A stretch of DNA of 64,000 nucleotides from an uncultured Acidimicrobiia bacterium. Lineage in GTDB: Bacteria; Actinomycetota; Acidimicrobiia; Spongiisociales; UBA4744. This document shows positions 1 through 64,000 of this stretch, piece after piece (the stretch's first letter is position 1; each line of letters opens with the position of its first letter). The stretch is taken from assembly GCA_964594235.1 (NCBI GenBank), contig CAZQMF010000002.1, positions 5,697 through 69,696 of the forward strand, written 5' to 3'. A program made the position numbers and the translations under genes. The notes beneath the pieces were generated by a model. The model made no database searches, was not told the DNA's origin, and worked only from the letters and a program-made list of their open reading frames with translations.

Positions 1-259
1 CCGACCGGAAGCTCGCATCATGGCGTTCAGTGCGGTCGAGGAGACCGTGAAGCGGATGGCCCTCTACAGGGGAGTGACGCCTCTGGCATGCGAGCGATTC
101 GAATCAACAGACGACATGATCGACATGGCCGACCGGTACCTCGTCGCCGGGGGTTTCTGCTCTCGTGAGACGGGTGTAGTGGTCGTGGCCGGAACCCCTC
201 CCAACAGAAGCGCCTCCACCAACCTGTTGAAACTCCACACGGTCGGAGGTGACCGGTAG
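1..259 (+). CDS. pyk: Pyruvate kinase, C-terminal fragment (5' end lies outside the window)
   Basis: The frame that includes ORF 20..259 reads ...RPEARIMAFSAVEETVKRMALYRGVTPL...LVAGG...TGVVVVAGTPP...TNLLKLHTVG. This is the typical pyruvate kinase C-terminal (allosteric) domain. The frame is open to position 1. Confidence 0.55.
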   Translation, partial: RPEARIMAFSAVEETVKRMALYRGVTPLACERFESTDDMIDMADRYLVAGGFCSRETGVVVVAGTPPNRSASTNLLKLHTVGGDR

Positions 260-566
260 GCTTGCGGCGACGAGGGAGCGCATGATGGGCCAGAGGATCG
301 AAGTAGCAGCCGAGACGCACGGCGACACCGCCGTCTTCGTCACCGATCGGACGATCACAGGACAGGATGCCGGAGCCTTTCAAAGGACAGGCCCCTTCGA
401 AGGATTCGCAGGAGGCGTCGCCGAGCGCCTCTTCCACATCGATCCCGCGATCGAACATGTCTTCGTCCAGTTCAATGTCGTCTCCGTTCGTCGCAACGGC
501 GGATGGGATGACGGAAGCCTGGAGCGGGCATCCGAGCAGATAGGCGACTTCTTCTTGGTGTACTGA
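249..566 (+). CDS. Hypothetical small protein, about 92-105 aa (start uncertain, possibly the MMGQR... start)
   Basis: ORF in the track with no recognisable domain. It lies between the pyk end and repeat copy A. Its composition is consistent with coding, but ORF 104..358 on the minus strand overlaps it. Confidence 0.25.
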   Translation: MTGRLAATRERMMGQRIEVAAETHGDTAVFVTDRTITGQDAGAFQRTGPFEGFAGGVAERLFHIDPAIEHVFVQFNVVSVRRNGGWDDGSLERASEQIGDFFLVY

Positions 567-567
567 C

Positions 568-682
568 CACGGGTTCTCGGTTGTCGGTTTTCGGTTCTTG
601 GTAAGAAACTCGCCCTGGGGTCGCCGTGCGCGTTCAGGTCGCGTGCTTAGTGATGACCGGTGGCTGCGAGCGAAGCCGAGCG
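568..682 (+). repeat. Dispersed intergenic repeat, copy A. It carries the GGTTCTCGGTTGTCGGTTTTCGGTTCT module, a degenerate TGATGAC region and the GCGAGCGAAGC end.
   Basis: It aligns block-by-block with 18339-18470 and 40405-40645: ggttgtcggtt / ttcggttct / (c/g)tcgccct / gcgttc / tgatgac / gcgagcgaagc. Confidence 0.6.
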
Positions 683-2602
683 CTAGGGCGCCGTCGTGGT
701 ACTTGACGTCGTCGCGACTGTCGTCGTGGTCGTCTCCGTCGTCGTCGTGGGGCAAGGGATCGGCTCCGAACCATCCTCCGGTGGGATCATGCACGGGTTG
801 ACCTGGACCTTCCGAGGCTCCGGTCGGTAGCGAACCGTCCACTTCTGCGTGTCGACGTGACCGTCCGGGTACTCGATGTCCCTGGTGACGATCACGCTCC
901 AGCCGATTCTCCCTTTCTGGTCCACGATCTCCTCGTCAGGGGCGAGGTCGGGGTTCGGCGTGTACTCGGTCCGGGGGTCGGTCTGATCGAATCGGCCGGA
1001 GACGCTCGATGTCACCTTGCGGGCGGTGCCGTCGCCTTCCGACATGACGGTTGCGTAGGTCTTGCCGCCTTTCTGCTCGCCGACAACGGTCCTTCCACCG
1101 TTGTCGCCGTAGAAACTGACGGTCAGCGAGGTGTCGGTGTAGGAGGTCTTGATGAGGATCGCCGCGTCGGAATCGTTTCGGAAGATGAGGTTCGGTGCCG
1201 GCCACGAGATCGTTGCTTCATGGCCCTCCGGGTAGCGGGTGAAGTAGTAGCTGTGGGGCTTGTGTGTGACGTCCTCATATCCGCCGTAGAACACCGCGTT
1301 GTAGAACGTCGTCGCGAACTGGCTCACGCCGCCGCCGATCGTGTCGACCATCTCCCCTTCGATGATCGTGTGGTCCGGCAGGAATCCACGGGCGGTGTCG
1401 CGTTCGCCGACATACGCGTTGACCGAGAACTCCTCCCCGGGGAGGACGATCGCGCCGTCGATGATGTCGGCCATCAGGTGGATGTTCGTCACCCTGTTCT
1501 GGCAGCAGGAGTAGTAGGTCGTGAATTGGGACACGAGGTGCTTGATGTCCAGAGCCTCTGCATCCTCGGTCGTGAACTCGGGCTGGGCATCGTTCTCATA
1601 CGGGAGGATGCCGGAGCGATTCGGAGTCTGGGATGCGATGAGCAGGGCACCGGTGGTGGCGGTCGGGTCGACGATCTCACCGGGGTGACTGGGGGTGATC
1701 CGCACCGTGCCGTCCTCGGCCACCTCATACGCGGCATCCTGCGGGGCGACCCCAAGGCCGGCGCTTTCGGGCGCAAGAATCTCAGCGACCACCTCGGGAT
1801 CGAATGACAGCTCGATGTGAGGCGGGGAGTCGTGGACGACCTTGCTCGTGAGAGCAGACGCGAGCTGTTTGGATGTGAACACCACCGACAGATCCGGGTT
1901 CGTGCGAGACAGGGCGATGGGTGATCCGATCATGCCTTGGGCTTCGGCTACCGCGGCGTCGATGTCGGCGTCCGTGAGTTCTGGTGTGATGTCCGTCTCC
2001 GGGAGGGTCACGGTGGGATGGGCCGGATCGAGCATGGTTTCGAGGATGAGGTTCGAAGCGGCCGCTCGGTCGATTCCGACGCCATCGTGTGGGTAGCGTC
2101 CGACCGCCTTTCCATCTTCGACTTCGACGGCTCCGTTGAAGGCGTGATCCGAGAATGCCGACTCGTCCCAGTAGTCGAACACATCGCTGAGCGCTGCTGC
2201 GTCGAGCGTTCCCTCGAGCGGGATCTGCTCCTTGCTCACGAGGTGGCCGAGCCACCAACCGAATTGGTCGACGATGGAACCGTTCCTTCCGGCGGCGAGC
2301 GCCTGTCTGGCCATGTCTGAGCGTTCGAGTGCAAAACCGACCGCATCCGGATCGAGTTGCTGGGTCGTGTCACCCACCTCGAGGACTGCACGTGCTGATG
2401 CGAGGGAGTCCTCGAAGCTGAGCAGCCTCAGCCGTGCAGCGGGCTCATCGGCGCCCGAGAGGTCGACCGACGCCACATAGACGTTGTGGAGGACCTTGCC
2501 ATAGTGGAGGGCCCTGTCGACTCCAAACGCAGCCAGGACGACCAGAAGCAGGGTGGCGAGCGCACCCAAAGAGACGATGGTGATGCGAGACGTGCGTGAC
2601 AT
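683..2602 (-). CDS. VanW-family protein with an N-terminal TM anchor and a C-terminal Thr-rich tail
   Basis: 639-aa ORF with an N-terminal hydrophobic segment (IVSLGALATLLLVVLAAF). The central/C-terminal region matches VanW-like blocks (FTTYYSCCQNRVTNIHL...LPGEEFSVNAYVGERD...DTIGGGVSQFATTFYNAVFYGGY...YFTRYPEGHEATISWP). It ends in ...TTTTETTTTTVATTSSTTTAP. Confidence 0.75.
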   Translation of the reverse strand: MSRTSRITIVSLGALATLLLVVLAAFGVDRALHYGKVLHNVYVASVDLSGADEPAARLRLLSFEDSLASARAVLEVGDTTQQLDPDAVGFALERSDMARQALAAGRNGSIVDQFGWWLGHLVSKEQIPLEGTLDAAALSDVFDYWDESAFSDHAFNGAVEVEDGKAVGRYPHDGVGIDRAAASNLILETMLDPAHPTVTLPETDITPELTDADIDAAVAEAQGMIGSPIALSRTNPDLSVVFTSKQLASALTSKVVHDSPPHIELSFDPEVVAEILAPESAGLGVAPQDAAYEVAEDGTVRITPSHPGEIVDPTATTGALLIASQTPNRSGILPYENDAQPEFTTEDAEALDIKHLVSQFTTYYSCCQNRVTNIHLMADIIDGAIVLPGEEFSVNAYVGERDTARGFLPDHTIIEGEMVDTIGGGVSQFATTFYNAVFYGGYEDVTHKPHSYYFTRYPEGHEATISWPAPNLIFRNDSDAAILIKTSYTDTSLTVSFYGDNGGRTVVGEQKGGKTYATVMSEGDGTARKVTSSVSGRFDQTDPRTEYTPNPDLAPDEEIVDQKGRIGWSVIVTRDIEYPDGHVDTQKWTVRYRPEPRKVQVNPCMIPPEDGSEPIPCPTTTTETTTTTVATTSSTTTAP

Positions 2603-2665
2603 GATCGAACCTGGACGCCCGCAGGATAGCCGATCTCCGCGTCAGGACAGCCCTACCATTCGAGC

Positions 2666-3430
2666 GTGATCGTGTTCCCCGACGTCCAGCCTGGCGACGA
2701 CATCCGCGTGTCCGCCTCGACGTTCGTCGCGTACCGGGAGTGCCCGGATTACGCGAAGTCGCGGCTCGAACAGGTGTGGGGCCCCGACACGATCGCAGGC
2801 TTCAAGGGCGGCTTGGCCCATCAGCTGTTTGCGCGACACCTCACGTCGGGCCCCATTCCCCCCGAAGAGATAGCGCATGTCTGCCGGGAAGAGATCGGCG
2901 CCTCGAACCTGAATCACAAGATGGGTCCTCTCGGAATCAAGCCATCGGACCTCGACAGGGTGATCGGAGAGGTCGGGGCGCTCTACGACCGTTTCCGGCA
3001 GTTTCCCACCGACGGGTTCGAGGGAGCGGAGGTGCCGCTGGAGGCGATCCCTGTTGAAGGGGTCACACTGCACGGAAAGGTCGACGCGGTGTTCACCGAT
3101 CCCGCGGGTGTCCGATTGGTCGACTGGAAGACCGGTGACGTGGGTGATGTCGACGACCAGCTCGGCTTCTACGCGCTGCTGTGGTCGCTCGATCGGGGGA
3201 GTCTGCCCGGCGCGGTCGAGGCGGTATCGATACGCACAGGTGAGCGTCACATGTCCCAACCGGAGCCGGCAACCGTGAAGGACACGGCACGACAGGTGGC
3301 CGACATGGTCGACTCCTTGCGAGCCGCCTGGCGCGAGAAGCGGGGAATCGAACGGGTTGGCGGTCCGTGGTGCCGCTACTGCGGTCTCCTCCCGACGTGC
3401 GACGAAGGTCGGTCCGCCACGTCGCTGTGA
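2666..3430 (+). CDS. PD-(D/E)XK nuclease-superfamily protein (Cas4/RecB-like) with a C-terminal Cys cluster
   Basis: 254 aa. It has ...VDAVFTDPAGVRLVDWKTGDV... (D...D/E-x-K core) and a C-terminal WCRYCGLLPTC plus an earlier YRECPDY. This is a candidate Fe-S cluster as in the Cas4/AddB nuclease domains. Confidence 0.55.
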   Translation: MIVFPDVQPGDDIRVSASTFVAYRECPDYAKSRLEQVWGPDTIAGFKGGLAHQLFARHLTSGPIPPEEIAHVCREEIGASNLNHKMGPLGIKPSDLDRVIGEVGALYDRFRQFPTDGFEGAEVPLEAIPVEGVTLHGKVDAVFTDPAGVRLVDWKTGDVGDVDDQLGFYALLWSLDRGSLPGAVEAVSIRTGERHMSQPEPATVKDTARQVADMVDSLRAAWREKRGIERVGGPWCRYCGLLPTCDEGRSATSL

Positions 3431-3433
3431 CAG

Positions 3434-3958
3434 TCAGTCGTCTTTGCCGTGATCGCCATGTCCATCGTCGGTCGACGCAACGATCGTCCCGCGCTCGCAC
3501 GTTGCGTGGAACGTCGACGTGTGCTCTTCACTCTCGAACGTGATCTCCACGGCCGAGTCGCTCACCTCATGCTGCACGACCTGATAGCCGGCCCGTGGTG
3601 CGGCGGACTTGAACACGATCCTGTCCCCATCGCACGCGACCTTCACCCACCCTCCATCGAGGTCATATCGTTCAGTCCCTGTTGTGGTCGTGGTGGTGAC
3701 CTGGGCCGGCTGTGTGGTCGTTGTGTCCATCGATGCCGTCGTGGTGGTCGTGTCGGCTCCGCCCTCGGTGGTCGACGTGAAGGTCGGGAGGCTGGTGGTC
3801 GGCTCCTGGGAGGAGTTCGTCTGGGCCGGAACTGCAGCGCGGGATGGCCTGTCGGTGACTTGGTCCCTGACGAGTGCAACTGCTTGACTGGCCAGCGCCA
3901 CCGCCAGAACGGTGCCCATGAGCCAGGCGGCGAACAAGCCGAGCCGTCGAGTATTCAC
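3434..3958 (-). CDS. Secreted or membrane-anchored hypothetical protein with a Thr-rich linker and a 2-Cys globular domain
   Basis: It has an N-terminal signal/anchor (LGLFAAWLMGTVLAVALASQA), then a T-rich low-complexity stretch (TTTTASMDTTTTQPAQVTTTTTTGT), then a C-terminal domain with two Cys. It is convergent with the nuclease gene, and the stops are 4 nt apart. Confidence 0.5.
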   Translation of the reverse strand: MNTRRLGLFAAWLMGTVLAVALASQAVALVRDQVTDRPSRAAVPAQTNSSQEPTTSLPTFTSTTEGGADTTTTTASMDTTTTQPAQVTTTTTTGTERYDLDGGWVKVACDGDRIVFKSAAPRAGYQVVQHEVSDSAVEITFESEEHTSTFHATCERGTIVASTDDGHGDHGKDD

Positions 3959-4010
3959 GATGGCAGTCTGGTCGGGTACGGAGCATCCGGGCGGTAAGGA
4001 GAGGTTAAGG

Positions 4011-4032
4011 ATGCACTAAGCGGGCTGTGCAT
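4011..4032. promoter_or_regulatory. Inverted repeat ATGCAC-N10-GTGCAT, 30 nt upstream of the response-regulator start (candidate operator)
   Basis: atgcactaagcgggctgtgcat; the arms are exact reverse complements. Confidence 0.2.
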
Positions 4033-4061
4033 TCGGTCAATCGAAGATAGGGTTTGCGTTC

Positions 4062-4739
4062 GTGGCATCCGTGCTGATCATCGAGGATGATGTTCGAATC
4101 CGTCAGACGCTCTCCGCGCTCCTTGCCGACAGGGGACACGATGTCGAATCGGTTGGGGCGGGCATGGCGGGTCTCGAGGCGACGTTGTCGCGGAACCGCG
4201 ACGTGGTGATCCTCGATCTCGGGCTGCCCGACATCGACGGTGCCGAACTCCTCAAGATGATTCGGGCGGTGACGTCCACACCCGTGATCGTCGCGACCGC
4301 CCGCGACGACGAGCATGAGATCGTGCGGCTGCTCGACACCGGCGCCGACGACTACGTGGTCAAGCCGTTCTCGGCACGGCACCTCGATGCGAGAATCCGT
4401 GCGGTGCTCCGCCGCGGCATGACGAGCGACGATGACAAGGTCATCGAAGTGGGCGATCTGGTGATCGACACAACATCGAGGGAGGTGTCGCTCGCGGGGA
4501 GTGCGGTGTCGTTGAGCAGGAAGGAATTCGATCTGCTCGCCTATCTCGCGACGCGGCCCGGCACGGTGATCAGCAAGCGAGAGCTGCTTGCGGAGGTGTG
4601 GCGTCAGCCGTACGGGGGAGCGGACAAGACCGTCGACGTACACCTGTCCTGGTTGAGGAAGAAGCTCGGCGAAACGGCAGCCCAGCCGAAGTATCTGCAC
4701 ACGGTGCGGGGAGTTGGCGTCAAGCTGGTGGCGCCGTGA
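4062..4739 (+). CDS. Two-component response regulator, OmpR/PhoB family (receiver + winged-helix)
   Basis: GTG start. It has receiver motifs (LIIEDD...DVVILDLGLPDIDG...DYVVKPF) and a C-terminal trans_reg_C-like region (SRKEFDLLAYLATRPGTVISKRELLAEVW...VDVHLSWLRKKL). Confidence 0.85.
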   Translation: MASVLIIEDDVRIRQTLSALLADRGHDVESVGAGMAGLEATLSRNRDVVILDLGLPDIDGAELLKMIRAVTSTPVIVATARDDEHEIVRLLDTGADDYVVKPFSARHLDARIRAVLRRGMTSDDDKVIEVGDLVIDTTSREVSLAGSAVSLSRKEFDLLAYLATRPGTVISKRELLAEVWRQPYGGADKTVDVHLSWLRKKLGETAAQPKYLHTVRGVGVKLVAP

Positions 4740-6013
4740 GAAGAAGGCTCGCCGTGGTCTCCGCCGCCGTCACGGCGATGGTGGTGCTTGCCTTCCTCAT
4801 CCCACTCGCTGGAATGGTCAAGACCCTTGCCCGCGATCGGGTCTTGGTTGCTGCCGAGCGCGACGCACAGATCTTTGCGCAGACCCTCAGCCCGTACATC
4901 GTCGGCGGAGATTCCGACGACGTTGCGTCGGTGGTGGGCACCGGCGAGCTGTCGGGAGGCGGGCTCCTGTCGATCATTCTTCCGGATGGAACCGTTGTGG
5001 GGGCACCTGTCTCGCTTGACGCCGGGTACCGGCGGGCGGTCGAGGGTGAGGCCTTCCGACAGCCGGTCGACGGTGGTGAGGCGATCTGGGTGCCGGTAGC
5101 TCTGAACGAGACGTTGGGGACGGCCGTCGTTCGGGTGTTCGTCGCCAAAGACCTCCTCACGCGCAACGTGGGGTCATCGTGGTTGATCCTCGGGTCGTTG
5201 GGAATCGCCCTCGTAGCCCTCTCCGCGCTTGTCGCCGACCGCCTCGCACGTTCTGTCGTGTACCCCGTGCAGGATCTTTCGAACGCTGCGCACCTGCTCG
5301 GCGAGGGTGACCTCTCGGTGCGAGTGAGCCCTGACGGTCCGCCGGAAGTCGTCGAGGTCGGAGAGGCGTTCAACCGGCTCGCCGGCAGGGTCGGCGACCT
5401 TCTCGAGGAGGAACGGCGCAACGCCGCCGATCTATCGCACCGGCTCCGGACGCCCCTCACCGCGCTCAGGTTGGAGATCGAGTCGATGCCCGAACGCACG
5501 GACCGTCTCACCGACGCGCTCGACGAACTGGAACGCACGGTCGACTACGTGATTCGACAGGCTCGTCGGCCGGTGCGAGAGGGCATTGGTGTGCTGACCG
5601 ATCTCGGCACCGTCGTCGATGAGAGGGTTTCGTTCTGGGGTGCACTCGCCGACGATCAGGGGAGGGAATGGTCGGCTGACGTTCGGGGAGGTCCGTACAT
5701 GGTTCATGTAGCCCGGGAAGATGCCGCGGCGATGGTCGACGCGTTGCTCGGCAACGTCCTTGCTCACACGCCCGAAGGAGTGGGGTTCCGGGTGCGGATC
5801 CACGCGAGAGATGGGAACGTACATCTGCTGGTCGATGACTCAGGTCCAGGTTTCGCCGACGGATCGCCGCGTCGTGGTCAGTCCAGTACCGGATCGACGG
5901 GTCTCGGTCTCGACATCGTTCGCCGGACGGCCGAGTCCACCGGCGGGACCTTGACAATCGGTCGAGCCGTGGACGGGGGAGGACTCGTGGAGGTCGTGTT
6001 CGGCCGGACGTGA
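4736..6013 (+). CDS. Sensor histidine kinase (TM-HAMP-HisKA-HATPase)
   Basis: The GTG start overlaps the RR stop (GTGA). It has an N-terminal TM, an H-box (LSHRLRTPLTALRLEIESM) and a G-box (GLGLDIVRRTAESTGGTLTI). Confidence 0.8.
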   Translation: MRRRLAVVSAAVTAMVVLAFLIPLAGMVKTLARDRVLVAAERDAQIFAQTLSPYIVGGDSDDVASVVGTGELSGGGLLSIILPDGTVVGAPVSLDAGYRRAVEGEAFRQPVDGGEAIWVPVALNETLGTAVVRVFVAKDLLTRNVGSSWLILGSLGIALVALSALVADRLARSVVYPVQDLSNAAHLLGEGDLSVRVSPDGPPEVVEVGEAFNRLAGRVGDLLEEERRNAADLSHRLRTPLTALRLEIESMPERTDRLTDALDELERTVDYVIRQARRPVREGIGVLTDLGTVVDERVSFWGALADDQGREWSADVRGGPYMVHVAREDAAAMVDALLGNVLAHTPEGVGFRVRIHARDGNVHLLVDDSGPGFADGSPRRGQSSTGSTGLGLDIVRRTAESTGGTLTIGRAVDGGGLVEVVFGRT

Positions 6014-6020
6014 CGGGTTC

Positions 6021-7694
6021 ATGTGGGACAATTCCACAGTGGAACACCTGATCTCACCGGTGGCACGGCTGCGCGCGTCGCTCGACGCACTGGCGGAGCA
6101 GGTCGAGGGGTTACGCTTCGACCTCCCGTCCGAGAGTCGTTCCTACCGTCTGGAGCTGAGGGACGAGCTGACTCGAAGCATTCGCGGGTATCTGATTCCC
6201 CGACTGGGTGATCTCGATGGAGATGTGGTTGCTGTCGTCGTCGGCTCGACGGGGAGCGGCAAGTCGACGCTCGTAAACACTCTGGCAGGGAAGAAGATCA
6301 CACCGACGGGTGCAATTCGACCGACGACGACAGCGCCGGTGGTGTGGTGCCACGTCGATCGAGCAGACGCCTACAGGACCGGGTTCTTCGGCGCTGTCGA
6401 GCCGACCATCGTCGGAGACGAGGAACTCATCCTTCGCGGAGTCACCCTGGTCGACGCGCCGGACTTCGACTCCGTCGTGACCGAGCATCGGGAGATCGCC
6501 GAGGATCTCCTGGCGGTGGCCGATCTGTGCGTGTTCGTGACCAGCGCGCAACGGTACGCCGATGCGGTTCCATGGGAGTTCCTCGAACAGGCGACGCGGC
6601 GTGGAGTGCCGACGATGTTCGTGATCAACCGATTGCCGGCCGATGGCAGGGACGGCATCGTGAGCGACTACCAGCGTCACCTCGCCGAGCGAGGGGTTTC
6701 GCGCGGTGACGTGACACTCATCGAGATAGGAGAGCAGGAGGTCATCGATGGCCGGCTGCCGGCATCTACGGTCGCCTTGATCAAGGACGCGCTGGAGCGA
6801 CTCGCCGATCCTGTCGACCGTCACCGAGTCCTGATCGACGCGACACGTGGAACGATCGACGATGCCGTGACGCGATGTCAGCAGCTCGCCAAGGAAGTCA
6901 GGCGCGACGCAGGCGAGGCACGAGCCTTGGCCGACATCGCGAGGAATGCGTACACAGACCAATACGCAGAAGTCGCCCGTTCGTTGAAAGACGGAACACT
7001 CATCAGAGCCGAGGTGGCTGCACGATGGCAGAAGTTCCTCGGTACCGGCAGGTTCCTCAAGGCGGTCGGCGATCGTCTCGGCAATCTGGGCCGGATGTTC
7101 ACGGACAGACCCTCCCCGGTGGACCCTGATGCACGCAGGGCGCTTGCTATGGAAGTCGAACGGCATCTCGATGCGGCAGCCGCACGGGCCGCAGACTCTT
7201 GGGAACTCGATCACGCCGGCAGGGCGCTTCTCGAGGAAGGGAGGTTGTGGCGTTCAACCCCCGGCCTCGAACGCCGACTCGAGGAGATGATGGACGAGTG
7301 GGTCATCGACGTCGGGACACTCGTCTCAGAACAGGGCAGCGATAGAAAACGTAGGGCACAAATAGGCTCGCTCGGGGTGAACGCGGCGGCAGTCGTTGCG
7401 ATCGTCGCGATCTTCTCACAGACAGGTGGGCTCACCGGCGGTGAGCTGGGTGTCGCCGCCGGGGCGGCAGCGCTTCAGCAGAAGCTCCTCGAGCAGGTGT
7501 TCGGGACGGCGGAGGTCAGGTCGATGGTCTCGGGTGCCCGCGACGCGCTGCTCGCCCGCCTCCAGACCGTCTTCGATCACGAGTCCAGCCGATTCACAGA
7601 GAGGGTGGTCACGCTCGGCTCGGATTCACCCGTCGAACTCGAGACCGCCACCACAGCCGTTCGTGATGCCGCGGAGAGGTTCTATGGCACCTGA
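6021..7694 (+). CDS. Dynamin-like GTPase (IniA/IniC-like, bacterial DLP family), paralogue 1
   Basis: It has a P-loop (VVVGSTGSGKSTLVNTLAG) followed by TGAIRPTTTAPVVW, then a long alpha-helical C-terminal region. The ATG lies 8 nt after the kinase stop. Confidence 0.7.
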   Translation: MWDNSTVEHLISPVARLRASLDALAEQVEGLRFDLPSESRSYRLELRDELTRSIRGYLIPRLGDLDGDVVAVVVGSTGSGKSTLVNTLAGKKITPTGAIRPTTTAPVVWCHVDRADAYRTGFFGAVEPTIVGDEELILRGVTLVDAPDFDSVVTEHREIAEDLLAVADLCVFVTSAQRYADAVPWEFLEQATRRGVPTMFVINRLPADGRDGIVSDYQRHLAERGVSRGDVTLIEIGEQEVIDGRLPASTVALIKDALERLADPVDRHRVLIDATRGTIDDAVTRCQQLAKEVRRDAGEARALADIARNAYTDQYAEVARSLKDGTLIRAEVAARWQKFLGTGRFLKAVGDRLGNLGRMFTDRPSPVDPDARRALAMEVERHLDAAAARAADSWELDHAGRALLEEGRLWRSTPGLERRLEEMMDEWVIDVGTLVSEQGSDRKRRAQIGSLGVNAAAVVAIVAIFSQTGGLTGGELGVAAGAAALQQKLLEQVFGTAEVRSMVSGARDALLARLQTVFDHESSRFTERVVTLGSDSPVELETATTAVRDAAERFYGT

Positions 7695-9228
7695 TCCAGG
7701 CAAGGCACTCGACACGCTCGACATGGTCGTGGCCAAGGCTCGGGACCTCACAGGCGATGACCGGCTCGAAACCTACGCGCGCCTGTCCACGCAGACGAGG
7801 TCACGGCTGGGGTTCCTCGGTGAGACGGTCGTTATCGCGCTGGCCGGCGGAACCGGCGTCGGCAAGTCCAGCCTCCTGAACGCGATCGCCGGCACGCACG
7901 TCGTACCCACCGGCACGATCCGGCCGACGACCGATCGTCCCAGGGTGTGGATGCCGGCGACACCGGAGCCCGGCTTGACCCGGCTCCTCGACTCGTTCGG
8001 GATCGACGAGCGGATTGGGCACTCAGGACGGATCGACGTCGCGATCATCGACCTGCCCGATTTCGACTCGATCGACCTGGGACATCGGGAAGTGGTCGAA
8101 CGACTCGTCCCACTGGTCGACGCGATCGTGTGGGTGTTCGATCCGCAGAAGTACGCCGATCGAGCCGTACACGAGGGCTACCTGCGGCCACTCTCGGATC
8201 ACCGCGACCGGTTTCTGTTCGTCCTCAACCAGATCGACCTGTTCGGCCCTGGGGAGCTCGATCTGGTGAGCGCCGATCTACTCACTCGCCTCGCCGAGGA
8301 CGGCATTCCTGACGCCGAGCTGTTCGCGACGGTTGCCGCCGAGGGTCGCACCGCCGGCATCGACAGACTCCGACGGTTCATCGATGATCGCCTCCTCGCG
8401 AAGCAGCTCGTCCTTGGGAAGCTCGCACACGACCTGTCGACTGCCGTCGAAGGGATCGGGTCAGTGGTCGGGGTGCGCGACGGGCTGGACTTCGATCGTC
8501 GATGGATGCTCACCCGCGACACCTCGGCCGGGTTGCTCGCCGACGTCGTTGCCGGTCCGCCTGAGATCGCCATCATCGAACGAGTGGGGCGCAGGCTCGC
8601 AGTTCGGTCGAGCCCCGCAGCATTGTTCGTTCGTGCGAGGGAACAGGACCGAGCGGAGCCCCACGGGCGACAGGATGCCGCCATCCAAGCAGCCTCCGGC
8701 GAAATCGACACCCTCGTGACCGACCTGGCGTTCGAGTCGGGGGGCTTCTTCGGGGCGCGGCTCCGCGCGATCTTCGGGCCGGCGGACGTCTCACGTCAAG
8801 TGAGGAGGTCGCTCGAAGGTACGAAACTCGCGGCTCCACCGGCCGTGATCCCTTCTGCATGGTGGAAGGTCGCCGCGATGGCGGAGTGGCTCATGGTCGC
8901 AACCGTCGTAGGGTCGATCGTGTGGGCATGGGCAAGGCCCGCCACGCTCGAGAGGGGCACGTGGCCATGGCCCATCATCGTGGGTCTCGCCGCAGTGCTG
9001 GTCGGCGCGGGGTTGGTTCGCCTCGTCATGTCCGGCGGGACCAGGGCCGGAAGGAGATCCGCCATCGCGTACCGGGAGACCGTCGTCGCGTCGGTCGGCT
9101 CGCAAGTCGATCGTCGATTCGGGGTCGAACTCCGCACGGCGATCAGGGACAGGGCAGAACTCGTCGGCCTGTTGACGGAGCTGTCGATCGAAGCCGCCAA
9201 GCTGGAGGCGGCCGTACCCACCGTCTAG
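7684..9228 (+). CDS. Dynamin-like GTPase (IniC-like), paralogue 2, with a C-terminal TM hairpin
   Basis: The ATG at 7684 overlaps the previous stop by 11 nt. It has VIALAGGTGVGKSSLLNAIAG...TGTIRPTTDRPRVWM, which is the same architecture as paralogue 1, and C-terminal hydrophobic segments (WWKVAAMAEWLMVATVVGSIVWAW...WPIIVGLAAVLVGAGLVRLVM). Confidence 0.7.
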   Translation: MAPDPGKALDTLDMVVAKARDLTGDDRLETYARLSTQTRSRLGFLGETVVIALAGGTGVGKSSLLNAIAGTHVVPTGTIRPTTDRPRVWMPATPEPGLTRLLDSFGIDERIGHSGRIDVAIIDLPDFDSIDLGHREVVERLVPLVDAIVWVFDPQKYADRAVHEGYLRPLSDHRDRFLFVLNQIDLFGPGELDLVSADLLTRLAEDGIPDAELFATVAAEGRTAGIDRLRRFIDDRLLAKQLVLGKLAHDLSTAVEGIGSVVGVRDGLDFDRRWMLTRDTSAGLLADVVAGPPEIAIIERVGRRLAVRSSPAALFVRAREQDRAEPHGRQDAAIQAASGEIDTLVTDLAFESGGFFGARLRAIFGPADVSRQVRRSLEGTKLAAPPAVIPSAWWKVAAMAEWLMVATVVGSIVWAWARPATLERGTWPWPIIVGLAAVLVGAGLVRLVMSGGTRAGRRSAIAYRETVVASVGSQVDRRFGVELRTAIRDRAELVGLLTELSIEAAKLEAAVPTV

Positions 9229-9238
9229 CCTGACCACA

Positions 9239-10075
9239 ATGAGTCCCGAAATCATCCACCAACTCATCGTCACCGGCATCGTTCTTCTCGGAACGGTCGC
9301 AGGTTGGCTGATCGTGAACCGCTCGGTTGCGCATTGGGTAGAGAAGATCGGGATCGGCGACAGCATCCCGGACACCGAGCGACGGCAGCGAGCCACAACG
9401 CTGTGGGGAGGGATCCGCAGGGTGATGCTGGTCGTCGTCGGCATCGTCGTCGTACTGACGGTCATGAATATCTGGGACATTCCGATCGGTTCCTTCATCG
9501 CCATCGGTTCGGCTGTCGGCGTGGCTGTCGGCTTCGGCGCTCAGAGCGTCGTCAAGGATGTCATCGCGGGGTTTCTCATCTTGGTCGAGAATCAGTTCGC
9601 GATCGGTGACGTTGTGAAGATCGCGGGGGTCGCCGGCTCCGTTCAGGAGATGCGGCTCAGAGTCACGGTTCTGCGCGATCTGGACGGCTACGTGCACTTC
9701 ATCCCCAACGGCACGATCACTGTCGCCTCGAACTACACGAGCCTGTTTGCGCGCGTCGTGGTCACCGTCGGCATCTCATACTCCAGCGATGTCGATCGCG
9801 CTATCCAAGTGATGGGAGACGAGCTCTCGGCAATGGCCGAAGACCATCCGACCGAGATCCTGGAGCCACCTCAGATGCTGGGCGTCGAGGAGCTGGGTGA
9901 CTCGGCGGTTTCTCTACGGGCTCTGATGGTGGTCGGACCGCAGGATCGATGGGCGATGCGAAGAGAGGCGCTGCGGCGGATCAAGAAGCGATTCGATAGC
10001 GAAGGCATCGTGATTCCGTTCCCGCAAGTGACCGTCCACATGCCGCCGCCTCCCATGGCTGCGCCCCCCGCATAG
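9239..10075 (+). CDS. Small-conductance mechanosensitive channel (MscS family)
   Basis: It has three N-terminal TM segments, then the MscS signature region (NQFAIGDVVKIAGVAGSVQEMRLRVTVLRDLDGYVHFIPNGTI). It starts 11 nt after the DLP2 stop. Confidence 0.8.
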   Translation: MSPEIIHQLIVTGIVLLGTVAGWLIVNRSVAHWVEKIGIGDSIPDTERRQRATTLWGGIRRVMLVVVGIVVVLTVMNIWDIPIGSFIAIGSAVGVAVGFGAQSVVKDVIAGFLILVENQFAIGDVVKIAGVAGSVQEMRLRVTVLRDLDGYVHFIPNGTITVASNYTSLFARVVVTVGISYSSDVDRAIQVMGDELSAMAEDHPTEILEPPQMLGVEELGDSAVSLRALMVVGPQDRWAMRREALRRIKKRFDSEGIVIPFPQVTVHMPPPPMAAPPA

Positions 10076-10105
10076 CCGCTACAGTTCGTCGGATCCGGAG
10101 GGATC

Positions 10106-10963
10106 ATGACGGAATGGCGGGAGTGGCAGGCATGGCGCCGTGTGACAGCGGTATCGCTCAACGCCGTCTCGAGCGCGGCAGCCGTCGGTGCAGAAGCTGC
10201 AGCCGCTCTCGAACAGCTCGCTTCGAGCGTCGCCGCGTACGCTCCGGAGTCGTATCCGGAGGCGATCGAGGATGCCATCGAGCTACTCGTCGACCGCCAA
10301 GCGGTCCGGGCGCCGGTCCTGGCGCTCTGCAACCAGATCTACCTCGCACTAGGAGAAGGCCCTGAGCGTGTTGTCGACGTCGCACGTGAGTTCGCCGAAC
10401 GGCTCAGCGCGTCGACGGCGAAGATCGGTTCCGAAGGCGCGAGCCTGATCGGGGAAGGGATGACCGTTCTGGTCCACGGTGTCTCCCGTTCGGTGAGGGC
10501 GGTCCTCGACGCCGCGAAGGAGCACACATCGTTCCAGGTGTGTTGCACCGAGGCGATGCCCGGTGGCGAGGGCCTCGAGATGGCGGCGGAACTCACCATC
10601 GCCGGCTTCGACGTAGAAGTGCTCGACGACGATTCCGCCGTTGAGTTCCTGCCTGGGGTCGACCTGGTGTTGTCTGGCGCCGATGCCATTGGACCTCACA
10701 GAGCTGTCACGAAGGCCGGCATACGCCGGCTCGCCTCTGCAGCGATGATCGCCGGGGTCGACCGATACCTGACCGCCGGTCGTGACAAGATCCTCCCGGT
10801 CGGTCTGTTCCGTCTCACATCCCAGCTGAGTTGGCGCCGATCTCTCTCAGAAGTCGTCGAACTGGATCAGTTCACTGCAATCGTTTCGGATGTCGGCATC
10901 CTGGCCATCGACGACATACCGGACCTCACGATCGAACAGCCCGTCGCTCCGGAACTCGCCTGA
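10106..10963 (+). CDS. eIF-2B alpha/beta/delta-like family protein (MtnA / ribose-1,5-bisphosphate isomerase-like), short and divergent
   Basis: It has C-terminal blocks (VLVHGVSRSV..., DLVLSGADAIGPHRAVTKAGIRRLASAAMIAGVDRYL) like the eIF2B-family Rossmann domain. The N-terminal domain is reduced. Confidence 0.45.
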   Translation: MTEWREWQAWRRVTAVSLNAVSSAAAVGAEAAAALEQLASSVAAYAPESYPEAIEDAIELLVDRQAVRAPVLALCNQIYLALGEGPERVVDVAREFAERLSASTAKIGSEGASLIGEGMTVLVHGVSRSVRAVLDAAKEHTSFQVCCTEAMPGGEGLEMAAELTIAGFDVEVLDDDSAVEFLPGVDLVLSGADAIGPHRAVTKAGIRRLASAAMIAGVDRYLTAGRDKILPVGLFRLTSQLSWRRSLSEVVELDQFTAIVSDVGILAIDDIPDLTIEQPVAPELA

Positions 10964-10964
10964 C

Positions 10965-11891
10965 TCAATCGCCGATCGGTGCGACCACCCTCAATCCGTG
11001 TGGCAGAGCGGAGAATCGCACCACTCCCGGACTACCGAGAGACTCGCCGTCCGCCTGGAGGGGTGACGGGGGATCCGACCACACTTCGACTTCGGGGACG
11101 TCTGGCCACACATCTACTCCCCCGATCGAGGAGAGATCCCGACCTGTCACCGCCGCGGCGAGGATCCGTGGCATGTTCGTGAACGAGAGACGCTCGATCA
11201 GAAGGACGGCCAGGCCTTCGTGTGGTGCCGTCGAAACCCTCAGACGGAGGCGTCCGAAATACGTATAGGGGTCGTGGATCTGAATCAACACCGCCGCGGC
11301 GTCCGCCGACCGCTCTCCCGCCTGGACTCGCATCGTTGGCGCTGGTCTGCCGTCGCGTGACAACACGACCGAGGCGGCCGACCGGGCGTAGTGGACACTG
11401 CCGAACCGATACTTGCGATATGGTTCCAGATTGGACAGACGGACGACCTCGGCGTCGAAGCCGAGACCCGTGGCGAATGTGGCGTACCGAACCGTCATGC
11501 TGTTCGCGGTCTCGACGGAGATCCGGGCGAGCGCCGTGCGAACGGCAGGCGGTTGAGATGCCAGGTAGGATGCCGCCTTCGCCGGCCTCGCCGGGATACC
11601 CAGGATGCGTGCAAGCACGTTCGTCGTGCCGGCCGGGATGATTCCGAGCGTCGTCTCCGTACCGACGATTCCGTTGACGACATGGTGGACGACCCCGTCG
11701 CCGCCCATTGCGACCACGATGTTGGTCCCCTCATGAGCCGCTTGCAGCGCCCGAGCCTCGACGCCGCCTGCACTCGTCGGCCATGCCGTCTCAACCTCGT
11801 AGGCGCGGGACAGACGTGCTACCACCGTACGGTGCAGGCCACCGGTGAAGCGAGAGGCGGCGGGATTCGCGATCAACAGCAGCGAACGCAT
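10965..11891 (-). CDS. Diacylglycerol kinase catalytic-domain lipid kinase (YegS/BmrU-like)
   Basis: It has LLIANPAASRF...NIVVAMGGDGVVHHVVNGIVG...LGIIPAGTTNVLAR, the DAGK_cat signature. It is convergent with the upstream gene, with the stops adjacent. Confidence 0.75.
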   Translation of the reverse strand: MRSLLLIANPAASRFTGGLHRTVVARLSRAYEVETAWPTSAGGVEARALQAAHEGTNIVVAMGGDGVVHHVVNGIVGTETTLGIIPAGTTNVLARILGIPARPAKAASYLASQPPAVRTALARISVETANSMTVRYATFATGLGFDAEVVRLSNLEPYRKYRFGSVHYARSAASVVLSRDGRPAPTMRVQAGERSADAAAVLIQIHDPYTYFGRLRLRVSTAPHEGLAVLLIERLSFTNMPRILAAAVTGRDLSSIGGVDVWPDVPEVEVWSDPPSPLQADGESLGSPGVVRFSALPHGLRVVAPIGD

Positions 11892-11949
11892 CCCGCAAGG
11901 CTACCGCTGGTCCTCAAGGATCGGATCACTCGCTCCGATACCTCCAGCT

Positions 11950-12906
11950 ATGAACGGTTCACGGCACGCCGCCACCTATGAAGCAGGCGGCGAGGGGGCG
12001 CTGCTCGGAGCGGCAGCCGGGGAGATGTTGGTGTCGGGCACCCGTCGGGCGTACGGGGCCACGGTGCAACAGATGGTGTTCACCGCCTACCACCTCCTCC
12101 GATCTCAACCTATCCAAGGGGAGGCCATCGCAACGCATCTGCTCGAATTCGCGTACCCGTCAGACGGGCGTGCGAGTGTCTATCGATCGCCGTCGCCGTG
12201 GCTCGCGGCGTACATCGACGAAGCGAAGCTGTCGCCGCCTACACCGATGCCGTTCTTGAACCCCGGTGCGGCGATCAGGGCCGTGCCGATAGGCGTCTGG
12301 TTCAGAAAGGAACCTCAGGCATTGATCGAAGGTGCTATCGAGGCGGTCCGCGCAACGCACACCCGGCCCGAGTCGTCGATTGTCGGAAGCGTCGTCGCGG
12401 GAATGGTCGCAGCGGCAGGCTATGGCCAGTCGGGCCGAGACCTGGTGAACGGCGCCATCGAGGTCGCTCAACGAGCCGAGAGGACGCTCGATGTGTCAAC
12501 GCCCATCCCAGCGATGCTCGATCGCACTACCGAGCTCATTGTGGGCAGCGCCAAGGACGTGTCCGTCGAGGTGCTGTCGTGGGGGGCGAACGACACCGAA
12601 GTCGAAGTCGTAGCGATGGTCGTAGCGCTCGCATCGCGGGCGTTCGAAGAAGCGTCGGTCGTGGTGCGAAACGCGGCAGGCGTCGTCTCGCATGCGGAAT
12701 GGGTCGCTCCACTCGTGGGAGCCGTGGTTGGTGCCCGGAGTGGACTCCACAAGTGGCCGTGGCCGCTTCCGAACGATCTCTGGTTCGCCGAGCTGGGTAG
12801 ACGCCTCGCCCGGCAGAATGCCGTGGTCGAGGATCTTCCCGATCCGTACGCGGTCGAGGAGGTGCTCAACTACGAGCTCGCCACGGACACTCTCGTAGAG
12901 AGGTAG
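11950..12906 (+). CDS. ADP-ribosylglycohydrolase-like protein (divergent; catalytic Asp positions appear substituted)
   Basis: It has an N-terminal G-rich block (AGGEGALLGAAAGEML) and a C-terminal block (WGANDTEVEVVAMVVALA...GAVVGARSG) resembling the two metal-binding motifs of ADPRH. The in-frame ATG at 11950 avoids overlap with the divergent kinase gene. Confidence 0.4.
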   Translation: MNGSRHAATYEAGGEGALLGAAAGEMLVSGTRRAYGATVQQMVFTAYHLLRSQPIQGEAIATHLLEFAYPSDGRASVYRSPSPWLAAYIDEAKLSPPTPMPFLNPGAAIRAVPIGVWFRKEPQALIEGAIEAVRATHTRPESSIVGSVVAGMVAAAGYGQSGRDLVNGAIEVAQRAERTLDVSTPIPAMLDRTTELIVGSAKDVSVEVLSWGANDTEVEVVAMVVALASRAFEEASVVVRNAAGVVSHAEWVAPLVGAVVGARSGLHKWPWPLPNDLWFAELGRRLARQNAVVEDLPDPYAVEEVLNYELATDTLVER

Positions 12907-12924
12907 CGATCGAAGATCGCTGCC

Positions 12925-12965
12925 TCACAGCTCACAGCTGGCGACTGAAGACTGACGACTCACTC
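12925..12965 (+). repeat. Partial copy (B) of the dispersed repeat: CTGAAGACTGACGACTCACTC tail
   Basis: It matches the 3' end of copy D (gactgaagactgaa...gactcactc). It overlaps the last codons and stop of the minus-strand MFS gene. Confidence 0.4.
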
Positions 12966-14189
12966 CGACTCCAAAGGAATCGGAGCGTCCGTCACTCCCG
13001 CGAGAACGATGCGTGCCGCGCCGAAGAACAACAGCAACGACGCAATCGCAGCGACGCGTCCCCACTTGAGTACGTCGGTGATGAGAGCCCAGACGAGCGG
13101 TCCGAGAAGCGTGGCGAACCTACCGACGGTCGCGTAGAGGCCATAGAACTCGCCGTAGTGCTCGGAAGGTGAGATCCTCGCCATGTACACGCGGTCCGAC
13201 GTCCAGGTGGCTCCCGCGGCCGCCCCGCCGAGGACTCCGACGAACCATCCGAGACCTCCGCGATCGGACAAGGCGGCGACAACTGCGACCACCACTGCGG
13301 CGCTCCACAGGTACAGCGCAGAGTGAAGCGCCTTGCGTGGCCCGACCCGATCGACAACCTTCCCGACGATGAACGAGGCGATGACTGCCGACACAATCGC
13401 CGAGAGCGCGAGCACGTCGGTCTGACGGTCGCTGAATCCCATCTCGGTGACGGCGAAGATCGCCACGAACAGAAACGCCGTGTTCGCACCATCCGCGTAC
13501 AGGAACCGCCCGATGAGAAACCGCGCCACGCCCGGATAACGTCGAGCTCGACGCCACGAGCTTGCAAGGTGCGCGAGCGCTTCGATGAGGCGTGGCGGTC
13601 GCCCCGGCCGTCGGGGTCGTGGGCGCTCCTCGACGAAGACGAACGCCGGCAATGCGAAGACGAGAAACATGAGAGCGAGTACCCGAAACAGCGGCCCGTA
13701 CCCGTAGCGATCCAACATGATGAGGCCGGTCCCGATCGCGAGAAACGACCCGAGATAGCCAACACCCACGCCGAGCCCGGACACGAAGCCTCGGTTCATC
13801 TCGGTACTGACATCGGGGAGCATCGCGTCGTAGACGACGCTGCCCAGCGTGAACCCGATTTGACCCACGATGTAGAGCGCGAGTGATGGGTACAAGCCCC
13901 ATATGGTGAGGAGCGCCGTCGCTGCGACCGTCGCCAGCGTCGTCACGATGAGCGCCGGGCGCCGTGTTCCAGCCCGGTCGGAGCGGGTGCCGACCCACGG
14001 TGCCAGCACGATCACGATCGCCATTGCGAGCGCCGTCGCATATCCGAAGAGGGCATCGGTGCCCCCTTGCTCCTGCACCACCCACACGGAGAAATAGCGG
14101 CCGCCGACCGCCAGCGCGAACACCGTGTTCGCCAGGTCATACAGGACCCATGAGCCGGTACTTCGTCGTGACGGGATCCAAGGGTCCAT
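12960..14189 (-). CDS. MFS transporter
   Basis: 409 aa with 12 predicted hydrophobic helices. It has the MFS-like G-x-x-x-D-R/K loop (GTRSDRAGTRRP). Confidence 0.7.
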   Translation of the reverse strand: MDPWIPSRRSTGSWVLYDLANTVFALAVGGRYFSVWVVQEQGGTDALFGYATALAMAIVIVLAPWVGTRSDRAGTRRPALIVTTLATVAATALLTIWGLYPSLALYIVGQIGFTLGSVVYDAMLPDVSTEMNRGFVSGLGVGVGYLGSFLAIGTGLIMLDRYGYGPLFRVLALMFLVFALPAFVFVEERPRPRRPGRPPRLIEALAHLASSWRRARRYPGVARFLIGRFLYADGANTAFLFVAIFAVTEMGFSDRQTDVLALSAIVSAVIASFIVGKVVDRVGPRKALHSALYLWSAAVVVAVVAALSDRGGLGWFVGVLGGAAAGATWTSDRVYMARISPSEHYGEFYGLYATVGRFATLLGPLVWALITDVLKWGRVAAIASLLLFFGAARIVLAGVTDAPIPLESE

Positions 14190-14219
14190 GAAGGGCGACT
14201 GTAGCCGGAGGCAGTTGGC

Positions 14220-15275
14220 TCAGAAGGTCACCGCGACGGAAATCAGTTCCTCGTGTCCGAGGAGTCCAGCCGCTGCCTCCACAGCTCGTTCGGCTTCATC
14301 CAGCGGAAACTCGTGACTCACCAGGTCGTCGAGTCTCGGATCGGTCTCCAAATGGCGGGCCGCCCAGTGGTACCCGGCGCTACTCGCCCCGAACCCTCCA
14401 CGAATCGTGATCTCTTTCAAGACGATCAGGTCGGAGAACAGCTGGTTGACAGCCCGTACTCCCTTCAGGGACGCGACGACGACGGTTCCCCCTGCCCGTA
14501 CGAGATCCAGTGCCGTGTGTATGGCCTCGGGGTCGTCCTTGGTCACGTCCAGCACGACCTCCGGCCGGGCGCCGAGGCTGTCGGCGACGGCGCCGGCGAC
14601 ATCGTCCTTGCGGGCGTCAACGACCATGTCGGCACCGAGTCGTCTGGCGAGTTCGAGCCGGTCTCGATTCTCCGTGAGACCGCTCACCCCGATCCAGCCT
14701 GCTCCCGCCTCCTTGGCGGCGATGACCGCCGCCAGACCTCGCGGTCCCGGTCCGAGGATCAGAACCGAGTCCCCGGTGCGAAGAGCCGAGATCTCGACCG
14801 TCCACGTGAACGCGTCGGCCAGCGCGTGGCCGAACGTGGCCACTGGCGCCTCGATATCGTCGCTGATCGGATGAAGTCGCGCCCCGGGATCCAGGTAGAG
14901 GTACTCGGCGAAGCCTCCCCAGAGGCCGGGGGGTTCCGTCGATGGCAGGCGGCCATATGCGTTGATCGGTCTGCGGAACGAGCACGAGTGAAGGTGTCCG
15001 AGGCATCGGCGGCATGCGCCACAGCGGATGGAGGACTCGACAATCACGCGTGTGCCGATCGGGATGTCGAACGAGTCGTCCACCAGGGATGCAACCCGTC
15101 CAACCACTTCGTGGCCGGGGATCAGTGGGTATCGGATGTATCGGTTCGTTCCCTGCCACACCTGGACATCCGAGCCGGTGACACCGGTCGCTTCGATCGC
15201 GAGCCAGCCGCCGGTTTCGACGGGCTGCAACGCGAATGTCGTTGCCGTGAAACGCTGCGGCTCAACCAACAGCAT
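14220..15275 (-). CDS. Zinc-dependent alcohol dehydrogenase (MDR family)
   Basis: It has a GroES-like N-terminal domain (LIPGHEVVGRV...), a structural-Zn Cys cluster (CGACRRCLGHLHSC) and a Rossmann domain (LILGPGPRGLAAVIAAKEAGAG). I chose the internal start MLLVEP... to avoid overlap with the next gene. Confidence 0.75.
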   Translation of the reverse strand: MLLVEPQRFTATTFALQPVETGGWLAIEATGVTGSDVQVWQGTNRYIRYPLIPGHEVVGRVASLVDDSFDIPIGTRVIVESSIRCGACRRCLGHLHSCSFRRPINAYGRLPSTEPPGLWGGFAEYLYLDPGARLHPISDDIEAPVATFGHALADAFTWTVEISALRTGDSVLILGPGPRGLAAVIAAKEAGAGWIGVSGLTENRDRLELARRLGADMVVDARKDDVAGAVADSLGARPEVVLDVTKDDPEAIHTALDLVRAGGTVVVASLKGVRAVNQLFSDLIVLKEITIRGGFGASSAGYHWAARHLETDPRLDDLVSHEFPLDEAERAVEAAAGLLGHEELISVAVTF

Positions 15276-15336
15276 GGCTTTGGCCGTTGACACACCACAC
15301 TCCTCCGCGGCGAGTGTATACCCGTCGGTACGGGCT

Positions 15337-16530
15337 TCAGCCGTTGAGGAACGCCGCCAGTCGGCGCATGCCCTCCTCGAGCTGGTCGTCGGCCAAGGCA
15401 TACGAAAACCTCGCGTATCCAGGTGCGCCGAATGCTTCGCCTGGAACGAATGCCACCAAGGCCTTCTCGAGGATGAGTTCGGCGAGTTCGGATGTGGACG
15501 TCGCGACCGATCCTCGAAGGGGTTTGTTCAGGAAAGCCTCCAGCGAGGGGAACGCATAGAACGCCCCGTGTGGCTCGGAGACTCGAACGCCTTCGATCTC
15601 GCTGAGCATTCGGTACATGGTTTGTCGTCGTCTGTCGAACGCCGCCCTCATCGACTCCACCGTCTCCATTCCGCCTCTCAGCGCGGTGAGAGCGGCGATC
15701 TGAGCGACGTTGTTGACGTTCGAAGTCGAGTGTGACTGGAGGTTCGATGCAGCCTTGATGACATCTGCTGGACCTACCATCCAGCCGACCCTCCATCCGG
15801 TCATTGCGTACGACTTGGCGACCCCGTTGACGATCACCGCACTGTTCCGCAGTTCGGGAACGATCCCCGGCATCGAGACGTACTCGGCGTCGCCGTACAC
15901 GAGGTACTCGTAGATGTCGTCGGTGAGCACCCAGACATTGCGTTCGACGGCCCACCGGCCGATCGCCTCCACTTCGTCTCGCGAGTAGACGGCACCACTC
16001 GGATTTGACGGCGACACGAACACGAGGAGCTTGGTGCGCGGCGTCCACGCCGCATCGAGTGCCTCGACAGATACTCGGAAGTCGTCCTCGACGCCGGCCT
16101 GCACCACGACCGGGACTCCGCCGGCCAATCGGATAGCCTCCGGGTAGGTGACCCAGTAGGGCGCGGGGAGAAGCACTTCGTCACCGATGTCGATGAGCGT
16201 TGCCATCGCCGCGAAGACTGCGTGTTTCCCGCCGTTGGTAACCAGCACCTGGCCGGCCCCGACCGTGAATCCGGCGTCGCGGGTGGTCTTCGCCGCAACC
16301 TCCTCTTTGAGCTCCGGTAGCCCTGACGCGGCCGAGTACTTGTGGTAGGTGGGATTCGCGCATGCTTCGGCTGCCGCAGCGACGATGTACGAAGGGGTCG
16401 CGAAGTCGGGCTCGCCTGCACCAAAGCCGATCACGTCGTGGCCGGCGACTCTCAACGCCCTCGCCTTCGCCGTCACGGCGAGCGTCGGCGACTCGGAAAT
16501 CGAGGCGATTCGTTGCGAGATCCTGGCCAT
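15337..16530 (-). CDS. Aspartate/aromatic aminotransferase, class I PLP-dependent
   Basis: It has GAGEPDF...LPELKEEV...NGGKHA...[10 protein letters not shown]...[10 protein letters not shown]...[16 protein letters not shown], the classical AspC family blocks. Confidence 0.85.
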
Positions 16531-16564
16531 GATCCATTAGGTTGGTCGACTCCGAGAGACCTTA

Positions 16565-17668
16565 GTGATCGTGGAATCGAAGATCAGCATCCCAGCCGGG
16601 CTTCTCCCAAAGGACGGCCGTTTCGGATCCGGGCCAACGAAGGTACGGACAGAGTGGCTCGATGCGCTGGCGTCGTGGCCGGCCGTCGGGACATCGCATC
16701 GTCAACAGCCGATCAAGGACGTCGTGCACCGGATCCGAGCCGGTCTCGTGGAACTGCTGACTGCCCCAGACGGCTACGAAGTCGCGCTGGGCAACGGTGG
16801 GGCGACCGCATTCTGGGACATGGCGGCGTTCGGGCTGATCGAACGACGTAGCCAGCACCTCTCCTTCGGGGCGTTCAGTTCACGGTTCGCATCGGTCGTC
16901 GCATCGACCCCACACCTCGAAGCTCCTGATGTGATCGAATCGGTCCCAGGAACGCACCCGATGCCACGAGCCTCCGAGGACATCGACGCGTACGCACTCA
17001 CGCACAACGAAACGTCGACCGGAGTCGCGATGGAACTCAACCGACCGGCACCCGGAATCGTCGTGGTCGACGGAACCTCGGCAGCCGGTGCACTTCGTTT
17101 CGATGCTGCCGCCGTCGACGTCTACTACTTCTCAACACAGAAGGCGTTTGGTGCAGATGGGGGGTTGTGGGTCGCGTTGCTCTCGCCGGCTGCCGTAGAG
17201 CGGATCGAGCAGATCGCGGCATCGGACAGACACATCCCCGCGTTCCTGAGCCTCAGCGATGCAGTTGTGAACTCGCGTCGAGATCAGACCCTCAACACAC
17301 CATCGCTCGTCACCCTGTTCCTCCTCGAACGGCAAATCGAATGGATTCTCTCCAACGGTGGAATGGAGTGGGCAGGGCGCCACTGTCGTGGCATGTCCTC
17401 GATGCTCTACGAATGGGCCGAGCAGCGCGACTACGCCTCGCCTTTTGTCGTGAATCCTGCGATGCGCTCTCCTGTCACGGTGACCATCGACCTGACCGTC
17501 GACGCGGCGGAAGTGTCGGCTGCACTCAGGGAGAACGGGATCGTCGATACCGAGTCGTATCGGAAGCTCGGCAGGAACCAGCTGCGAATCGGTGTATGGC
17601 CGTCGACCGACCGGGAGGACGTCCAGCGACTCATCGCCTGTGTCGACTATGTGGTCGAACGCCTCTGA
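16565..17668 (+). CDS. serC: Phosphoserine aminotransferase (actinobacterial SerC type)
   Basis: GTG start. It has FGSGPTKVR... and an aminotransferase class V fold (YYFSTQKAFGADGGLWVALLSPAAVERI). It is divergent from the aminotransferase above, with a 34-bp spacer. Confidence 0.75.
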   Translation: MIVESKISIPAGLLPKDGRFGSGPTKVRTEWLDALASWPAVGTSHRQQPIKDVVHRIRAGLVELLTAPDGYEVALGNGGATAFWDMAAFGLIERRSQHLSFGAFSSRFASVVASTPHLEAPDVIESVPGTHPMPRASEDIDAYALTHNETSTGVAMELNRPAPGIVVVDGTSAAGALRFDAAAVDVYYFSTQKAFGADGGLWVALLSPAAVERIEQIAASDRHIPAFLSLSDAVVNSRRDQTLNTPSLVTLFLLERQIEWILSNGGMEWAGRHCRGMSSMLYEWAEQRDYASPFVVNPAMRSPVTVTIDLTVDAAEVSAALRENGIVDTESYRKLGRNQLRIGVWPSTDREDVQRLIACVDYVVERL

Positions 17669-18330
17669 CCTAGATCGACGTCGATGAGCGTGTGTGCCGG
17701 GCGGTACACACGCCGGGCCAGCGGAGAAAGCATGTTGAGGGGATGCAAGACGGGAAGGACCGGGGTCGATCGGGCCAGCGCACGCTCGGCGATGCCGGCG
17801 ATGCGCGCCGTGGTCCAGACCCTGTCGCCGAATCTCGCAGCGGCGGGAACCAAGACCACGTCTGACGCCTCTGGTGGGCCGAGAAGGACGTTCGAATCGA
17901 GATAGCCCAACCCTCTCGCTACAGCGACCATGTCGGTCACGAGATCGTGCTCTCGTTCGGTCACGACGAGTTCCAGAACCGCAAGCGTCGAGTCTCCGAG
18001 CGACGGTACCCCGATCGACTGCCGTTCCGCCAACCGTGAGGCGAGGACCCGGATCCACCTCGTATCGTGGAGAGCACGGTCGACGGCTTCGAGACCGGAC
18101 AGGACCCGACCGATGTCCGGGTCAACGGCGGGATCTGTCACGGCGAGGAGGAGGGCGCTATCGGCACGCTCCTTGCGGAAGCGTTGAATCCGGGGGAGCG
18201 CGTTCGACCAGTCCGAGTCGGCGAGCGATCGAAGCGCCGACACAACGGCGACAGCCGAGGCGAGGGGGTCGGCCCACTCCCTGCGGAAGGCGTCCGCCAA
18301 AACATCCATCGGATCCTGCATCGTCGACAA
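17647..18330 (-). CDS. Hypothetical protein (227 aa)
   Basis: Long ORF with codon-biased composition and no recognisable motif. Its 3' end overlaps the serC end by about 20 nt. Confidence 0.4.
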   Translation of the reverse strand: MSTMQDPMDVLADAFRREWADPLASAVAVVSALRSLADSDWSNALPRIQRFRKERADSALLLAVTDPAVDPDIGRVLSGLEAVDRALHDTRWIRVLASRLAERQSIGVPSLGDSTLAVLELVVTEREHDLVTDMVAVARGLGYLDSNVLLGPPEASDVVLVPAAARFGDRVWTTARIAGIAERALARSTPVLPVLHPLNMLSPLARRVYRPAHTLIDVDLGQRRSTT

Positions 18331-18338
18331 CCTACAAC

Positions 18339-18470
18339 AGGCGAGCTTCGCTCGCCGTGGTTGTCGGTTATGGGTTTTCGGTTCTCGGTGGGAGGGTCGC
18401 CCTACGGGTTGTCTGGGGCAGCGTTCTTACTGATGACTGATGACTGATGACTGCGAGCGAAGCGAACCGG
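18339..18470 (+). repeat. Dispersed intergenic repeat, copy C (left palindrome GGCGAGCTTCGCTCGCC, GGTTGTCGGTT/TTTTCGGTTCTCGG module, (TGACTGA)x3 array, right end GCGAGCGAAGCG)
   Basis: Homologous to 568-682 and 40405-40645. Its ends are reverse complements of each other (gcttcgctcgc / gcgagcgaagc), which is TIR-like. The heptamer array puts TGA in all three plus-strand frames. Confidence 0.65.
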
Positions 18471-18516
18471 GCAGCGCCCGCCTCTTCTAGTCTGGGTATG
18501 CGCACAAGGAGGAACA

Positions 18517-20064
18517 TTGTTCGAGCCGTACGTGAACGAACCGTACTCCGACTTCTCCGACCCGGTAAATGCCGACGCCTATCGCGCCGCACTGTCGACG
18601 GTCAGGGAGAGATTCACTCACCATCCTCTGGTCATCGGCGGCGAGGAGGTGACGACGAGCCGAGATCTCGAGAGCCTGAACCCTGCGAAACCCGCCGAGA
18701 TCGTCGGGACTGTCTCGCTGGCCGATCAGGACGCCGCCGGGCGAGCGCTGGACGCCGCGTGGGCCGCGTTCGCTTCGTGGTCGCGCCTGGACGGAGCGGC
18801 ACGGGCCAGACACCTCATCAAGCTCGCAGCGATCTTGCGGTCGCGCAAGTACGAACTGTCTGCCTGGGAGACACTCGAAGCGTCGAAGAACTGGCTCGAG
18901 GCCGAAGCCGACGTAGCCGAGGCGATCGACTTCTGCGAGTACTACGCGCGCCAGGCGGTCGAGATGTCGAAACCACTCCCCGTGTACTCGTACCCAGGGG
19001 AGGACAACGAGTCGCATCTCATCCCGATCGGCGCCGGCGTCGTGATCCCGCCGTGGAACTTCCCCCTCGCGATCCTTGCCGGAATGACGGCAGGCCCCGT
19101 CGCTGCAGGCAACACGGTGGTCGTGAAGCCTGCCTCGGCAACACCGGTGATCGCCGCCAAGTTCATGGAGGCCGTCGAGGAGGCGGGATTTCCACCGGGA
19201 GTCATCAACTACCTCCCGGGTGCGGGGTCTGAGATCGGTGACTTCCTCGTCGATCACCCGAGAACTCGGTTCGTGAACTTCACCGGATCGATGGAGGTGG
19301 GGCTTCGGATCGGTCAGCGAGCGGCTGTCGTGAGCGACGGTCAGCTGTGGTTGAAGCGGGCGTACATGGAGATGGGCGGCAAGGATGCGATGGTCGTGGA
19401 CGAGACCGCCGATGTGGACGCGGCTGCGGCCGCAGCGGTGGCGAGTGCCTACGGGTTTCAGGGACAGAAGTGCTCGGCGCTGTCGCGGTTGATCCTCGTC
19501 GATGACGTGTACGACGAGGTGCTGGAACGCGTCGTGGCGGGGACCGGTGCCCTGCAGGTCGGCCCTGCCGAGACCAATGCACGTGTCAACGCTGTGATCA
19601 GCGACTCACAGCAGACGACGATCATGGCAGACATCGAGCGCGGCAGAGGGGAGGCCAAGCTGCTCGTTGGGGGGGGTCGAATCGACATGGACGGCGGCTA
19701 CTACCTCGAGCCGACCGTGTTTGGCGACGTCGGACCGAGCGACTACATCGCCCAGCACGAGATCTTCGGCCCCGTTCTTTCGGTGCTGCGCGCCCGCGAC
19801 TTCGATCACGCAGTCGAGATCTTCAACGGCACCCTCTACGGACTGACCGGCGGCTTGTTCTCGGCGCGCCGGGATCGGATTGAACGAGCCAGGGTGGAGT
19901 TCCATGTCGGCAACCTCTACATCAACAGGAAGATCACCGGAGCGTTGGTCGGAGTCCAGCCTTTCGGTGGATTCAACATGTCAGGGTCGAACGCGAAAGC
20001 GGGGGGGCCCGACTATCTGCGCCTGTTCATGGAGATGAAGACCGTCGCCGAACGCTGGGTTTGA
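18517..20064 (+). CDS. pruA: L-glutamate gamma-semialdehyde (1-pyrroline-5-carboxylate) dehydrogenase, ALDH superfamily
   Basis: It has an N-terminus like RocA/PruA (FEPYVNEPYSDFSDP), NWLEAEADVAEAIDFCEYYARQ, FTGS..VG, EMGGKDAMVVDETADVD and a catalytic Cys region (GFQGQKCSALSRLIL). Confidence 0.8.
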   Translation: MFEPYVNEPYSDFSDPVNADAYRAALSTVRERFTHHPLVIGGEEVTTSRDLESLNPAKPAEIVGTVSLADQDAAGRALDAAWAAFASWSRLDGAARARHLIKLAAILRSRKYELSAWETLEASKNWLEAEADVAEAIDFCEYYARQAVEMSKPLPVYSYPGEDNESHLIPIGAGVVIPPWNFPLAILAGMTAGPVAAGNTVVVKPASATPVIAAKFMEAVEEAGFPPGVINYLPGAGSEIGDFLVDHPRTRFVNFTGSMEVGLRIGQRAAVVSDGQLWLKRAYMEMGGKDAMVVDETADVDAAAAAAVASAYGFQGQKCSALSRLILVDDVYDEVLERVVAGTGALQVGPAETNARVNAVISDSQQTTIMADIERGRGEAKLLVGGGRIDMDGGYYLEPTVFGDVGPSDYIAQHEIFGPVLSVLRARDFDHAVEIFNGTLYGLTGGLFSARRDRIERARVEFHVGNLYINRKITGALVGVQPFGGFNMSGSNAKAGGPDYLRLFMEMKTVAERWV

Positions 20065-20075
20065 CTATGGCTGTG

Positions 20076-20100
20076 GGCGCGTCACCGACGCGCCCACAAG
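20076..20100. terminator. Bidirectional hairpin between the convergent P5C dehydrogenase and small-repeat-protein genes
   Basis: gtgggcgcg-tcaccga-cgcgcccac, a 9-bp perfect stem. Confidence 0.45.
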
Positions 20101-20115
20101 ACTCTCGGGTCGGTT

Positions 20116-20436
20116 CTAGCCCTCGGTCGGCTCTTCGGTCACCTTCTCGACGGCCTCAGGCGCGTCTTCGGCTACGCCCCTGTTGCGGAAGTCCTCCGCG
20201 ACGTCCTTGGCCTTCTCGAACGCCTCTGAGGCTGCTTCCTTGGCCTTGCCCATCATCGGTGCGGCCTTCTCGCCGAGATCGCCTGCCATCTCCTTGGCCT
20301 TGCCCACCATCGGTGCGGCCTTCTCGCCGAGATCGTCGGCCATCTCCTTGGCCTTGCCCACCATCGGTGCGGCCTTCTCGCCGAGATCGTCGGCCATCTC
20401 CTTGGCCGAGCCGAATAACTTCTTGAGCGAATCCAT
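20116..20436 (-). CDS. Small hydrophilic protein with three tandem 18-aa repeats (AKEMADDLGEKAAPMVGK)
   Basis: The start MDSLKKLFG is preceded by AAGGAGAGG. The DNA has 3 x 54-bp near-identical tandem repeats (about 20247-20410). It has an acidic, lysine-rich, helical composition like LEA/CsbD/phasin-type stress proteins. Confidence 0.55.
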   Translation of the reverse strand: MDSLKKLFGSAKEMADDLGEKAAPMVGKAKEMADDLGEKAAPMVGKAKEMAGDLGEKAAPMMGKAKEAASEAFEKAKDVAEDFRNRGVAEDAPEAVEKVTEEPTEG

Positions 20437-20458
20437 GAATCCCACGGGTACCTCTCCT

Positions 20459-21244
20459 TTACTTACCCGGAGGATACGTGACGGTATCGACGAGTGCACC
20501 CGATTCATCGTAGATCAGAGCGGTATCCCCGTCGTTGTCCCAGATTGGGCCGTTCTCGCACCAGAAGAGGTCTGTCGACGTATCCGTTCCACACCCGGAG
20601 TGGATCGTCACCCGGCCATCGAGAACGAAGCCGCTAGGGAAGTGAAACCGGTGGCTGCTGGAACCGTCTCGGAGTACCCATCCGGTGAGATCTGTGCTGG
20701 TGGTTGCGACGATGGTGACCGTTTCTGCGTTGAGAACGTTCTCATCGGGGCCGGACGGGTTTGCGGTGATCGAACCGATGGACACATCGCCTGTCGCGCG
20801 ACCGCACGCATCCTCCGCCCACATACCGATCCGGTGGTCCTGCGCCGTGGTCATCGCCGCGTTCAGCTCATCTTGGTGACGGGTGTTCGGAGGGTATGCC
20901 TGAGCGAGGGCGAACCCGCCGGCGACGAGGTCCAGGTTCACGGAACGTCCGTCGAGATACACGTAGGCGAGAGTTCTGCCGTAGCCGTCAACGACCTGTG
21001 CGTCGGTTTCGAGCGACACGGTCACTCCCTGAATGAGGCGGGCGAGTTCGTTGGTTGCCTGGGCGCCGAAGCACTCGTCGTGTTCCGGAGCGTTCACACC
21101 GATCAGCCGGACGCGCGACCCTCCCGCGTCGAACGTGTCGCCGTCGATGACACGGGTGACTCTCGCTTCCGAGAGGGGCGCCATCGGGGTGGAGGTGCAG
21201 GCAGAGGATGTGACGACGAGTAGGAGCAGCGCGAGCAATCTCAT
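20459..21244 (-). CDS. Secreted thermonuclease (SNase-like) fused to a lamin-tail (LTD) domain; lipoprotein-type signal
   Basis: It has MRLLALLLLVVTSSAC then VIDGDTFD...RLIGVNAPE...GRTLAYVYL...NLDLVAGGFA (staphylococcal-nuclease fold motifs). The C-terminal LTD-like beta domain reads VTIVATTSTDLTGWVLRDGSSSHRFHFPSGFVLDG...IYDESGALVDTVTY. Confidence 0.75.
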   Translation of the reverse strand: MRLLALLLLVVTSSACTSTPMAPLSEARVTRVIDGDTFDAGGSRVRLIGVNAPEHDECFGAQATNELARLIQGVTVSLETDAQVVDGYGRTLAYVYLDGRSVNLDLVAGGFALAQAYPPNTRHQDELNAAMTTAQDHRIGMWAEDACGRATGDVSIGSITANPSGPDENVLNAETVTIVATTSTDLTGWVLRDGSSSHRFHFPSGFVLDGRVTIHSGCGTDTSTDLFWCENGPIWDNDGDTALIYDESGALVDTVTYPPGK

Positions 21245-21256
21245 GACTGGGACCAT

Positions 21257-22042
21257 ATGGTGTCGGAGGGACAGTATCGTGTAGTTATGCAGATTCGTGG
21301 ATCGATTTCCTTCGAGGAGTCCGGCTCCGGGCCACTCGCGGTGTTCGTCCACGGCTATCCCCTGGACCATCGGTTGTGGCTCGACCAGCTCGAGGCCCTC
21401 TCGGACATCCGGCACTGCGTCGCTCCGGACCTTCCAGGGTTCGGCTCGTCTCAACCTCTCGGAATGTTCACCATGGAGACCGTTGCAGACTCGATCGCGG
21501 CCTTCGTCGGCAACGAGCAGGCCGATGTCGTTGCACTCTCGATGGGCGGCTATGTCGCGCTGGCCCTCTGGGAACGGCACCCCGAGGTCGTTCGATCGCT
21601 CGCGTTGCTGGACACGAAGGCGGGTGCGGACACGCCGGAGGCTCGAGAGGGCAGGAGCGCCCAGGCAGCGCAAGTCGCAGAGCAAGGCACCGGCTCGCTC
21701 GTCGAGGGGATGACACGTGCGCTTCTCGCACCACAGGCCGGCGGGGATGCGAAGAGGCGCTTGGCCGAGATGATCGAGGCAACGACGCCGCAAGCCGTCA
21801 TCGCCGCGCTCCAAGCGATGGCGGGCCGTCGCGACCGTACCGAAGTCCTGTCGACGATCGACGTGCCGGCCGCGGTGCTCGTCGGGGCACTCGATACGCT
21901 CACCCCGCCGACCGTTGCCGTCGAAATGGCCACGCGCATTCCCAACGCGACGGTCAGCGTCATACCAGGGGCGGGTCATCTCACGCCGATCGAGGCACCC
22001 GATGACGTGAGTGCTCTCCTTCGGCACTTTTTCGCTCGCTGA
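21257..22042 (+). CDS. Alpha/beta-fold hydrolase
   Basis: It has HGYPLDHRLW...PDLPGFGSS...the nucleophile elbow ALSMGGYVA...VIPGAGHL. The start is uncertain (21257 or 21287). Confidence 0.7.
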   Translation: MVSEGQYRVVMQIRGSISFEESGSGPLAVFVHGYPLDHRLWLDQLEALSDIRHCVAPDLPGFGSSQPLGMFTMETVADSIAAFVGNEQADVVALSMGGYVALALWERHPEVVRSLALLDTKAGADTPEAREGRSAQAAQVAEQGTGSLVEGMTRALLAPQAGGDAKRRLAEMIEATTPQAVIAALQAMAGRRDRTEVLSTIDVPAAVLVGALDTLTPPTVAVEMATRIPNATVSVIPGAGHLTPIEAPDDVSALLRHFFAR

Positions 22043-22941
22043 TGTCACCACTGGACGGGAGTGCGCCGTCCTGGTCGGTGGTGTGGACCCGGGGTGAAGG
22101 CTGCGAAGCTCTCGCACGCATGCTCTCGGATGGCGAGGCCACGTTCGCCGAGGGTGATCCTCGAGGGGCGTGTATCGCTGCTCGTGCCGACGTGATCGTC
22201 CAGCGGAAGCTCACATCCTTCGATCTCGTGAACGTCGTCGCGTCGAACCGGTTTGATCCCGACGGGGTGTCCTCGGTGGTCGCCGCCATCGGAGGGGGCC
22301 CACACTCGCTGTTCGCCGGGCAGGTCGCTCAGCGCATCGCGATCGCTGCGGGTATTCCGGGCACGATCGTATCGGCATCGAGGAGTTCCGCCGAGGATGA
22401 GGCGGGTCGCAGACATCTCTATGACGTGGGGGCGCATGTTGAGAAGATGGATCGTCGCCTGGAGCGCGTGTCGAGCGCCGGCGAACTCGTCTCGAAGCTC
22501 CCTGACGCGACGCTGCTCGTTCTCGGTGCACCCGGTGGTTCATGGTTCCAGCGGCAGTTCTTCGGGCCAGGACGGCGTCTCATCCAGGCCGCGCCGGGCG
22601 GGATCGTCGTCGTTCGCAGCTCACCGAGACGGTGTTTTCAGGTGGCTGAAGATGCAACCGTGATCGGACCGCTCCTTTCGGTTGCCGAGGTGGCGTCGCT
22701 GAGCGGTGCTCCGGTCATACCTGTTGCCGCGGATGGGAAGCTCGTCGGGCTGTTTCGAAGCGGTGTGGAAGCGTCGGCCGGCATGACCGTACAGGACGTC
22801 ATGGAAGATCCGCTATTCCTCGAGGCGGATGACCCGATTGAGGCTTCGGCCGACCTCCAGACGTTCTTCGACGGGGCGCCGATTCCGGTCGTCGACCGTG
22901 ACGGACGACTCGTCGGTGTCCTGTCCAGCGGCGGGACCTAA
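22042..22941 (+). CDS. Universal stress protein (UspA) domain fused to tandem CBS domains
   Basis: The ATG overlaps the upstream stop (TGATG). The N-terminal half has a USP-like Rossmann region (VVAAIGGGPHS...LLVLGAPGG) and the C-terminal half has CBS-like repeats (VIPVAADGKLVGLF...PIPVVDRDGRLVGVLS). Confidence 0.6.
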   Translation: MSPLDGSAPSWSVVWTRGEGCEALARMLSDGEATFAEGDPRGACIAARADVIVQRKLTSFDLVNVVASNRFDPDGVSSVVAAIGGGPHSLFAGQVAQRIAIAAGIPGTIVSASRSSAEDEAGRRHLYDVGAHVEKMDRRLERVSSAGELVSKLPDATLLVLGAPGGSWFQRQFFGPGRRLIQAAPGGIVVVRSSPRRCFQVAEDATVIGPLLSVAEVASLSGAPVIPVAADGKLVGLFRSGVEASAGMTVQDVMEDPLFLEADDPIEASADLQTFFDGAPIPVVDRDGRLVGVLSSGGT

Positions 22942-24287
22942 CGGAGGGCTGAGGCCGCCTTGCGTCCAGCGATGTTCACCGGTTCCCAAACGCCCGAGAA
23001 CGGCGGCGCGTAGGACAGGTCGACGTATTCCAGGTCTGCGCCCGTCATACCCGACCACAAGGCCATGGCGAAGGTGTCGATGCGCTTCCCCGATCCGGGA
23101 CCACCGACGATTTGGGCGCCGAGCAGCTTGCCGGTTGCTCGGTCGACGATCGTGCGGATTCGCATCTGGGTCGATTTCGGCCAGTAGTGCGAACCAGTCG
23201 AGCTGCGCAAACTCGTGGCCACGGCGTCGAACCCGGCCGCCGTCGCCTCAGCAAGGCTCAGGCCGGTGCGGGAGATCTCGATGTCGTCGACCTTGGTGAT
23301 CGCAGTGCCGAGCACCCCGGGAAACGATGCATCACCACCGCCCAGGTTGGTGCCGGCAACCCGCCCCTGTTTGTTGGCAACGGTGCCGAGGTGGAAGTTG
23401 ACCGCGGTTCCGCTGATGCGATGGAGTGCCTCCGCGCAATCACCTGCTGCATACACACCGTCGGCGCTCGTCCGTTGATGATCGTCGACGGCGACCGCCC
23501 CGGTGGGGCCGAGGGCGAGCCCCGCGGCGTCCGCCAGGGCTGCGTTCGGGGCCGACCCGAGCCCCAACACGACGATGTCCGCCGGGTAGGTTTGTCCGGC
23601 CGCTTCCACGCCGACGACATGACCATCCTCACCGAGGATCCGGTCGACATGTATGCCCGTTCGAACATCGATACCGAGTTCGCGGACCTGAGACGCAACG
23701 AGTTCGCCCATCTCCGGGTCCATCGTTCGGCACAGGACCGTGTCGGTCATCTCGAGCACCGTCACCGGGATGTCGAGGTTGTGGAACGCCTCGGCAGCTT
23801 CGAGTCCGATGTACCCACCTCCTACGACGACGGCATGCTGTGGCTTCTCGGCGATCGCCGATCGCACCGCGACCGCATCGTCGAGCGTTCGCACCTGGAA
23901 CACACCATTGAGGTCGAGACCCTCGATCGCCGGGAGCAAAGGATGAGCTCCCGTGGCGTACAGCAGCAGGTCGTACCGTTCTTGTGAGCTGGTGCCCGCG
24001 TCGAGGTTGTGGACCGTCACCCTCTTCGCCGAGGTGTCGATCGCGGCAACTTCATGACGGAGGCGAACGTCAATGTCCATTCGAGCGAACTGTTCGGGTG
24101 TTCTCGCCTGGAGCTGACGCAGTTCCTTGACGTCTTCACCCACGTAGTAGGGAACCCCGCACGCCGCGTAGCTGACCCAGTTGGTGCGCTCGTAGACGAC
24201 GATGTCGAGGTCGGAGTCGAGACGACGTGCCTGACTCGCTCCGGACATGCCGGCGGCATCGCCACCGACGACGATGAGGTGGCTCAT
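22938..24287 (-). CDS. FAD-dependent pyridine nucleotide-disulfide oxidoreductase (NADH oxidase / CoA-disulfide reductase family)
   Basis: It has HLIVVGGDAAGMSGASQ...SYAACGVPYYV (redox-active Cys near the N-terminus), a second GxGxxG (VVVGGGYIGLE) and a dimerisation C-terminal region. Confidence 0.8.
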   Translation of the reverse strand: MSHLIVVGGDAAGMSGASQARRLDSDLDIVVYERTNWVSYAACGVPYYVGEDVKELRQLQARTPEQFARMDIDVRLRHEVAAIDTSAKRVTVHNLDAGTSSQERYDLLLYATGAHPLLPAIEGLDLNGVFQVRTLDDAVAVRSAIAEKPQHAVVVGGGYIGLEAAEAFHNLDIPVTVLEMTDTVLCRTMDPEMGELVASQVRELGIDVRTGIHVDRILGEDGHVVGVEAAGQTYPADIVVLGLGSAPNAALADAAGLALGPTGAVAVDDHQRTSADGVYAAGDCAEALHRISGTAVNFHLGTVANKQGRVAGTNLGGGDASFPGVLGTAITKVDDIEISRTGLSLAEATAAGFDAVATSLRSSTGSHYWPKSTQMRIRTIVDRATGKLLGAQIVGGPGSGKRIDTFAMALWSGMTGADLEYVDLSYAPPFSGVWEPVNIAGRKAASALR

Positions 24288-24622
24288 TCGGCGTTCTTCT
24301 TCAACCGAGCGAGTTGTTGCTTCTCGTGCAGTCGACGTCTGCGACTCCTACGCACGGCGAGGCCGACCAGCTCGTCGACGATGACGGCCAAAGCTGCGAC
24401 CACGAGGATGATCGAGATGAGGGGCGCCTGAACTGTCTCGAACACGAGATCGACGGATACCGAAGCGGTGTTGACGGCCGCGAGGACAGCGACGATCACG
24501 ACGACGACGAGGACGATGATCAGTGTCCACGAGACGCCCGTACCCTTGTACGGGTGTTCGCCATGGGTGTCGGTCGGCTGTGAAGGCTCGCCGGCAGGGA
24601 TCGGGTCGGACTCCGTATTCAT
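24284..24622 (-). CDS. LapA-domain (DUF1049) small membrane protein
   Basis: It has two TM segments followed by a basic tail (RRSRRRRLHEKQQLARLKKNAE). The internal start MNTESDPIP was chosen. It overlaps the downstream oxidoreductase start by 4 nt. Confidence 0.45.
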   Translation of the reverse strand: MNTESDPIPAGEPSQPTDTHGEHPYKGTGVSWTLIIVLVVVVIVAVLAAVNTASVSVDLVFETVQAPLISIILVVAALAVIVDELVGLAVRRSRRRRLHEKQQLARLKKNAE

Positions 24623-24665
24623 ACTGCTCCTTTCGACCCCAAGCCTAGGTCTCTTCGTGTAGCGC

Positions 24666-26846
24666 TCATCCTCCGCGCTGTATTCCGGCGTCGGCTTCCA
24701 CAGCGACACGTCGGCCCTCATCGACATCAACTGTCCCGAGGATCACGATGCCGACGATGAAGAACAGCACCAGGCTGAGGACGGCAGGCCGGCTACTGCC
24801 GGTGATGGCGACTGCGGCGGCGAACAACACAGGACCGATGATCGACGAGAACTTCGACATAACCGAGAAAAACCCGAAGAACTCGCCACTCTCGTAGGCA
24901 GGGGACATCCATGCGTAAAGGCTGCGGCTCAACGCCTGGCTTCCTCCCTGCACCACGGCCACCATCCAGGCGAGGAACCAGAACTCGAAGACGGCGTCGA
25001 GGAAGAACCCCCAGACGGCGATGATGGCGTATGCAGCTATCGCGAGGATGATCGTTCGCTTGGTCGTCATCTTGTCGGCTATCCGGGAAAACAGCGTCCT
25101 CCCGAACAGGGCGGAGAGCGCGAGTCCGACGACCTCGATGATGAGGATCAGTCCAAGGATGACCCCGAGGTTGCTGGTTCGTTCGGGCGGCAGAACCTTG
25201 AACCGACCAACGGCGAGCGAACCGTTCGGTGTTGATGGATCGACCGACAAGGTCAGCTCGTGTGGTCCGGGAGTTCCCGCGTCGATCGTCACCGGTGCGC
25301 CGTACCGGACGCGGGACGTGGTGGCATCGATCGTGAACGGCTCATCGTCGACCACGAGTGGTGATCCGTCGATCGCGACATCCCAGACTCCTCGGTCAGG
25401 GCCCGTCGAGTAGTCGAGATCGACCTTCTGTCCGTTGAACGCGAACGTCGCCGTTGCGTCCGAACCGGACGCGCTCGCGTACGGAATGGGATCGGATGCG
25501 GTGAGCACGAGCAGTTCGGCAAGCGCGGCGATGAGCAGGGCGGTGATCCCTGTGAGGAGTGGTGTGAGGACCGTCCACAGAGAGGAGTTCGGGTTTCGTC
25601 GGCGTCTCATGCCGAGTGCCCACACGAGAACGAAGGCGACGAGCGCCACGATCAGAGTAATAGGAGCTGCACCGTGCGCCAGCCTGGTCAGACCGCCGGT
25701 TGCCTCGCCAACGGTGTCCGTTGAGATGTCCGTCCAGTCGCCCACCAGGTTGATGACGTCGATGCCGTAGGTTCCCTCACCGACATTCGAACCGATCGTC
25801 TCGTAGGGGGCTTGAGCTGCGCCCGTGGTCGACGCCGGGAGGGTACGAGCGCCGATGATCCCGACAAGCGGAAGGGCGATGATGTTGAACACGATGAACG
25901 CGAGGTAGACCGCCCGGTTTGCGTCCTTGCGGCCGGGGATTCGGCCGAACGCGAGACTGAACGGGATGCCGACGAACTGGACGAGCAGGATCGCAAGGAT
26001 GAGCTGGGTGGTCTCGAAGCCCAGTTCGGTGCCGTAGATGACGGCGACGCTGATGATCGTGCCGATTCCGTCGTTGTAGATGAGGAATCCGATCAGGAAG
26101 CGGAAGAGCTGGCGATACCTGCGGAGATGCCGGAACGTGGTGCCCAGCCGTTCGAGGCTGGCGGTGAAGGTGCCCCGCGTGCGCTCGGCGAGCGATGACG
26201 CCGATGGGGGTTCGGGCACCCTGCGAAACAGCGGGATCGAGAACGCCGCCCACCAGATCGCCACTGACAGGAACGACAGGCGAGCACCTATCTCGGAGCC
26301 GATGAATAGGATCATCGCGACGTTGATCGCCAGCAAGAGCCCGCCACCCAGGTAGCCGATGGCGTACCCACGTGTGGAGACGACGTCCTGGTCTTCCGGG
26401 CGGGCAACGTGGGGGAGGAGGGCGTCGTAGAAGACGTTGGCGCCGGCGAACCCGACTCGCCCGACGATGAAGAACACCGACGCGAGGATCCAGTCGCCCG
26501 TGCTGATGAGGACGAGCAGTCCGGTGCCAAACACCCCCATGCCGACGAAGATCGAAAGGAACTTCTTCTTCCCACGCATGATGTCGGCGATCGTGCCGAG
26601 CACGGGGGAGAGAAACGCGACGATGATCAGCGAGATGCTCAGCGTCGTCGTCCAGTAGGCGGTGGCGACCGCCGCACTCGGGAGGGTCGCTCCGGCCACC
26701 GAGCTGTAGTAGGCCGGTAGAACGGCAGAGAGGATCGTGGTCGCGAACGCCGAGTTCGCCCAGTCGTAGAGCGTCCAGGCGGAGATGCGGCGCTTGTACT
26801 CCTTCTCCGAGATGCCTTCGTACGCAGGAGTCAACGCAGCCATCAC
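24666..26846 (-). CDS. MFS transporter, UMF1/Atg22-like, with a large (about 230-aa) extracytoplasmic beta-rich insertion
   Basis: 726 aa. The N- and C-terminal halves have multiple TM helices typical of the UMF1 family (WTLYDWANSAF...). A central soluble segment (TIGSNVGEGTYGIDV...GPHELTLSVDPSTPNGSLAVGRFKV) is flanked by TM helices. The RBS GAGGGAAGG precedes ATGATG. Confidence 0.7.
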   Translation of the reverse strand: MMAALTPAYEGISEKEYKRRISAWTLYDWANSAFATTILSAVLPAYYSSVAGATLPSAAVATAYWTTTLSISLIIVAFLSPVLGTIADIMRGKKKFLSIFVGMGVFGTGLLVLISTGDWILASVFFIVGRVGFAGANVFYDALLPHVARPEDQDVVSTRGYAIGYLGGGLLLAINVAMILFIGSEIGARLSFLSVAIWWAAFSIPLFRRVPEPPSASSLAERTRGTFTASLERLGTTFRHLRRYRQLFRFLIGFLIYNDGIGTIISVAVIYGTELGFETTQLILAILLVQFVGIPFSLAFGRIPGRKDANRAVYLAFIVFNIIALPLVGIIGARTLPASTTGAAQAPYETIGSNVGEGTYGIDVINLVGDWTDISTDTVGEATGGLTRLAHGAAPITLIVALVAFVLVWALGMRRRRNPNSSLWTVLTPLLTGITALLIAALAELLVLTASDPIPYASASGSDATATFAFNGQKVDLDYSTGPDRGVWDVAIDGSPLVVDDEPFTIDATTSRVRYGAPVTIDAGTPGPHELTLSVDPSTPNGSLAVGRFKVLPPERTSNLGVILGLILIIEVVGLALSALFGRTLFSRIADKMTTKRTIILAIAAYAIIAVWGFFLDAVFEFWFLAWMVAVVQGGSQALSRSLYAWMSPAYESGEFFGFFSVMSKFSSIIGPVLFAAAVAITGSSRPAVLSLVLFFIVGIVILGTVDVDEGRRVAVEADAGIQRGG

Positions 26847-26906
26847 CCTTCCCTCGTCGGCTGTGGGCAGGCTACTTGGCAGCGAGGGTCGGTGTCGGGA
26901 GGATCG

Positions 26907-26936
26907 ATCCGAGGATCGATCCTCCCGGTACCGGGT
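26907..26936. promoter_or_regulatory. Perfect 14-bp-arm palindrome GGGAGGATCGATCC-GA-GGATCGATCCTCCC in the 270-bp leader region of the MFS gene
   Basis: The arms are exact reverse complements. It lies about 60-90 nt upstream of the MFS start (minus strand). Confidence 0.4.
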
Positions 26937-27016
26937 ACTTCGTACGCGGTCAGCAGCGTTCTCAAGCCGGGGGCGCTCCGTACGGGATACGACGTTGGTG
27001 AGAACGACCCTCTCCG

Positions 27017-27040
27017 GCGTCGAGCGTCAGCTCGACGCCA
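27017..27040. promoter_or_regulatory. Perfect 10-bp-arm palindrome GGCGTCGAGC-GTCA-GCTCGACGCC
   Basis: Exact inverted repeat in the same spacer. Confidence 0.35.
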
Positions 27041-27087
27041 CCTCCCCCAACACTCGGCCTGCGGCCTCGCGAGGGGAGGAAACGACG

Positions 27088-27116
27088 AGGTTTCGGGTAC
27101 TAGGCACCCGAAACCT
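27088..27116 (-). terminator. Rho-independent-type terminator after the cystathionine gamma-synthase-family gene
   Basis: The minus strand reads GGTTTCGGG-TGCCTAGTA-CCCGAAACC followed by TCGTCGTTTCC. Confidence 0.5.
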
Positions 27117-28378
27117 CAGACCGTTGCCAGTGCCTGCTCCAGATCCAGGATCAGATCGTCGGGGTGCTCCACCCCGATCGAGACTCGAACGAGCCCGTCG
27201 GTGATCCCATACCGCTTCTTGTCGACATCGGGCACACCGGCGTGTGTCATGGTGCCCGGATGTTCCGCCAGCGACTCATTGGATCCAAGGCTCACGGCCA
27301 GGTGGATCAATCGCAGAGCGTTCAGGAACCGGAACGCGCCGGCTTCCCCTCCGTCGACTTCGAATGAGATCATCGCGCCGGCGCCGAGGCACTGCTTCTC
27401 GTAGATCGCACGTTGCGGGTCGTGGGGTTCGATGAAACCCAGGTAGTTGACGTGGCTGACCTTCGGATGTCCGGCCAGGTAGTCGGCGACCTTCTCGGCG
27501 TTCTCGGCCTCCCGACGCATGCGCAGTGACAGCGTCTCCAGGCTGCGCATGAGGAGCCATCCGGTCCACGGCCCCGCATGGGTACCGAGGTGGCTGCGCA
27601 TCCCGCGGATCGGGCCGACATGAATCTCCGAGCCGAGGACCGCCCCCGCGATCAAGTCGCTGTGACCCCCCAAGTACTTGGTGGCACTGTAGATCACCAG
27701 GTCGGCGCCATGGTCGAGCGGACGCTGGAAGATCGGTCCGAGGAACGTGTTGTCGACGGCCAGTAGGACCTTGCGATCGGGAGTCGAAGCCGCCTGCGTC
27801 ACTGCGGCACACTCCTCTATGTCGAAGAGCGCGTTCGTCGGGTTGGCAGGTGTCTCGATGAGGATCATCCCGAGTGGCTTGCCCGAACTCGTCACTCGTC
27901 GCAGTAGCTGCTCCCGCGTCTCGTCGGGGAAGAACCCGATCGACTCGATGCCGAACTCGGGAAGGAACTCGTTGACCAGATGGTCTGTACCTCCGTAGAG
28001 GGGTTCGCTGTGCAGCAGGAGGTCGCCGGGTCGCAAGTGAACGAGCAGAGTCGTCGCGATCGCCGACATCCCGCTGCTGAACAGTGCTGCGGACTCGCTG
28101 CCGTCCCACAGACAGAGACGGTCCTCTGCGATCTCCAGATCGGGGTTGTTGAGGCGGCTGTAGATGAGGCCGACCTTCTCACCCGGTGCCGGTGGTCGTT
28201 TGCCTGTTGCGACTTCGAAAAACGCCTTGCCTTCTTCCGCGGTCTCGAACACGAATGTCGATGTCTGGAAGATGGGGCTCTTCACCGCCCCCTCGGACCA
28301 TGCCGGGTTGTAGCCGTACCCCATCATCAGGCTCTCGGGGCGAAGGTGCTTTCCCTCGATGGTGTCGTCCCACTTCAT
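27116..28378 (-). CDS. Cys/Met-metabolism PLP-dependent enzyme (cystathionine gamma-synthase / O-acylhomoserine sulfhydrylase / methionine gamma-lyase family)
   Basis: The start MKWDDTIEG... was chosen. It has YSRLNNP...SSGMSAIATTL...PLYGGT...DNTFLGPIFQRPLDHGADLVIYSATKYLGGHSDLIAGAV, with the PLP-Lys in SATKY. Confidence 0.8.
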   Translation of the reverse strand: MKWDDTIEGKHLRPESLMMGYGYNPAWSEGAVKSPIFQTSTFVFETAEEGKAFFEVATGKRPPAPGEKVGLIYSRLNNPDLEIAEDRLCLWDGSESAALFSSGMSAIATTLLVHLRPGDLLLHSEPLYGGTDHLVNEFLPEFGIESIGFFPDETREQLLRRVTSSGKPLGMILIETPANPTNALFDIEECAAVTQAASTPDRKVLLAVDNTFLGPIFQRPLDHGADLVIYSATKYLGGHSDLIAGAVLGSEIHVGPIRGMRSHLGTHAGPWTGWLLMRSLETLSLRMRREAENAEKVADYLAGHPKVSHVNYLGFIEPHDPQRAIYEKQCLGAGAMISFEVDGGEAGAFRFLNALRLIHLAVSLGSNESLAEHPGTMTHAGVPDVDKKRYGITDGLVRVSIGVEHPDDLILDLEQALATV

Positions 28379-28423
28379 AGCCGCTCCTATCCACGTGCAC
28401 ACCGTTCCCTTCAACGATAGGGT

Positions 28424-29674
28424 TTGAGAATGATCCGCGTTGCGCGTGCCGCGTCGATCCTGATGGTCGTGATTGCCGCAGCTTGTTCGTCGGAGCAGCA
28501 GCTTGCTCCAACACAGACGAGTGCGATGCCGACCACGACTCAGGCTCTCGCCTCCACGACAACGTCGACGACCGAGAGTGCGACTACCACAGTCGAGATC
28601 ACCACGACGACTACGACGACCACCCTCCCCGCGCTCAAAGGGGTGCAGTTCGACGAAGTGGCAGACGGCTTCAACGATCCGCTGTTCGTGACGACCGCCC
28701 CGGACAGCTCCGATCTGTACGTCGTCGAACAGGGCGGCATCATCAAAGTCGTCCGGGACGGTCAGGTCCTCGACCAGCCGTTTCTGGACATCCACAGCCT
28801 GGTGACCCATGGGGGGAACGAACAGGGTCTCCTCGGTCTGGCGTTTCAGCCGAACTACCCCAGCGACGCTCGAGTGTTCGTCGACTACACGAACACAAGC
28901 GGCAACACCACTGTCGCGTCCTATCGGGTCGTCGGCGGTATCGCCGACCCGTCCTCGGCAGAGGTGCTCTTGAGCGTGAAGCAGCCGGCCTCGAACCACA
29001 ACGGCGGCATGGTGGTGTTCGGTCCCGACGGCTACCTGTACATCGGCCTCGGTGACGGCGGCGCATCTGGGGACAGGTTCGGCAACGGACAGAGCACGGA
29101 CACGCCGCTTGCGGCGATCCTCCGCGTCGACGTGTCCGGGTCCACCGGGTACGCGATCCCGCCCGGCAATCCGTTCACAGGAGGGGCACCGGAGATCTGG
29201 GACTACGGACTACGAAACCCATGGCGCTTCTCGTTCGACAGCGGGCTTCTCTACATCGGCGATGTCGGTCAGGACCACTACGAGGAGGTGGACGTCGCCC
29301 CAGCCGACCACGGCGGACTGAACTTCGGCTGGCCCATCACCGAGGGACTGCACTGCTACAAGCCATCCCGAGGCTGTGACACGACGGGCATCACCATGCC
29401 GGTGATCGAGTACAGCCACACGGATGGCTGTTCGATCACGGGAGGGTACGTGTACCGGGGTTCGGTGATTCCGGAACTGGACGGGACGTACTTCTACGCC
29501 GACTACTGCTCCGGGTGGATTCGCAGTTTCCGCTATGTCGGCGGTGGGGCCACCGACGAGCAGCAGTGGATCGATTCGATTGGCAACGTCACGTCTTTCG
29601 GGCTCGACGCCGACGGCGAGTTGCTCGTGGTGACTCGTGGCGGAACGATCTACCGGATGGTGCCGGTGCGCTGA
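28424..29674 (+). CDS. PQQ-dependent sugar dehydrogenase (soluble glucose/sorbosone dehydrogenase family) lipoprotein with a Thr-rich linker
   Basis: It has a lipobox (MVVIAAAC), then a T-rich low-complexity stretch, then the beta-propeller GSDH blocks (GLLGLAFQPNY...NHNGGMVVFGPDGYLYIGLGDGG...LRNPWRFSFD...GWPITEG). Confidence 0.8.
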   Translation: MRMIRVARAASILMVVIAAACSSEQQLAPTQTSAMPTTTQALASTTTSTTESATTTVEITTTTTTTTLPALKGVQFDEVADGFNDPLFVTTAPDSSDLYVVEQGGIIKVVRDGQVLDQPFLDIHSLVTHGGNEQGLLGLAFQPNYPSDARVFVDYTNTSGNTTVASYRVVGGIADPSSAEVLLSVKQPASNHNGGMVVFGPDGYLYIGLGDGGASGDRFGNGQSTDTPLAAILRVDVSGSTGYAIPPGNPFTGGAPEIWDYGLRNPWRFSFDSGLLYIGDVGQDHYEEVDVAPADHGGLNFGWPITEGLHCYKPSRGCDTTGITMPVIEYSHTDGCSITGGYVYRGSVIPELDGTYFYADYCSGWIRSFRYVGGGATDEQQWIDSIGNVTSFGLDADGELLVVTRGGTIYRMVPVR

Positions 29675-29675
29675 A

Positions 29676-29792
29676 CGTCCCCGTTCTTGTCAATCTCAGC
29701 CCCGCTGGCCGGGGCCCAGGTTGACGAGAACCAGACCCCTCCGTTCATGTCAATCTCAGCCCCGCTGGCCGGGGCCCAGGTTGACAAGAAGG
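29676..29792. repeat. Tandem direct duplication (2 x about 55 bp, period 60 bp) of an imperfect palindromic element GTCAATCTCAGCCCCG-CTGGC-CGGGGCCCAGGTTGAC. It fills the entire convergent intergenic space.
   Basis: Copy 1 is 29679-29730 and copy 2 is 29736-29790. The flanks ccgttc(t/a)tgtcaatc and ttgac(g/a)agaa are also conserved, so it is a duplication and not CRISPR. Confidence 0.65.
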
Positions 29793-29794
29793 CG

Positions 29795-30442
29795 CTAGGT
29801 CCGGGGCCCGCGACCTCGCCGGGCGTAGCGCGGGTATGGCCGGCCGGCAGGCCAGTAGCCCTGCCGGCGGTATGCCCAGTACTCGAACGGGTTGTGGTAG
29901 TAGGCGAACGTGTCGACGTTCTTCTGCAGGCCATCGCGCCGTCGGACCCATGCGGCAGTGCCGGCTAGTGCACCCAGGGCTGTCCAGGCGCCGTAGAGGA
30001 GCGGGAAGACAGGTCCGAACAATCGCGCTTGCCAGACGTGGACCATCTCGTGTCGTTCGAGCAAGTCGCGTCGGCCGCCCAGGTTGGTAACCGTGTTGCC
30101 GACCGTCATTGCGAAGTGCTTCCGCACGGTGACGCCGGTGTCGTAGACGTGACGGTTCTGCCGTTCGCTGAGGTCGGGTCGGTATGTTCCCCGGTCGCGT
30201 CTCGTCTGCTGCAGCGCGTGGACGCCGAGCGCTGCTCCCGTACCGATCAGCCCCCAGGTCGAATCCAGCACGTAGGCGACCCAGCCTGCGGGCCGGTTCC
30301 AGTCGTAGATCCGTCGGGAGCCGGATACGAGCCCGTTGAGGCCGCCGACCACCGCGCCGGGAACGCCGAGTCCGAGGGGAGTCAGTGCCGCTCCACCCAG
30401 TACCGCTCCTGACACGCCGGTCGCGAGCGTCTCACCGTTCAC
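29795..30442 (-). CDS. Hypothetical membrane protein with a Gly-zipper N-terminus and an HExxH motif (LLERHEMVHVWQ)
   Basis: The candidate GTG start at 30442 overlaps the stop of the upstream CPBP gene (GTGA). It has a Gly-rich hydrophobic N-terminus (GAVLGGAALTPLGLGVPGAVVGGLNGLVSG) and a C-terminal region with HEMVH and FAYYHNPFEYW. The longer 484-aa ORF in the track would overlap the CPBP gene. Confidence 0.4.
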   Translation of the reverse strand: MNGETLATGVSGAVLGGAALTPLGLGVPGAVVGGLNGLVSGSRRIYDWNRPAGWVAYVLDSTWGLIGTGAALGVHALQQTRRDRGTYRPDLSERQNRHVYDTGVTVRKHFAMTVGNTVTNLGGRRDLLERHEMVHVWQARLFGPVFPLLYGAWTALGALAGTAAWVRRRDGLQKNVDTFAYYHNPFEYWAYRRQGYWPAGRPYPRYARRGRGPRT

Positions 30443-31296
30443 AGCAACCCCTTGTGGAACAGCGCGAGGAGGTCCATGGCCCCTGCGATGGAGATGTGCA
30501 GCGCCGCTCCCCACCACACAGACCGGGTCTTGAGGCTCAGCGTGCCGAGTACGATCGCACCGAACATCGCCGCCAGCGCCTCGAGAATCGGCTTGGGGAA
30601 GTGCAGCATCACGTACGGGACCATCATCACGAAGATCGCCGAGTACCCGAGCCGCAGCTTCAGCCCGTGCACCATGAATCCTCTGAAGAAGAACTCCAAC
30701 GCGGCGAACTGGAGCGCGTAGAGCACCCACCACAACCACATGTACGGCCAGAAACTCTCGCCCGGTCCGAGGTGATAGAAGGAATACTTGGCGAGGAACG
30801 GAGCCGACGACGACACAACGATGATGAACGGCATACTCACGGCAAGAAGCAGCGCATACACCCACACGTGCGACGCCGAGCCTCGAACTCTCAGTCCAAA
30901 GTCTCGCAGCCGGCCGCCTATCACATAACGGATTGCGAACACCGGGATGGCCACGTACGCGAAGATGTGCACGATCGCCCACAGGGCGAGTCCGTTGAAT
31001 TGGGCCGAGGGCGACGTCGTGAGCCAGGCATCGACCCCGTCGGCGGCTCCTCCGAGACCCACCGTGTGCAGGAGCGTCACGAGCCACCAACCGTCGCGGG
31101 ATGCGTAGTCTCGGATCAGGAGGGCCAACGCCGAGGCAACGAGGATCGTCACCATGTCTCTGGTTGCCTTCGCCTCGGACGTCACCTCGCGATAGAGGTC
31201 CGATTCGGCATCGGCGGTCACCCGCACGTCCGTGACGTAGGTCTGCCACAGGCGGACCGGGAGCGACGGTGTGCGCGGGAGGGTTTCGATGGCCAC
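30439..31296 (-). CDS. CPBP-family intramembrane metalloprotease (CAAX protease / Abi)
   Basis: It has multiple TM helices, motif 1 EExxxR (ALEFFFRGF) and later conserved His-containing helices (FGAIVLGTL...ALHISIAGAMD). Confidence 0.75.
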   Translation of the reverse strand: MAIETLPRTPSLPVRLWQTYVTDVRVTADAESDLYREVTSEAKATRDMVTILVASALALLIRDYASRDGWWLVTLLHTVGLGGAADGVDAWLTTSPSAQFNGLALWAIVHIFAYVAIPVFAIRYVIGGRLRDFGLRVRGSASHVWVYALLLAVSMPFIIVVSSSAPFLAKYSFYHLGPGESFWPYMWLWWVLYALQFAALEFFFRGFMVHGLKLRLGYSAIFVMMVPYVMLHFPKPILEALAAMFGAIVLGTLSLKTRSVWWGAALHISIAGAMDLLALFHKGLL

Positions 31297-31340
31297 GCAG
31301 GCAGGCTACCGGCTGTTGTTGGTCTCACCCCGTTACTACT

Positions 31341-31772
31341 GTGATCCAGAGGAGGGTGTCACTGGACGAGACGGAAGCACTCCATCGACTCGTAGCGGCT
31401 CGGTCCGGCTATCTCGCCACCGCCGGTTCCGATGGCCGTCCGCACATTGTCCCGTTGGTCTTCGCCGTCGATGACCGCACGATCGTGTCGATGGTCGACG
31501 CAAAACCAAAACGGAGCACCGATCTGCGGCGCGTTCGCAACATCCGCGACAATCCGTCGGTGAGCGTGCTCGCCGACCACTACGAACCGGACTGGTCTCG
31601 GCTCTGGTGGGTGCGAGCCGACGGAACGGCGCACATCCTCGACTCGGGTTTCGAGCAGGTCGCAGGACTCCTCCGTGCGAAGTACCCGCAGTACGTCGAC
31701 ATCGACCTCGTCGGTCCGGCGATCATCATCGACATCGAGCGGGTTGCCGGGTGGGCGAGTTCCACCAGGTGA
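31341..31772 (+). CDS. PPOX-class (pyridoxamine 5'-phosphate oxidase-like) probable F420/FMN-dependent split-barrel protein
   Basis: It has LVAARSGYLATAGSDGRPHIVPLVFAVDDRTIV...NIRDNPSVSVLADHYEPDWSRLWWVRADGTA, the typical PPOX class F420-dependent family. The start is uncertain (GTG 31341, GTG 31356 or ATG 31269). Confidence 0.55.
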   Translation: MIQRRVSLDETEALHRLVAARSGYLATAGSDGRPHIVPLVFAVDDRTIVSMVDAKPKRSTDLRRVRNIRDNPSVSVLADHYEPDWSRLWWVRADGTAHILDSGFEQVAGLLRAKYPQYVDIDLVGPAIIIDIERVAGWASSTR

Positions 31773-31809
31773 ACGGGCTCCGTCCCAACCCCCTGGTACG
31801 CTCGCCGAA

Positions 31810-33483
31810 ATGACTGAGCAGCAGCCCGTCGGTCGGGTCATCGGCACCGAAGACGCCACGCCACTCGAGTTCTGGGTCGGCGTCGAGGAAGGCCAGTACC
31901 TCCAGTTGGACGACGTCGTCGCTCTCGAACGCACCCTGCCCGCAGGCGATGTGGTTCACATCTACGGGATGGTCGAACAGGTTCGTGCCCGTCACGAGGG
32001 TGCCAGGTTCGACTCGGACGTGTTCCTCATCGAAGACGGTGTCCTTCCTGCCGAGGTGAGCGAGGCGGCCAAGGTCGTCGCGACCCGGTTCGAACCCGAG
32101 ACGTTCGTGCCGCCCCGGCCCGGTCAGGCCGTCCGGCGAGCGGTCGGCGAGGATCGAGACAAAGCGTTGTTCTTCGATCAGATGGTCGAACGTATCCCCG
32201 TGGGTCTGTCGAGAGCCGGTGAACCCATGTTCGTCAACCTCGAGTTTCTCGACGGCACTCGTGGCGCCCACGTCAACATCTCCGGTGTGTCCGGTGTCGC
32301 CACCAAGACCACCTATGCGACATTCCTGCTGCACAGCCTGTTCACCTCAGGTGTGCTTGGCGCCAAAGCGGTGAACACCAAGGCGCTGATCTTCAACGTC
32401 AAAGGCGAAGATCTGTTGTATCTCGATCGCCCGAATCTGTCGCTCGATGCCGCCCAGCGCGACAAGTACGCGCCACTCGGGCTGCCCGCCGACCCGTTCC
32501 GCTCGGTCAGCATCTACGCCCCTCCGAAGCACGGGTCGAAGACCGGCGCCCCCGACGTCGCCTCCCGCCACGAGGGCGTCACGCCGTTCTTCTGGTCTCT
32601 CGCCGAGTTCTGCTCCGACGACCTGCTCCCGTTCTTGTTCGCCGGCGCCGAGGACGATCGGGCCCACTACTCGATGGTCGTGTACAACGTCATGGCCCAG
32701 CTCCACAAGGCGATCCGGCTCGACGACGGAGGTGTCGCCATCGACGGGCAAGAGATCCTCACCTTTCGCGATCTCGTCGACTTCATCACGACCAAGGTTC
32801 AGGACGAGGAGACTCGATACGAGTGGGCGGGTCCGGCGATCGGTGCCGGGACCGTCAACGCGTTCGTTCGGAGGCTCCACGGTGCGGTTCGCCATGTCGA
32901 GCACCTCATCAGAGGTGACCTGTCGAACGTCCACCCGATCGAACTCCAGAAGCAGATCACCGTCGTCGACATCCACAACCTCAACGACAGGGCAAAACGC
33001 TTCGTGGTCGGCGTCACGGTCCGGCGTGCCTTCGAGGACAAGGAACGCCAGGGGCACTCCGACGAGCTGCTGTTTTTGGTTCTCGACGAACTGAACAAGT
33101 ATGCGCCGAGGGAGGGGTATAGCCCGATCAAAGAGATCCTGCTCGACGTTGCCGAACGGGGACGGTCGCTGGGCGTGATCCTCATCGGCGCGCAGCAAAC
33201 GGCCTCTGAGGTCGAGCGGCGCATCATCGCCAACTCGGCGATCAGGGTGGTCGGCCGTCTCGACTCGGCGGAAGCGAGTCGAGAGGAGTACGGGTTCCTT
33301 CCCGGCGTCCAGCGGCAACGAGCCACCATCATGAAGCCCGGCACGATGCTCGTCTCGCAACCGGAACTGCCGATCCCGGTCACCGTCGAGTTTCCGTTCC
33401 CCGCGTGGGCGACTCGGGTCTCGGAGGCGGGCCCGGCACCCGGCGGCGGGAACGGCCCGGCCGATCCGTTCGACGGGCTGTAG
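31810..33483 (+). CDS. HerA-like / FtsK-like (DUF87) ATPase with an N-terminal HAS-barrel-like domain and a non-canonical P-loop
   Basis: It has an N-terminal barrel-like region (GRVIGTEDATPLEFWVGVEEGQYLQLDDVVAL), a P-loop-like GVSGVATKT (no GK[ST] dipeptide), Walker B (LLFLVLDELNKYAP) and a C-terminal SLGVILIGAQQTASEV (the TQ-motif region of HerA/VirB4-type ATPases). Confidence 0.65.
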   Translation: MTEQQPVGRVIGTEDATPLEFWVGVEEGQYLQLDDVVALERTLPAGDVVHIYGMVEQVRARHEGARFDSDVFLIEDGVLPAEVSEAAKVVATRFEPETFVPPRPGQAVRRAVGEDRDKALFFDQMVERIPVGLSRAGEPMFVNLEFLDGTRGAHVNISGVSGVATKTTYATFLLHSLFTSGVLGAKAVNTKALIFNVKGEDLLYLDRPNLSLDAAQRDKYAPLGLPADPFRSVSIYAPPKHGSKTGAPDVASRHEGVTPFFWSLAEFCSDDLLPFLFAGAEDDRAHYSMVVYNVMAQLHKAIRLDDGGVAIDGQEILTFRDLVDFITTKVQDEETRYEWAGPAIGAGTVNAFVRRLHGAVRHVEHLIRGDLSNVHPIELQKQITVVDIHNLNDRAKRFVVGVTVRRAFEDKERQGHSDELLFLVLDELNKYAPREGYSPIKEILLDVAERGRSLGVILIGAQQTASEVERRIIANSAIRVVGRLDSAEASREEYGFLPGVQRQRATIMKPGTMLVSQPELPIPVTVEFPFPAWATRVSEAGPAPGGGNGPADPFDGL

Positions 33484-33531
33484 GCCCACTCCAGACGACA
33501 TCGGTCCGGTGACGGTGACTACCGTCACGGT

Positions 33532-34635
33532 GTGGGTTCGGTGATCCTCATCGTTGCGTTCCTCGGATTCCCTGCGGTGGCCACGTGGGGAGCTCGCAGG
33601 TTCAAACCGCTCGAGTTTCTCGGACCGATCGTGCTCTGCTACCTGTTCGGAATCGCCCTCGGGAACATGTTCACCATCGATACCGATCTGGCGACGACGT
33701 TCACCGAGGCGACGGTCGTCCTCGCCATTCCACTCCTGTTGTTCACCACCGACTTCAGGGCGTGGCTCCGGATCGCCCGTCCGGCCGTCGTGTCCTTCGC
33801 GCTCGCCACGATCGCCGTCGTGATCACTTCGACGATCGCGACGTTGGTCCTGTCGGTCGCCCACGACTGGCAGATGGCCGGCATGACCGTCGGCGTCTAC
33901 ACGGGAGGCACGCCCAACATGAGCGCAGTCGGCATCGCGCTGGACGTACCGGACGAGACGTTCGTTCTCATGAATGGGGCCGACGTGATCCTCTCCGGCC
34001 TCTATCTCCTGTTCCTCCTGTCGATCGCTCAGCGGGTCCTTGGTCGGTTCCTTCCCGCATTCGACGTGTCCCGTTTCGGCGGCGACACCACGGAAGACGC
34101 GAAGGTCGCACCGAAGGTTCGGAACGTGGTTCTGGCCCTCGCAACCAGCATCGGCGCTTCCGCCGTCGCGGTCGGACTTGTCTACCTCTTCGCCCCCGAC
34201 CTGCCCATCGCTTTGGTGATCCTGTCCATCACGACGGTCGGGGTCCTCGCTTCGTTCGTGCCGAAGATCAGGACACTTCCCGGGACGTTCGAGACGGGCG
34301 AGTTTCTCCTCCTCATCTTCGCCGTTGCCATCGGCACACTCGCCAACGTGCGGCAACTCGCCGGGGCGTTCGGGGGAGTGTTCCTCTTCGTCGCCGTGGT
34401 GCTCATCGGGGCGATCGTGTTGCACTACGTGCTGGCTGCAATCTTCCGAATCGACACCGACACCGTCCTGATCACCTCGACCGCCGCCGTGTTCGGACCG
34501 GCGTTCGTGCCGACCGTGGCGGGAGCGTTGAAGAACCGAGCAATCATCGTGTCGGGGTTGACGACCGGGGTGGTCGGCTACGCGATCGGCAACTATGCCG
34601 GCATCGCGCTGGCCTATCTGCTCAAGCCTGGATAG
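33532..34635 (+). CDS. DUF819-like polytopic membrane protein
   Basis: 367 aa with about 10-12 hydrophobic helices. It has a two-fold internal repeat architecture with conserved Gly/Pro loops (VYTGGTPNMSAVG...; LITSTAAVFGPAF). Confidence 0.55.
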   Translation: MGSVILIVAFLGFPAVATWGARRFKPLEFLGPIVLCYLFGIALGNMFTIDTDLATTFTEATVVLAIPLLLFTTDFRAWLRIARPAVVSFALATIAVVITSTIATLVLSVAHDWQMAGMTVGVYTGGTPNMSAVGIALDVPDETFVLMNGADVILSGLYLLFLLSIAQRVLGRFLPAFDVSRFGGDTTEDAKVAPKVRNVVLALATSIGASAVAVGLVYLFAPDLPIALVILSITTVGVLASFVPKIRTLPGTFETGEFLLLIFAVAIGTLANVRQLAGAFGGVFLFVAVVLIGAIVLHYVLAAIFRIDTDTVLITSTAAVFGPAFVPTVAGALKNRAIIVSGLTTGVVGYAIGNYAGIALAYLLKPG

Positions 34636-35955
34636 CTACAGCGAGTACAAGCCGTCGAGGGTCTGAAGCACGATCTCGTGCAGGGTGCCGTCATCCGGCA
34701 GCGTTGTCATCATCCCGTACATCGCCGCCTGTCCGCTCGATGCCAGCTCGGGATGCGCTCGCACATCGTCGACGGCGCTCCGAAGATCGTCCAGGAACTC
34801 TTCCACGATCCCTGCGTGGGCAGGTGTCACCATGAAGTGGAGCGACGCCGGCTTGATCTGCCGGTCGACATGCCACCCGCGAGCCTCCAACGCGTCCCCG
34901 ACCGCGTAGGTGTCGACATCGACTCCCCGGAAAGCGAAGACGCTCAGTCTGGGGTCTCCGAGGATCTCCAAACCCTCCACCTTTCGGACTCCTTCGACAA
35001 GCCGCCGCGAGATGTCGAGGATCTGCTCGGTTATCGCCAGGTAGCCGTTCTGGCCGATCGCCTGCATAGCCGCCCACGCGGCCGCAATCGGCCCACCGGG
35101 GCGGGTGCCGGCCATCGACGGTGAGGCGTAGATTCCTCCCGGCCAGTCGCTGGTGACATGGAATTGAAACCTGCGGAGCTCAGGCGTTCGGTAGAGGATG
35201 GTGGATGCCCCTTTGGCCCCGAACCCGTACTTGTGAACATCAGCAGACATCGACGTCACACCGGACGCACGGAAGTCCCACACGCCGAGTGAGACTCCGA
35301 GTTGTTCAGCCCACGGAACGAGGAAGCCGCCCAGGCAGGCATCGACGTGCATCCCGATGTCATGCGCGGCGGCGATCGACGCCAGCTCCTCGATCGGGTC
35401 GACCTGACCGAACGGGTAGTCGGGAGCCGAGCCGACCATGAGGATCGTGTTCGGGGTGATGGCTGCCTCCATCGCCCCCAGGTCGGCCCTCAGGTCATCT
35501 GCCAGGGGGACCCGCACCTGTCGCACCCCGAAGTAGGCGGCAGCCTTGTCGAACGCTGCGTGCGCGGTCACAGGCAACACCATCTCTGGTTCCGAGTTCC
35601 CCTTGGTCGCCGCCGCCCAGTCTCTGTACGTCTTCACGGTCGCGAGCAGGCTCTCCGTGCCACCGGAGGTCATTGTGCCGGCGACCTGAGCGTCCCCGTT
35701 GAGCATCGTGGCGGTCATGCGAACCACCTCGGCCTCGAACCGACGCAACGCGGGAAACGCCATCGGGTTGAGTGCATTCTCGGAGAAGAACAGCCCGTGG
35801 GCGTCCTTCAGGAATGTCGTGTGGTCGTCGCCGGCGTGATAGACGAGACTCCACGTGCGACCGTCCTCCCAACTCGCTTCGGCCTCCGCGAGAGACTTCA
35901 TCTCGCTCAGGATCTGGTCGTGTGGTCTGCCGACAGGCGGGATCTGGGTGTCCAT
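34636..35955 (-). CDS. PLP-dependent decarboxylase (group II; glutamate decarboxylase / sphingosine-1-phosphate lyase-like)
   Basis: Start MDTQIPP. It has TSGGTESLL...HVDACLGGF...the PLP-Lys in SADVHKYGFGAKGAS. Confidence 0.8.
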   Translation of the reverse strand: MDTQIPPVGRPHDQILSEMKSLAEAEASWEDGRTWSLVYHAGDDHTTFLKDAHGLFFSENALNPMAFPALRRFEAEVVRMTATMLNGDAQVAGTMTSGGTESLLATVKTYRDWAAATKGNSEPEMVLPVTAHAAFDKAAAYFGVRQVRVPLADDLRADLGAMEAAITPNTILMVGSAPDYPFGQVDPIEELASIAAAHDIGMHVDACLGGFLVPWAEQLGVSLGVWDFRASGVTSMSADVHKYGFGAKGASTILYRTPELRRFQFHVTSDWPGGIYASPSMAGTRPGGPIAAAWAAMQAIGQNGYLAITEQILDISRRLVEGVRKVEGLEILGDPRLSVFAFRGVDVDTYAVGDALEARGWHVDRQIKPASLHFMVTPAHAGIVEEFLDDLRSAVDDVRAHPELASSGQAAMYGMMTTLPDDGTLHEIVLQTLDGLYSL

Positions 35956-36018
35956 GACCGCAGCGTAGCGACGACGGGTGACGCGGTTGCGTCCCTCGTC
36001 GTCGGTACCATCGGCGCG

Positions 36019-37158
36019 GTGAAGATCCTGCACACAGCCGACTGGCACGTCGGCCGTGCCATCCGCGGTCGAAGTCGGGCGGACGAACACCGGGCGGTTC
36101 TCGAGGAGATCGCATCGATCGGCGCCAGGGAGGCTGTCGATCTGATCGCCGTCGCCGGCGACATCTTCGACGTGGTCGCGCCGACCGCGGAGTCCGAACA
36201 GATCGTCTACCGGGCGCTACTGCGATTTGCCGACATTGCACCCGTCGTGATGGTCGCAGGCAACCACGACAATCCGCGGCGCCTCGACGCGGTAGCGCCC
36301 CTTCTCGAACTCGGCCGGGTGCATGTGGTCGCGACACCGATGAAGCCGGACGAAGGCGGTGTCGTGAAGATCGAAACCAGTTCCGGGGAGGTCGCAAGAG
36401 TGGCGATGCTGCCGTTCGTCACGCAACGCGGCATCGTCTCGGCGTCCGCGCTCATGGACCTCGAGGCGTACGAGCATGGGGCGCTGTATGCCGAGCGGCT
36501 CACTGCGATCCTCGCGATGCTCACTGAAGGGATCACGACGGACGATGTCAACATCGTTGTCGCCCACGTGATGGTCGCCGAGGGCGTCCTCGGTGGGGGA
36601 GAACGCAGCGCACACACGGTCTTCGACTACTGGGTGCCGGCGGGAGCGTTCGACGGCGCCCTCTCATACGTCGCCCTCGGGCATCTGCACCGGCCGCAGC
36701 AGACCCCCGCCGCGGCTCCTGTGTGGTACGCAGGGTCACCACTTCAGCTCGACTTTGGGGAAACCGAGGATGAGAAAGCCGTGCTCGTCGTGGATGTTCA
36801 ACCGGGACTGCCTGCCGCGGTCACTCAGGTGCCCCTCACGTCCGGGCGACGTTTGCAGCAGCTCCGAGGGAGCATCGAGTCGCTCGAACCCCTTGCCGGC
36901 ACAACCGGTGACGCGTACCTGAAGATCGTCCTCGAAGAGCCGGCGAGAGCGGGGCTCGCCGATCAGGTACGAGAACTGTTTCCCGAAGCCGTCGATGTCG
37001 TTCTCGCGGCACCCGAGGGTCGGCACCGCAGCACCCCTCGCGAAGCGCGATTGGGTCGTGTTCCGCACGAACTGTTCGTCGAGTACCTCGCCGAGGCCAA
37101 CGCTTCCGATGAGCGAGTCGTAGTGTTGTTCGACGAGCTCCTGGAGGAGGCTCAGTGA
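36019..37158 (+). CDS. sbcD: Nuclease SbcCD subunit D (Mre11-family calcineurin-like phosphoesterase)
   Basis: GTG start. It has ILHTADWHVG (motif I), AGDIFD (II), AGNHD (III), VAHVMV (IV) and LGHLH (V). Confidence 0.8.
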   Translation: MKILHTADWHVGRAIRGRSRADEHRAVLEEIASIGAREAVDLIAVAGDIFDVVAPTAESEQIVYRALLRFADIAPVVMVAGNHDNPRRLDAVAPLLELGRVHVVATPMKPDEGGVVKIETSSGEVARVAMLPFVTQRGIVSASALMDLEAYEHGALYAERLTAILAMLTEGITTDDVNIVVAHVMVAEGVLGGGERSAHTVFDYWVPAGAFDGALSYVALGHLHRPQQTPAAAPVWYAGSPLQLDFGETEDEKAVLVVDVQPGLPAAVTQVPLTSGRRLQQLRGSIESLEPLAGTTGDAYLKIVLEEPARAGLADQVRELFPEAVDVVLAAPEGRHRSTPREARLGRVPHELFVEYLAEANASDERVVVLFDELLEEAQ

Positions 37159-39506
37159 GGCCGGTCGAGCTCGAGATCGCGGGATTCACCGCATATCGGG
37201 ACGAGACAACGATCGACTTTCGAAACGCCGACCTGTTCGCCCTCACCGGTCCGACCGGATCAGGCAAGTCCAGCATCGTCGACGCGATCGTGTTCGCTCT
37301 CTACGGGTCCGTCCCGAGATATGGGGACCGGCGCGCCGTCGAGCCGGTCATCACGCTCGGCAAGAACGAAGCTCGCATCCAGTTCGACTTCACCGTCGGC
37401 GACGATGCGTACCGTGTTGCCAGGGTCGTCCGACGCACCAAGGGCGGGGGCGCGACCACCGCCGAAGCACGCCTCGAACATGGCCGTGTCACGCTCGCAT
37501 CCGGCGCAGACGAGGTCACCAAGAAGGTCGAGGAGCTTCTCGGACTTGCCTATGAGCACTTCATCAAGGCCGTCGTCCTTCCGCAGGGCGAGTTCGCTCG
37601 ATTCCTCCATGACAAACCTCGTGAGCGACAGGAGCTGCTGCGAGAGCTCCTGGACCTCCGCGTCTACCGGCGCATCCGGGATCTCGCCAATGAACGCAAG
37701 TCGGTTGCAGATCGACTGCTCGCAGGGCACCAACGCGAGGTCGATCTGCTTGCCGAGAGGGCCGGTGGTGATGAGGACGCCGCTTCCCGTCGTGTATCCG
37801 AACTCGAGCGGCTCCGCGACACCATCGCCAGGATCCGCACGCAGGTGGCATCGATCGACGAACAACTGAAGGATGCGACGAAGCAGATCGCCGACGAAGA
37901 GGCAGCTATGTCGGCCCTGGCCATCCGGTCTCCGGACGGTCTCGACGAGCTGGTGGGTCGGATTTCCGATGCAGACACCGCGGTCGACAAAGCCAAGTCC
38001 GCCATGGTGAAGGCGAGCGAGGCACTGAGCGCGCATGAGCAGTCGATCGCAGGGCTCCCGAACCCGGCGATACTCGAGTCTCAGATTGCGCAGCAACGAT
38101 CCCTCGAGGACCTCCTTGGTCGGCACGAGCGCGCGACCGAACAGCTTGCCAAGTCGGCCGCGGACATCGAACAGAAGCGCCGGACTGCCGGCGCGGTCGC
38201 ACAGGCACACTCGCAGACGGAGGAGGAACTCGAACGGCTCCGGCGCGCACACGCGGCGCACGAACTCGCTGCGAACGTCGTAGTCGGTGAGCCGTGCCCG
38301 GTGTGCGGAGTCCCCATCGCAGAGATCCCGAAGGTCGAACCGATCGCGGACGTGGAACGAGCCGTAGCCGACGTTGCTCGCCGAACAGCCGATCTCGATG
38401 CTGCACGAAGGGCCCTGACCGAAGCTGAACTCGCCGGTGAGCGATCGAGGGCTACTGCGGACGAGATCTCCGCTCAGATCGGCGCGCTTCGAGCCGGCCT
38501 CGATGGTGTCCCCGGTATCGACGAGCTGGCTCGAACCCTCGCTGCCACTGCGGCTGCACAGCAACGACTCGCCGAGCTGAAGGCAACTGCACTCACCTCA
38601 GCCAACGAGCTCCGCGCCGCCGAACAGCGTCGGGAAGCGCTCACCGAAGCGCGGGCCGAGGCGCTTGCCAAATTCCACGGCGCACGAGATCGCGTCGCTC
38701 ACCTGGAGCCACCACCGGTAGTGCCGGACGATCTTGCCATCGCATGGGCGGCATTGACCGAGTGGGCAGTCGCCCGCTCACAGGAGACGCACAAGCGGCT
38801 GGAAGGGCTCCGAGCCGACGCGAAGCAGCTCGTGGACGATAGATCCCGCCTCACCGAGGATCTCGACACGCACCTTGCCGGCATGGGCGCGGATCTCACG
38901 CCGGATGAGGCCGTGTTCTCGGCCCGCAAAGACCTCGAAGGCATACGGGAGGCGAAACAGCGAACCAAGGAACTCGCAGCAGACATCACCGCCGAGAAGG
39001 ACCGAAGTCACGTCGCCGCAGCACTCTCGCGACACCTGCACTCCAACCGGTTCGAGTCATGGATCCTCGAAGAGGCACTCATCGGACTGACCGTGGGTGC
39101 CAATCAGCTGCTCGACGAGCTGTCTTCTGGCATCTACTCGCTCGAGATCGACAAGGCGGGTTTCACCGTCATCGACCATCGCAACGCCGATCAGCGACGC
39201 TCCGTCCGCACGCTGTCAGGAGGCGAGACGTTCCTCGTGTCCCTTGCCTTGGCACTCTCACTCTCTGAGGAGCTCACCAGGATGTCATCGCAGGGGAAGC
39301 TGGAGTCGATCCTTCTCGACGAGGGATTCGGCACCCTCGATCAAGAGACCCTGGACGTGGTGGCCTCGGTTGTCCAGCAGCTCGGCGCCAAAGGACTCAC
39401 CGTTGGTCTCATCAGCCATGTGCCCGACCTCGCCGAGCAGGTACCGACCCGGTTCGTCGTCACCAAGGATGTCAGCGGGGCACACGTCGAACGGATCGAC
39501 GCATGA
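37155..39506 (+). CDS. sbcC: Nuclease SbcCD subunit C (Rad50/SMC-like ATPase)
   Basis: The GTG overlaps the sbcD stop (GTGA). It has N-terminal Walker A (LTGPTGSGKSS), a long coiled-coil, a CPVCG zinc hook (GEPCPVCGVP), and a C-terminal signature (LSGGETFLVSLALALSLS) with D-loop/Walker B (LLDEGFGTLD). Confidence 0.85.
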   Translation: MRPVELEIAGFTAYRDETTIDFRNADLFALTGPTGSGKSSIVDAIVFALYGSVPRYGDRRAVEPVITLGKNEARIQFDFTVGDDAYRVARVVRRTKGGGATTAEARLEHGRVTLASGADEVTKKVEELLGLAYEHFIKAVVLPQGEFARFLHDKPRERQELLRELLDLRVYRRIRDLANERKSVADRLLAGHQREVDLLAERAGGDEDAASRRVSELERLRDTIARIRTQVASIDEQLKDATKQIADEEAAMSALAIRSPDGLDELVGRISDADTAVDKAKSAMVKASEALSAHEQSIAGLPNPAILESQIAQQRSLEDLLGRHERATEQLAKSAADIEQKRRTAGAVAQAHSQTEEELERLRRAHAAHELAANVVVGEPCPVCGVPIAEIPKVEPIADVERAVADVARRTADLDAARRALTEAELAGERSRATADEISAQIGALRAGLDGVPGIDELARTLAATAAAQQRLAELKATALTSANELRAAEQRREALTEARAEALAKFHGARDRVAHLEPPPVVPDDLAIAWAALTEWAVARSQETHKRLEGLRADAKQLVDDRSRLTEDLDTHLAGMGADLTPDEAVFSARKDLEGIREAKQRTKELAADITAEKDRSHVAAALSRHLHSNRFESWILEEALIGLTVGANQLLDELSSGIYSLEIDKAGFTVIDHRNADQRRSVRTLSGGETFLVSLALALSLSEELTRMSSQGKLESILLDEGFGTLDQETLDVVASVVQQLGAKGLTVGLISHVPDLAEQVPTRFVVTKDVSGAHVERIDA

Positions 39507-40405
39507 AGTTCTCCGTCGAACCGTGGGCGCCGGAGTACGGCACCCCCATGTCGCCCGACTTGGAAGAGACCACCACCGTTCCGGATGTGGACGTCGAGGT
39601 CCCGGCGGGGAAGTGGCACCCGATCAGCCCGAGCGTCACACCCGCCTCGACGATTCTGTTCGTCGATGGAGTTCGCCGAATCGATGCGAACGTCTGGATC
39701 GGCGACGAACAGCCGGTACTCGGCATCTGCGCCACCTACGCCGCCGGGGCGGTCCGCTCAGACGGCGACGCGAAGCTCGTCGCTGCAGCGGTGCGGCGCG
39801 GGCTGTTCACCTCGTCGCCTCAAGCCGAAGCAGTCGATACTCGCCACGGACGGTACGAAGTTCGAGCGACAGCCGGTTCATCCACCGAGGACCTGTGGCT
39901 GGGGCTTCAGCAGCGGATGGGCGAACTGGAGCACGAGATCTCCTCCGAACATCTCGACGTCGAACTCGTCATCACCGATGGGCCGTTGAGGACGGGCCGG
40001 GAGCCGGGTGTCGTGGGCTACGTCAAGACACACCACGTGCAGTACCTCCCTCCTGCCCTGAACGGCGTGCTCGCCGCGCTGCGCCCCGGCGATCGAACGC
40101 CCCTGTTTCTGATGACCACGGCGTGGAGTCGCTACTCGTGGTACCTGCGGCTGCCAGGAGGCGGTAGCGGTCCTTTCGCGGGGGTGGTCCGGTGTGAGGC
40201 GTCGGCCGACCAGGATGTCGCGTCTGCACGAGCGCTCGCCGACCGCGTCGCCGCAACGCTGCCCCGGTTTGCCTCCGAACGCCACAAGGATCCGCGTGCC
40301 CCGCAGAACCTCTACCCGATCGGGGGCCTGGAGCGGGAGTTGCGCCGGAGGCTCGGAGACCAGCATCTGCTGTACCGGGCATTGCTGGTGGCGGCGGGCG
40401 CCTAG
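39503..40405 (+). CDS. Hypothetical protein translationally coupled to sbcC; tentatively a NurA-like (RNase H-fold) nuclease
   Basis: The ATG overlaps the sbcC stop (ATGA). It has an ordered D...E...D...H pattern reminiscent of NurA catalytic motifs: ILFVDGVRRID (D55), GELEHEISSE (E143/145), VELVITDGPL (D160) and YVKTHHVQYL. It has no other recognisable domain. Confidence 0.35.
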   Translation: MKFSVEPWAPEYGTPMSPDLEETTTVPDVDVEVPAGKWHPISPSVTPASTILFVDGVRRIDANVWIGDEQPVLGICATYAAGAVRSDGDAKLVAAAVRRGLFTSSPQAEAVDTRHGRYEVRATAGSSTEDLWLGLQQRMGELEHEISSEHLDVELVITDGPLRTGREPGVVGYVKTHHVQYLPPALNGVLAALRPGDRTPLFLMTTAWSRYSWYLRLPGGGSGPFAGVVRCEASADQDVASARALADRVAATLPRFASERHKDPRAPQNLYPIGGLERELRRRLGDQHLLYRALLVAAGA

Positions 40406-40645
40406 GCGAGCTGCGCTCGCAGGTTGTCGGTTCTCAGTATTCGGTAGGGAGGCTCGCTGCGCTCGCCGTTCTCGGTTTTTGGTTCTGGGTTTTCTTTAGG
40501 ACACTCGCCGTGCGGCTTTGGTGTGATCCAGGCTGCGTTCTTACTGAAGTATTGATGACTGATGACTGATGACTGAAGACTGAAGACTCATGACTGAAGA
40601 CTGAAGACTGAATACTGTCGGCCGCAGGCTGACTCACTCGCTTTT
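40405..40645 (+). repeat. Dispersed intergenic repeat, expanded copy D, with a long degenerate heptamer array
   Basis: It has the left palindrome GGCGAGCTGCGCTCGC, the GGTTGTCGGTTCTC / TTTTTGGTTCTGGGTTTTC module, GCGTTCTTACTGA, then about 11 heptamers TGA(T/A)GAC/TGAATAC. The 3' end GACTCACTCGC overlaps the gpsA stop. Confidence 0.65.
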
Positions 40646-41626
40646 GGCTTCTCTCGTCATCAGAGCGAGGACGGCTTCCCGTGGACCGGCCCCGTCGTAC
40701 AGCACCCTGCCCACCTGTGTCGCGATCGGCATCTCGACTCCGTGGCGGTGGGCGAGGCTGAGCACCGCCCTGGTGGTCTTCACACCCTCGGCAATCATGT
40801 GCATGTCGGCGATGATGTCGCCGATCGTCCGACCCCTACCCAGTTCCACGCCGACTGTGTGATTGCGGCTCCGGGTCGACACGCAGGTCGCGATCAGGTC
40901 CCCCATGCCGGCGAGTCCCGCGAACGTCTCACGCGAGCCGCCCATCGCGACACCGAGTCGTGTCAGTTCGGCGAGTGCTCTCGTGATGAGCGATGCCAGA
41001 GAGTTGTCGCCGAACCCGAGACCCGACGACATGCCGGCAGCGATGGCGAGGACGTTCTTCAGCGCACCCGCCGTCTCACACCCGACGACGTCCCGATTGG
41101 TGTACACACGAAACGTTGGACCCATGAACAGCCGCTGGAGTTCCTTGGCCTGGTCCATGTTCTCCATCGCGATGACGGTCGCGGTCGGCTGCCCCTCCAT
41201 CACCTCGGATGCGAGGTTCGGACCTGTCATCACACCGACTCGCGAGGGATCGTGATCGAACAGGACGTCCATCGTCACTTGGGTCATTCGCAAGAGGCTG
41301 TCCTGCTCGATCCCTTTCGACAAACTGAGGATCGGTACCGATGAGTCGAGTCTGCCGGTGAGCCCTTCGATCACAGTTCGGTACCCGTGTGACGGGACGG
41401 CCATCACGACCACGTCGGTTCTGTCGACTGCTTCGTCCAGATCACTGGTCGCGCGGAGACCATAAGGGAGGCGGTGACCTGAGAAGTAGTCGGGATTCTC
41501 CCCGGTGGTTCTGATCGCTTCTGCCAGCTCCGGGCGGCGGGCCCAGAGCACAGTGGGGTGGGTTCGGGCGCTGAGGGCCGCGACCGTGGTCCCCCACGAA
41601 CCTGCTCCGATCACACTCACACGCAT
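40634..41626 (-). CDS. gpsA: NAD(P)H-dependent glycerol-3-phosphate dehydrogenase
   Basis: It has MRVSVIGAGSWGTTVA...NPDYF...LSKGIE...GALKNVLAIAAGM. The upstream part of the 725-aa ORF is antisense to ychF. Confidence 0.85.
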   Translation of the reverse strand: MRVSVIGAGSWGTTVAALSARTHPTVLWARRPELAEAIRTTGENPDYFSGHRLPYGLRATSDLDEAVDRTDVVVMAVPSHGYRTVIEGLTGRLDSSVPILSLSKGIEQDSLLRMTQVTMDVLFDHDPSRVGVMTGPNLASEVMEGQPTATVIAMENMDQAKELQRLFMGPTFRVYTNRDVVGCETAGALKNVLAIAAGMSSGLGFGDNSLASLITRALAELTRLGVAMGGSRETFAGLAGMGDLIATCVSTRSRNHTVGVELGRGRTIGDIIADMHMIAEGVKTTRAVLSLAHRHGVEMPIATQVGRVLYDGAGPREAVLALMTREAKSE

Positions 41627-41683
41627 CTCGTCGTACCGTAGTCCGCTCCGCCATCCCATCGTCGCCGGCGTCCGGCATTCCTC

Positions 41684-42787
41684 GTGCAGTCGATCGACCG
41701 GTACAGTTGTGCCGTGGCTCGACTCGGGATCATCGGCCTTCCCAACGTGGGCAAGACGGCGCTGTTCAACGCGATGACCGGCCTCGACGCGCCCACCGCC
41801 CCGCACCCGTTCTCGACGACATCTCCGAACCTTGGGGTCGCATCCATCCCGGACGAACTGCTCGAGACCGCTGCCGAAGTGGAGCACTCGAAGAAGATCG
41901 TGCACGCAAGCCTGGAACTCCTCGATCTTCCTGCCATGGCCGCCCACGGGGGAGGCTTGGGCACCCAGTTCCTCGGGAGACTCCGAGAGATGGACGGCCT
42001 GGTGATGGTCGTGAGAGCGTTCACCGACGAGGAGGTTCCCTCCGACGAGTCCGGGACCGACCCGGCCGCACAGGCGGAAGAGCTCCTTCTCGAGTTGACG
42101 ATGGCGGACGCGGACGTGTTCGAACGAAGGCGGCCGAAGATTGCCAAGGAAGCTTCTGCCGACCCGAAGAAGAAGCGGGCATCTGAGGCGATCTCCGAAG
42201 CGGCCGATCACCTCGCGCAGGGACGTCCACTCCGCGACCGGGAGTGGGAGGAACCGGATCTCGTCGCCTTCCGGGATCTTGCACCGCTCACGTTGGAGCC
42301 TGCGGTCTGGGTCGTGAACATCGACGAGGGTGAGGCGCGGCAGGAGGAGCTCGTCACGGCTGTCGCCGAGCTGGTGCCTCAAGGCGACTCTGTTGTTGCG
42401 CTGTCCGTGAAGATCGAAGCCGAGGTCGCCGCCATGGACGTCGACGATCGCCGGGATATCCTCGAAGGACTCGGTATGGGCGAGGGAGCGCTCGCCGAGA
42501 TGGTGCGGGCCGCCTACGCGACGCTCGGACTGCTCACCTTCTACACCGTTGGACCGAAGGAGTCTCACGCGTGGACGGTTCGACGTGGAGCTACCGCTCC
42601 CGTTGCGGCAGGCAAGATTCACTCGGACCTGCAGCGAGGGTTCATCAGGGCCGAGGTGGCGACGATCCACCAGGTGATCGAGGCTGGAGGATGGGACGCC
42701 GCCAAGTCCCATGGGGAGGTCCGGGTCGAAGGTAAGGACTACGTCGTCCGGCAGGGGGACGTCCTGGTGGTGAGGTTCTCGGTGTGA
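41684..42787 (+). CDS. ychF: Ribosome-binding ATPase YchF (Obg-like)
   Basis: It has GIIGLPNVGKTALFNAMT (G1), a coiled-coil insert and a C-terminal TGS domain (DLQRGFIRAEV...VVRQGDVLVVRF). An alternative GTG start is at 41714. Confidence 0.85.
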   Translation: MQSIDRYSCAVARLGIIGLPNVGKTALFNAMTGLDAPTAPHPFSTTSPNLGVASIPDELLETAAEVEHSKKIVHASLELLDLPAMAAHGGGLGTQFLGRLREMDGLVMVVRAFTDEEVPSDESGTDPAAQAEELLLELTMADADVFERRRPKIAKEASADPKKKRASEAISEAADHLAQGRPLRDREWEEPDLVAFRDLAPLTLEPAVWVVNIDEGEARQEELVTAVAELVPQGDSVVALSVKIEAEVAAMDVDDRRDILEGLGMGEGALAEMVRAAYATLGLLTFYTVGPKESHAWTVRRGATAPVAAGKIHSDLQRGFIRAEVATIHQVIEAGGWDAAKSHGEVRVEGKDYVVRQGDVLVVRFSV

Positions 42788-44955
42788 TCCTCGCAGCCGC
42801 AACGGCGGCACCGCTGGATGAACACCAGCTGCTCGTCACCCTGGTTCAGGTTGCATTGCTCGTCGGTTTGGCCCGCATTCTGGGCGGCCTCGCGGGAAGG
42901 ATCGGCCAGCCGCCGGTCGTCGGGGAGCTGATCGCGGGGATCCTGCTCGGACCATCTGTGTTCGGTGCGATCGCACCAGGAGGGTACGGCTGGGTGTTCG
43001 GGGGTGGCTACACGACCGTAGATGCGGTCGTGTTCGGACTTGCATGGATCGGCGTGATCATGCTGCTTGTCGCACTCGGATATGAGACGGATCTGGCGAT
43101 CATCAGGAGATTCCGGAGGGCAGCCGCGAGCGTGTCCCTCGGCAGCTTCACCGTCCCGTTCGTGCTGTTCTTCGCGGTCGCCTTCCTCGTCCCGGACGAG
43201 TTCGTCGGTGTGCACGGCATGGGGCTGTTCGCCGCGTTCTTCGCTCTCGCACTTTCGGTCTCGGCGTTGCCCGTTGTCGCGAAGATCCTCGCCGACCTCG
43301 GTTTCCTTCGACGCGATTTCGGCCAGATCACCCTGGCGGCCGGCATGACGATGGACGCGCTCGGATGGCTGATCCTCGCTGCGATGTCGGGAGTCGCGAT
43401 TCAAGGGGAGTTCGACCTGGGCGCGCTGGCGATGTCGTTCGTGGGACTGGTCGTGTTCCTCGCGGTCGCGGCGACGGTCGGGAGATGGGTCTTGGATCGT
43501 CTGTTCAGAATGGCGCTGCGAGGCGGGTCGAGCGTGACGGCTGCCCTGACCGTGATGATCGTCGCCGGTCTGGTCGGCGCGGCAATCACCCAGGCCCTCG
43601 GGCTGGAGGCGATCCTCGGGGCGTTCATCGTCGGCATCCTGCTGGGTGTGACCCGCCATCAGCTCCCGAGGGCACGCGAGGTGCTCGAGTCGGTGACGAT
43701 CAGCTTCTTCGCCCCTGTCTTCTTCGCCTACTCGGGGCTCCGTGTGGACTTCGGTTCACTCCGGGGACCGGCCGTGTGGTGGCTCATTGCCGTGGTGCTC
43801 CTCGCGATCGCCGCCAAGGTAGGTGGCACCATGGCCGGTGCACGCATCGGTGGGCTCGACACCCACCAGGGCATCGTCCTAGGAGCCGGCCTGTCGGCGC
43901 TGGGCGCCATGGGGGTGGTCGTCGCGATCATCGGGTTGAACCTCGGCGTGATCGCCGAATCGGCGTTCACCGTGCTGGTACTCACCGCCTTGGCCACATC
44001 CGTTCTCGCTCCGCAGCTTCTGCGTATGGCCGTCAACGATCGCGACATCGGAGAGGACGAACGCCGGCGACTCGACGAGGAGACCCTTCGCGAGCAGTCC
44101 CTGATCCTGAGATCGCAGCGGATACTCTTGCCCACCCGAGGCGGTGCGAACAGCGCGTTCGCCGCCCGTCTCGTCGCCGCCGCATTTCCGAAGGCCGAGG
44201 TGACGGTCCTCGTGGTCGAGGGTACCTCTCCGACGATTGTCGGACGGCTGCTGCGACAGACCGATCACACCGCCAGTCCGGCCGAGGTACATCTCGCGCT
44301 CGGGGATCAGGACCATCGAGTCGTTCGCAAGCGATCCGCCGATCCGGTGGCTGCGATCGTGGCCGAGTCGGTGCTCGGGTATGACCTCCTCGTGCTTGGT
44401 GCATCCGAGGAAGATTCGGATGAACGAGGGATGTTCTCCACCGTGGTCGATCGGACGCTCGCCAGGGTACGACTCCCGGTGGTGATCGTGAGGACGGCAG
44501 GTGGCACACCCGACGACCTACCGAGTCATCCGCTCGTGCCGGTGTCGAATGACCTCTCGACCCGGGCGGCCGAGGAACTCGCATACGCGATAGCACGTTC
44601 CGGCGCTGGGAGTGCGACGGCGTTGCATGTCGTCAATAGGCCATCCGGCCAAGGGGTCATGCTCGAGACGGTGATGGAGTCGGAGGCCAAGCGTGACGCC
44701 AACGAGTTGGTCGCGGAGGCGGCGGCTCTGGGGACGAGGCTGGGTATCTCCGTCGAAACGCTGATCAGCGTCGCCCCAAACGCTGTCGACGAGGTTCTGT
44801 CGGTGGCCGGCTCCGGCCCATTCGACCTCCTCGTCCTTGGCACATCGACACGACCGCTGACCGACCGACCGTTCCTAGGTCACGGCACCAGCTACATCAT
44901 CGAGCACGCTCAGATTCCCGTGGTGATCGTCGGACTCCCGAACCTGCAGAAATGA
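42784..44955 (+). CDS. Monovalent cation:proton antiporter (CPA2/Kef-type Na+/H+ exchanger domain) fused to two C-terminal universal stress protein domains
   Basis: The GTG overlaps the ychF stop (GTGA). It has about 12 TM helices (VGELIAGILLGPS...), then two USP-like Rossmann modules (ILLPTRGGANSAFAARL...; VPVSNDLSTRAAEELAYAIA...LLVLGTS). Confidence 0.75.
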   Translation: MILAAATAAPLDEHQLLVTLVQVALLVGLARILGGLAGRIGQPPVVGELIAGILLGPSVFGAIAPGGYGWVFGGGYTTVDAVVFGLAWIGVIMLLVALGYETDLAIIRRFRRAAASVSLGSFTVPFVLFFAVAFLVPDEFVGVHGMGLFAAFFALALSVSALPVVAKILADLGFLRRDFGQITLAAGMTMDALGWLILAAMSGVAIQGEFDLGALAMSFVGLVVFLAVAATVGRWVLDRLFRMALRGGSSVTAALTVMIVAGLVGAAITQALGLEAILGAFIVGILLGVTRHQLPRAREVLESVTISFFAPVFFAYSGLRVDFGSLRGPAVWWLIAVVLLAIAAKVGGTMAGARIGGLDTHQGIVLGAGLSALGAMGVVVAIIGLNLGVIAESAFTVLVLTALATSVLAPQLLRMAVNDRDIGEDERRRLDEETLREQSLILRSQRILLPTRGGANSAFAARLVAAAFPKAEVTVLVVEGTSPTIVGRLLRQTDHTASPAEVHLALGDQDHRVVRKRSADPVAAIVAESVLGYDLLVLGASEEDSDERGMFSTVVDRTLARVRLPVVIVRTAGGTPDDLPSHPLVPVSNDLSTRAAEELAYAIARSGAGSATALHVVNRPSGQGVMLETVMESEAKRDANELVAEAAALGTRLGISVETLISVAPNAVDEVLSVAGSGPFDLLVLGTSTRPLTDRPFLGHGTSYIIEHAQIPVVIVGLPNLQK

Positions 44956-44956
44956 C

Positions 44957-45000
44957 GAGGCCCCGGCAAGGGGGTAGAACCGGAGCCTCGTTGCCCTTCT
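44957..45000 (+). terminator. Hairpin terminator after the antiporter gene
   Basis: acgaggccccgg-caagggggtagaa-ccggagcctcgt (12-bp stem with 1 mismatch) followed by tgcccttcttgcg. Confidence 0.45.
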
Positions 45001-45166
45001 TGCGAAGAGCCACAATGGGCCGTTGTGTCGGGAAGGCGCCAGGGAGTCCTTGCCCGCAGCCCAATGCGCTTGTTGGGGTGTCGGGTGTGGGTGGCACCCG
45101 ACCTCTTGATCGTAGCGATCGTTTCGAGAAGGTGTCAAAAGGTTCCCAGGACGGCATACTTCTGGG

Positions 45167-45661
45167 ATGCGGGATACCCTGACAACCTTCGCACAGCACT
45201 TTCCCGAACCCCTCGCGGTCATGCTTCTCGCGGCGCTCCCCATCACCGAGCTGAGGTTCTCGATCCCATTCGCCGTGCAGGTGTTCGACATGCAGATCCC
45301 GCAGGCGTTCATCTGGTCTGTCCTCGGCAACATCCTCCCGGTTCCGTTCATCCTGGTGCTGTTGGGGCCGGTCACCTCGTGGGCCGAGGACCACTGGGCG
45401 GGACTCCATCGGTTCCTCGACCGTCTGTTCGCGCACTCACGCCGCCGGCACACGGCTCGTTTCGATCGACTTCGCGACGTGGCACTCATCACGTTCGTTG
45501 CCATCCCGTTGCCGGTCACGGGTGCCTGGAGCGGGGCACTCGCCGCGTTCGTGTTCGGCGTTGAACCGCGGCGCGCGACCCTGTTGATCTCGATCGGTGT
45601 GGTCATCGCCGGGTTGATCGTGTCTGCACTGACGGCGGCGGGGGTTGCGCTCCTCTCCTAG
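45167..45661 (+). CDS. Small membrane protein (putative small multidrug-export-like family)
   Basis: 164 aa with four hydrophobic helices (LPITELRFSIPFAV...). The start is uncertain. Confidence 0.45.
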   Translation: MRDTLTTFAQHFPEPLAVMLLAALPITELRFSIPFAVQVFDMQIPQAFIWSVLGNILPVPFILVLLGPVTSWAEDHWAGLHRFLDRLFAHSRRRHTARFDRLRDVALITFVAIPLPVTGAWSGALAAFVFGVEPRRATLLISIGVVIAGLIVSALTAAGVALLS

Positions 45662-45701
45662 ACGGCGAAGCGGCGGGATCGGCGAAGTAGGCTCAGCATC
45701 C

Positions 45702-46004
45702 GTGAAGTGGATCGTCGCGCTGCTGGCTGTCGCACTGCTGTCGGCATGCACCGTGCCCCGCCTCCCGTCGGACGCCAGTGGTTCGGAGGTCTTCGGCACG
45801 ATCTGTGCACGGTGCCACGGCAAGGATCTCGCGGGCGGCATCGGTCCAGCGCTTGGGTCGGGGTCGGAGGCTGCCCAAATGACCGACGAGTTCTACCGCT
45901 TCACCATCATTCATGGGCTCGGCCGTATGCCGTCATTCAGATCGACTCTGAGTGACGAACAGATCGACCGGGTGATCCGGTACATACGGCAACAGCAGGG
46001 TTGA
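45702..46004 (+). CDS. Class I c-type cytochrome, lipoprotein-anchored
   Basis: The GTG start gives VKWIVALLAVALLSAC (lipobox). It has the heme-binding CARCHG motif and a distal Met (GLGRMP). Confidence 0.65.
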   Translation: MKWIVALLAVALLSACTVPRLPSDASGSEVFGTICARCHGKDLAGGIGPALGSGSEAAQMTDEFYRFTIIHGLGRMPSFRSTLSDEQIDRVIRYIRQQQG

Positions 46005-46016
46005 GAGGAGGACACC

Positions 46017-46787
46017 ATGCGAATCCAGGGAGCGATCGCCCTCGTTACCGGTGGGGCCGGTGGGTTGGGTGAAGGCGCAGCGAGGAAGCTGATCGAGCAC
46101 GGCGCGAAGGTTGCGCTGCTCGACCTCGACCGATCCAACGGTTCCGAGGTCGCAGCGGGATTGGGTGCGGGGACCGTGTTCGTCCCTGTTGACGTCACCG
46201 ACACCGAGTCTGTAGCGCACGCTGTCGACGAAGTAGTCGAGACGTTTGGGCGACTCGATGTGTGTGTGAACGCCGCCGGCATCCTGGCCGCGCATCGGGT
46301 CGTCGGACGGGACGGCAGGCTCTTTCCGATCGACGCGTTCAAGGCCGTGATCGATGTCAACCTCGTCGGCCTGTTCGACATGAGCCGGCGCGCGGCACAG
46401 GCGATGAGTACAAACGAACCCAACGACGACGGCGAACGTGGGGTCATCGTCAACGTGGCGTCGATCGCTGCGTTCGAGGGACAAATCGGCCAGGCCGCCT
46501 ACTCGGCATCGAAAGGAGGCATCGTTTCGCTGACGCTGCCACTGGCGAGAGACCTCGGATCGTTGGGGATCCGCGTGATGGCGATCGCCCCGGGCATCAT
46601 GGATACGCCGATGCTCGGCGCGGTGAGTGACGAGGTGAGGGAATCGCTGGCGAAGGTGCATGTGTTCCCGAAGCGACTCGGCACCCCCGATGATCTCGGC
46701 TCGCTCGTCGTGGCCATCGTCGAGAACCCGCTCCTGAACGGAGAGGTGATTCGTCTCGACGCGGCCGCGAGGCTCGGACCTCGCTGA
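46017..46787 (+). CDS. SDR-family oxidoreductase (3-hydroxyacyl-CoA dehydrogenase type-2-like)
   Basis: It has ALVTGGAGGLG...NAAGI...the YSASK catalytic motif and PGIMDTPM. The RBS GAGGAGG lies upstream. Confidence 0.8.
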   Translation: MRIQGAIALVTGGAGGLGEGAARKLIEHGAKVALLDLDRSNGSEVAAGLGAGTVFVPVDVTDTESVAHAVDEVVETFGRLDVCVNAAGILAAHRVVGRDGRLFPIDAFKAVIDVNLVGLFDMSRRAAQAMSTNEPNDDGERGVIVNVASIAAFEGQIGQAAYSASKGGIVSLTLPLARDLGSLGIRVMAIAPGIMDTPMLGAVSDEVRESLAKVHVFPKRLGTPDDLGSLVVAIVENPLLNGEVIRLDAAARLGPR

Positions 46788-47917
46788 TGGGACCCCTGGC
46801 CGGGTTCACCATCATCGAGATCGGATCGATCGGCCCTGGGCCGTTCTGCGGCATGATCCTGTCGGATCTCGGAGCCCGTGTCGTCAGGGTCGCCCGTCCC
46901 GGACCGTCTCTCTACCGCGACCTCCTGCATAGAGGAAGAGACGCGATCGCCATCGACCTCAAGCACCCAGGCGCGCCAGAGGTCGTGCTCCGAATGGTCG
47001 AGCACGCCGATGCCTTCTTCGAAGGCTTCCGTCCCGGCGTAGCCGAGCGCTTGGGCATCGGTCCCGAGGATGCGCTCGCCCGCAACCCGAAACTGGTATA
47101 TGGGCGGATGACGGGGTTCGGGCAGGAGGGACCACTCGCAGCGTCGGCGGGGCACGACATCGACTACATCGCCGTGTCAGGCGTGCTCGACCTGATCGGG
47201 ATGTCGGGCGGGCCACCCGTGGTGCCCCTCAACCTGGTCGGTGATCTCGGTGGGGGAGCGATGCTGCTCGCTGTGGGATTGCTCGCCGGGCTGCTCGAGG
47301 CAGGGCGCTCAGGGCAGGGGCAGGTGATCGATGCTGCGATGGTCGATGGTTCGGCGACTCTCGGCATGTTCCCTCGCGCGCTGCATGCCATAGGGCAGTG
47401 GGAAGGTGGGCGTGGGGAGAATCTCATCGATGGAGGCGCTCCCTTCTACCGCACATACGAGACGAGCGACGGTCGGTACGTCGCGGTGGGGGCGCTCGAA
47501 CCGCTCTTCTACTCGGAACTCGTGGACGGGCTCGGTCTTGATGCACGTGACCTGCCGGAGCAGTATGACCAGACCCACTGGCCGAGGCTTCGTGCCATGT
47601 TCGAGGCGGTGTTCGCGACGAAGCCTCGAGACGAGTGGGTGGAGATTTTCGCCGGGACCGATGCCTGCGTTGCGCCCGTCCTGACACCGGCCGAGGCGCC
47701 GCAGCACACGCACAACGTCGCCAGGGGCACGTTTGTCGACGTGGGGGGCGTGATGCAAGCGGCGCCCGCTCCACGGTTCGGTCGAACGCCGGCCGGCCCA
47801 CCGGGTGCGATCCCATCGTCAGGTCGTGACAGTGTTCGTGTTCTCGAGTCGTTCGGCTTCGAGCAAGCGGAGATCGAACCGCTGGTGGAGCTGGGCGTTG
47901 TCGTGCAGGATCCCTGA
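46787..47917 (+). CDS. CoA-transferase family III protein (CaiB/BaiF; alpha-methylacyl-CoA racemase-like)
   Basis: It has LAGFTIIEIGSIGPGPFCGMILSDLGA...IDYIAVSGVL (catalytic Asp region). Confidence 0.8.
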   Translation: MGPLAGFTIIEIGSIGPGPFCGMILSDLGARVVRVARPGPSLYRDLLHRGRDAIAIDLKHPGAPEVVLRMVEHADAFFEGFRPGVAERLGIGPEDALARNPKLVYGRMTGFGQEGPLAASAGHDIDYIAVSGVLDLIGMSGGPPVVPLNLVGDLGGGAMLLAVGLLAGLLEAGRSGQGQVIDAAMVDGSATLGMFPRALHAIGQWEGGRGENLIDGGAPFYRTYETSDGRYVAVGALEPLFYSELVDGLGLDARDLPEQYDQTHWPRLRAMFEAVFATKPRDEWVEIFAGTDACVAPVLTPAEAPQHTHNVARGTFVDVGGVMQAAPAPRFGRTPAGPPGAIPSSGRDSVRVLESFGFEQAEIEPLVELGVVVQDP

Positions 47918-47966
47918 GCAAGAACTGACCGTCGCAACTATCGTCTCAGGGTAGGAGGGAGGGTGA

Positions 47967-49736
47967 ATGCGAGCGTACACGAGCCCTGGCGAGGTGCGGA
48001 TCGCACCGGATGACAACGGACTCCGAGCGTTGCTGGAACGGGCCGAGACTCATCCGGACGTCGCAGCGCTCGCGTACAGGGACGGCGACAGGTTTGTGGA
48101 CATCTCGACCGCCGACGCGGTCCGGCGGATTACCTCCATCGCCGCCGCGCTCATCGACGCGGGTGTCCAACCGGGCGACCGGGTCGCGGTGTTCTCCTCG
48201 ACGCGAGTCGAGTACACGCTGATCCAGTTCGCCGTGTGGGCCTCCGGAGCCGCACTGGTCACCATCTACGAGACGTCATCACCTGAGCAGGTCGAGTGGA
48301 TCATGCGCGACAGCGGCTCCGTCGTCCTGTTCTGCGAGAACGACACGCTCCGATCCGTGTACGAAGAGGTCGCTTCGGTACTGCCCGTCTGTCGGAGCGT
48401 GTTCATCATTGAAGGAGGGGAGCTCGGGAAGGGGCCCATCGACGAGGCACGGCGTGCCGAGGTAGCGCGACGCTCAAAGGCAATCACCCACGACGACCTG
48501 GCCATGCTCATCTACACATCGGGCACGACCGGAAACCCGAAGGGGTGCGAGCTGACCCACGGCAACTTCGCCTTCACATCACGAAACGTCATTGCAGCTC
48601 TCCCTGACCTGTTCAAACCGGGAAACTCGACACTCGTGTTCCTTCCGCTCGCCCACTCGTTCGCGCAGACGGTCCAGATTGGGTGTGCCGCTGCCGGTGT
48701 CAGGATGGGGTACGCGACCGGCATGCAGAACCTCGTCGAGGAGTTCTCGATGTTCCACCCGCGGTGGGTGTTCTCCGTACCGAGGGTGTTCGAGAAGGTG
48801 TACAACGGCGCCAAGCTCAAGGCCGACGGGGAGGGCAAGGGCCGCATCTTCGACATGGCGGCGAACGTGGCCATCGGGTACTCATCGCAGACGTCGCCGA
48901 ACTTGCGCACACGTGTGCTGCACGCGGTGTTCGACAAGCTCGTGTACGGGAAGCTGCGAGAGGTGTTCGGTGGGGAACTCGCCTACGCGATCTCCGGTGC
49001 TGCGGCGCTCGGCGAGCGACTCGGACACTTCTTCAGAGGTATCGGTCTGGTCGTGCTCGAAGGCTACGGTCTCACCGAAACGACGGCCGCGACCTTCTTC
49101 AACAGGCCGACCAATGTGAAGATCGGGACGGTTGGCCAGCCGACGCCCGGCATGTCGGTCGCGATCGGTGGCGACGGCGAGGTCCTGCTGCGTGGAGGCT
49201 GTGTCTTCAGGGGATACTGGAACAGTCCCGTAGCAACCGAAGAGGCGTTCGACGGGGATGGCTGGTTCCACAGCGGCGACGTCGGAGAGCTCGACGATGA
49301 GGGGTTCCTGCGCATCACGGGTCGCAAGAAGGAGATTCTGGTCACCGCCGGAGGCAAGAATGTCGCGCCGGCCGTGCTCGAAGACCGGCTGAGAGCACAT
49401 CCGCTGGTCAGCCAGTGCATGGTCATTGGCGACGCCAAGCCGTTCATTTCCGTGCTTGTCACCCTCGACTCGGAGACCCTGCACGAATGGGCACGACGCA
49501 ACGGCAAGAGCGACGAGACCGATCTCGCCACCGACCCCGATCTCATCGCGCAGATCGAATCCGCCGTCGCCGATGCCAACAAGGCGGTATCCAAAGCAGA
49601 GTCGATCCGCCAGTACCGGATTCTTCCGGGCGACTTCACCATCGAAGGAGGGGAGTTGACCCCGACCCTCAAGGTCAAACGGTCGTTCGTGGGGAACAAA
49701 TACCGTGCCGTAATCGACAGCATCTACGGTGGGTGA
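47967..49736 (+). CDS. Long-chain fatty-acid--CoA ligase (AMP-binding enzyme)
   Basis: The RBS GGGAGGG is 5 nt upstream. It has the AMP-binding motif IYTSGTTGNPKG, then YGLTET and GWFHSGD. Confidence 0.85.
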   Translation: MRAYTSPGEVRIAPDDNGLRALLERAETHPDVAALAYRDGDRFVDISTADAVRRITSIAAALIDAGVQPGDRVAVFSSTRVEYTLIQFAVWASGAALVTIYETSSPEQVEWIMRDSGSVVLFCENDTLRSVYEEVASVLPVCRSVFIIEGGELGKGPIDEARRAEVARRSKAITHDDLAMLIYTSGTTGNPKGCELTHGNFAFTSRNVIAALPDLFKPGNSTLVFLPLAHSFAQTVQIGCAAAGVRMGYATGMQNLVEEFSMFHPRWVFSVPRVFEKVYNGAKLKADGEGKGRIFDMAANVAIGYSSQTSPNLRTRVLHAVFDKLVYGKLREVFGGELAYAISGAAALGERLGHFFRGIGLVVLEGYGLTETTAATFFNRPTNVKIGTVGQPTPGMSVAIGGDGEVLLRGGCVFRGYWNSPVATEEAFDGDGWFHSGDVGELDDEGFLRITGRKKEILVTAGGKNVAPAVLEDRLRAHPLVSQCMVIGDAKPFISVLVTLDSETLHEWARRNGKSDETDLATDPDLIAQIESAVADANKAVSKAESIRQYRILPGDFTIEGGELTPTLKVKRSFVGNKYRAVIDSIYGG

Positions 49737-49780
49737 GTGGTGGACTCTTCTCTCCTCGTTGTTGCGTGAGTCAGTTGGCC

Positions 49781-51403
49781 ATGTCGCGGGTAGCTCACGC
49801 AAGAACGGCAACGGCGGACTCGTGGGACAGCCCAGAAGGGCGACGGTACGCCGAGCAGCTCGGACTCAGCGAGTCAGGAAGGGTGGCACTCTCAGCCGGA
49901 GTCATCTATCAGATCTATCCCCGTTCGTTCCAGGATTCGAACGGCGACGGGATCGGTGACCTCGAGGGGATCAGGCACCGGCTCGACTACCTGACGGACC
50001 TCGGCGTCGACGCGGTCTGGTTGTCCCCGTTCTACCCATCTCCGATGGCCGACTTCGGGTACGACATCTCGGACTACTGCGAGATCGACCCCATGTTCGG
50101 GACGCTCGACGACTTCGACCGGCTCCTCTCGGACCTGCATGATCGCGACATGAAGCTGATCGTCGACTGGGTACCCAACCACACGTCCGATGAGCACCCA
50201 TGGTTCGTCGAGTCTCGATCGTCGCGAAACAGCCCGAAACGGGATTGGTATGTATGGGCGGACCCGAAGCCAGACCGCTCGCCGCCGAACAACTGGGAAA
50301 GCCAGTTCGGAGGTGGCGCCTGGCAGTGGGACGACCACACGGGCCAGTACTACCTCCACTCGTTCCTGGCTGTCCAGCCAGATCTCAACTGGCGCAACCC
50401 GGAGGTCGAGGCGGCGATGCTCGATACCCTCCGCTTCTGGCTGAACCGAGGCGTTGACGGGTTCCGCATGGACGTCGTCGCGTTCATCATGAAGGATCCG
50501 GACCTGCGTGATGACCCCGAGCCTCCAACCGATGAGCCTCCACGCAGCAGGGAACATCCGGACGTACACGCGATGTTCCGCACCATCCGGGCGGTTCTCG
50601 ATGAGTATGACCCGCCTCGCTTCTCCATCGGCGAGATCTACGAGCCGAACTGGCAACGATGGGCTTCGTACTACGGGGCCAACCTCGACGAACTCACGAT
50701 GCCATTCAACTTCTCACTCCTCCACGCCCCATGGAACGCTCGCGTTTTCAGGAGTCTCATCGATGCGTGCGAAGCCGCCGTTCCGGCCGGTGCCTGGCCC
50801 AACTACGTCCTCGGCAACCACGACAAAGTCAGGCTCGCCACCAGATACGGTCCAACCTCGGTTCGAGCGGCCGGCATGCTGCTGCTGGCGCTTCGAGGTA
50901 CACCAACCCTCTACTACGGGGACGAACTCGGCATCGAGCAAGTCGACATCCCGCCTGAGCTCCAGCAGGACCCATGGGGGAGGCAGATGCCCGGCATGGG
51001 CCGGGACGGGTGCCGGACCCCGATGCAGTGGGACACGAGCCCGCACTCCGGATTCAGCACTGCCATGCCGTGGCTTCCCGTCGCCGGCGGCTGGCAGACA
51101 CGCAACGTCGCTACCCAAAGCGGCACTTCGACACTTGCCTTCTACCGGGGCATGCTCGCGCTGCGGAGCGCCACGCCGGTTCTCGCGACGGGGGAGTATC
51201 GGTCGTTCGACGCGCCTGACGACTGCCTCGCGTTCGAACGACACGACGGCACCGATCGGGTCGCCGTCGTGATCAACTTCAGCACCGAGAATCGGCATGT
51301 CGATCTCGCGGGAACCGTTCTGCTGTCCACCGTCCTCGACCGAGAAGGACGCGTCGAACACCTCGATCTCCGCCCGAGCGAGGGGATCGTTGTTCGGCTT
51401 TGA
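49781..51403 (+). CDS. GH13 alpha-glucosidase / oligo-1,6-glucosidase / trehalose-synthase-like alpha-amylase-family enzyme
   Basis: The ATG at 49781 is in frame within the longer track ORF. It has YQIYPRSFQDSNGDGIGDL, DWVPNHTS, GFRMDV (catalytic Asp), GEIY and NHD. Confidence 0.8.
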   Translation: MSRVAHARTATADSWDSPEGRRYAEQLGLSESGRVALSAGVIYQIYPRSFQDSNGDGIGDLEGIRHRLDYLTDLGVDAVWLSPFYPSPMADFGYDISDYCEIDPMFGTLDDFDRLLSDLHDRDMKLIVDWVPNHTSDEHPWFVESRSSRNSPKRDWYVWADPKPDRSPPNNWESQFGGGAWQWDDHTGQYYLHSFLAVQPDLNWRNPEVEAAMLDTLRFWLNRGVDGFRMDVVAFIMKDPDLRDDPEPPTDEPPRSREHPDVHAMFRTIRAVLDEYDPPRFSIGEIYEPNWQRWASYYGANLDELTMPFNFSLLHAPWNARVFRSLIDACEAAVPAGAWPNYVLGNHDKVRLATRYGPTSVRAAGMLLLALRGTPTLYYGDELGIEQVDIPPELQQDPWGRQMPGMGRDGCRTPMQWDTSPHSGFSTAMPWLPVAGGWQTRNVATQSGTSTLAFYRGMLALRSATPVLATGEYRSFDAPDDCLAFERHDGTDRVAVVINFSTENRHVDLAGTVLLSTVLDREGRVEHLDLRPSEGIVVRL

Positions 51404-51451
51404 CGCGCTCGGCCAATGTCACGTAGCGTTGGTCGCGAACAGGAGGAGACA

Positions 51452-52366
51452 ATGCCGGACGCAACGTTCGACGGAAGAGTCGCAATCGTCACCGGGGCAG
51501 GGGGAGGACTCGGAAGATCCTATGTGCTGGAGCTCGCGCGGCGGGGCGCCAAAGTCGTGGTCAACGACCTCGGCGGGGCCGTCGACGGTGTTGGTGGCGC
51601 GAAGAGCCCCGCAGACGGTGTCGTTGAGGAGATTCGGGCCGCTGGAGGAGAGGCAGTTGCCAACTACGACTCGGTCAGCACCCCGGAAGGCGGGGAGCGG
51701 ATCGTGCAGACCGCTCTCGATCACTTCGGGACGGTCGACGCCCTCATCAACAACGCGGGGATTCTACGAGACAAGAGCTTCGCCAAACTCGAATGGCCGA
51801 ACCTCGACGCCGTTCTCGACGTCCACCTGAAGGGGGCGTTCTACGTGACCCAGCCGGCTTTCAAGGTCATGAAGGAGAAAGGGTACGGGAGGCTCGTCTT
51901 CGCATCCTCCAACGCCGGCATTCTCGGCAACTTCGGGCAGTCGAACTACGGCTCGGCCAAGATGGGACTCGTCGGGCTCTCGAACATCGTGGCCATCGAA
52001 GGCGCCAAGTACGGCATCCAGTCGAACGTCATCGCTCCGCTCGCCAGGACCCGCATGACCGAAGAGTTGCTTGGCGAAATGGCCGATAACATGGATCCGG
52101 AACAGGTCGCTGCCATGGTCGTCTACCTGGCGTCAGAAGCATGCCCGTTCACACACGAGATCTTCTCCGCCGGCGGAGGGCGCTACGCACGGTTCTTCGT
52201 CGGTGCCACCCACGGCTGGTTCGCCGGAGTCGGCGTGACACCCACCGTCGAAGAGGTCGCGGCGCACCTCGATGAGATTCGCGATACCGACCACTTCGAG
52301 ATCTTCGGAAACCTCTCCGAGGAGATCGGCCTGCTCGTCAAGGACATGCAGAACGATGCCGGTTGA
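51452..52366 (+). CDS. SDR oxidoreductase resembling the dehydrogenase domain of peroxisomal-type multifunctional enzyme 2 (3-hydroxyacyl-CoA dehydrogenase)
   Basis: It has VAIVTGAGGGLGRSYV...NNAGILRD...SSNAGILGNFGQSNYGSAKMG (catalytic YxxxK). Confidence 0.75.
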   Translation: MPDATFDGRVAIVTGAGGGLGRSYVLELARRGAKVVVNDLGGAVDGVGGAKSPADGVVEEIRAAGGEAVANYDSVSTPEGGERIVQTALDHFGTVDALINNAGILRDKSFAKLEWPNLDAVLDVHLKGAFYVTQPAFKVMKEKGYGRLVFASSNAGILGNFGQSNYGSAKMGLVGLSNIVAIEGAKYGIQSNVIAPLARTRMTEELLGEMADNMDPEQVAAMVVYLASEACPFTHEIFSAGGGRYARFFVGATHGWFAGVGVTPTVEEVAAHLDEIRDTDHFEIFGNLSEEIGLLVKDMQNDAG

Positions 52367-53195
52367 TCCGAGACGGGCACTCGGTGCTGCCCTCCCGGTA
52401 ACGACGGTGGCCTGGGACGAGGATCGGGTGATCCTGTACCAGCTGGGCATTGGTGCAGGTACACCGGCGACCGATCCAGATGAGCTCTCCTACGTGTACG
52501 AGGCGAATCTGAAGGTGCTTCCGTCGTTCGCGACCGTTCCGGCCATGTCGACGATGCTGGCTATCGGGCAGGTGGACGGCATCTCGTTCAACCCAGTATT
52601 GCTCGTGCACGGAGACCAGGAGGTTGTCGTTCACCGTCCTCTTCCTGTGGCCGCGACCGTCACCCAGACGGGCCGGATCGCCGAGATCTGGGACAAGGGG
52701 AGTGGAGCACTCGTTGTCGCCGAGGTCGACGGCGTCGACGCGGGCGGTACCCACCTGTACACGACCCGCGGCGGCCTGTTCCTACGCGGTGAGGGGAATT
52801 TCGGAGGGGAGCGAGGACCGAGGGCGGGTGACGTCGCCCCCGATCGGGAACCCGACATCGTCGTCGAATCCCCGACACTGGACCAGCAAGCTCTTCTGTA
52901 CCGGCTCAGCGGCGACAGAAACCCGCTCCATGCCGATCCCGAGTTTGCCGCGATGGCCGGGTTCGAACGCCCGATTCTGCACGGTCTGTGCACCTACGGG
53001 ATCGTCTGCAAGGCCGCGGTCGACGCGGCATTCGACGCGGACGTGTCACAGGTCTCGAGATTCAGCGGCCGGTTCTCGAAGCCGGTGCTTCCGGGTCAGA
53101 CCATCAGCACGGCCATGTGGCGACTCGAAGATCGGGTGGTTCTGCGCGCGACGGTGAACGGTGCAACGGTGCTCACCAACGCGTCGATCGGCTAG
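52356..53195 (+). CDS. MaoC-like (R)-specific enoyl-CoA hydratase (hydratase-2, double hot-dog)
   Basis: The ATG overlaps the SDR end by 11 nt. It has LSGDRNPLHADPEFAAMAGFERPILHG (hydratase-2 motif) in the C-terminal hot-dog. Confidence 0.75.
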   Translation: MPVDPRRALGAALPVTTVAWDEDRVILYQLGIGAGTPATDPDELSYVYEANLKVLPSFATVPAMSTMLAIGQVDGISFNPVLLVHGDQEVVVHRPLPVAATVTQTGRIAEIWDKGSGALVVAEVDGVDAGGTHLYTTRGGLFLRGEGNFGGERGPRAGDVAPDREPDIVVESPTLDQQALLYRLSGDRNPLHADPEFAAMAGFERPILHGLCTYGIVCKAAVDAAFDADVSQVSRFSGRFSKPVLPGQTISTAMWRLEDRVVLRATVNGATVLTNASIG

Positions 53196-53371
53196 CGACG
53201 ACCCAGGGGTGCCCACGCCGACAGAACGATGCCCAGCACCACCCCCGCGATCGGGAGACCGATCAAGGTGAAGGTAGTGAGAGGAGCGATCGCGAGCTGC
53301 TGCAGCAGCAGGGCGACGAAGAACCCGAACAGCAGTCCCGAGATGATTCCGAGCACAGGCCTGCCTTTCAC
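53192..53371 (-). CDS. Unlisted small membrane protein (59 aa, two TM helices)
   Basis: The minus strand reads GGAGGacccc-GTG AAA GGC AGG CCT GTG CTC GGA ATC ATC... which gives VKGRPVLGIISGLLFGFFVALLLQQLAIAPLTTFTLIGLPIAGVVLGIVLSAWAPLGRR*. The GTG overlaps the stop of the upstream secreted-protein gene (GTGA). Its TAG shares nucleotides with the convergent MaoC-gene TAG. Confidence 0.4.
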   Translation of the reverse strand: MKGRPVLGIISGLLFGFFVALLLQQLAIAPLTTFTLIGLPIAGVVLGIVLSAWAPLGRR

Positions 53372-53931
53372 GGGGTCCTCCTTCTGAAGGCCGATCCGAG
53401 CAGGGTCAGACCGGTCACGATCGTTCCGGCCACGGTGGCGATGCCGATCGGACTCGAGAGAGGACTTCCTTCGATCTTCACCATCACATGTGCCGTGCAG
53501 GTCCCGCCGTCCGCTTCATGGGTCCCCGAGAGTTCGTAGAGCCCACGAGGGATCAGCGATTCGGCTACGGGGAAGTCCGCCTTGAAGTCGTCGACGTTGT
53601 AGTTGCCGTTGGCGGATCTGGTGTCCTCCTGGTTGGCGCCGGCCCAGCTGGCGATCTCGATGTCCCAGGGTCCCACCACGATGCCGAGACTCCCGTGGTG
53701 ATTCGTGTTGGCAAACGGCACAGCCCCTTCCCACGCGGCGACAACACCGCTCTTGTCGATCGGAACCACGATCGGGTTGGCGGCCGTATCGTTGGCGGGG
53801 CCATACGTGGTACCGTCGATCACGACGGACCCTGTACAGCCGCCTGTGACCGAGGCGAATGCGAGTGCCGGAATCCACATCAGCGCAAGGAACGCAGACG
53901 CGAACAGCAGCGGTTTCCAGTGGCGCAGCAA
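53368..53931 (-). CDS. Secreted hypothetical protein with a C-terminal TM anchor
   Basis: It has a signal peptide (LLFASAFLALMWIPALAFASV), a Gly/Thr-rich beta-type domain with two Cys, and a C-terminal hydrophobic helix + RRRTP. Confidence 0.5.
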   Translation of the reverse strand: MLRHWKPLLFASAFLALMWIPALAFASVTGGCTGSVVIDGTTYGPANDTAANPIVVPIDKSGVVAAWEGAVPFANTNHHGSLGIVVGPWDIEIASWAGANQEDTRSANGNYNVDDFKADFPVAESLIPRGLYELSGTHEADGGTCTAHVMVKIEGSPLSSPIGIATVAGTIVTGLTLLGSAFRRRTP

Positions 53932-53996
53932 ACAAACCCTCCTCTCCGTAAGGTCAACCTATCACCCCGACCCCGCTTCACAATAGGATTCCCGAC

Positions 53997-54602
53997 TCAT
54001 CGCTCTGGCAGCACCGCCATCAGATTGCCCTCGTCGAGTGAGATGAACGCGGACTCGTGAACGAAAGCGTTCGAGACACCTCGGGTGCCGCCTGGAAGGA
54101 GATCCTCGCCGTCGAGCCGCCAACGAAGACCTGTGGTGCGAACGCCGCGTGCCGGACCACCGAACGCCAGGAGGCTGATGGTCTCGCCCGGGACGCCCGC
54201 GAGGCGCAACGAGCCATTCACCCTGAGCAGGATTCCCGATCCGGTACGCCATTCGACGTCAAGCCCGTCCAAGGAGGCAAGAAGAGATGCGTTGGCGAGA
54301 AAGTGATCCATCCGACCACCCGCACCACCGATGACGTACAGCGATGTCGCACCCATCGACCGAGCGCGACCGATTGCGAGTTCCAGGTCGGTCTCGTCCT
54401 TGTCGACAGGGAAGCGGAGCGTCTCTGGTACACGGTCCACGGCATCTCCGGACACGGAGTCGAGATCGCCGATCAACAGGTCCACTGCAACGCCCGCACG
54501 CTCTGCAACGTCGAAGCCGGAATCGGCGGCGATGACGAACGCGTCGTCGGGCAGCTCACCGATGTCCAGCGGGTCGGCTCCGCCGGCAAAGATGACGATT
54601 CG
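53997..54602 (-). CDS. Thiamine pyrophosphokinase
   Basis: Start MRIVIFAGG. It has IAADSG...LLIGDLDSV...FPVDKDETDLELAI...YVIGGAGGRMDH, which are TPK catalytic-domain motifs. Confidence 0.7.
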   Translation of the reverse strand, partial: RIVIFAGGADPLDIGELPDDAFVIAADSGFDVAERAGVAVDLLIGDLDSVSGDAVDRVPETLRFPVDKDETDLELAIGRARSMGATSLYVIGGAGGRMDHFLANASLLASLDGLDVEWRTGSGILLRVNGSLRLAGVPGETISLLAFGGPARGVRTTGLRWRLDGEDLLPGGTRGVSNAFVHESAFISLDEGNLMAVLPER

Positions 54603-54666
54603 CATGGCTACAGCGTAGGGGATCGACCTCATCCTCGACTCGCGGTTGAGACGAACTACAAAATCG

Positions 54667-54691
54667 TCTTACGCGCATTGTGCGCGTAAGA
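54667..54691 (-). terminator. Perfect 11-bp-arm palindrome TCTTACGCGCA-TTG-TGCGCGTAAGA followed (minus strand) by CGATTTTGTAGTT; probable terminator of the S9 peptidase gene
   Basis: Exact inverted repeat. A T-tract follows in the transcription direction of the upstream minus-strand gene. Confidence 0.5.
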
Positions 54692-54732
54692 AGCTCTCTA
54701 CCAGGCACTACTGGCGACTGTCGCGAGTCTCC

Positions 54733-56661
54733 TCAGCTACCCTCGACCGACGGTTGAAGGTAGCGCGCAAGCCACTGGTGAACTTCGTCGTACCAACGGA
54801 CCGAGTTGTCTCGCTTGAGAATCCAGTGGTTCTCGTCCGGGTAGTAGACGAGGCGCGCCTCGACACCCTTTGCTTTGAGAATCCCGTACAGCTCGAGACC
54901 TTGCGTGAGTGGCACCCGGTAGTCGTGCTCACCGACGATCACGAGCGTGGGCGTCGAGTACCCGGACGCGTGCCGGGCAGGACTCCAGAGATCGACCCGA
55001 TCGGGATCGGTCCAGTAGTCGGCGCCGTAGGCACGCGGGCGACCACGGGTCATGTCCGACGCATACATACCCGAGAGGTTGGTGACGGCAGCATGGGCGA
55101 TTGCGCATGCGAACCGGTCGGTCTGTGTCGTGAGCCACGTCGTCAGGTACCCGCCGTACGACCCACCCGTGATCGCTACACGGTCCTCGTCGATGAAGCC
55201 GAGTGAAACCAGATGGTCGGTGGCCTTGAGGATGTCCTGGGTCGGCATCGCACCCCATGCACCCTGTATCGACTCGGTGAACGCCTGGCCCCAGGACGTC
55301 GAACCGTGGAAGTTGACGAGCGCGACGACATACCCGGGTGCGGCGAACGCATGCGCATTCCAGCGGAAGTGGAACGTGTCGCCGAAGATGCCGTGGGGTC
55401 CGCCATGAATCATGTGTACGAGCGGCCACCGGCTGGCTGGATCGAACCCTGGCGGGTAGACAATGAATCCTTGAATGCGGTCACCGCCGGCACCATCAAA
55501 GTGGAACTCCTCGACTGCGCCGAGTTCCAGTCCGTCGAGCACGTCGACGGTGACGGCGGTCAGCGCGGTGCGCCGACCCTCCTCGACGCGAACCACCTCC
55601 GGTGGGTGGCTCAGGTCTTGGTAGGTGGCAACGAAACCACCCTGGACGGGGACCGGCGCACCGTACGTTCCTCCAGTGGCGATCGCCTCGGGTTGCCCGT
55701 CCGTGAAGCGGTAGACGTTGACCGTCGCCGCGTCCTCCGCTGTGAACAGGAGTGTTCCGTCGTGGCTGAACGCCCAGTCGGACGCCGACCTGTCCCAGTC
55801 TTCTGTCAGGACTTCGTGTGTCTCGGTGCTGCGGTCGAACCGGACGAGACGCACGTTGTCCGCATAGAAGTCCAGTTCTCGCTGCATTCCGTAGACGATG
55901 GACGCGCCGTCCGGGCTGTAGCGGGGGCGCCGCTCGTGGCCCGTGCCGTCAGGGGTGATGCAGCGGAGTGGCCCGCCCTCGATGGGCACCACGAACACGA
56001 CGGACCGTCTCTCGTCCTCCGGCGTGTCGACGGTGAATGCAGAGAACGCGACTTCCTTCCCGTCGGGCGAGACGTCGTAGGAATCACCCTCCTGGTTCCA
56101 CATCCACCAGTTCGTCGCGTCGGGGGTCAGGTCCTCGACCGTTCGAGTTGTGAGGTCGAGGTGAAACAGATGCGGGACCTTGCCGTCGGTCAGCCACCGG
56201 TCCCAATACCGGAAGACCCGTTGTTCCGTGGCTCTCACGGTGGGCGGTTCGAACACTCGCGTCTCCTCAACGGTGAGGGCGTCTCTGTAGAGGGGCGACA
56301 GGAACAACACACCCGTGCCGTCCGGCATCCACCTGGGTCCCATGACACCCAAGGGCATGTCCGTGACCCGCTCCGCCTCGCCACCGTCGAGTGGCATCAC
56401 GTGGAGTTGACCGGGGCCCTCGGGTTCGGGGGAGCGAACGAACGCAACTCTCGAACCGTCAGGGGAGACCGAGGGCGACGTGGCGTCTGCCTGGGTGAGC
56501 GCGACGGGCCTGTCCCCGACGAGTACGGTGATCGTCGTCGTCGACGACGATCCTTCGTACCTCGTCACCGGGACGACGATTCTGCCTCCACCGACAGATG
56601 GTTGGCCCACGCGCGGGAGGACCCACAGGTCATCCGCGGTCATGATGTGTTTCATCATCGT
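54733..56661 (-). CDS. S9-family serine peptidase (prolyl oligopeptidase / acylaminoacyl-peptidase type) with an N-terminal beta-propeller
   Basis: Start MMKHIM. It has propeller repeats (SPDGSRVAFV...; SPDGKEVAF...; SPDGASIVY), a catalytic Ser in GGSYGGYLT, and later Asp/His (VGEHDYRVP...ENHW). Confidence 0.8.
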   Translation of the reverse strand, partial: TMMKHIMTADDLWVLPRVGQPSVGGGRIVVPVTRYEGSSSTTTITVLVGDRPVALTQADATSPSVSPDGSRVAFVRSPEPEGPGQLHVMPLDGGEAERVTDMPLGVMGPRWMPDGTGVLFLSPLYRDALTVEETRVFEPPTVRATEQRVFRYWDRWLTDGKVPHLFHLDLTTRTVEDLTPDATNWWMWNQEGDSYDVSPDGKEVAFSAFTVDTPEDERRSVVFVVPIEGGPLRCITPDGTGHERRPRYSPDGASIVYGMQRELDFYADNVRLVRFDRSTETHEVLTEDWDRSASDWAFSHDGTLLFTAEDAATVNVYRFTDGQPEAIATGGTYGAPVPVQGGFVATYQDLSHPPEVVRVEEGRRTALTAVTVDVLDGLELGAVEEFHFDGAGGDRIQGFIVYPPGFDPASRWPLVHMIHGGPHGIFGDTFHFRWNAHAFAAPGYVVALVNFHGSTSWGQAFTESIQGAWGAMPTQDILKATDHLVSLGFIDEDRVAITGGSYGGYLTTWLTTQTDRFACAIAHAAVTNLSGMYASDMTRGRPRAYGADYWTDPDRVDLWSPARHASGYSTPTLVIVGEHDYRVPLTQGLELYGILKAKGVEARLVYYPDENHWILKRDNSVRWYDEVHQWLARYLQPSVEGS

Positions 56662-58151
56662 CCTCTCGTTCTTCGTCCTGGCTTGCGTCTGGTCGCCTTG
56701 TTGAGTGCCCGCATGTTGGCGATCACGTCGTCCGTCAACGCGTCGATATCCGCCCTCCACTGCCAGTTGTTCGACATCGAGCCAGGGAGGTTCATGCGGG
56801 CATCGGTGCCGAGGTCGAGCACATCTTGGAGAGGCGCGATCGCGAAGACGGCCCTGGACTTCCACACTGCCCACATACCATCCCATGCAATCTCGCTGTC
56901 ATCAGTGCCGAGGTACTCGAGCACGAACGTCCGTTCGTCGTCGACAAGGCTGTCGAACCACCCTCTGGTGGTGTCGTTGTCGTGGGTACCCGTGTAGGCG
57001 ACGCTGTTCTTCGGGTAGTTGTGGGGGAGAAACGGGTTCCTGCGGTCCGTGTCGAAACCGAACTGAAAGATCTTCATTCCCGGGAAACCGAGGCGGTCGC
57101 GCAGTATCGGAACCCGCGGGTCGATCTCACCGAGGTCTTCGGCGATGATCGGGAGCGTGCCGAGTTCTGTCTCGATCGACCGGAAGAATCCCTCACCGGG
57201 CCCGTCGACCCACCGTCCATCGATGGCAGTGTCGGCACCTCCTGGGACTTCCCAGTAGTTGACGAAGCCGCGGAAGTGGTCGATGCGAATGACATCCACG
57301 CGACGGAGCGTCGACCTGAAGCGTTCGATCCACCACGCGTAGCCCGTGCGCCTGTGTGCTTCCCAGTCGTAGAGGGGGTTTCCCCAGAGTTGACCTGTTT
57401 CGGAGAAGTAGTCGGGCGGTACGCCCGCCTGAACTGAAGGACGTCCCTCCTCGTCGAGTTGGAACAGGTCACGGTTTGCCCATACATCTGCGGAATCTGC
57501 AGCGGTGAAGATCGGGATGTCGCCGATGATCGAGATGCCGGCGCGCTGCGCGCGATCGTGGAGCCGTTTCCACTGGCCGCCGAAGAGGAACTGCGCGAAC
57601 TGATGCCGTTCGATGTCCCCGCGATATGCCTTCCGAGCCTTCTCGAGCTGGTCGGGATCCCGGTCTCTCAGCTTCGGCGGCCAGAGCGTCCACGCGCTGC
57701 CCCCGTACATGTCCTTCAGCGTCATGAAGAGTGCGAAGTCGTCGAGCCATGTCCGATTGTCCTGCTTGAACGTCTCGAAATCCGAGTCGGAGCCGAAACG
57801 CTCGAAGGCAGTGTCGATCAACCTGCGCTTCCAAGGGATGAGTAGTCCGTAGTCGACCCGCCCGGCAGGGAAGGTGGGGGTTGGATCGAGATCCGACGTC
57901 TCGAGGAGACCGTCCTCGACGAGAGCGGACGGGCTGATCAGATTCGGGTTGCCCGCGAAGCTCGAAAAGCTCTGATAGGGGGAGTCGGCGTACCCTGTCG
58001 GACCAAGAGGGAGCACCTGCCAAAGAGCACAACCCATGGCTCCGAGCTGGTCTATCCAACGGTGGGCATCTGGACCGATATCGCCGATTCCCGTCGGGCC
58101 GGGCAGGCTGGTCGGGTGGACGAGCACACCTGACGATCGAGTGAAGTGCAT
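56655..58151 (-). CDS. malQ: 4-alpha-glucanotransferase (amylomaltase, GH77)
   Basis: It has RSSGVLVHPTSLPGPTGIGDIG...IIGDIPIF...RIDHFRGF...HDNDT. The start at MHFTRSSG was chosen to clear the upstream gene. Confidence 0.8.
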   Translation of the reverse strand: MHFTRSSGVLVHPTSLPGPTGIGDIGPDAHRWIDQLGAMGCALWQVLPLGPTGYADSPYQSFSSFAGNPNLISPSALVEDGLLETSDLDPTPTFPAGRVDYGLLIPWKRRLIDTAFERFGSDSDFETFKQDNRTWLDDFALFMTLKDMYGGSAWTLWPPKLRDRDPDQLEKARKAYRGDIERHQFAQFLFGGQWKRLHDRAQRAGISIIGDIPIFTAADSADVWANRDLFQLDEEGRPSVQAGVPPDYFSETGQLWGNPLYDWEAHRRTGYAWWIERFRSTLRRVDVIRIDHFRGFVNYWEVPGGADTAIDGRWVDGPGEGFFRSIETELGTLPIIAEDLGEIDPRVPILRDRLGFPGMKIFQFGFDTDRRNPFLPHNYPKNSVAYTGTHDNDTTRGWFDSLVDDERTFVLEYLGTDDSEIAWDGMWAVWKSRAVFAIAPLQDVLDLGTDARMNLPGSMSNNWQWRADIDALTDDVIANMRALNKATRRKPGRRTRGR

Positions 58152-58158
58152 CCGTGCA

Positions 58159-59379
58159 TTATTGCGCGGGTTCATCGATCAGAATCCGCAGTGCATCACG
58201 TGCGGTGCGCAGCGATGTCGCCACCGAGTCCGACGAGGATCCGGTGGCAAACAGGAATCCGAGGTAGCGGGAAGGGTCGGGAAGCGCTGCGACCCGGGCA
58301 CCTTTCGGGACGACGATCACCACCTCGGAGACCCCCGGGACGTCTCCGGCCGCGGAAAGGCCCTCGACGCCGCGGAACGTTCCGGAGATGGGGACCGGCA
58401 GCATATAGACGCCCGACGCCACGTGCTCGCGGTGTGGGTCGACAGGCAGTCCAACGGCATGACGGAGCAGGAGATTCTCGAGTGTCGTTCCGAGCAGCCC
58501 GAAGCGCAGCGAACGCGAGCACAGTCCGCCGATCGAACGGGCGGCGACCTCGATGATCGTGACCGTCGGCCCGTCGACGCGCAGCTCGGCGTGTATCGGG
58601 CCCTCTCGCAGACCGATAGCGTCGACGGCCCGGGCCGTGACAGCCTCGACCTCCTCCGACACTTCGGGATGCAGGGTCGATGGTGTCACCAGCATTGTTT
58701 CTTCGAAGTACGGCCCCTCCGTCTGCTCGGGTTTGTCCAAGATCGCGAGCACGACCAGGTTTCCGTCGGTGATCAGTCCTTCCACGGCAACCTCGACGCC
58801 GGGTTGGTACCGCTCGACGAGGATCGGCTCGTTCGGGTTCCTTCCTGCCACGGCGAGGATCCGCCTGATGCGCTCTGCGGCCGCCGGGGACTGCAGTGGA
58901 TGGTCGACCCTGATCACTCCGGCGGCTCCAGACAGTGACAACGGTTTGAGCACGACTGGAGTCCCGACGAACTCGGTGATGGCCACGATGTCGGTGCTTG
59001 GCGTGGCGAGTTCGAACGCGGGCTGTGGAACGTGACCTGATTCGAGCGCCCTCCGCAGCATTGCCTTGTTGAGGGTCGTCGCCACCGCCGATGGTGGGTT
59101 GTGGCGTACACCGAGCAGCTCAGCGGCCATTGCAGCCGCCATCACCGACCCATCATCCACCGCGATGACGGCATCGATCGAGGACCCCATCTGTGCGATT
59201 GCCGTGGCGGACGCCCTCGGATCGGTGAGGTCGACGCGGAGATACCGGTCGTCCTCAAACGCGGGTGGGGCATCCGAGGCGACGATGAGATCGAGATCCA
59301 GCGACCGGGCAGCCTCGACGAAGGCGCCGGCCCGGTACGTGCCGGACGGGATGACGATCACGGCGGTGTGCACCGACAC
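58159..59379 (-). CDS. ATP-grasp domain protein (pre-ATP-grasp + ATP-grasp; carboxylate-amine ligase-like)
   Basis: It has TPVVLKPLSLSGAAGVIRV...LVERYQPGVEVAVEGL...GPIHAELRV. The start is uncertain (GTG near 59379, or ATG 59442 which would overlap the divergent gene). Confidence 0.6.
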   Translation of the reverse strand: MSVHTAVIVIPSGTYRAGAFVEAARSLDLDLIVASDAPPAFEDDRYLRVDLTDPRASATAIAQMGSSIDAVIAVDDGSVMAAAMAAELLGVRHNPPSAVATTLNKAMLRRALESGHVPQPAFELATPSTDIVAITEFVGTPVVLKPLSLSGAAGVIRVDHPLQSPAAAERIRRILAVAGRNPNEPILVERYQPGVEVAVEGLITDGNLVVLAILDKPEQTEGPYFEETMLVTPSTLHPEVSEEVEAVTARAVDAIGLREGPIHAELRVDGPTVTIIEVAARSIGGLCSRSLRFGLLGTTLENLLLRHAVGLPVDPHREHVASGVYMLPVPISGTFRGVEGLSAAGDVPGVSEVVIVVPKGARVAALPDPSRYLGFLFATGSSSDSVATSLRTARDALRILIDEPAQ

Positions 59380-59440
59380 ATTCTCGTCACCTGCAGGGAC
59401 TGTGTCAGCTTGCTCCCGGTCGGGGGTACGATCATGAGCC

Positions 59441-60052
59441 ATGGCCAACACGCTCACGATCACCGATCCGGCGCTCACCAAGATCATTGAGATCAGGGAC
59501 GAGGAACGTGCCGACGGCGAAGTAGTGCTCCTGCTCGAAGTGACAGGCATGCGAGATGAGGAGTTCACCTACGCGTTGAGTTTCGTCCCGCTCACGCACG
59601 TGGAACGATCATGTCTCATCGAACGTCACGGTGATCTCGGGCTCGCGCTTCGCGACGAGGATCTCGACAAGCTCCGGGGGGCCACGCTGGACATGAGGGC
59701 GGGCGGTCTGGCGATGGACAACCCCAACCGTCCGGCCAGCCCGACGCTCGAGTCCGGCTCGTTTGGAACACTCGAGGGATCGATGGCCGAACGCGTTGCC
59801 CACGTGATCGACCACCAGGTGAACCCGGCCATCGCTGCCCACGGCGGTGCCGCCAGGCTGGCCGGCGTCGAGGGAACCGACGTGTACCTGCAACTCCTCG
59901 GAGGATGCCAGGGGTGTGGTCTCGCTGCGGTCACGCTGAGGCAAGGCATCGAACGGATCCTTCGAAACGCCATCCCCGAGATGGGCAGGATCGTGGACGT
60001 GACCGACCATCAGGCGGGCACGAATCCGTACTACGAGACCGCCAAGAAGTGA
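59441..60052 (+). CDS. Nfu/NifU-like Fe-S cluster assembly protein (A-type-like N-domain + C-terminal NifU domain)
   Basis: The C-terminal region has the CQGCG motif (LLGGCQGCGLAAVTL), typical of Nfu-type carriers. Confidence 0.65.
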   Translation: MANTLTITDPALTKIIEIRDEERADGEVVLLLEVTGMRDEEFTYALSFVPLTHVERSCLIERHGDLGLALRDEDLDKLRGATLDMRAGGLAMDNPNRPASPTLESGSFGTLEGSMAERVAHVIDHQVNPAIAAHGGAARLAGVEGTDVYLQLLGGCQGCGLAAVTLRQGIERILRNAIPEMGRIVDVTDHQAGTNPYYETAKK

Positions 60053-60076
60053 TCCATCTCGAATAGTCTCGCTCTC

Positions 60077-60763
60077 ATGGGGTGGCCTAGCACTCCTTCG
60101 AGCCTCGTCGGTGAGCAGATCCGAGTCGCGTTACTCGACGCGCCCGAGTGGACACCGGGACCTGACCTCCTCATCGGAGGGGTGTTTGTGTGTTTCGAGC
60201 GAGGGGGCGCCGGCCCTGGTGCAGCCGGAGATCGTGGCTGGGCGGCCGCGGCGGTGCGGAGAGGACGTCGAGTCGTCATCGCAACGACGAGTGGAGAGGC
60301 GGGAGCGGCCTATGAGCCGGGATTCCTCGCGCTACGTGAGGGCCCGCTGCTCGAAGCGGCGGTGATGTCCCTCGCCGTTCGGCCCGATGTGCTCCTCGTC
60401 GACGCGACAGGCAGGGACCACCCTCGCCGGGCCGGGCTGGCGCTCGAGCTGGGAATGGTGCTGGATCTGCCGACGGTGGGTGTGACGAACCGGCCCCTGG
60501 TCGCATGCGGTCCAGAACCGGGTTCCGATCGACTCAGTCGAGCGGGGCTGTCGATAGAGGGAGACGTGGTCGGGTACCGGCTTCGAACTCGCGAGTCCAC
60601 CCGTCCTCTCTGCGTGCATGCGGGCTGGCGCACGACGCCCGAGACAGCTCTCGATGTGGTCGTGCAGGCGACCGGAAGGTTCCGAACCCCTGAACCGCTC
60701 AGGAAAGCGAGGACATTGGCGCGCAGGGCACGGTCACTGGCGGAGTGCGTTGGCGACTCGTAG
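60077..60763 (+). CDS. nfi: Endonuclease V (deoxyinosine 3'-endonuclease)
   Basis: It has GGVFVCFERGG...YEPGFLALREGPLL...VLLVDATGRDHPRRAGLALELG...LPTVGVTNRPL, which are the conserved Nfi blocks. Confidence 0.8.
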   Translation: MGWPSTPSSLVGEQIRVALLDAPEWTPGPDLLIGGVFVCFERGGAGPGAAGDRGWAAAAVRRGRRVVIATTSGEAGAAYEPGFLALREGPLLEAAVMSLAVRPDVLLVDATGRDHPRRAGLALELGMVLDLPTVGVTNRPLVACGPEPGSDRLSRAGLSIEGDVVGYRLRTRESTRPLCVHAGWRTTPETALDVVVQATGRFRTPEPLRKARTLARRARSLAECVGDS

Positions 60764-61183
60764 TACGAAGTTCTGGACGGTGCTCTCCGCAATCCGATGC
60801 AGCAGCGCGTCATCGAAGATCTGACCGATCGAACCGAACGGGACCGAGTACGAGCCACTCAGCCGGATCTGAGTGGTCCCGTCGCTCACTCCGGCCAGTC
60901 GCAGTTCGGCCGTCATCATCGGGAAGAGCATCGGTGTGCCGGTCGCTTTCCACGCGATGGGGACCGTGAAGAGGTCATGGCCGTACTCGGGCTCCCCGGT
61001 TTCCATCACCACCGTCTTGGCGAGCACGGGAGTGGTCCTGCCCGGACCGACCTTCGCTCGCAGGAGCTCGCCGGTTCGATACGCCTCGTATGCCCAACCG
61101 CCGAGTTCGGCCAGCACCGGCTCGAGACGTTGTACCGCGACGTCAAACGGCACCTGTATCTGCGACAGATAGGTGACAAACAC
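60734..61183 (-). CDS. Hypothetical protein (149 aa)
   Basis: ORF with codon-biased composition and no confident motif. It is convergent with nfi, with the 3' ends overlapping by 30 nt. Confidence 0.4.
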   Translation of the reverse strand: MFVTYLSQIQVPFDVAVQRLEPVLAELGGWAYEAYRTGELLRAKVGPGRTTPVLAKTVVMETGEPEYGHDLFTVPIAWKATGTPMLFPMMTAELRLAGVSDGTTQIRLSGSYSVPFGSIGQIFDDALLHRIAESTVQNFVLRVANALRQ

Positions 61184-61439
61184 CGAAGCAGTGTGTCATA
61201 CCGTCCAGGGGTACAACAAGGGCCGAACGTCACATACGAGAAGAGAGAGCCGGGAGGGTGTGGGATCGATTGGGGTCGGTTCGCTCCCGGCTCTCTCGGG
61301 CCGACAGGTTGGTGGTGCCCGCCGACCCGCGTCATCTCATATCGTGGGGGACGCGACTCGAACGGTCCAGGGGCAAATGGCCCTTTTCGAGCAGCCGGCC
61401 GCCTCCGCAGTACAGTTCGTCCGTCGACGCGGAGGACCG

Positions 61440-62237
61440 ATGAGGGAATCGACCTTTCCTGGAAGCGAGGGCAGCGTCCACTACCGAGTGTGGGATGCAT
61501 CCGATCGACCTCGCCGGGTAGTCCTCATCGTGCACGGCTACGCGGAACACGGCGGACGGTACGCGCACGTCGCAGATGCGCTCGCCACGCAGGGTGCGAC
61601 CGTGTACGCCCCTGATCACATCGGGCATGGACAGACCGACGGCGAACGCGCGCTGATCCGTGACTTCGAGCGTGTCGTTGACGACCTGGAGCAGGTGTCG
61701 CGTATCGCTGCGGAGGAACAGGGCGACGTGCCGCTCGTCGTAGTCGGCCACTCGATGGGAGGGCTCTTGAGCGCCCGGTTCGCCGAGCGCAACCCTTCAG
61801 CCATCGCCGGTCTCGCGTTCATGGGGGCGGTGATCGGCGACTGGGATTGGGCGCGCAGGGCACTCGACGACCCGTCACTGATGGAAGCACCATCGGACGT
61901 CGCCGGCATGTCTACCGTCCGAGAGGCGCAGGAGTCGTACGCGAACGACCCGCTCGTCTATCACGGTCTCTACAAGCGTCCACTTCTCGTAGCCGAGGTT
62001 GCAGCGCTCGACCGTTTCAACGCGGAGCTCGACCGCTTGACCATGCCGATCCTGTTCATGCACGGCATCGACGATCCGTTCGTGCCCTACCTCACGTCGA
62101 TGGATGCGGTCCTGCGCATGCCGTCCGACGACGTCACGATCCGGCTGTTCAAGGGAGACCGGCATGAACTCGTCAACGAACGGGACCGGTACGAGGTCAT
62201 TGCCGAGCTCGCTCGCTTCGCGGCCAGGTTCACCTAG
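61440..62237 (+). CDS. Alpha/beta hydrolase (lysophospholipase / monoacylglycerol lipase family)
   Basis: Start MRESTFPG. It has VLIVHGYAEHGGRY...GHSMGG (nucleophile elbow)...D...H (GDRHEL). Confidence 0.75.
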   Translation: MRESTFPGSEGSVHYRVWDASDRPRRVVLIVHGYAEHGGRYAHVADALATQGATVYAPDHIGHGQTDGERALIRDFERVVDDLEQVSRIAAEEQGDVPLVVVGHSMGGLLSARFAERNPSAIAGLAFMGAVIGDWDWARRALDDPSLMEAPSDVAGMSTVREAQESYANDPLVYHGLYKRPLLVAEVAALDRFNAELDRLTMPILFMHGIDDPFVPYLTSMDAVLRMPSDDVTIRLFKGDRHELVNERDRYEVIAELARFAARFT

Positions 62238-63007
62238 CCCATTCGACCTTCGAGGTGAAGAGGTCGGAGGAGGCGGTCTGCGAAACCCGGTGTGAGGGTC
62301 GAGAACCACACGTAGAGCCGCCCGCGCACGGCAGGGACGTACACCTCCGGCCTCGGACGTCGAATCGCCGATATCACCGCCTTCGCCGCGGTCTCGGCCG
62401 AGGTCTTGCGTTGGACCGAGGGGACGTCGAGCCGTTCGATCATCGCCGTGTCGACTCTGCCCGCGTGAATCCCGGTGACAGCGATGCCTCGTTCCGCCAG
62501 CTCCTGTCGGGCGACACCGGTGAATCCGGTCAGCGCGTGCTTCGCAGCAGCGTAGGCACCCTCGGCCGGCACTCCCCGCTTGCCGTCCAGTGAGTTCATG
62601 AAGATGAAGTGCCCACCGTGAGTCATGAACGGAAGGGCGGCGAGGGTCAGCGACACGTTGGACAGATAGTCGATGCGCATGATCTTTTCCCAGAGGTCTG
62701 GGCCCGTCTCTTCGATGGCACCGTGATGCCAGATGCCGGCATTGCCGATCACGACGTCGATGTGACCCCATCGGTCGATCGTCGCCTGTACGAGCTGTCG
62801 GACCTGATGATCGTCGGCGACGTCGGTTGGAGCCACCAACCCCTCGCCGCCTGCTCGGAAGACCTCGTCGGCCAACGTCTGAAGGAGTGGTTCCCTCCGC
62901 GCCGCGAGCGCGATCCGTGCGCCCCGACGACCCAGGGCCAGTGCCGTGGCTCGGCCGATGCCTGACGACGCCCCGGTGAGGACGATGACGCGCTCCGACA
63001 GGTTCAC
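62234..63007 (-). CDS. SDR-family oxidoreductase
   Basis: GTG start (VNLSERVIVLTGASSGIGRATA). It has NAGI and the catalytic YAAAKHAL. It is convergent with the hydrolase gene, with a 4-nt overlap. Confidence 0.75.
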   Translation of the reverse strand: MNLSERVIVLTGASSGIGRATALALGRRGARIALAARREPLLQTLADEVFRAGGEGLVAPTDVADDHQVRQLVQATIDRWGHIDVVIGNAGIWHHGAIEETGPDLWEKIMRIDYLSNVSLTLAALPFMTHGGHFIFMNSLDGKRGVPAEGAYAAAKHALTGFTGVARQELAERGIAVTGIHAGRVDTAMIERLDVPSVQRKTSAETAAKAVISAIRRPRPEVYVPAVRGRLYVWFSTLTPGFADRLLRPLHLEGRMG

Positions 63008-63076
63008 CCCGCGATGGTAGGAAGTTTCTCCTGCCTCCGTCACTGCGGCTCCTAGTCTGCCGAGTGAGGAGGTGCG

Positions 63077-64000
63077 ATGGACGCGAAGCAGTATTCGACC
63101 AACGAAGCGACGTACGGTGCCTACGCGACGCACATCTCGCCGGGCAAGGTGGCCCTTTTTCGGCAACTCGACCTGCAACTCGTCATGGGCGAAAGAGGGG
63201 GTTCGAGCTTCAAGGACGCCTACACGGGCGACCGTTTCTACAACTGCCACTGCAACGGTGGCGTCTTCAACCTCGGTCACCGCAACGCCACGGTGCTCAA
63301 CGTGGTTCGTGAGGCGCTCGACTCCCTCGACATCGGCAACCACCACCTCGTGTCGGGCCTCCGGGCGCGCCTCGCCGAGCGGCTCAGCGCGACGACGGAT
63401 GATGAGCTACCAGGCGTGATCTTCGGTGTTGGTGGTGGCGAGGCAATGGATCTCGCCCTCAAGGCCGCTCGGGGTGTCACGGGACGTCAAGTCATCGTGT
63501 CGGCGAAGGGCGGCTATCACGGCCACACCGGTCTCGCCGTTGCCGCCGGGAATCCCGAGTACCGATCACCGTTCGGTCCCAACCTCCCGGGCTTCGTTCA
63601 GGTCCCCTTTGACGACCTGGACGCGCTCGAAGCAACCGTCGACGACGCCACTGCTGCGGTGCTTCTCGAACCGGTGCCGGCCACGTTGGGCATGCCGATC
63701 GCCGCGGACGGGTACTTCCGGTCGGTTGCCGAGATCGTTCGACGAGCCGGTGCACTGCTCATCATGGACGAGGTGCAAACGGGTCTCGGAAGGACCGGAT
63801 CCATGTGGTGCTACGGGCAACTCGGTGTCGTGCCAGACATACTCGTCACCGGCAAGGGGCTGAGCGGAGGTATCTACCCGATCAGCGCGACGATGATGAC
63901 GAGGGAGGTGCTGTCCTTCTTCGAGTCCTTACCGTTCGTGCATCTGTCGACGTTTGGCGGAGCCGAACCAGGCTGCGCAGCAGCGCTCGCAGTGCTCGAC
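63077..64000 (+). CDS. Class-III (omega) aminotransferase, PLP-dependent (acetylornithine/GABA aminotransferase family); 3' end is beyond the window
   Basis: The RBS GAGGAGG lies upstream. I translated it by hand: MDAKQYSTNEATYGAYATHISPGKVALFRQLDLQLVMGERGGSSFKDAYTGDRFYNCHCNGGVFNLGHRN...LLIMDEVQTGLGRTGSMWCY...VTGKGLSGGIYP. It is not in the ORF track because it has no stop in the window. Confidence 0.75.
   Translation, partial: MDAKQYSTNEATYGAYATHISPGKVALFRQLDLQLVMGERGGSSFKDAYTGDRFYNCHCNGGVFNLGHRNATVLNVVREALDSLDIGNHHLVSGLRARLAERLSATTDDELPGVIFGVGGGEAMDLALKAARGVTGRQVIVSAKGGYHGHTGLAVAAGNPEYRSPFGPNLPGFVQVPFDDLDALEATVDDATAAVLLEPVPATLGMPIAADGYFRSVAEIVRRAGALLIMDEVQTGLGRTGSMWCYGQLGVVPDILVTGKGLSGGIYPISATMMTREVLSFFESLPFVHLSTFGGAEPGCAAALAVLD

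Follow-up and report, generated by a model that had tools for sequence, protein, structure and literature searches.

Sulfolobus encodes four break-processing functions in a single operon, herA-mre11-rad50-nurA (PMC4351679, PMC2288612, PMC3326311). According to current papers, the NurA-HerA pair occurs “only in a few bacteria”, Deinococcus-Thermus among them, and is treated there as not linked to SbcCD and as a possible acquisition from archaea (PMC9960219, PMC8708640, PMC12977600). In D. radiodurans, nurA and herA form an operon of their own that is not clustered with sbcCD (PMC8708640, PMC4663267), and a connection of SbcCD to HerA-NurA in bacteria has explicitly been left open (PMC4663267). 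Linkage of bacterial sbcCD to nurA-herA has been the subject of one passing remark, concerning the nurA-hepA-sbcD-sbcC cluster of Oceanithermus profundus (PMC5448004); older comparative papers may mention such clusters. In a further described system, the defence complex TdpAB (PDB 8WFD), a HerA-like ATPase is combined with a nuclease resembling NurA. T. kodakarensis HerA-NurA was found to degrade both strands, and in 2026 it was questioned whether such complexes resect DNA at all (PMC12977600), making “resection” a contested label for what they do.

Here, we describe a locus of an uncultured Acidimicrobiia bacterium, contained in a 64,000-nucleotide stretch of DNA that was analysed as a whole (the window). 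The system is of a known kind, in a bacterial arrangement that has drawn little notice, and has the same four break-processing genes that archaea keep in one operon.

Layout of the locus

The genes sbcD, sbcC and a third open reading frame (ORF), assigned below to nurA, are chained by GTGA and ATGA start/stop overlaps (Table 1), as a preliminary description of this DNA had stated and as was confirmed here. The three genes are predicted to form a translationally coupled operon. The reading implied there, of a NurA that goes with SbcCD instead of HerA, did not hold: a gene for a HerA orthologue, which the preliminary description had missed, lies on the same strand 2.5 kb ahead of sbcD, and herA adjoins sbcD in most relatives. 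The start of herA was set at the ATG at 31810 because the preceding ORF ends at 31772.

Table 1. Features of the region from herA to nurA, with positions in the window
Feature	Position	Strand	Description
herA	31810..33483	+	predicted bacterial-type HerA hexameric translocase/ATPase, motor partner of NurA
DUF819 membrane protein gene	33532-34635	+	Pfam DUF819, E 2e-38
PLP-dependent decarboxylase gene	34636-35955	-	Pfam Pyridoxal_deC, E 2e-17
spacer	35956..36018		63 bp, divergent, from decarboxylase start to sbcD start
sbcD	36019..37158	+	Mre11-type nuclease subunit, 379 aa; start GTG 36019 (VKILHTADWH)
sbcC	37155..39506	+	Rad50-type ATPase subunit, 783 aa, short coiled coil; GTG start within sbcD stop (GTGA)
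nurA	39503..40405	+	predicted bacterial-type NurA nuclease, 300 aa; ATG start within sbcC stop (ATGA)

The contiguous, co-oriented layout of all four genes is absent from this window. Between herA and sbcD lie two unrelated genes outside the module (33532..35955), one of them in reverse orientation, an interruption that distinguishes the cluster from the archaeal operon. Their insertion leaves sbcD-sbcC-nurA as an operon of its own and herA as a separate unit, which in this genome is predicted not to be co-transcribed with nurA. The arrangement also differs from that of D. radiodurans in that herA and nurA stand at opposite ends of the cluster, with nurA coupled to sbcC. The O. profundus cluster, by its description, resembles the present one in combining a bacterial HerA/NurA pair with SbcD and SbcC; it differs in phylum and in having nurA and herA adjoining each other upstream, whereas here nurA is the last gene and is coupled to sbcC.

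The promoter of sbcD-sbcC-nurA is presumed to lie in the 63-bp spacer, in which no sigma-70-type, LexA-box or RecA-NDp-like match was found. A search for damage-inducible promoter motifs found no mycobacterial-type LexA box or RecA-NDp-type promoter upstream of either sbcD or herA. The two terminator-like matches lie on the minus strand within sbcC, a frequency expected by chance, and no Rfam family was matched in 31000-42000. Long antisense or alternative ORFs within the operon (e.g. 37260-38564 on the minus strand) were rejected as shadow ORFs of the kind that is common at a genomic GC content of 64%; one shadow ORF that shares codon phase mimics the GC pattern of coding sequence.

Identity of the four proteins and the predicted NurA active site

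SbcD matches the NCBIfam model TIGR00619 (sbcd) at 177.8 bits against a cut-off of 77.65, as well as Pfam Metallophos, and carries the phosphoesterase motifs DWH(8), GDIFD(47), GNHD(81) and GHLH(221). The best NCBIfam match of SbcC is TIGR00618 (sbcc; E 9e-79), with a score of 265.6 bits that is below the equivalog-style cut-off of 478.5, in keeping with the shortness of this SbcC (783 aa); NCBIfam models of archaeal Rad50 match far more weakly, at E 1e-33 at best. The Pfam families AAA_23, SMC_N and SbcC_Walker_B are also matched, and the protein has a Walker A motif (GPTGSGKS(32)), a zinc hook (CPVC(381)), a signature motif (LSGGE(687)) and a Walker B motif (ILLDEG(719)). A phmmer comparison with PDB sequences matched HerA to D. 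radiodurans HerA (7f6d_B) at E 4.2e-153 and 514 bits, in two aligned stretches that span aa 5-543, nearly the full length. The HerA Walker A motif, SGVSGVATKT, is aligned to the K175/T176 motif of DrHerA, and the Walker B motif, FLVLDE, lies at ~aa 422, numbered from the ATG at 31810. The Pfam HAS-barrel match of HerA is weak (20.8 bits, below the 25.2 cut-off), and no sequence match to SsoHerA was found at E<0.01. The catalytic motifs of SbcD, SbcC and HerA are all intact.

All four proteins are nearer to bacterial than to archaeal models or structures. SbcD and SbcC fit bacterial models far better than archaeal Mre11 and Rad50 models, and HerA and NurA are both of the same bacterial type as the D. 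radiodurans pair (PDB 7F6D; PMC9960219). The sequences are not of the archaeal type that would be expected of a recent transfer from archaea.

For the third protein, the preliminary description had proposed a NurA-like nuclease coupled to sbcDC and had noted no obvious domain. The latter statement was correct insofar as no NCBIfam model matches the protein and most of its database homologues are annotated “hypothetical protein”, but Pfam NurA (PF09376) is matched over aa 138-270 with 22.8 bits and E 7.3e-5, a narrow 1.8 bits above the gathering cut-off of 21. The proposal of a NurA-like nuclease was borne out by the profile search and structure comparison that had been suggested as checks. With a profile of the family, the E-value is 1.7e-35 for D. 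radiodurans NurA and 1e-13 for T. maritima TM1739. The AlphaFold (AF2) model of the protein is confident (pLDDT 88, pTM 0.86), and Foldseek matched it to DrNurA (7f6d_G; E 1.4e-19, TM 0.72, ~29% identity), TmNurA (1zup; E 8e-17 to 1e-17, TM 0.70) and SsoNurA (2ygk; E 1e-7). The best PDB matches of the model are these three solved NurA structures and the NurA-like TdpB; Argonaute PIWI domains and RNase H come next. D. radiodurans NurA, which at 349 aa is longer than the 300-aa protein described here, is the best match by both structure and profile. More than 6500 homologues were detected, forming 1352 clusters at 50% identity, and the codon-position GC pattern of the gene is that of typical coding sequence. 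The profile, structure-prediction and conservation tests identify the third protein as a NurA nuclease of the bacterial type, with a predicted fold like that of RNase H and PIWI.

The motifs FVDG (aa 53-56), ELEHE (141-145), ITDG (157-160) and THH (176-178) are all located where the preliminary description placed them, with E143 lying 16 residues before D159. Conservation was assessed in an alignment of 249 sequences, consisting of the query and 248 homologues of 38-91% identity. D55, E143, D159 and E277 are conserved in 248, 247, 248 and 241 of these sequences, respectively; K175 is kept in 248 and R265 in all 249. THH had been taken as the fourth motif, but its histidines are not conserved (H177 in 151/249, H178 in 149/249), and the fourth residue is instead predicted to be E277, equivalent to TmNurA E280. 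The fourth metal ligand of NurA is His in PfNurA and Glu in TmNurA. D55, E143, D159 and E277 align with TmNurA D49, E140, D157 and E280, which have been assigned active-site roles (PMC3300031), while D55, K175 and R265 align with D53, K201 and R309, residues that were mutated in DrNurA (PMC9960219). The predicted active site of the protein is D55/E143/D159/E277, together with K175 and R265; the conserved residue of the THH region is K175, the DrNurA K201 equivalent. The archaeal SsoNurA pair E116/D133 corresponds to E143/D159, with a D-E-D triad and about the same spacing from Glu to Asp, whereas the fourth catalytic residue differs in being Glu here, not His.

NurA of the bacterial type is extended at the N-terminus by a strand used in dimerisation, a conserved Trp and a pin-like motif. 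In the 249 sequences, W8 is found 243 times and Y12 217 times, and the model places a low-confidence loop (11-23) after a strand at residues 3-6. W8 and the loop fit W8 and the pin (residues 10-15) of DrNurA (PMC9960219). The N-terminus lies outside the HMM alignment to DrNurA, so the equivalence of the Trp and pin is inferred; this putative pin-like region would be a second difference from archaeal NurA.

Conservation of the cluster in relatives

Relatives turned up in 581 of the species genomes covered by a pattern-limited scan, which supplied the loci compared here. The preliminary description had suggested a survey of whether homologues follow sbcC, and this proved to be the case, with sbcC directly upstream of nurA in 81 of 83 related loci. 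The end of sbcC and the beginning of nurA share 4 nt in 59 of these 81 loci and a single nucleotide in 6, so that nurA is predicted to be translationally coupled to sbcC in 65 (~80%). The sbcD and sbcC genes adjoin in 75/76 loci. On the other side of the cluster, herA adjoins sbcD in 45 of 72 loci; in another 22 it is found further upstream, in the same orientation, which makes 67/72 loci with a same-strand herA no more than 6 kb away. It was not seen within the available flank of the other 5. The sbcD-sbcC-nurA block is almost never broken, whereas the herA-sbcD junction has been split many times by unrelated insertions. Given the position of sbcC before nurA in 81/83 loci and of herA next to sbcD in 45/72, the ancestral layout in this lineage is most probably herA-sbcD-sbcC-nurA on one strand, encoding bacterial-type proteins. 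This order, which is that of most relatives, is also the archaeal one (herA, Mre11-type, Rad50-type, nurA).

Of the relatives, just the three closest (L001-L003) share at this position the genes found between herA and sbcD in the window, which encode a DUF819 protein and a PLP decarboxylase. Elsewhere, the gap contains nothing or different genes: DUF222-HNH and DUF6629 in L007, a DAO oxidoreductase and mannosyl-3-phosphoglycerate synthase in L072, and CrcB and a serpin in L040. Because the inserts vary by lineage, they are best read as independent insertions that add no extra component, and a conserved fifth gene between herA and sbcD was rejected.

NurA identity across the class Acidimicrobiia is 56-82%, consistent with vertical conservation, and the chromosomal position of the cluster is stable, with gpsA, ychF and other housekeeping genes around it. 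The same four genes are also present in the cultured actinomycete Haloglycomyces albus and on three other, more distant contigs. Another bacterial locus, L083, has the order nurA-herA-sbcD-sbcC, the same arrangement as in O. profundus. In these comparisons, the arrangement is no oddity of this genome but the rule in this NurA subfamily, in Acidimicrobiia and in at least one cultured actinomycete. The preliminary description had called the locus an “unusual bacterial end-resection module”. This is fair when the Deinococcus model is the reference, but as a claim of novelty it is overstated, because the arrangement is the rule in the subfamily and the O. profundus cluster had already been remarked upon (PMC5448004).

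Proposed function and its alternatives

These data make it very probable that the third protein is an active bacterial-type NurA with a D-E-D-E metal site, working in a HerA-SbcD-SbcC-NurA end-processing module. What the data show directly is which genes these are and that both the active site and the gene linkage are conserved. We infer the enzymatic activities and any contact between SbcCD and HerA-NurA, and the steps of the mechanism are modelled on the D. radiodurans and archaeal systems. In such a mechanism, SbcCD, as a complex of the Mre11-Rad50 type, would recognise broken or blocked DNA ends and trim or open them. A HerA hexamer would bind a NurA dimer and pump duplex DNA into it, giving the expected 6:2 HerA-NurA translocase-nuclease. 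The N-terminal Trp and pin region of NurA would then split the strands, and the D55/E143/D159/E277 site would digest chiefly the 5' strand as the DNA is translocated, so that a 3' tail remains for RecA.

A different role, to which we assign a low probability, is that the module mainly destroys linear foreign DNA in an anti-phage or anti-plasmid capacity, like the degradative mode of RecBCD, with HerA-NurA digesting both strands of ends exposed or opened by SbcCD. T. kodakarensis HerA-NurA cuts both strands whatever the end structure, an antiviral role has been proposed for it, and HerA pairs with nucleases in known defence systems (PMC12977600). The NurA-like TdpB of TdpAB is a weak structural match to the protein, and SbcC has a generic head-domain likeness to the LmuB and mad3 defence ATPases. 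However, the TdpAB match (E 2.4e-4, TM 0.42) is much weaker than those to genuine NurA proteins, and unlike TdpAB, the NurA described here lacks any defence-model match, is conserved in the manner of a housekeeping protein and is linked to SbcCD. When the four proteins were scanned against PADLOC models, NurA had no match, and the matches of SbcC and HerA, at most 105 bits, reflect generic ATPase-head similarity and are far below their matches to SbcC and DrHerA, for which reason defence is kept as a low-probability reading. The stable housekeeping position and class-wide vertical conservation also contrast with patchy defence islands, and D. radiodurans nurA and herA mutants have recombination defects (cited in PMC12977600, PMC4663267).

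It is less probable still, and in our view very unlikely, that NurA is mainly a third subunit of SbcCD, or an accessory 5'-3' nuclease acting beside the 3'-5' nuclease SbcD, with HerA dispensable or loosely associated. While such a role would suit the coupling of nurA to sbcC, not to herA, in 65/81 loci, the unbroken sbcD-sbcC-nurA block next to an often split herA-sbcD junction, and the 5/72 loci with no herA in the flank, it fits poorly with the same-strand herA within 6 kb in 67/72 loci and with the very strong conservation of HerA relative to DrHerA. Moreover, DrNurA has little activity without HerA (PMC9960219, PMC12977600), and the conserved N-terminal Trp and putative pin are features used for HerA-driven unwinding. 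The marginal Pfam score, the lack of an NCBIfam match and the mostly “hypothetical” homologues might instead suggest that the third ORF is what remains of a NurA-like gene, degenerate or non-catalytic, or a GC-rich ORF with a chance likeness to the motifs. This idea has a negligible probability given the number and diversity of homologues (>6500, in 1352 clusters at 50% identity), the essentially invariant catalytic residues and the coding-type GC pattern, and it was refuted by the confident model and its Foldseek matches to NurA structures, the profile match to DrNurA and the residue conservation.

A more far-reaching proposal, which we regard as tentative and rather doubtful, is that SbcCD and HerA-NurA form one integrated four-protein “resectosome”, physical or functional, in Acidimicrobiia and other Actinomycetota, with the near-universal coupling of sbcC to nurA reflecting direct assembly of SbcC(D) with NurA. 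Under this proposal, the bacterial type of the proteins would mean that the partnership of Mre11-Rad50 (MR) with HerA/NurA is ancient or has independently re-evolved, and is neither an archaeal speciality nor a Deinococcus-Thermus import. If true, these bacteria would offer a tractable mesophilic model for the contested handover of ends from MR to HerA-NurA.

The locus reveals no new kind of enzyme or mechanism. Its significance is that in this locus and its relatives a HerA-NurA pair of bacterial type is built into an sbcDC operon. Two domains have thus kept together genes whose products diverged independently, and such conservation of linkage provides good evidence, on comparative grounds, that machines of the Mre11/Rad50 and HerA/NurA types cooperate; culturable mesophiles such as Haloglycomyces albus could serve to test that cooperation.

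The third gene of the sbcD-sbcC operon encodes NurA

The preliminary description proposed that sbcD, sbcC and a third gene are chained, and this was confirmed: successive genes overlap by GTGA and ATGA start/stop sequences (Table). A divergent spacer of 63 bp lies upstream of sbcD. GC content is ~64% throughout the window, and the closest relatives are Acidimicrobiia metagenome-assembled genomes (MAGs). SbcD passed the bacterial sbcd model TIGR00619, and SbcC, at 783 aa, is a short protein of bacterial type that carries a CPVC zinc hook. For both proteins, archaeal Mre11/Rad50 models gave far lower scores. Among the long antisense ORFs of the window is one inside sbcC with a codon-position GC profile like that of real genes. 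At high genomic GC, such a profile is expected of the antisense frame that shares codon phase, and comparison of codon-position GC yielded no evidence for a gene there.

Table. Coordinates of the features discussed (window positions unless a related locus, L, is named)
Feature	Position	Strand	Remarks
sbcD	36019-37158	+	GTG start; N-terminus VKILHTADWH
sbcC	37155-39506	+	start in GTGA overlap with sbcD stop
nurA	39503-40405	+	300 aa; start in ATGA overlap with sbcC stop
herA	31810-33483	+	HerA orthologue
DUF819 membrane protein	33532-34635	+	between herA and sbcD
PLP-dependent decarboxylase	34636-35955	-	between herA and sbcD
herA/sbcD insert, window	33484-36018		DUF819, PLP decarboxylase
herA/sbcD insert, L007	3966-6496		DUF222-HNH endonuclease, DUF6629
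herA/sbcD insert, L072	3558-6513		DAO oxidoreductase, mannosyl-3-phosphoglycerate synthase
herA/sbcD insert, L040	3705-6351		CrcB, serpin
nurA-herA-sbcD-sbcC, L083	10001-16761		GCA_018780265.1
nurA homologue, L088	4802-7406		actinobacterial soil contig
Antisense ORF in sbcC	37260-38564	-	434 aa
7-bp tandem repeat	40543-40617		ACTGAAG, 10.6 copies; TRF score 92
54-bp tandem repeat	20237-20407		3.2 copies, 97% identity; TRF score 321

Four lines of evidence identify the third protein as NurA, bearing out the earlier NurA-like reading. Its sole Pfam match is NurA (PF09376), a narrow pass (22.8 bits against a gathering threshold of 21, E 7e-5); NCBIfam gave no match. The family is large, with >6500 proteins at E<=1e-3 among candidates (1352 clusters at 50% identity), mostly labelled “hypothetical protein” and in a few cases “DNA double-strand break repair nuclease NurA”. 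An AlphaFold2 model built from a 31-sequence alignment is confident (pLDDT 88, pTM 0.86). Foldseek matched this model in the PDB to Deinococcus radiodurans NurA (DrNurA) of the HerA-NurA complex (7f6d_G, E 1.4e-19, TM 0.72, 29% identity), Thermotoga maritima TM1739/TmNurA (1zup, E 8e-17, TM 0.70) and Sulfolobus solfataricus NurA (SsoNurA; 2ygk, E 1e-7), with the NurA-like protein TdpB ranking next and PIWI domains of Argonaute after it; the family profile matched DrNurA and TM1739 with E 1.7e-35 and 1e-13.

The motifs FVDG (53-56), ELEHE (141-145), ITDG (157-160) and THH (176-178) lie where they had been placed. The assignment of D/E/D was also right, as was the distance of ~17 residues from E to D (cf. 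E116/D133 in SsoNurA, PMC3326311). Counted through profile alignments, D55/E143/D159/E277 align with the TmNurA active site D49/E140/D157/E280, where E280 replaces His411 of PfNurA (PMC3300031), and D55/K175/R265 align with DrNurA D53/K201/R309, whose mutation showed them to be functionally important (PMC9960219). In an alignment of 249 sequences (the query and 248 homologues, 38-91% identity), conservation was 248 for D55, 247 for E143, 248 for D159, 248 for K175, 249 for R265, 241 for E277 and 243 for W8. THH was wrongly taken as a nuclease motif: H177 and H178 are conserved in 151 and 149 sequences. These histidines are predicted to be non-catalytic, with K175 the conserved element there, and E277, in the C-terminal PQNLYPIGGLE motif, is the predicted fourth acidic ligand. 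At the N-terminus, EPWAPEYG is consistent with the unwinding element of DrNurA, a bacterial-specific Trp and pin-like feature (PMC9960219), an equivalence that we only infer because the N-terminus lies outside the HMM alignment.

nurA and gpsA converge, with stops at 40405 and 40634, and the AT-richer spacer that separates them holds a 7-bp tandem repeat. Two of the three closest relatives (L002 and L003) lack this repeat at the corresponding position; the contig of the third (L001) ends just after nurA. Elsewhere, a 54-bp repeat presumably represents a repeated 18-aa unit within a coding region.

HerA and gene order in relatives

The view that NurA is paired here with SbcCD without HerA was not sustained, since a herA orthologue upstream had been overlooked. 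Its product matches DrHerA (7f6d_B) over almost its whole length (E 4.2e-153), with Walker A and Walker B both intact. Pfam gave a weak HAS-barrel match alone, and this probably makes the gene easy to overlook.

A scan of one genome per GTDB species with two conserved peptide patterns located relatives on 581 stretches, of which the best 80, all Acidimicrobiia-like MAGs, were retrieved. Neighbours were assigned by tblastn with the window's proteins and counted over testable loci. sbcC lies directly upstream of nurA in 81/83 loci; of these 81, 59 have an overlap of 4 nt between the sbcC stop and the nurA start, and 6 have one of 1 nt. sbcD adjoins sbcC in 75/76. herA directly adjoins sbcD in 45/72 loci, lies 0.5-6 kb upstream on the same strand in 22, and was not seen within the available flank in 5. 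The genes between herA and sbcD are functionally unrelated and differ from lineage to lineage; therefore, this junction has been invaded repeatedly, while sbcD-sbcC-nurA has stayed essentially intact.

All four genes also occur near more distant homologues (38-43% identity) in the cultured actinomycete Haloglycomyces albus, whose protein NCBI already names NurA, a 7.6-Mb metagenomic chromosome and two other contigs. One unclassified bacterium (L083) has the order nurA-herA-sbcD-sbcC, with a long SbcC (1009 aa), as reported for Oceanithermus profundus (PMC5448004). One contig has nurA alone. On L088, the nurA homologue (38% identity) overlaps the gene after it, possibly herA, which runs off the contig end. 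This nurA adjoins a divergently oriented gene for the NHEJ factor Ku, and whiB.

Known systems and a proposed end-resection role

In Sulfolobus, we take the physical gene order to be herA, mre11, rad50, nurA. The archaeal operon, whose genes are listed in that order (PMC4351679), has the same gene content, in the same order, as the arrangement described here, but the proteins here belong to the known bacterial-type NurA, HerA and SbcCD families; therefore, the data do not support a recent transfer of the whole set from archaea. Bacterial NurA-HerA has been said to occur in a few bacteria only (PMC9960219), although homologues have been noted in Actinobacteria, Cyanobacteria and Firmicutes (PMC8708640). 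D. radiodurans is the sole bacterium studied biochemically, and the link of its nurA-herA to SbcCD “remained to be uncovered” (PMC4663267); its nurA-herA is unclustered with sbcCD (PMC8708640), in contrast to the genes here. In O. profundus, a passing mention places nurA-hepA with sbcD and sbcC (PMC5448004), a bacterial precedent for sbcCD with nurA-herA. The arrangement, initially considered unusual, is thus lineage-typical and precedented; on this point, as on the histidine motif and HerA, the preliminary interpretation fell short, while its NurA identification held.

The gene identities, intact catalytic motifs and conserved linkage with translational coupling are established. By homology, SbcCD would recognize a DNA end and trim or open it, and may contact a complex of HerA and NurA. 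The HerA hexamer, bound by a NurA dimer, would translocate duplex DNA into NurA. Within NurA the strands would be separated, and the D-E-D-E two-metal site would cut chiefly the 5' strand, so that a 3' tail remains for RecA. The same model was put forward for DrNurA-HerA (PMC9960219) and, in archaea, for the Mre11-Rad50/HerA-NurA system (PMC3326311, PMC4351679). According to a 2026 study, HerA-NurA of Thermococcus kodakarensis degrades both strands; its authors suggested roles other than resection, possibly antiviral ones (PMC12977600). This keeps alive the alternative that the module is a machine for destroying linear DNA, but we consider that improbable: a defence-model scan found no specific match among the module proteins, and the stable, class-wide, housekeeping-like conservation argues against a dedicated defence island.

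The value of these data is modest: an sbcC-nurA linkage that is widespread in bacteria and translationally coupled makes a stronger case for partnership of Mre11-Rad50 with HerA-NurA, and its carriers offer mesophilic, culturable test organisms.
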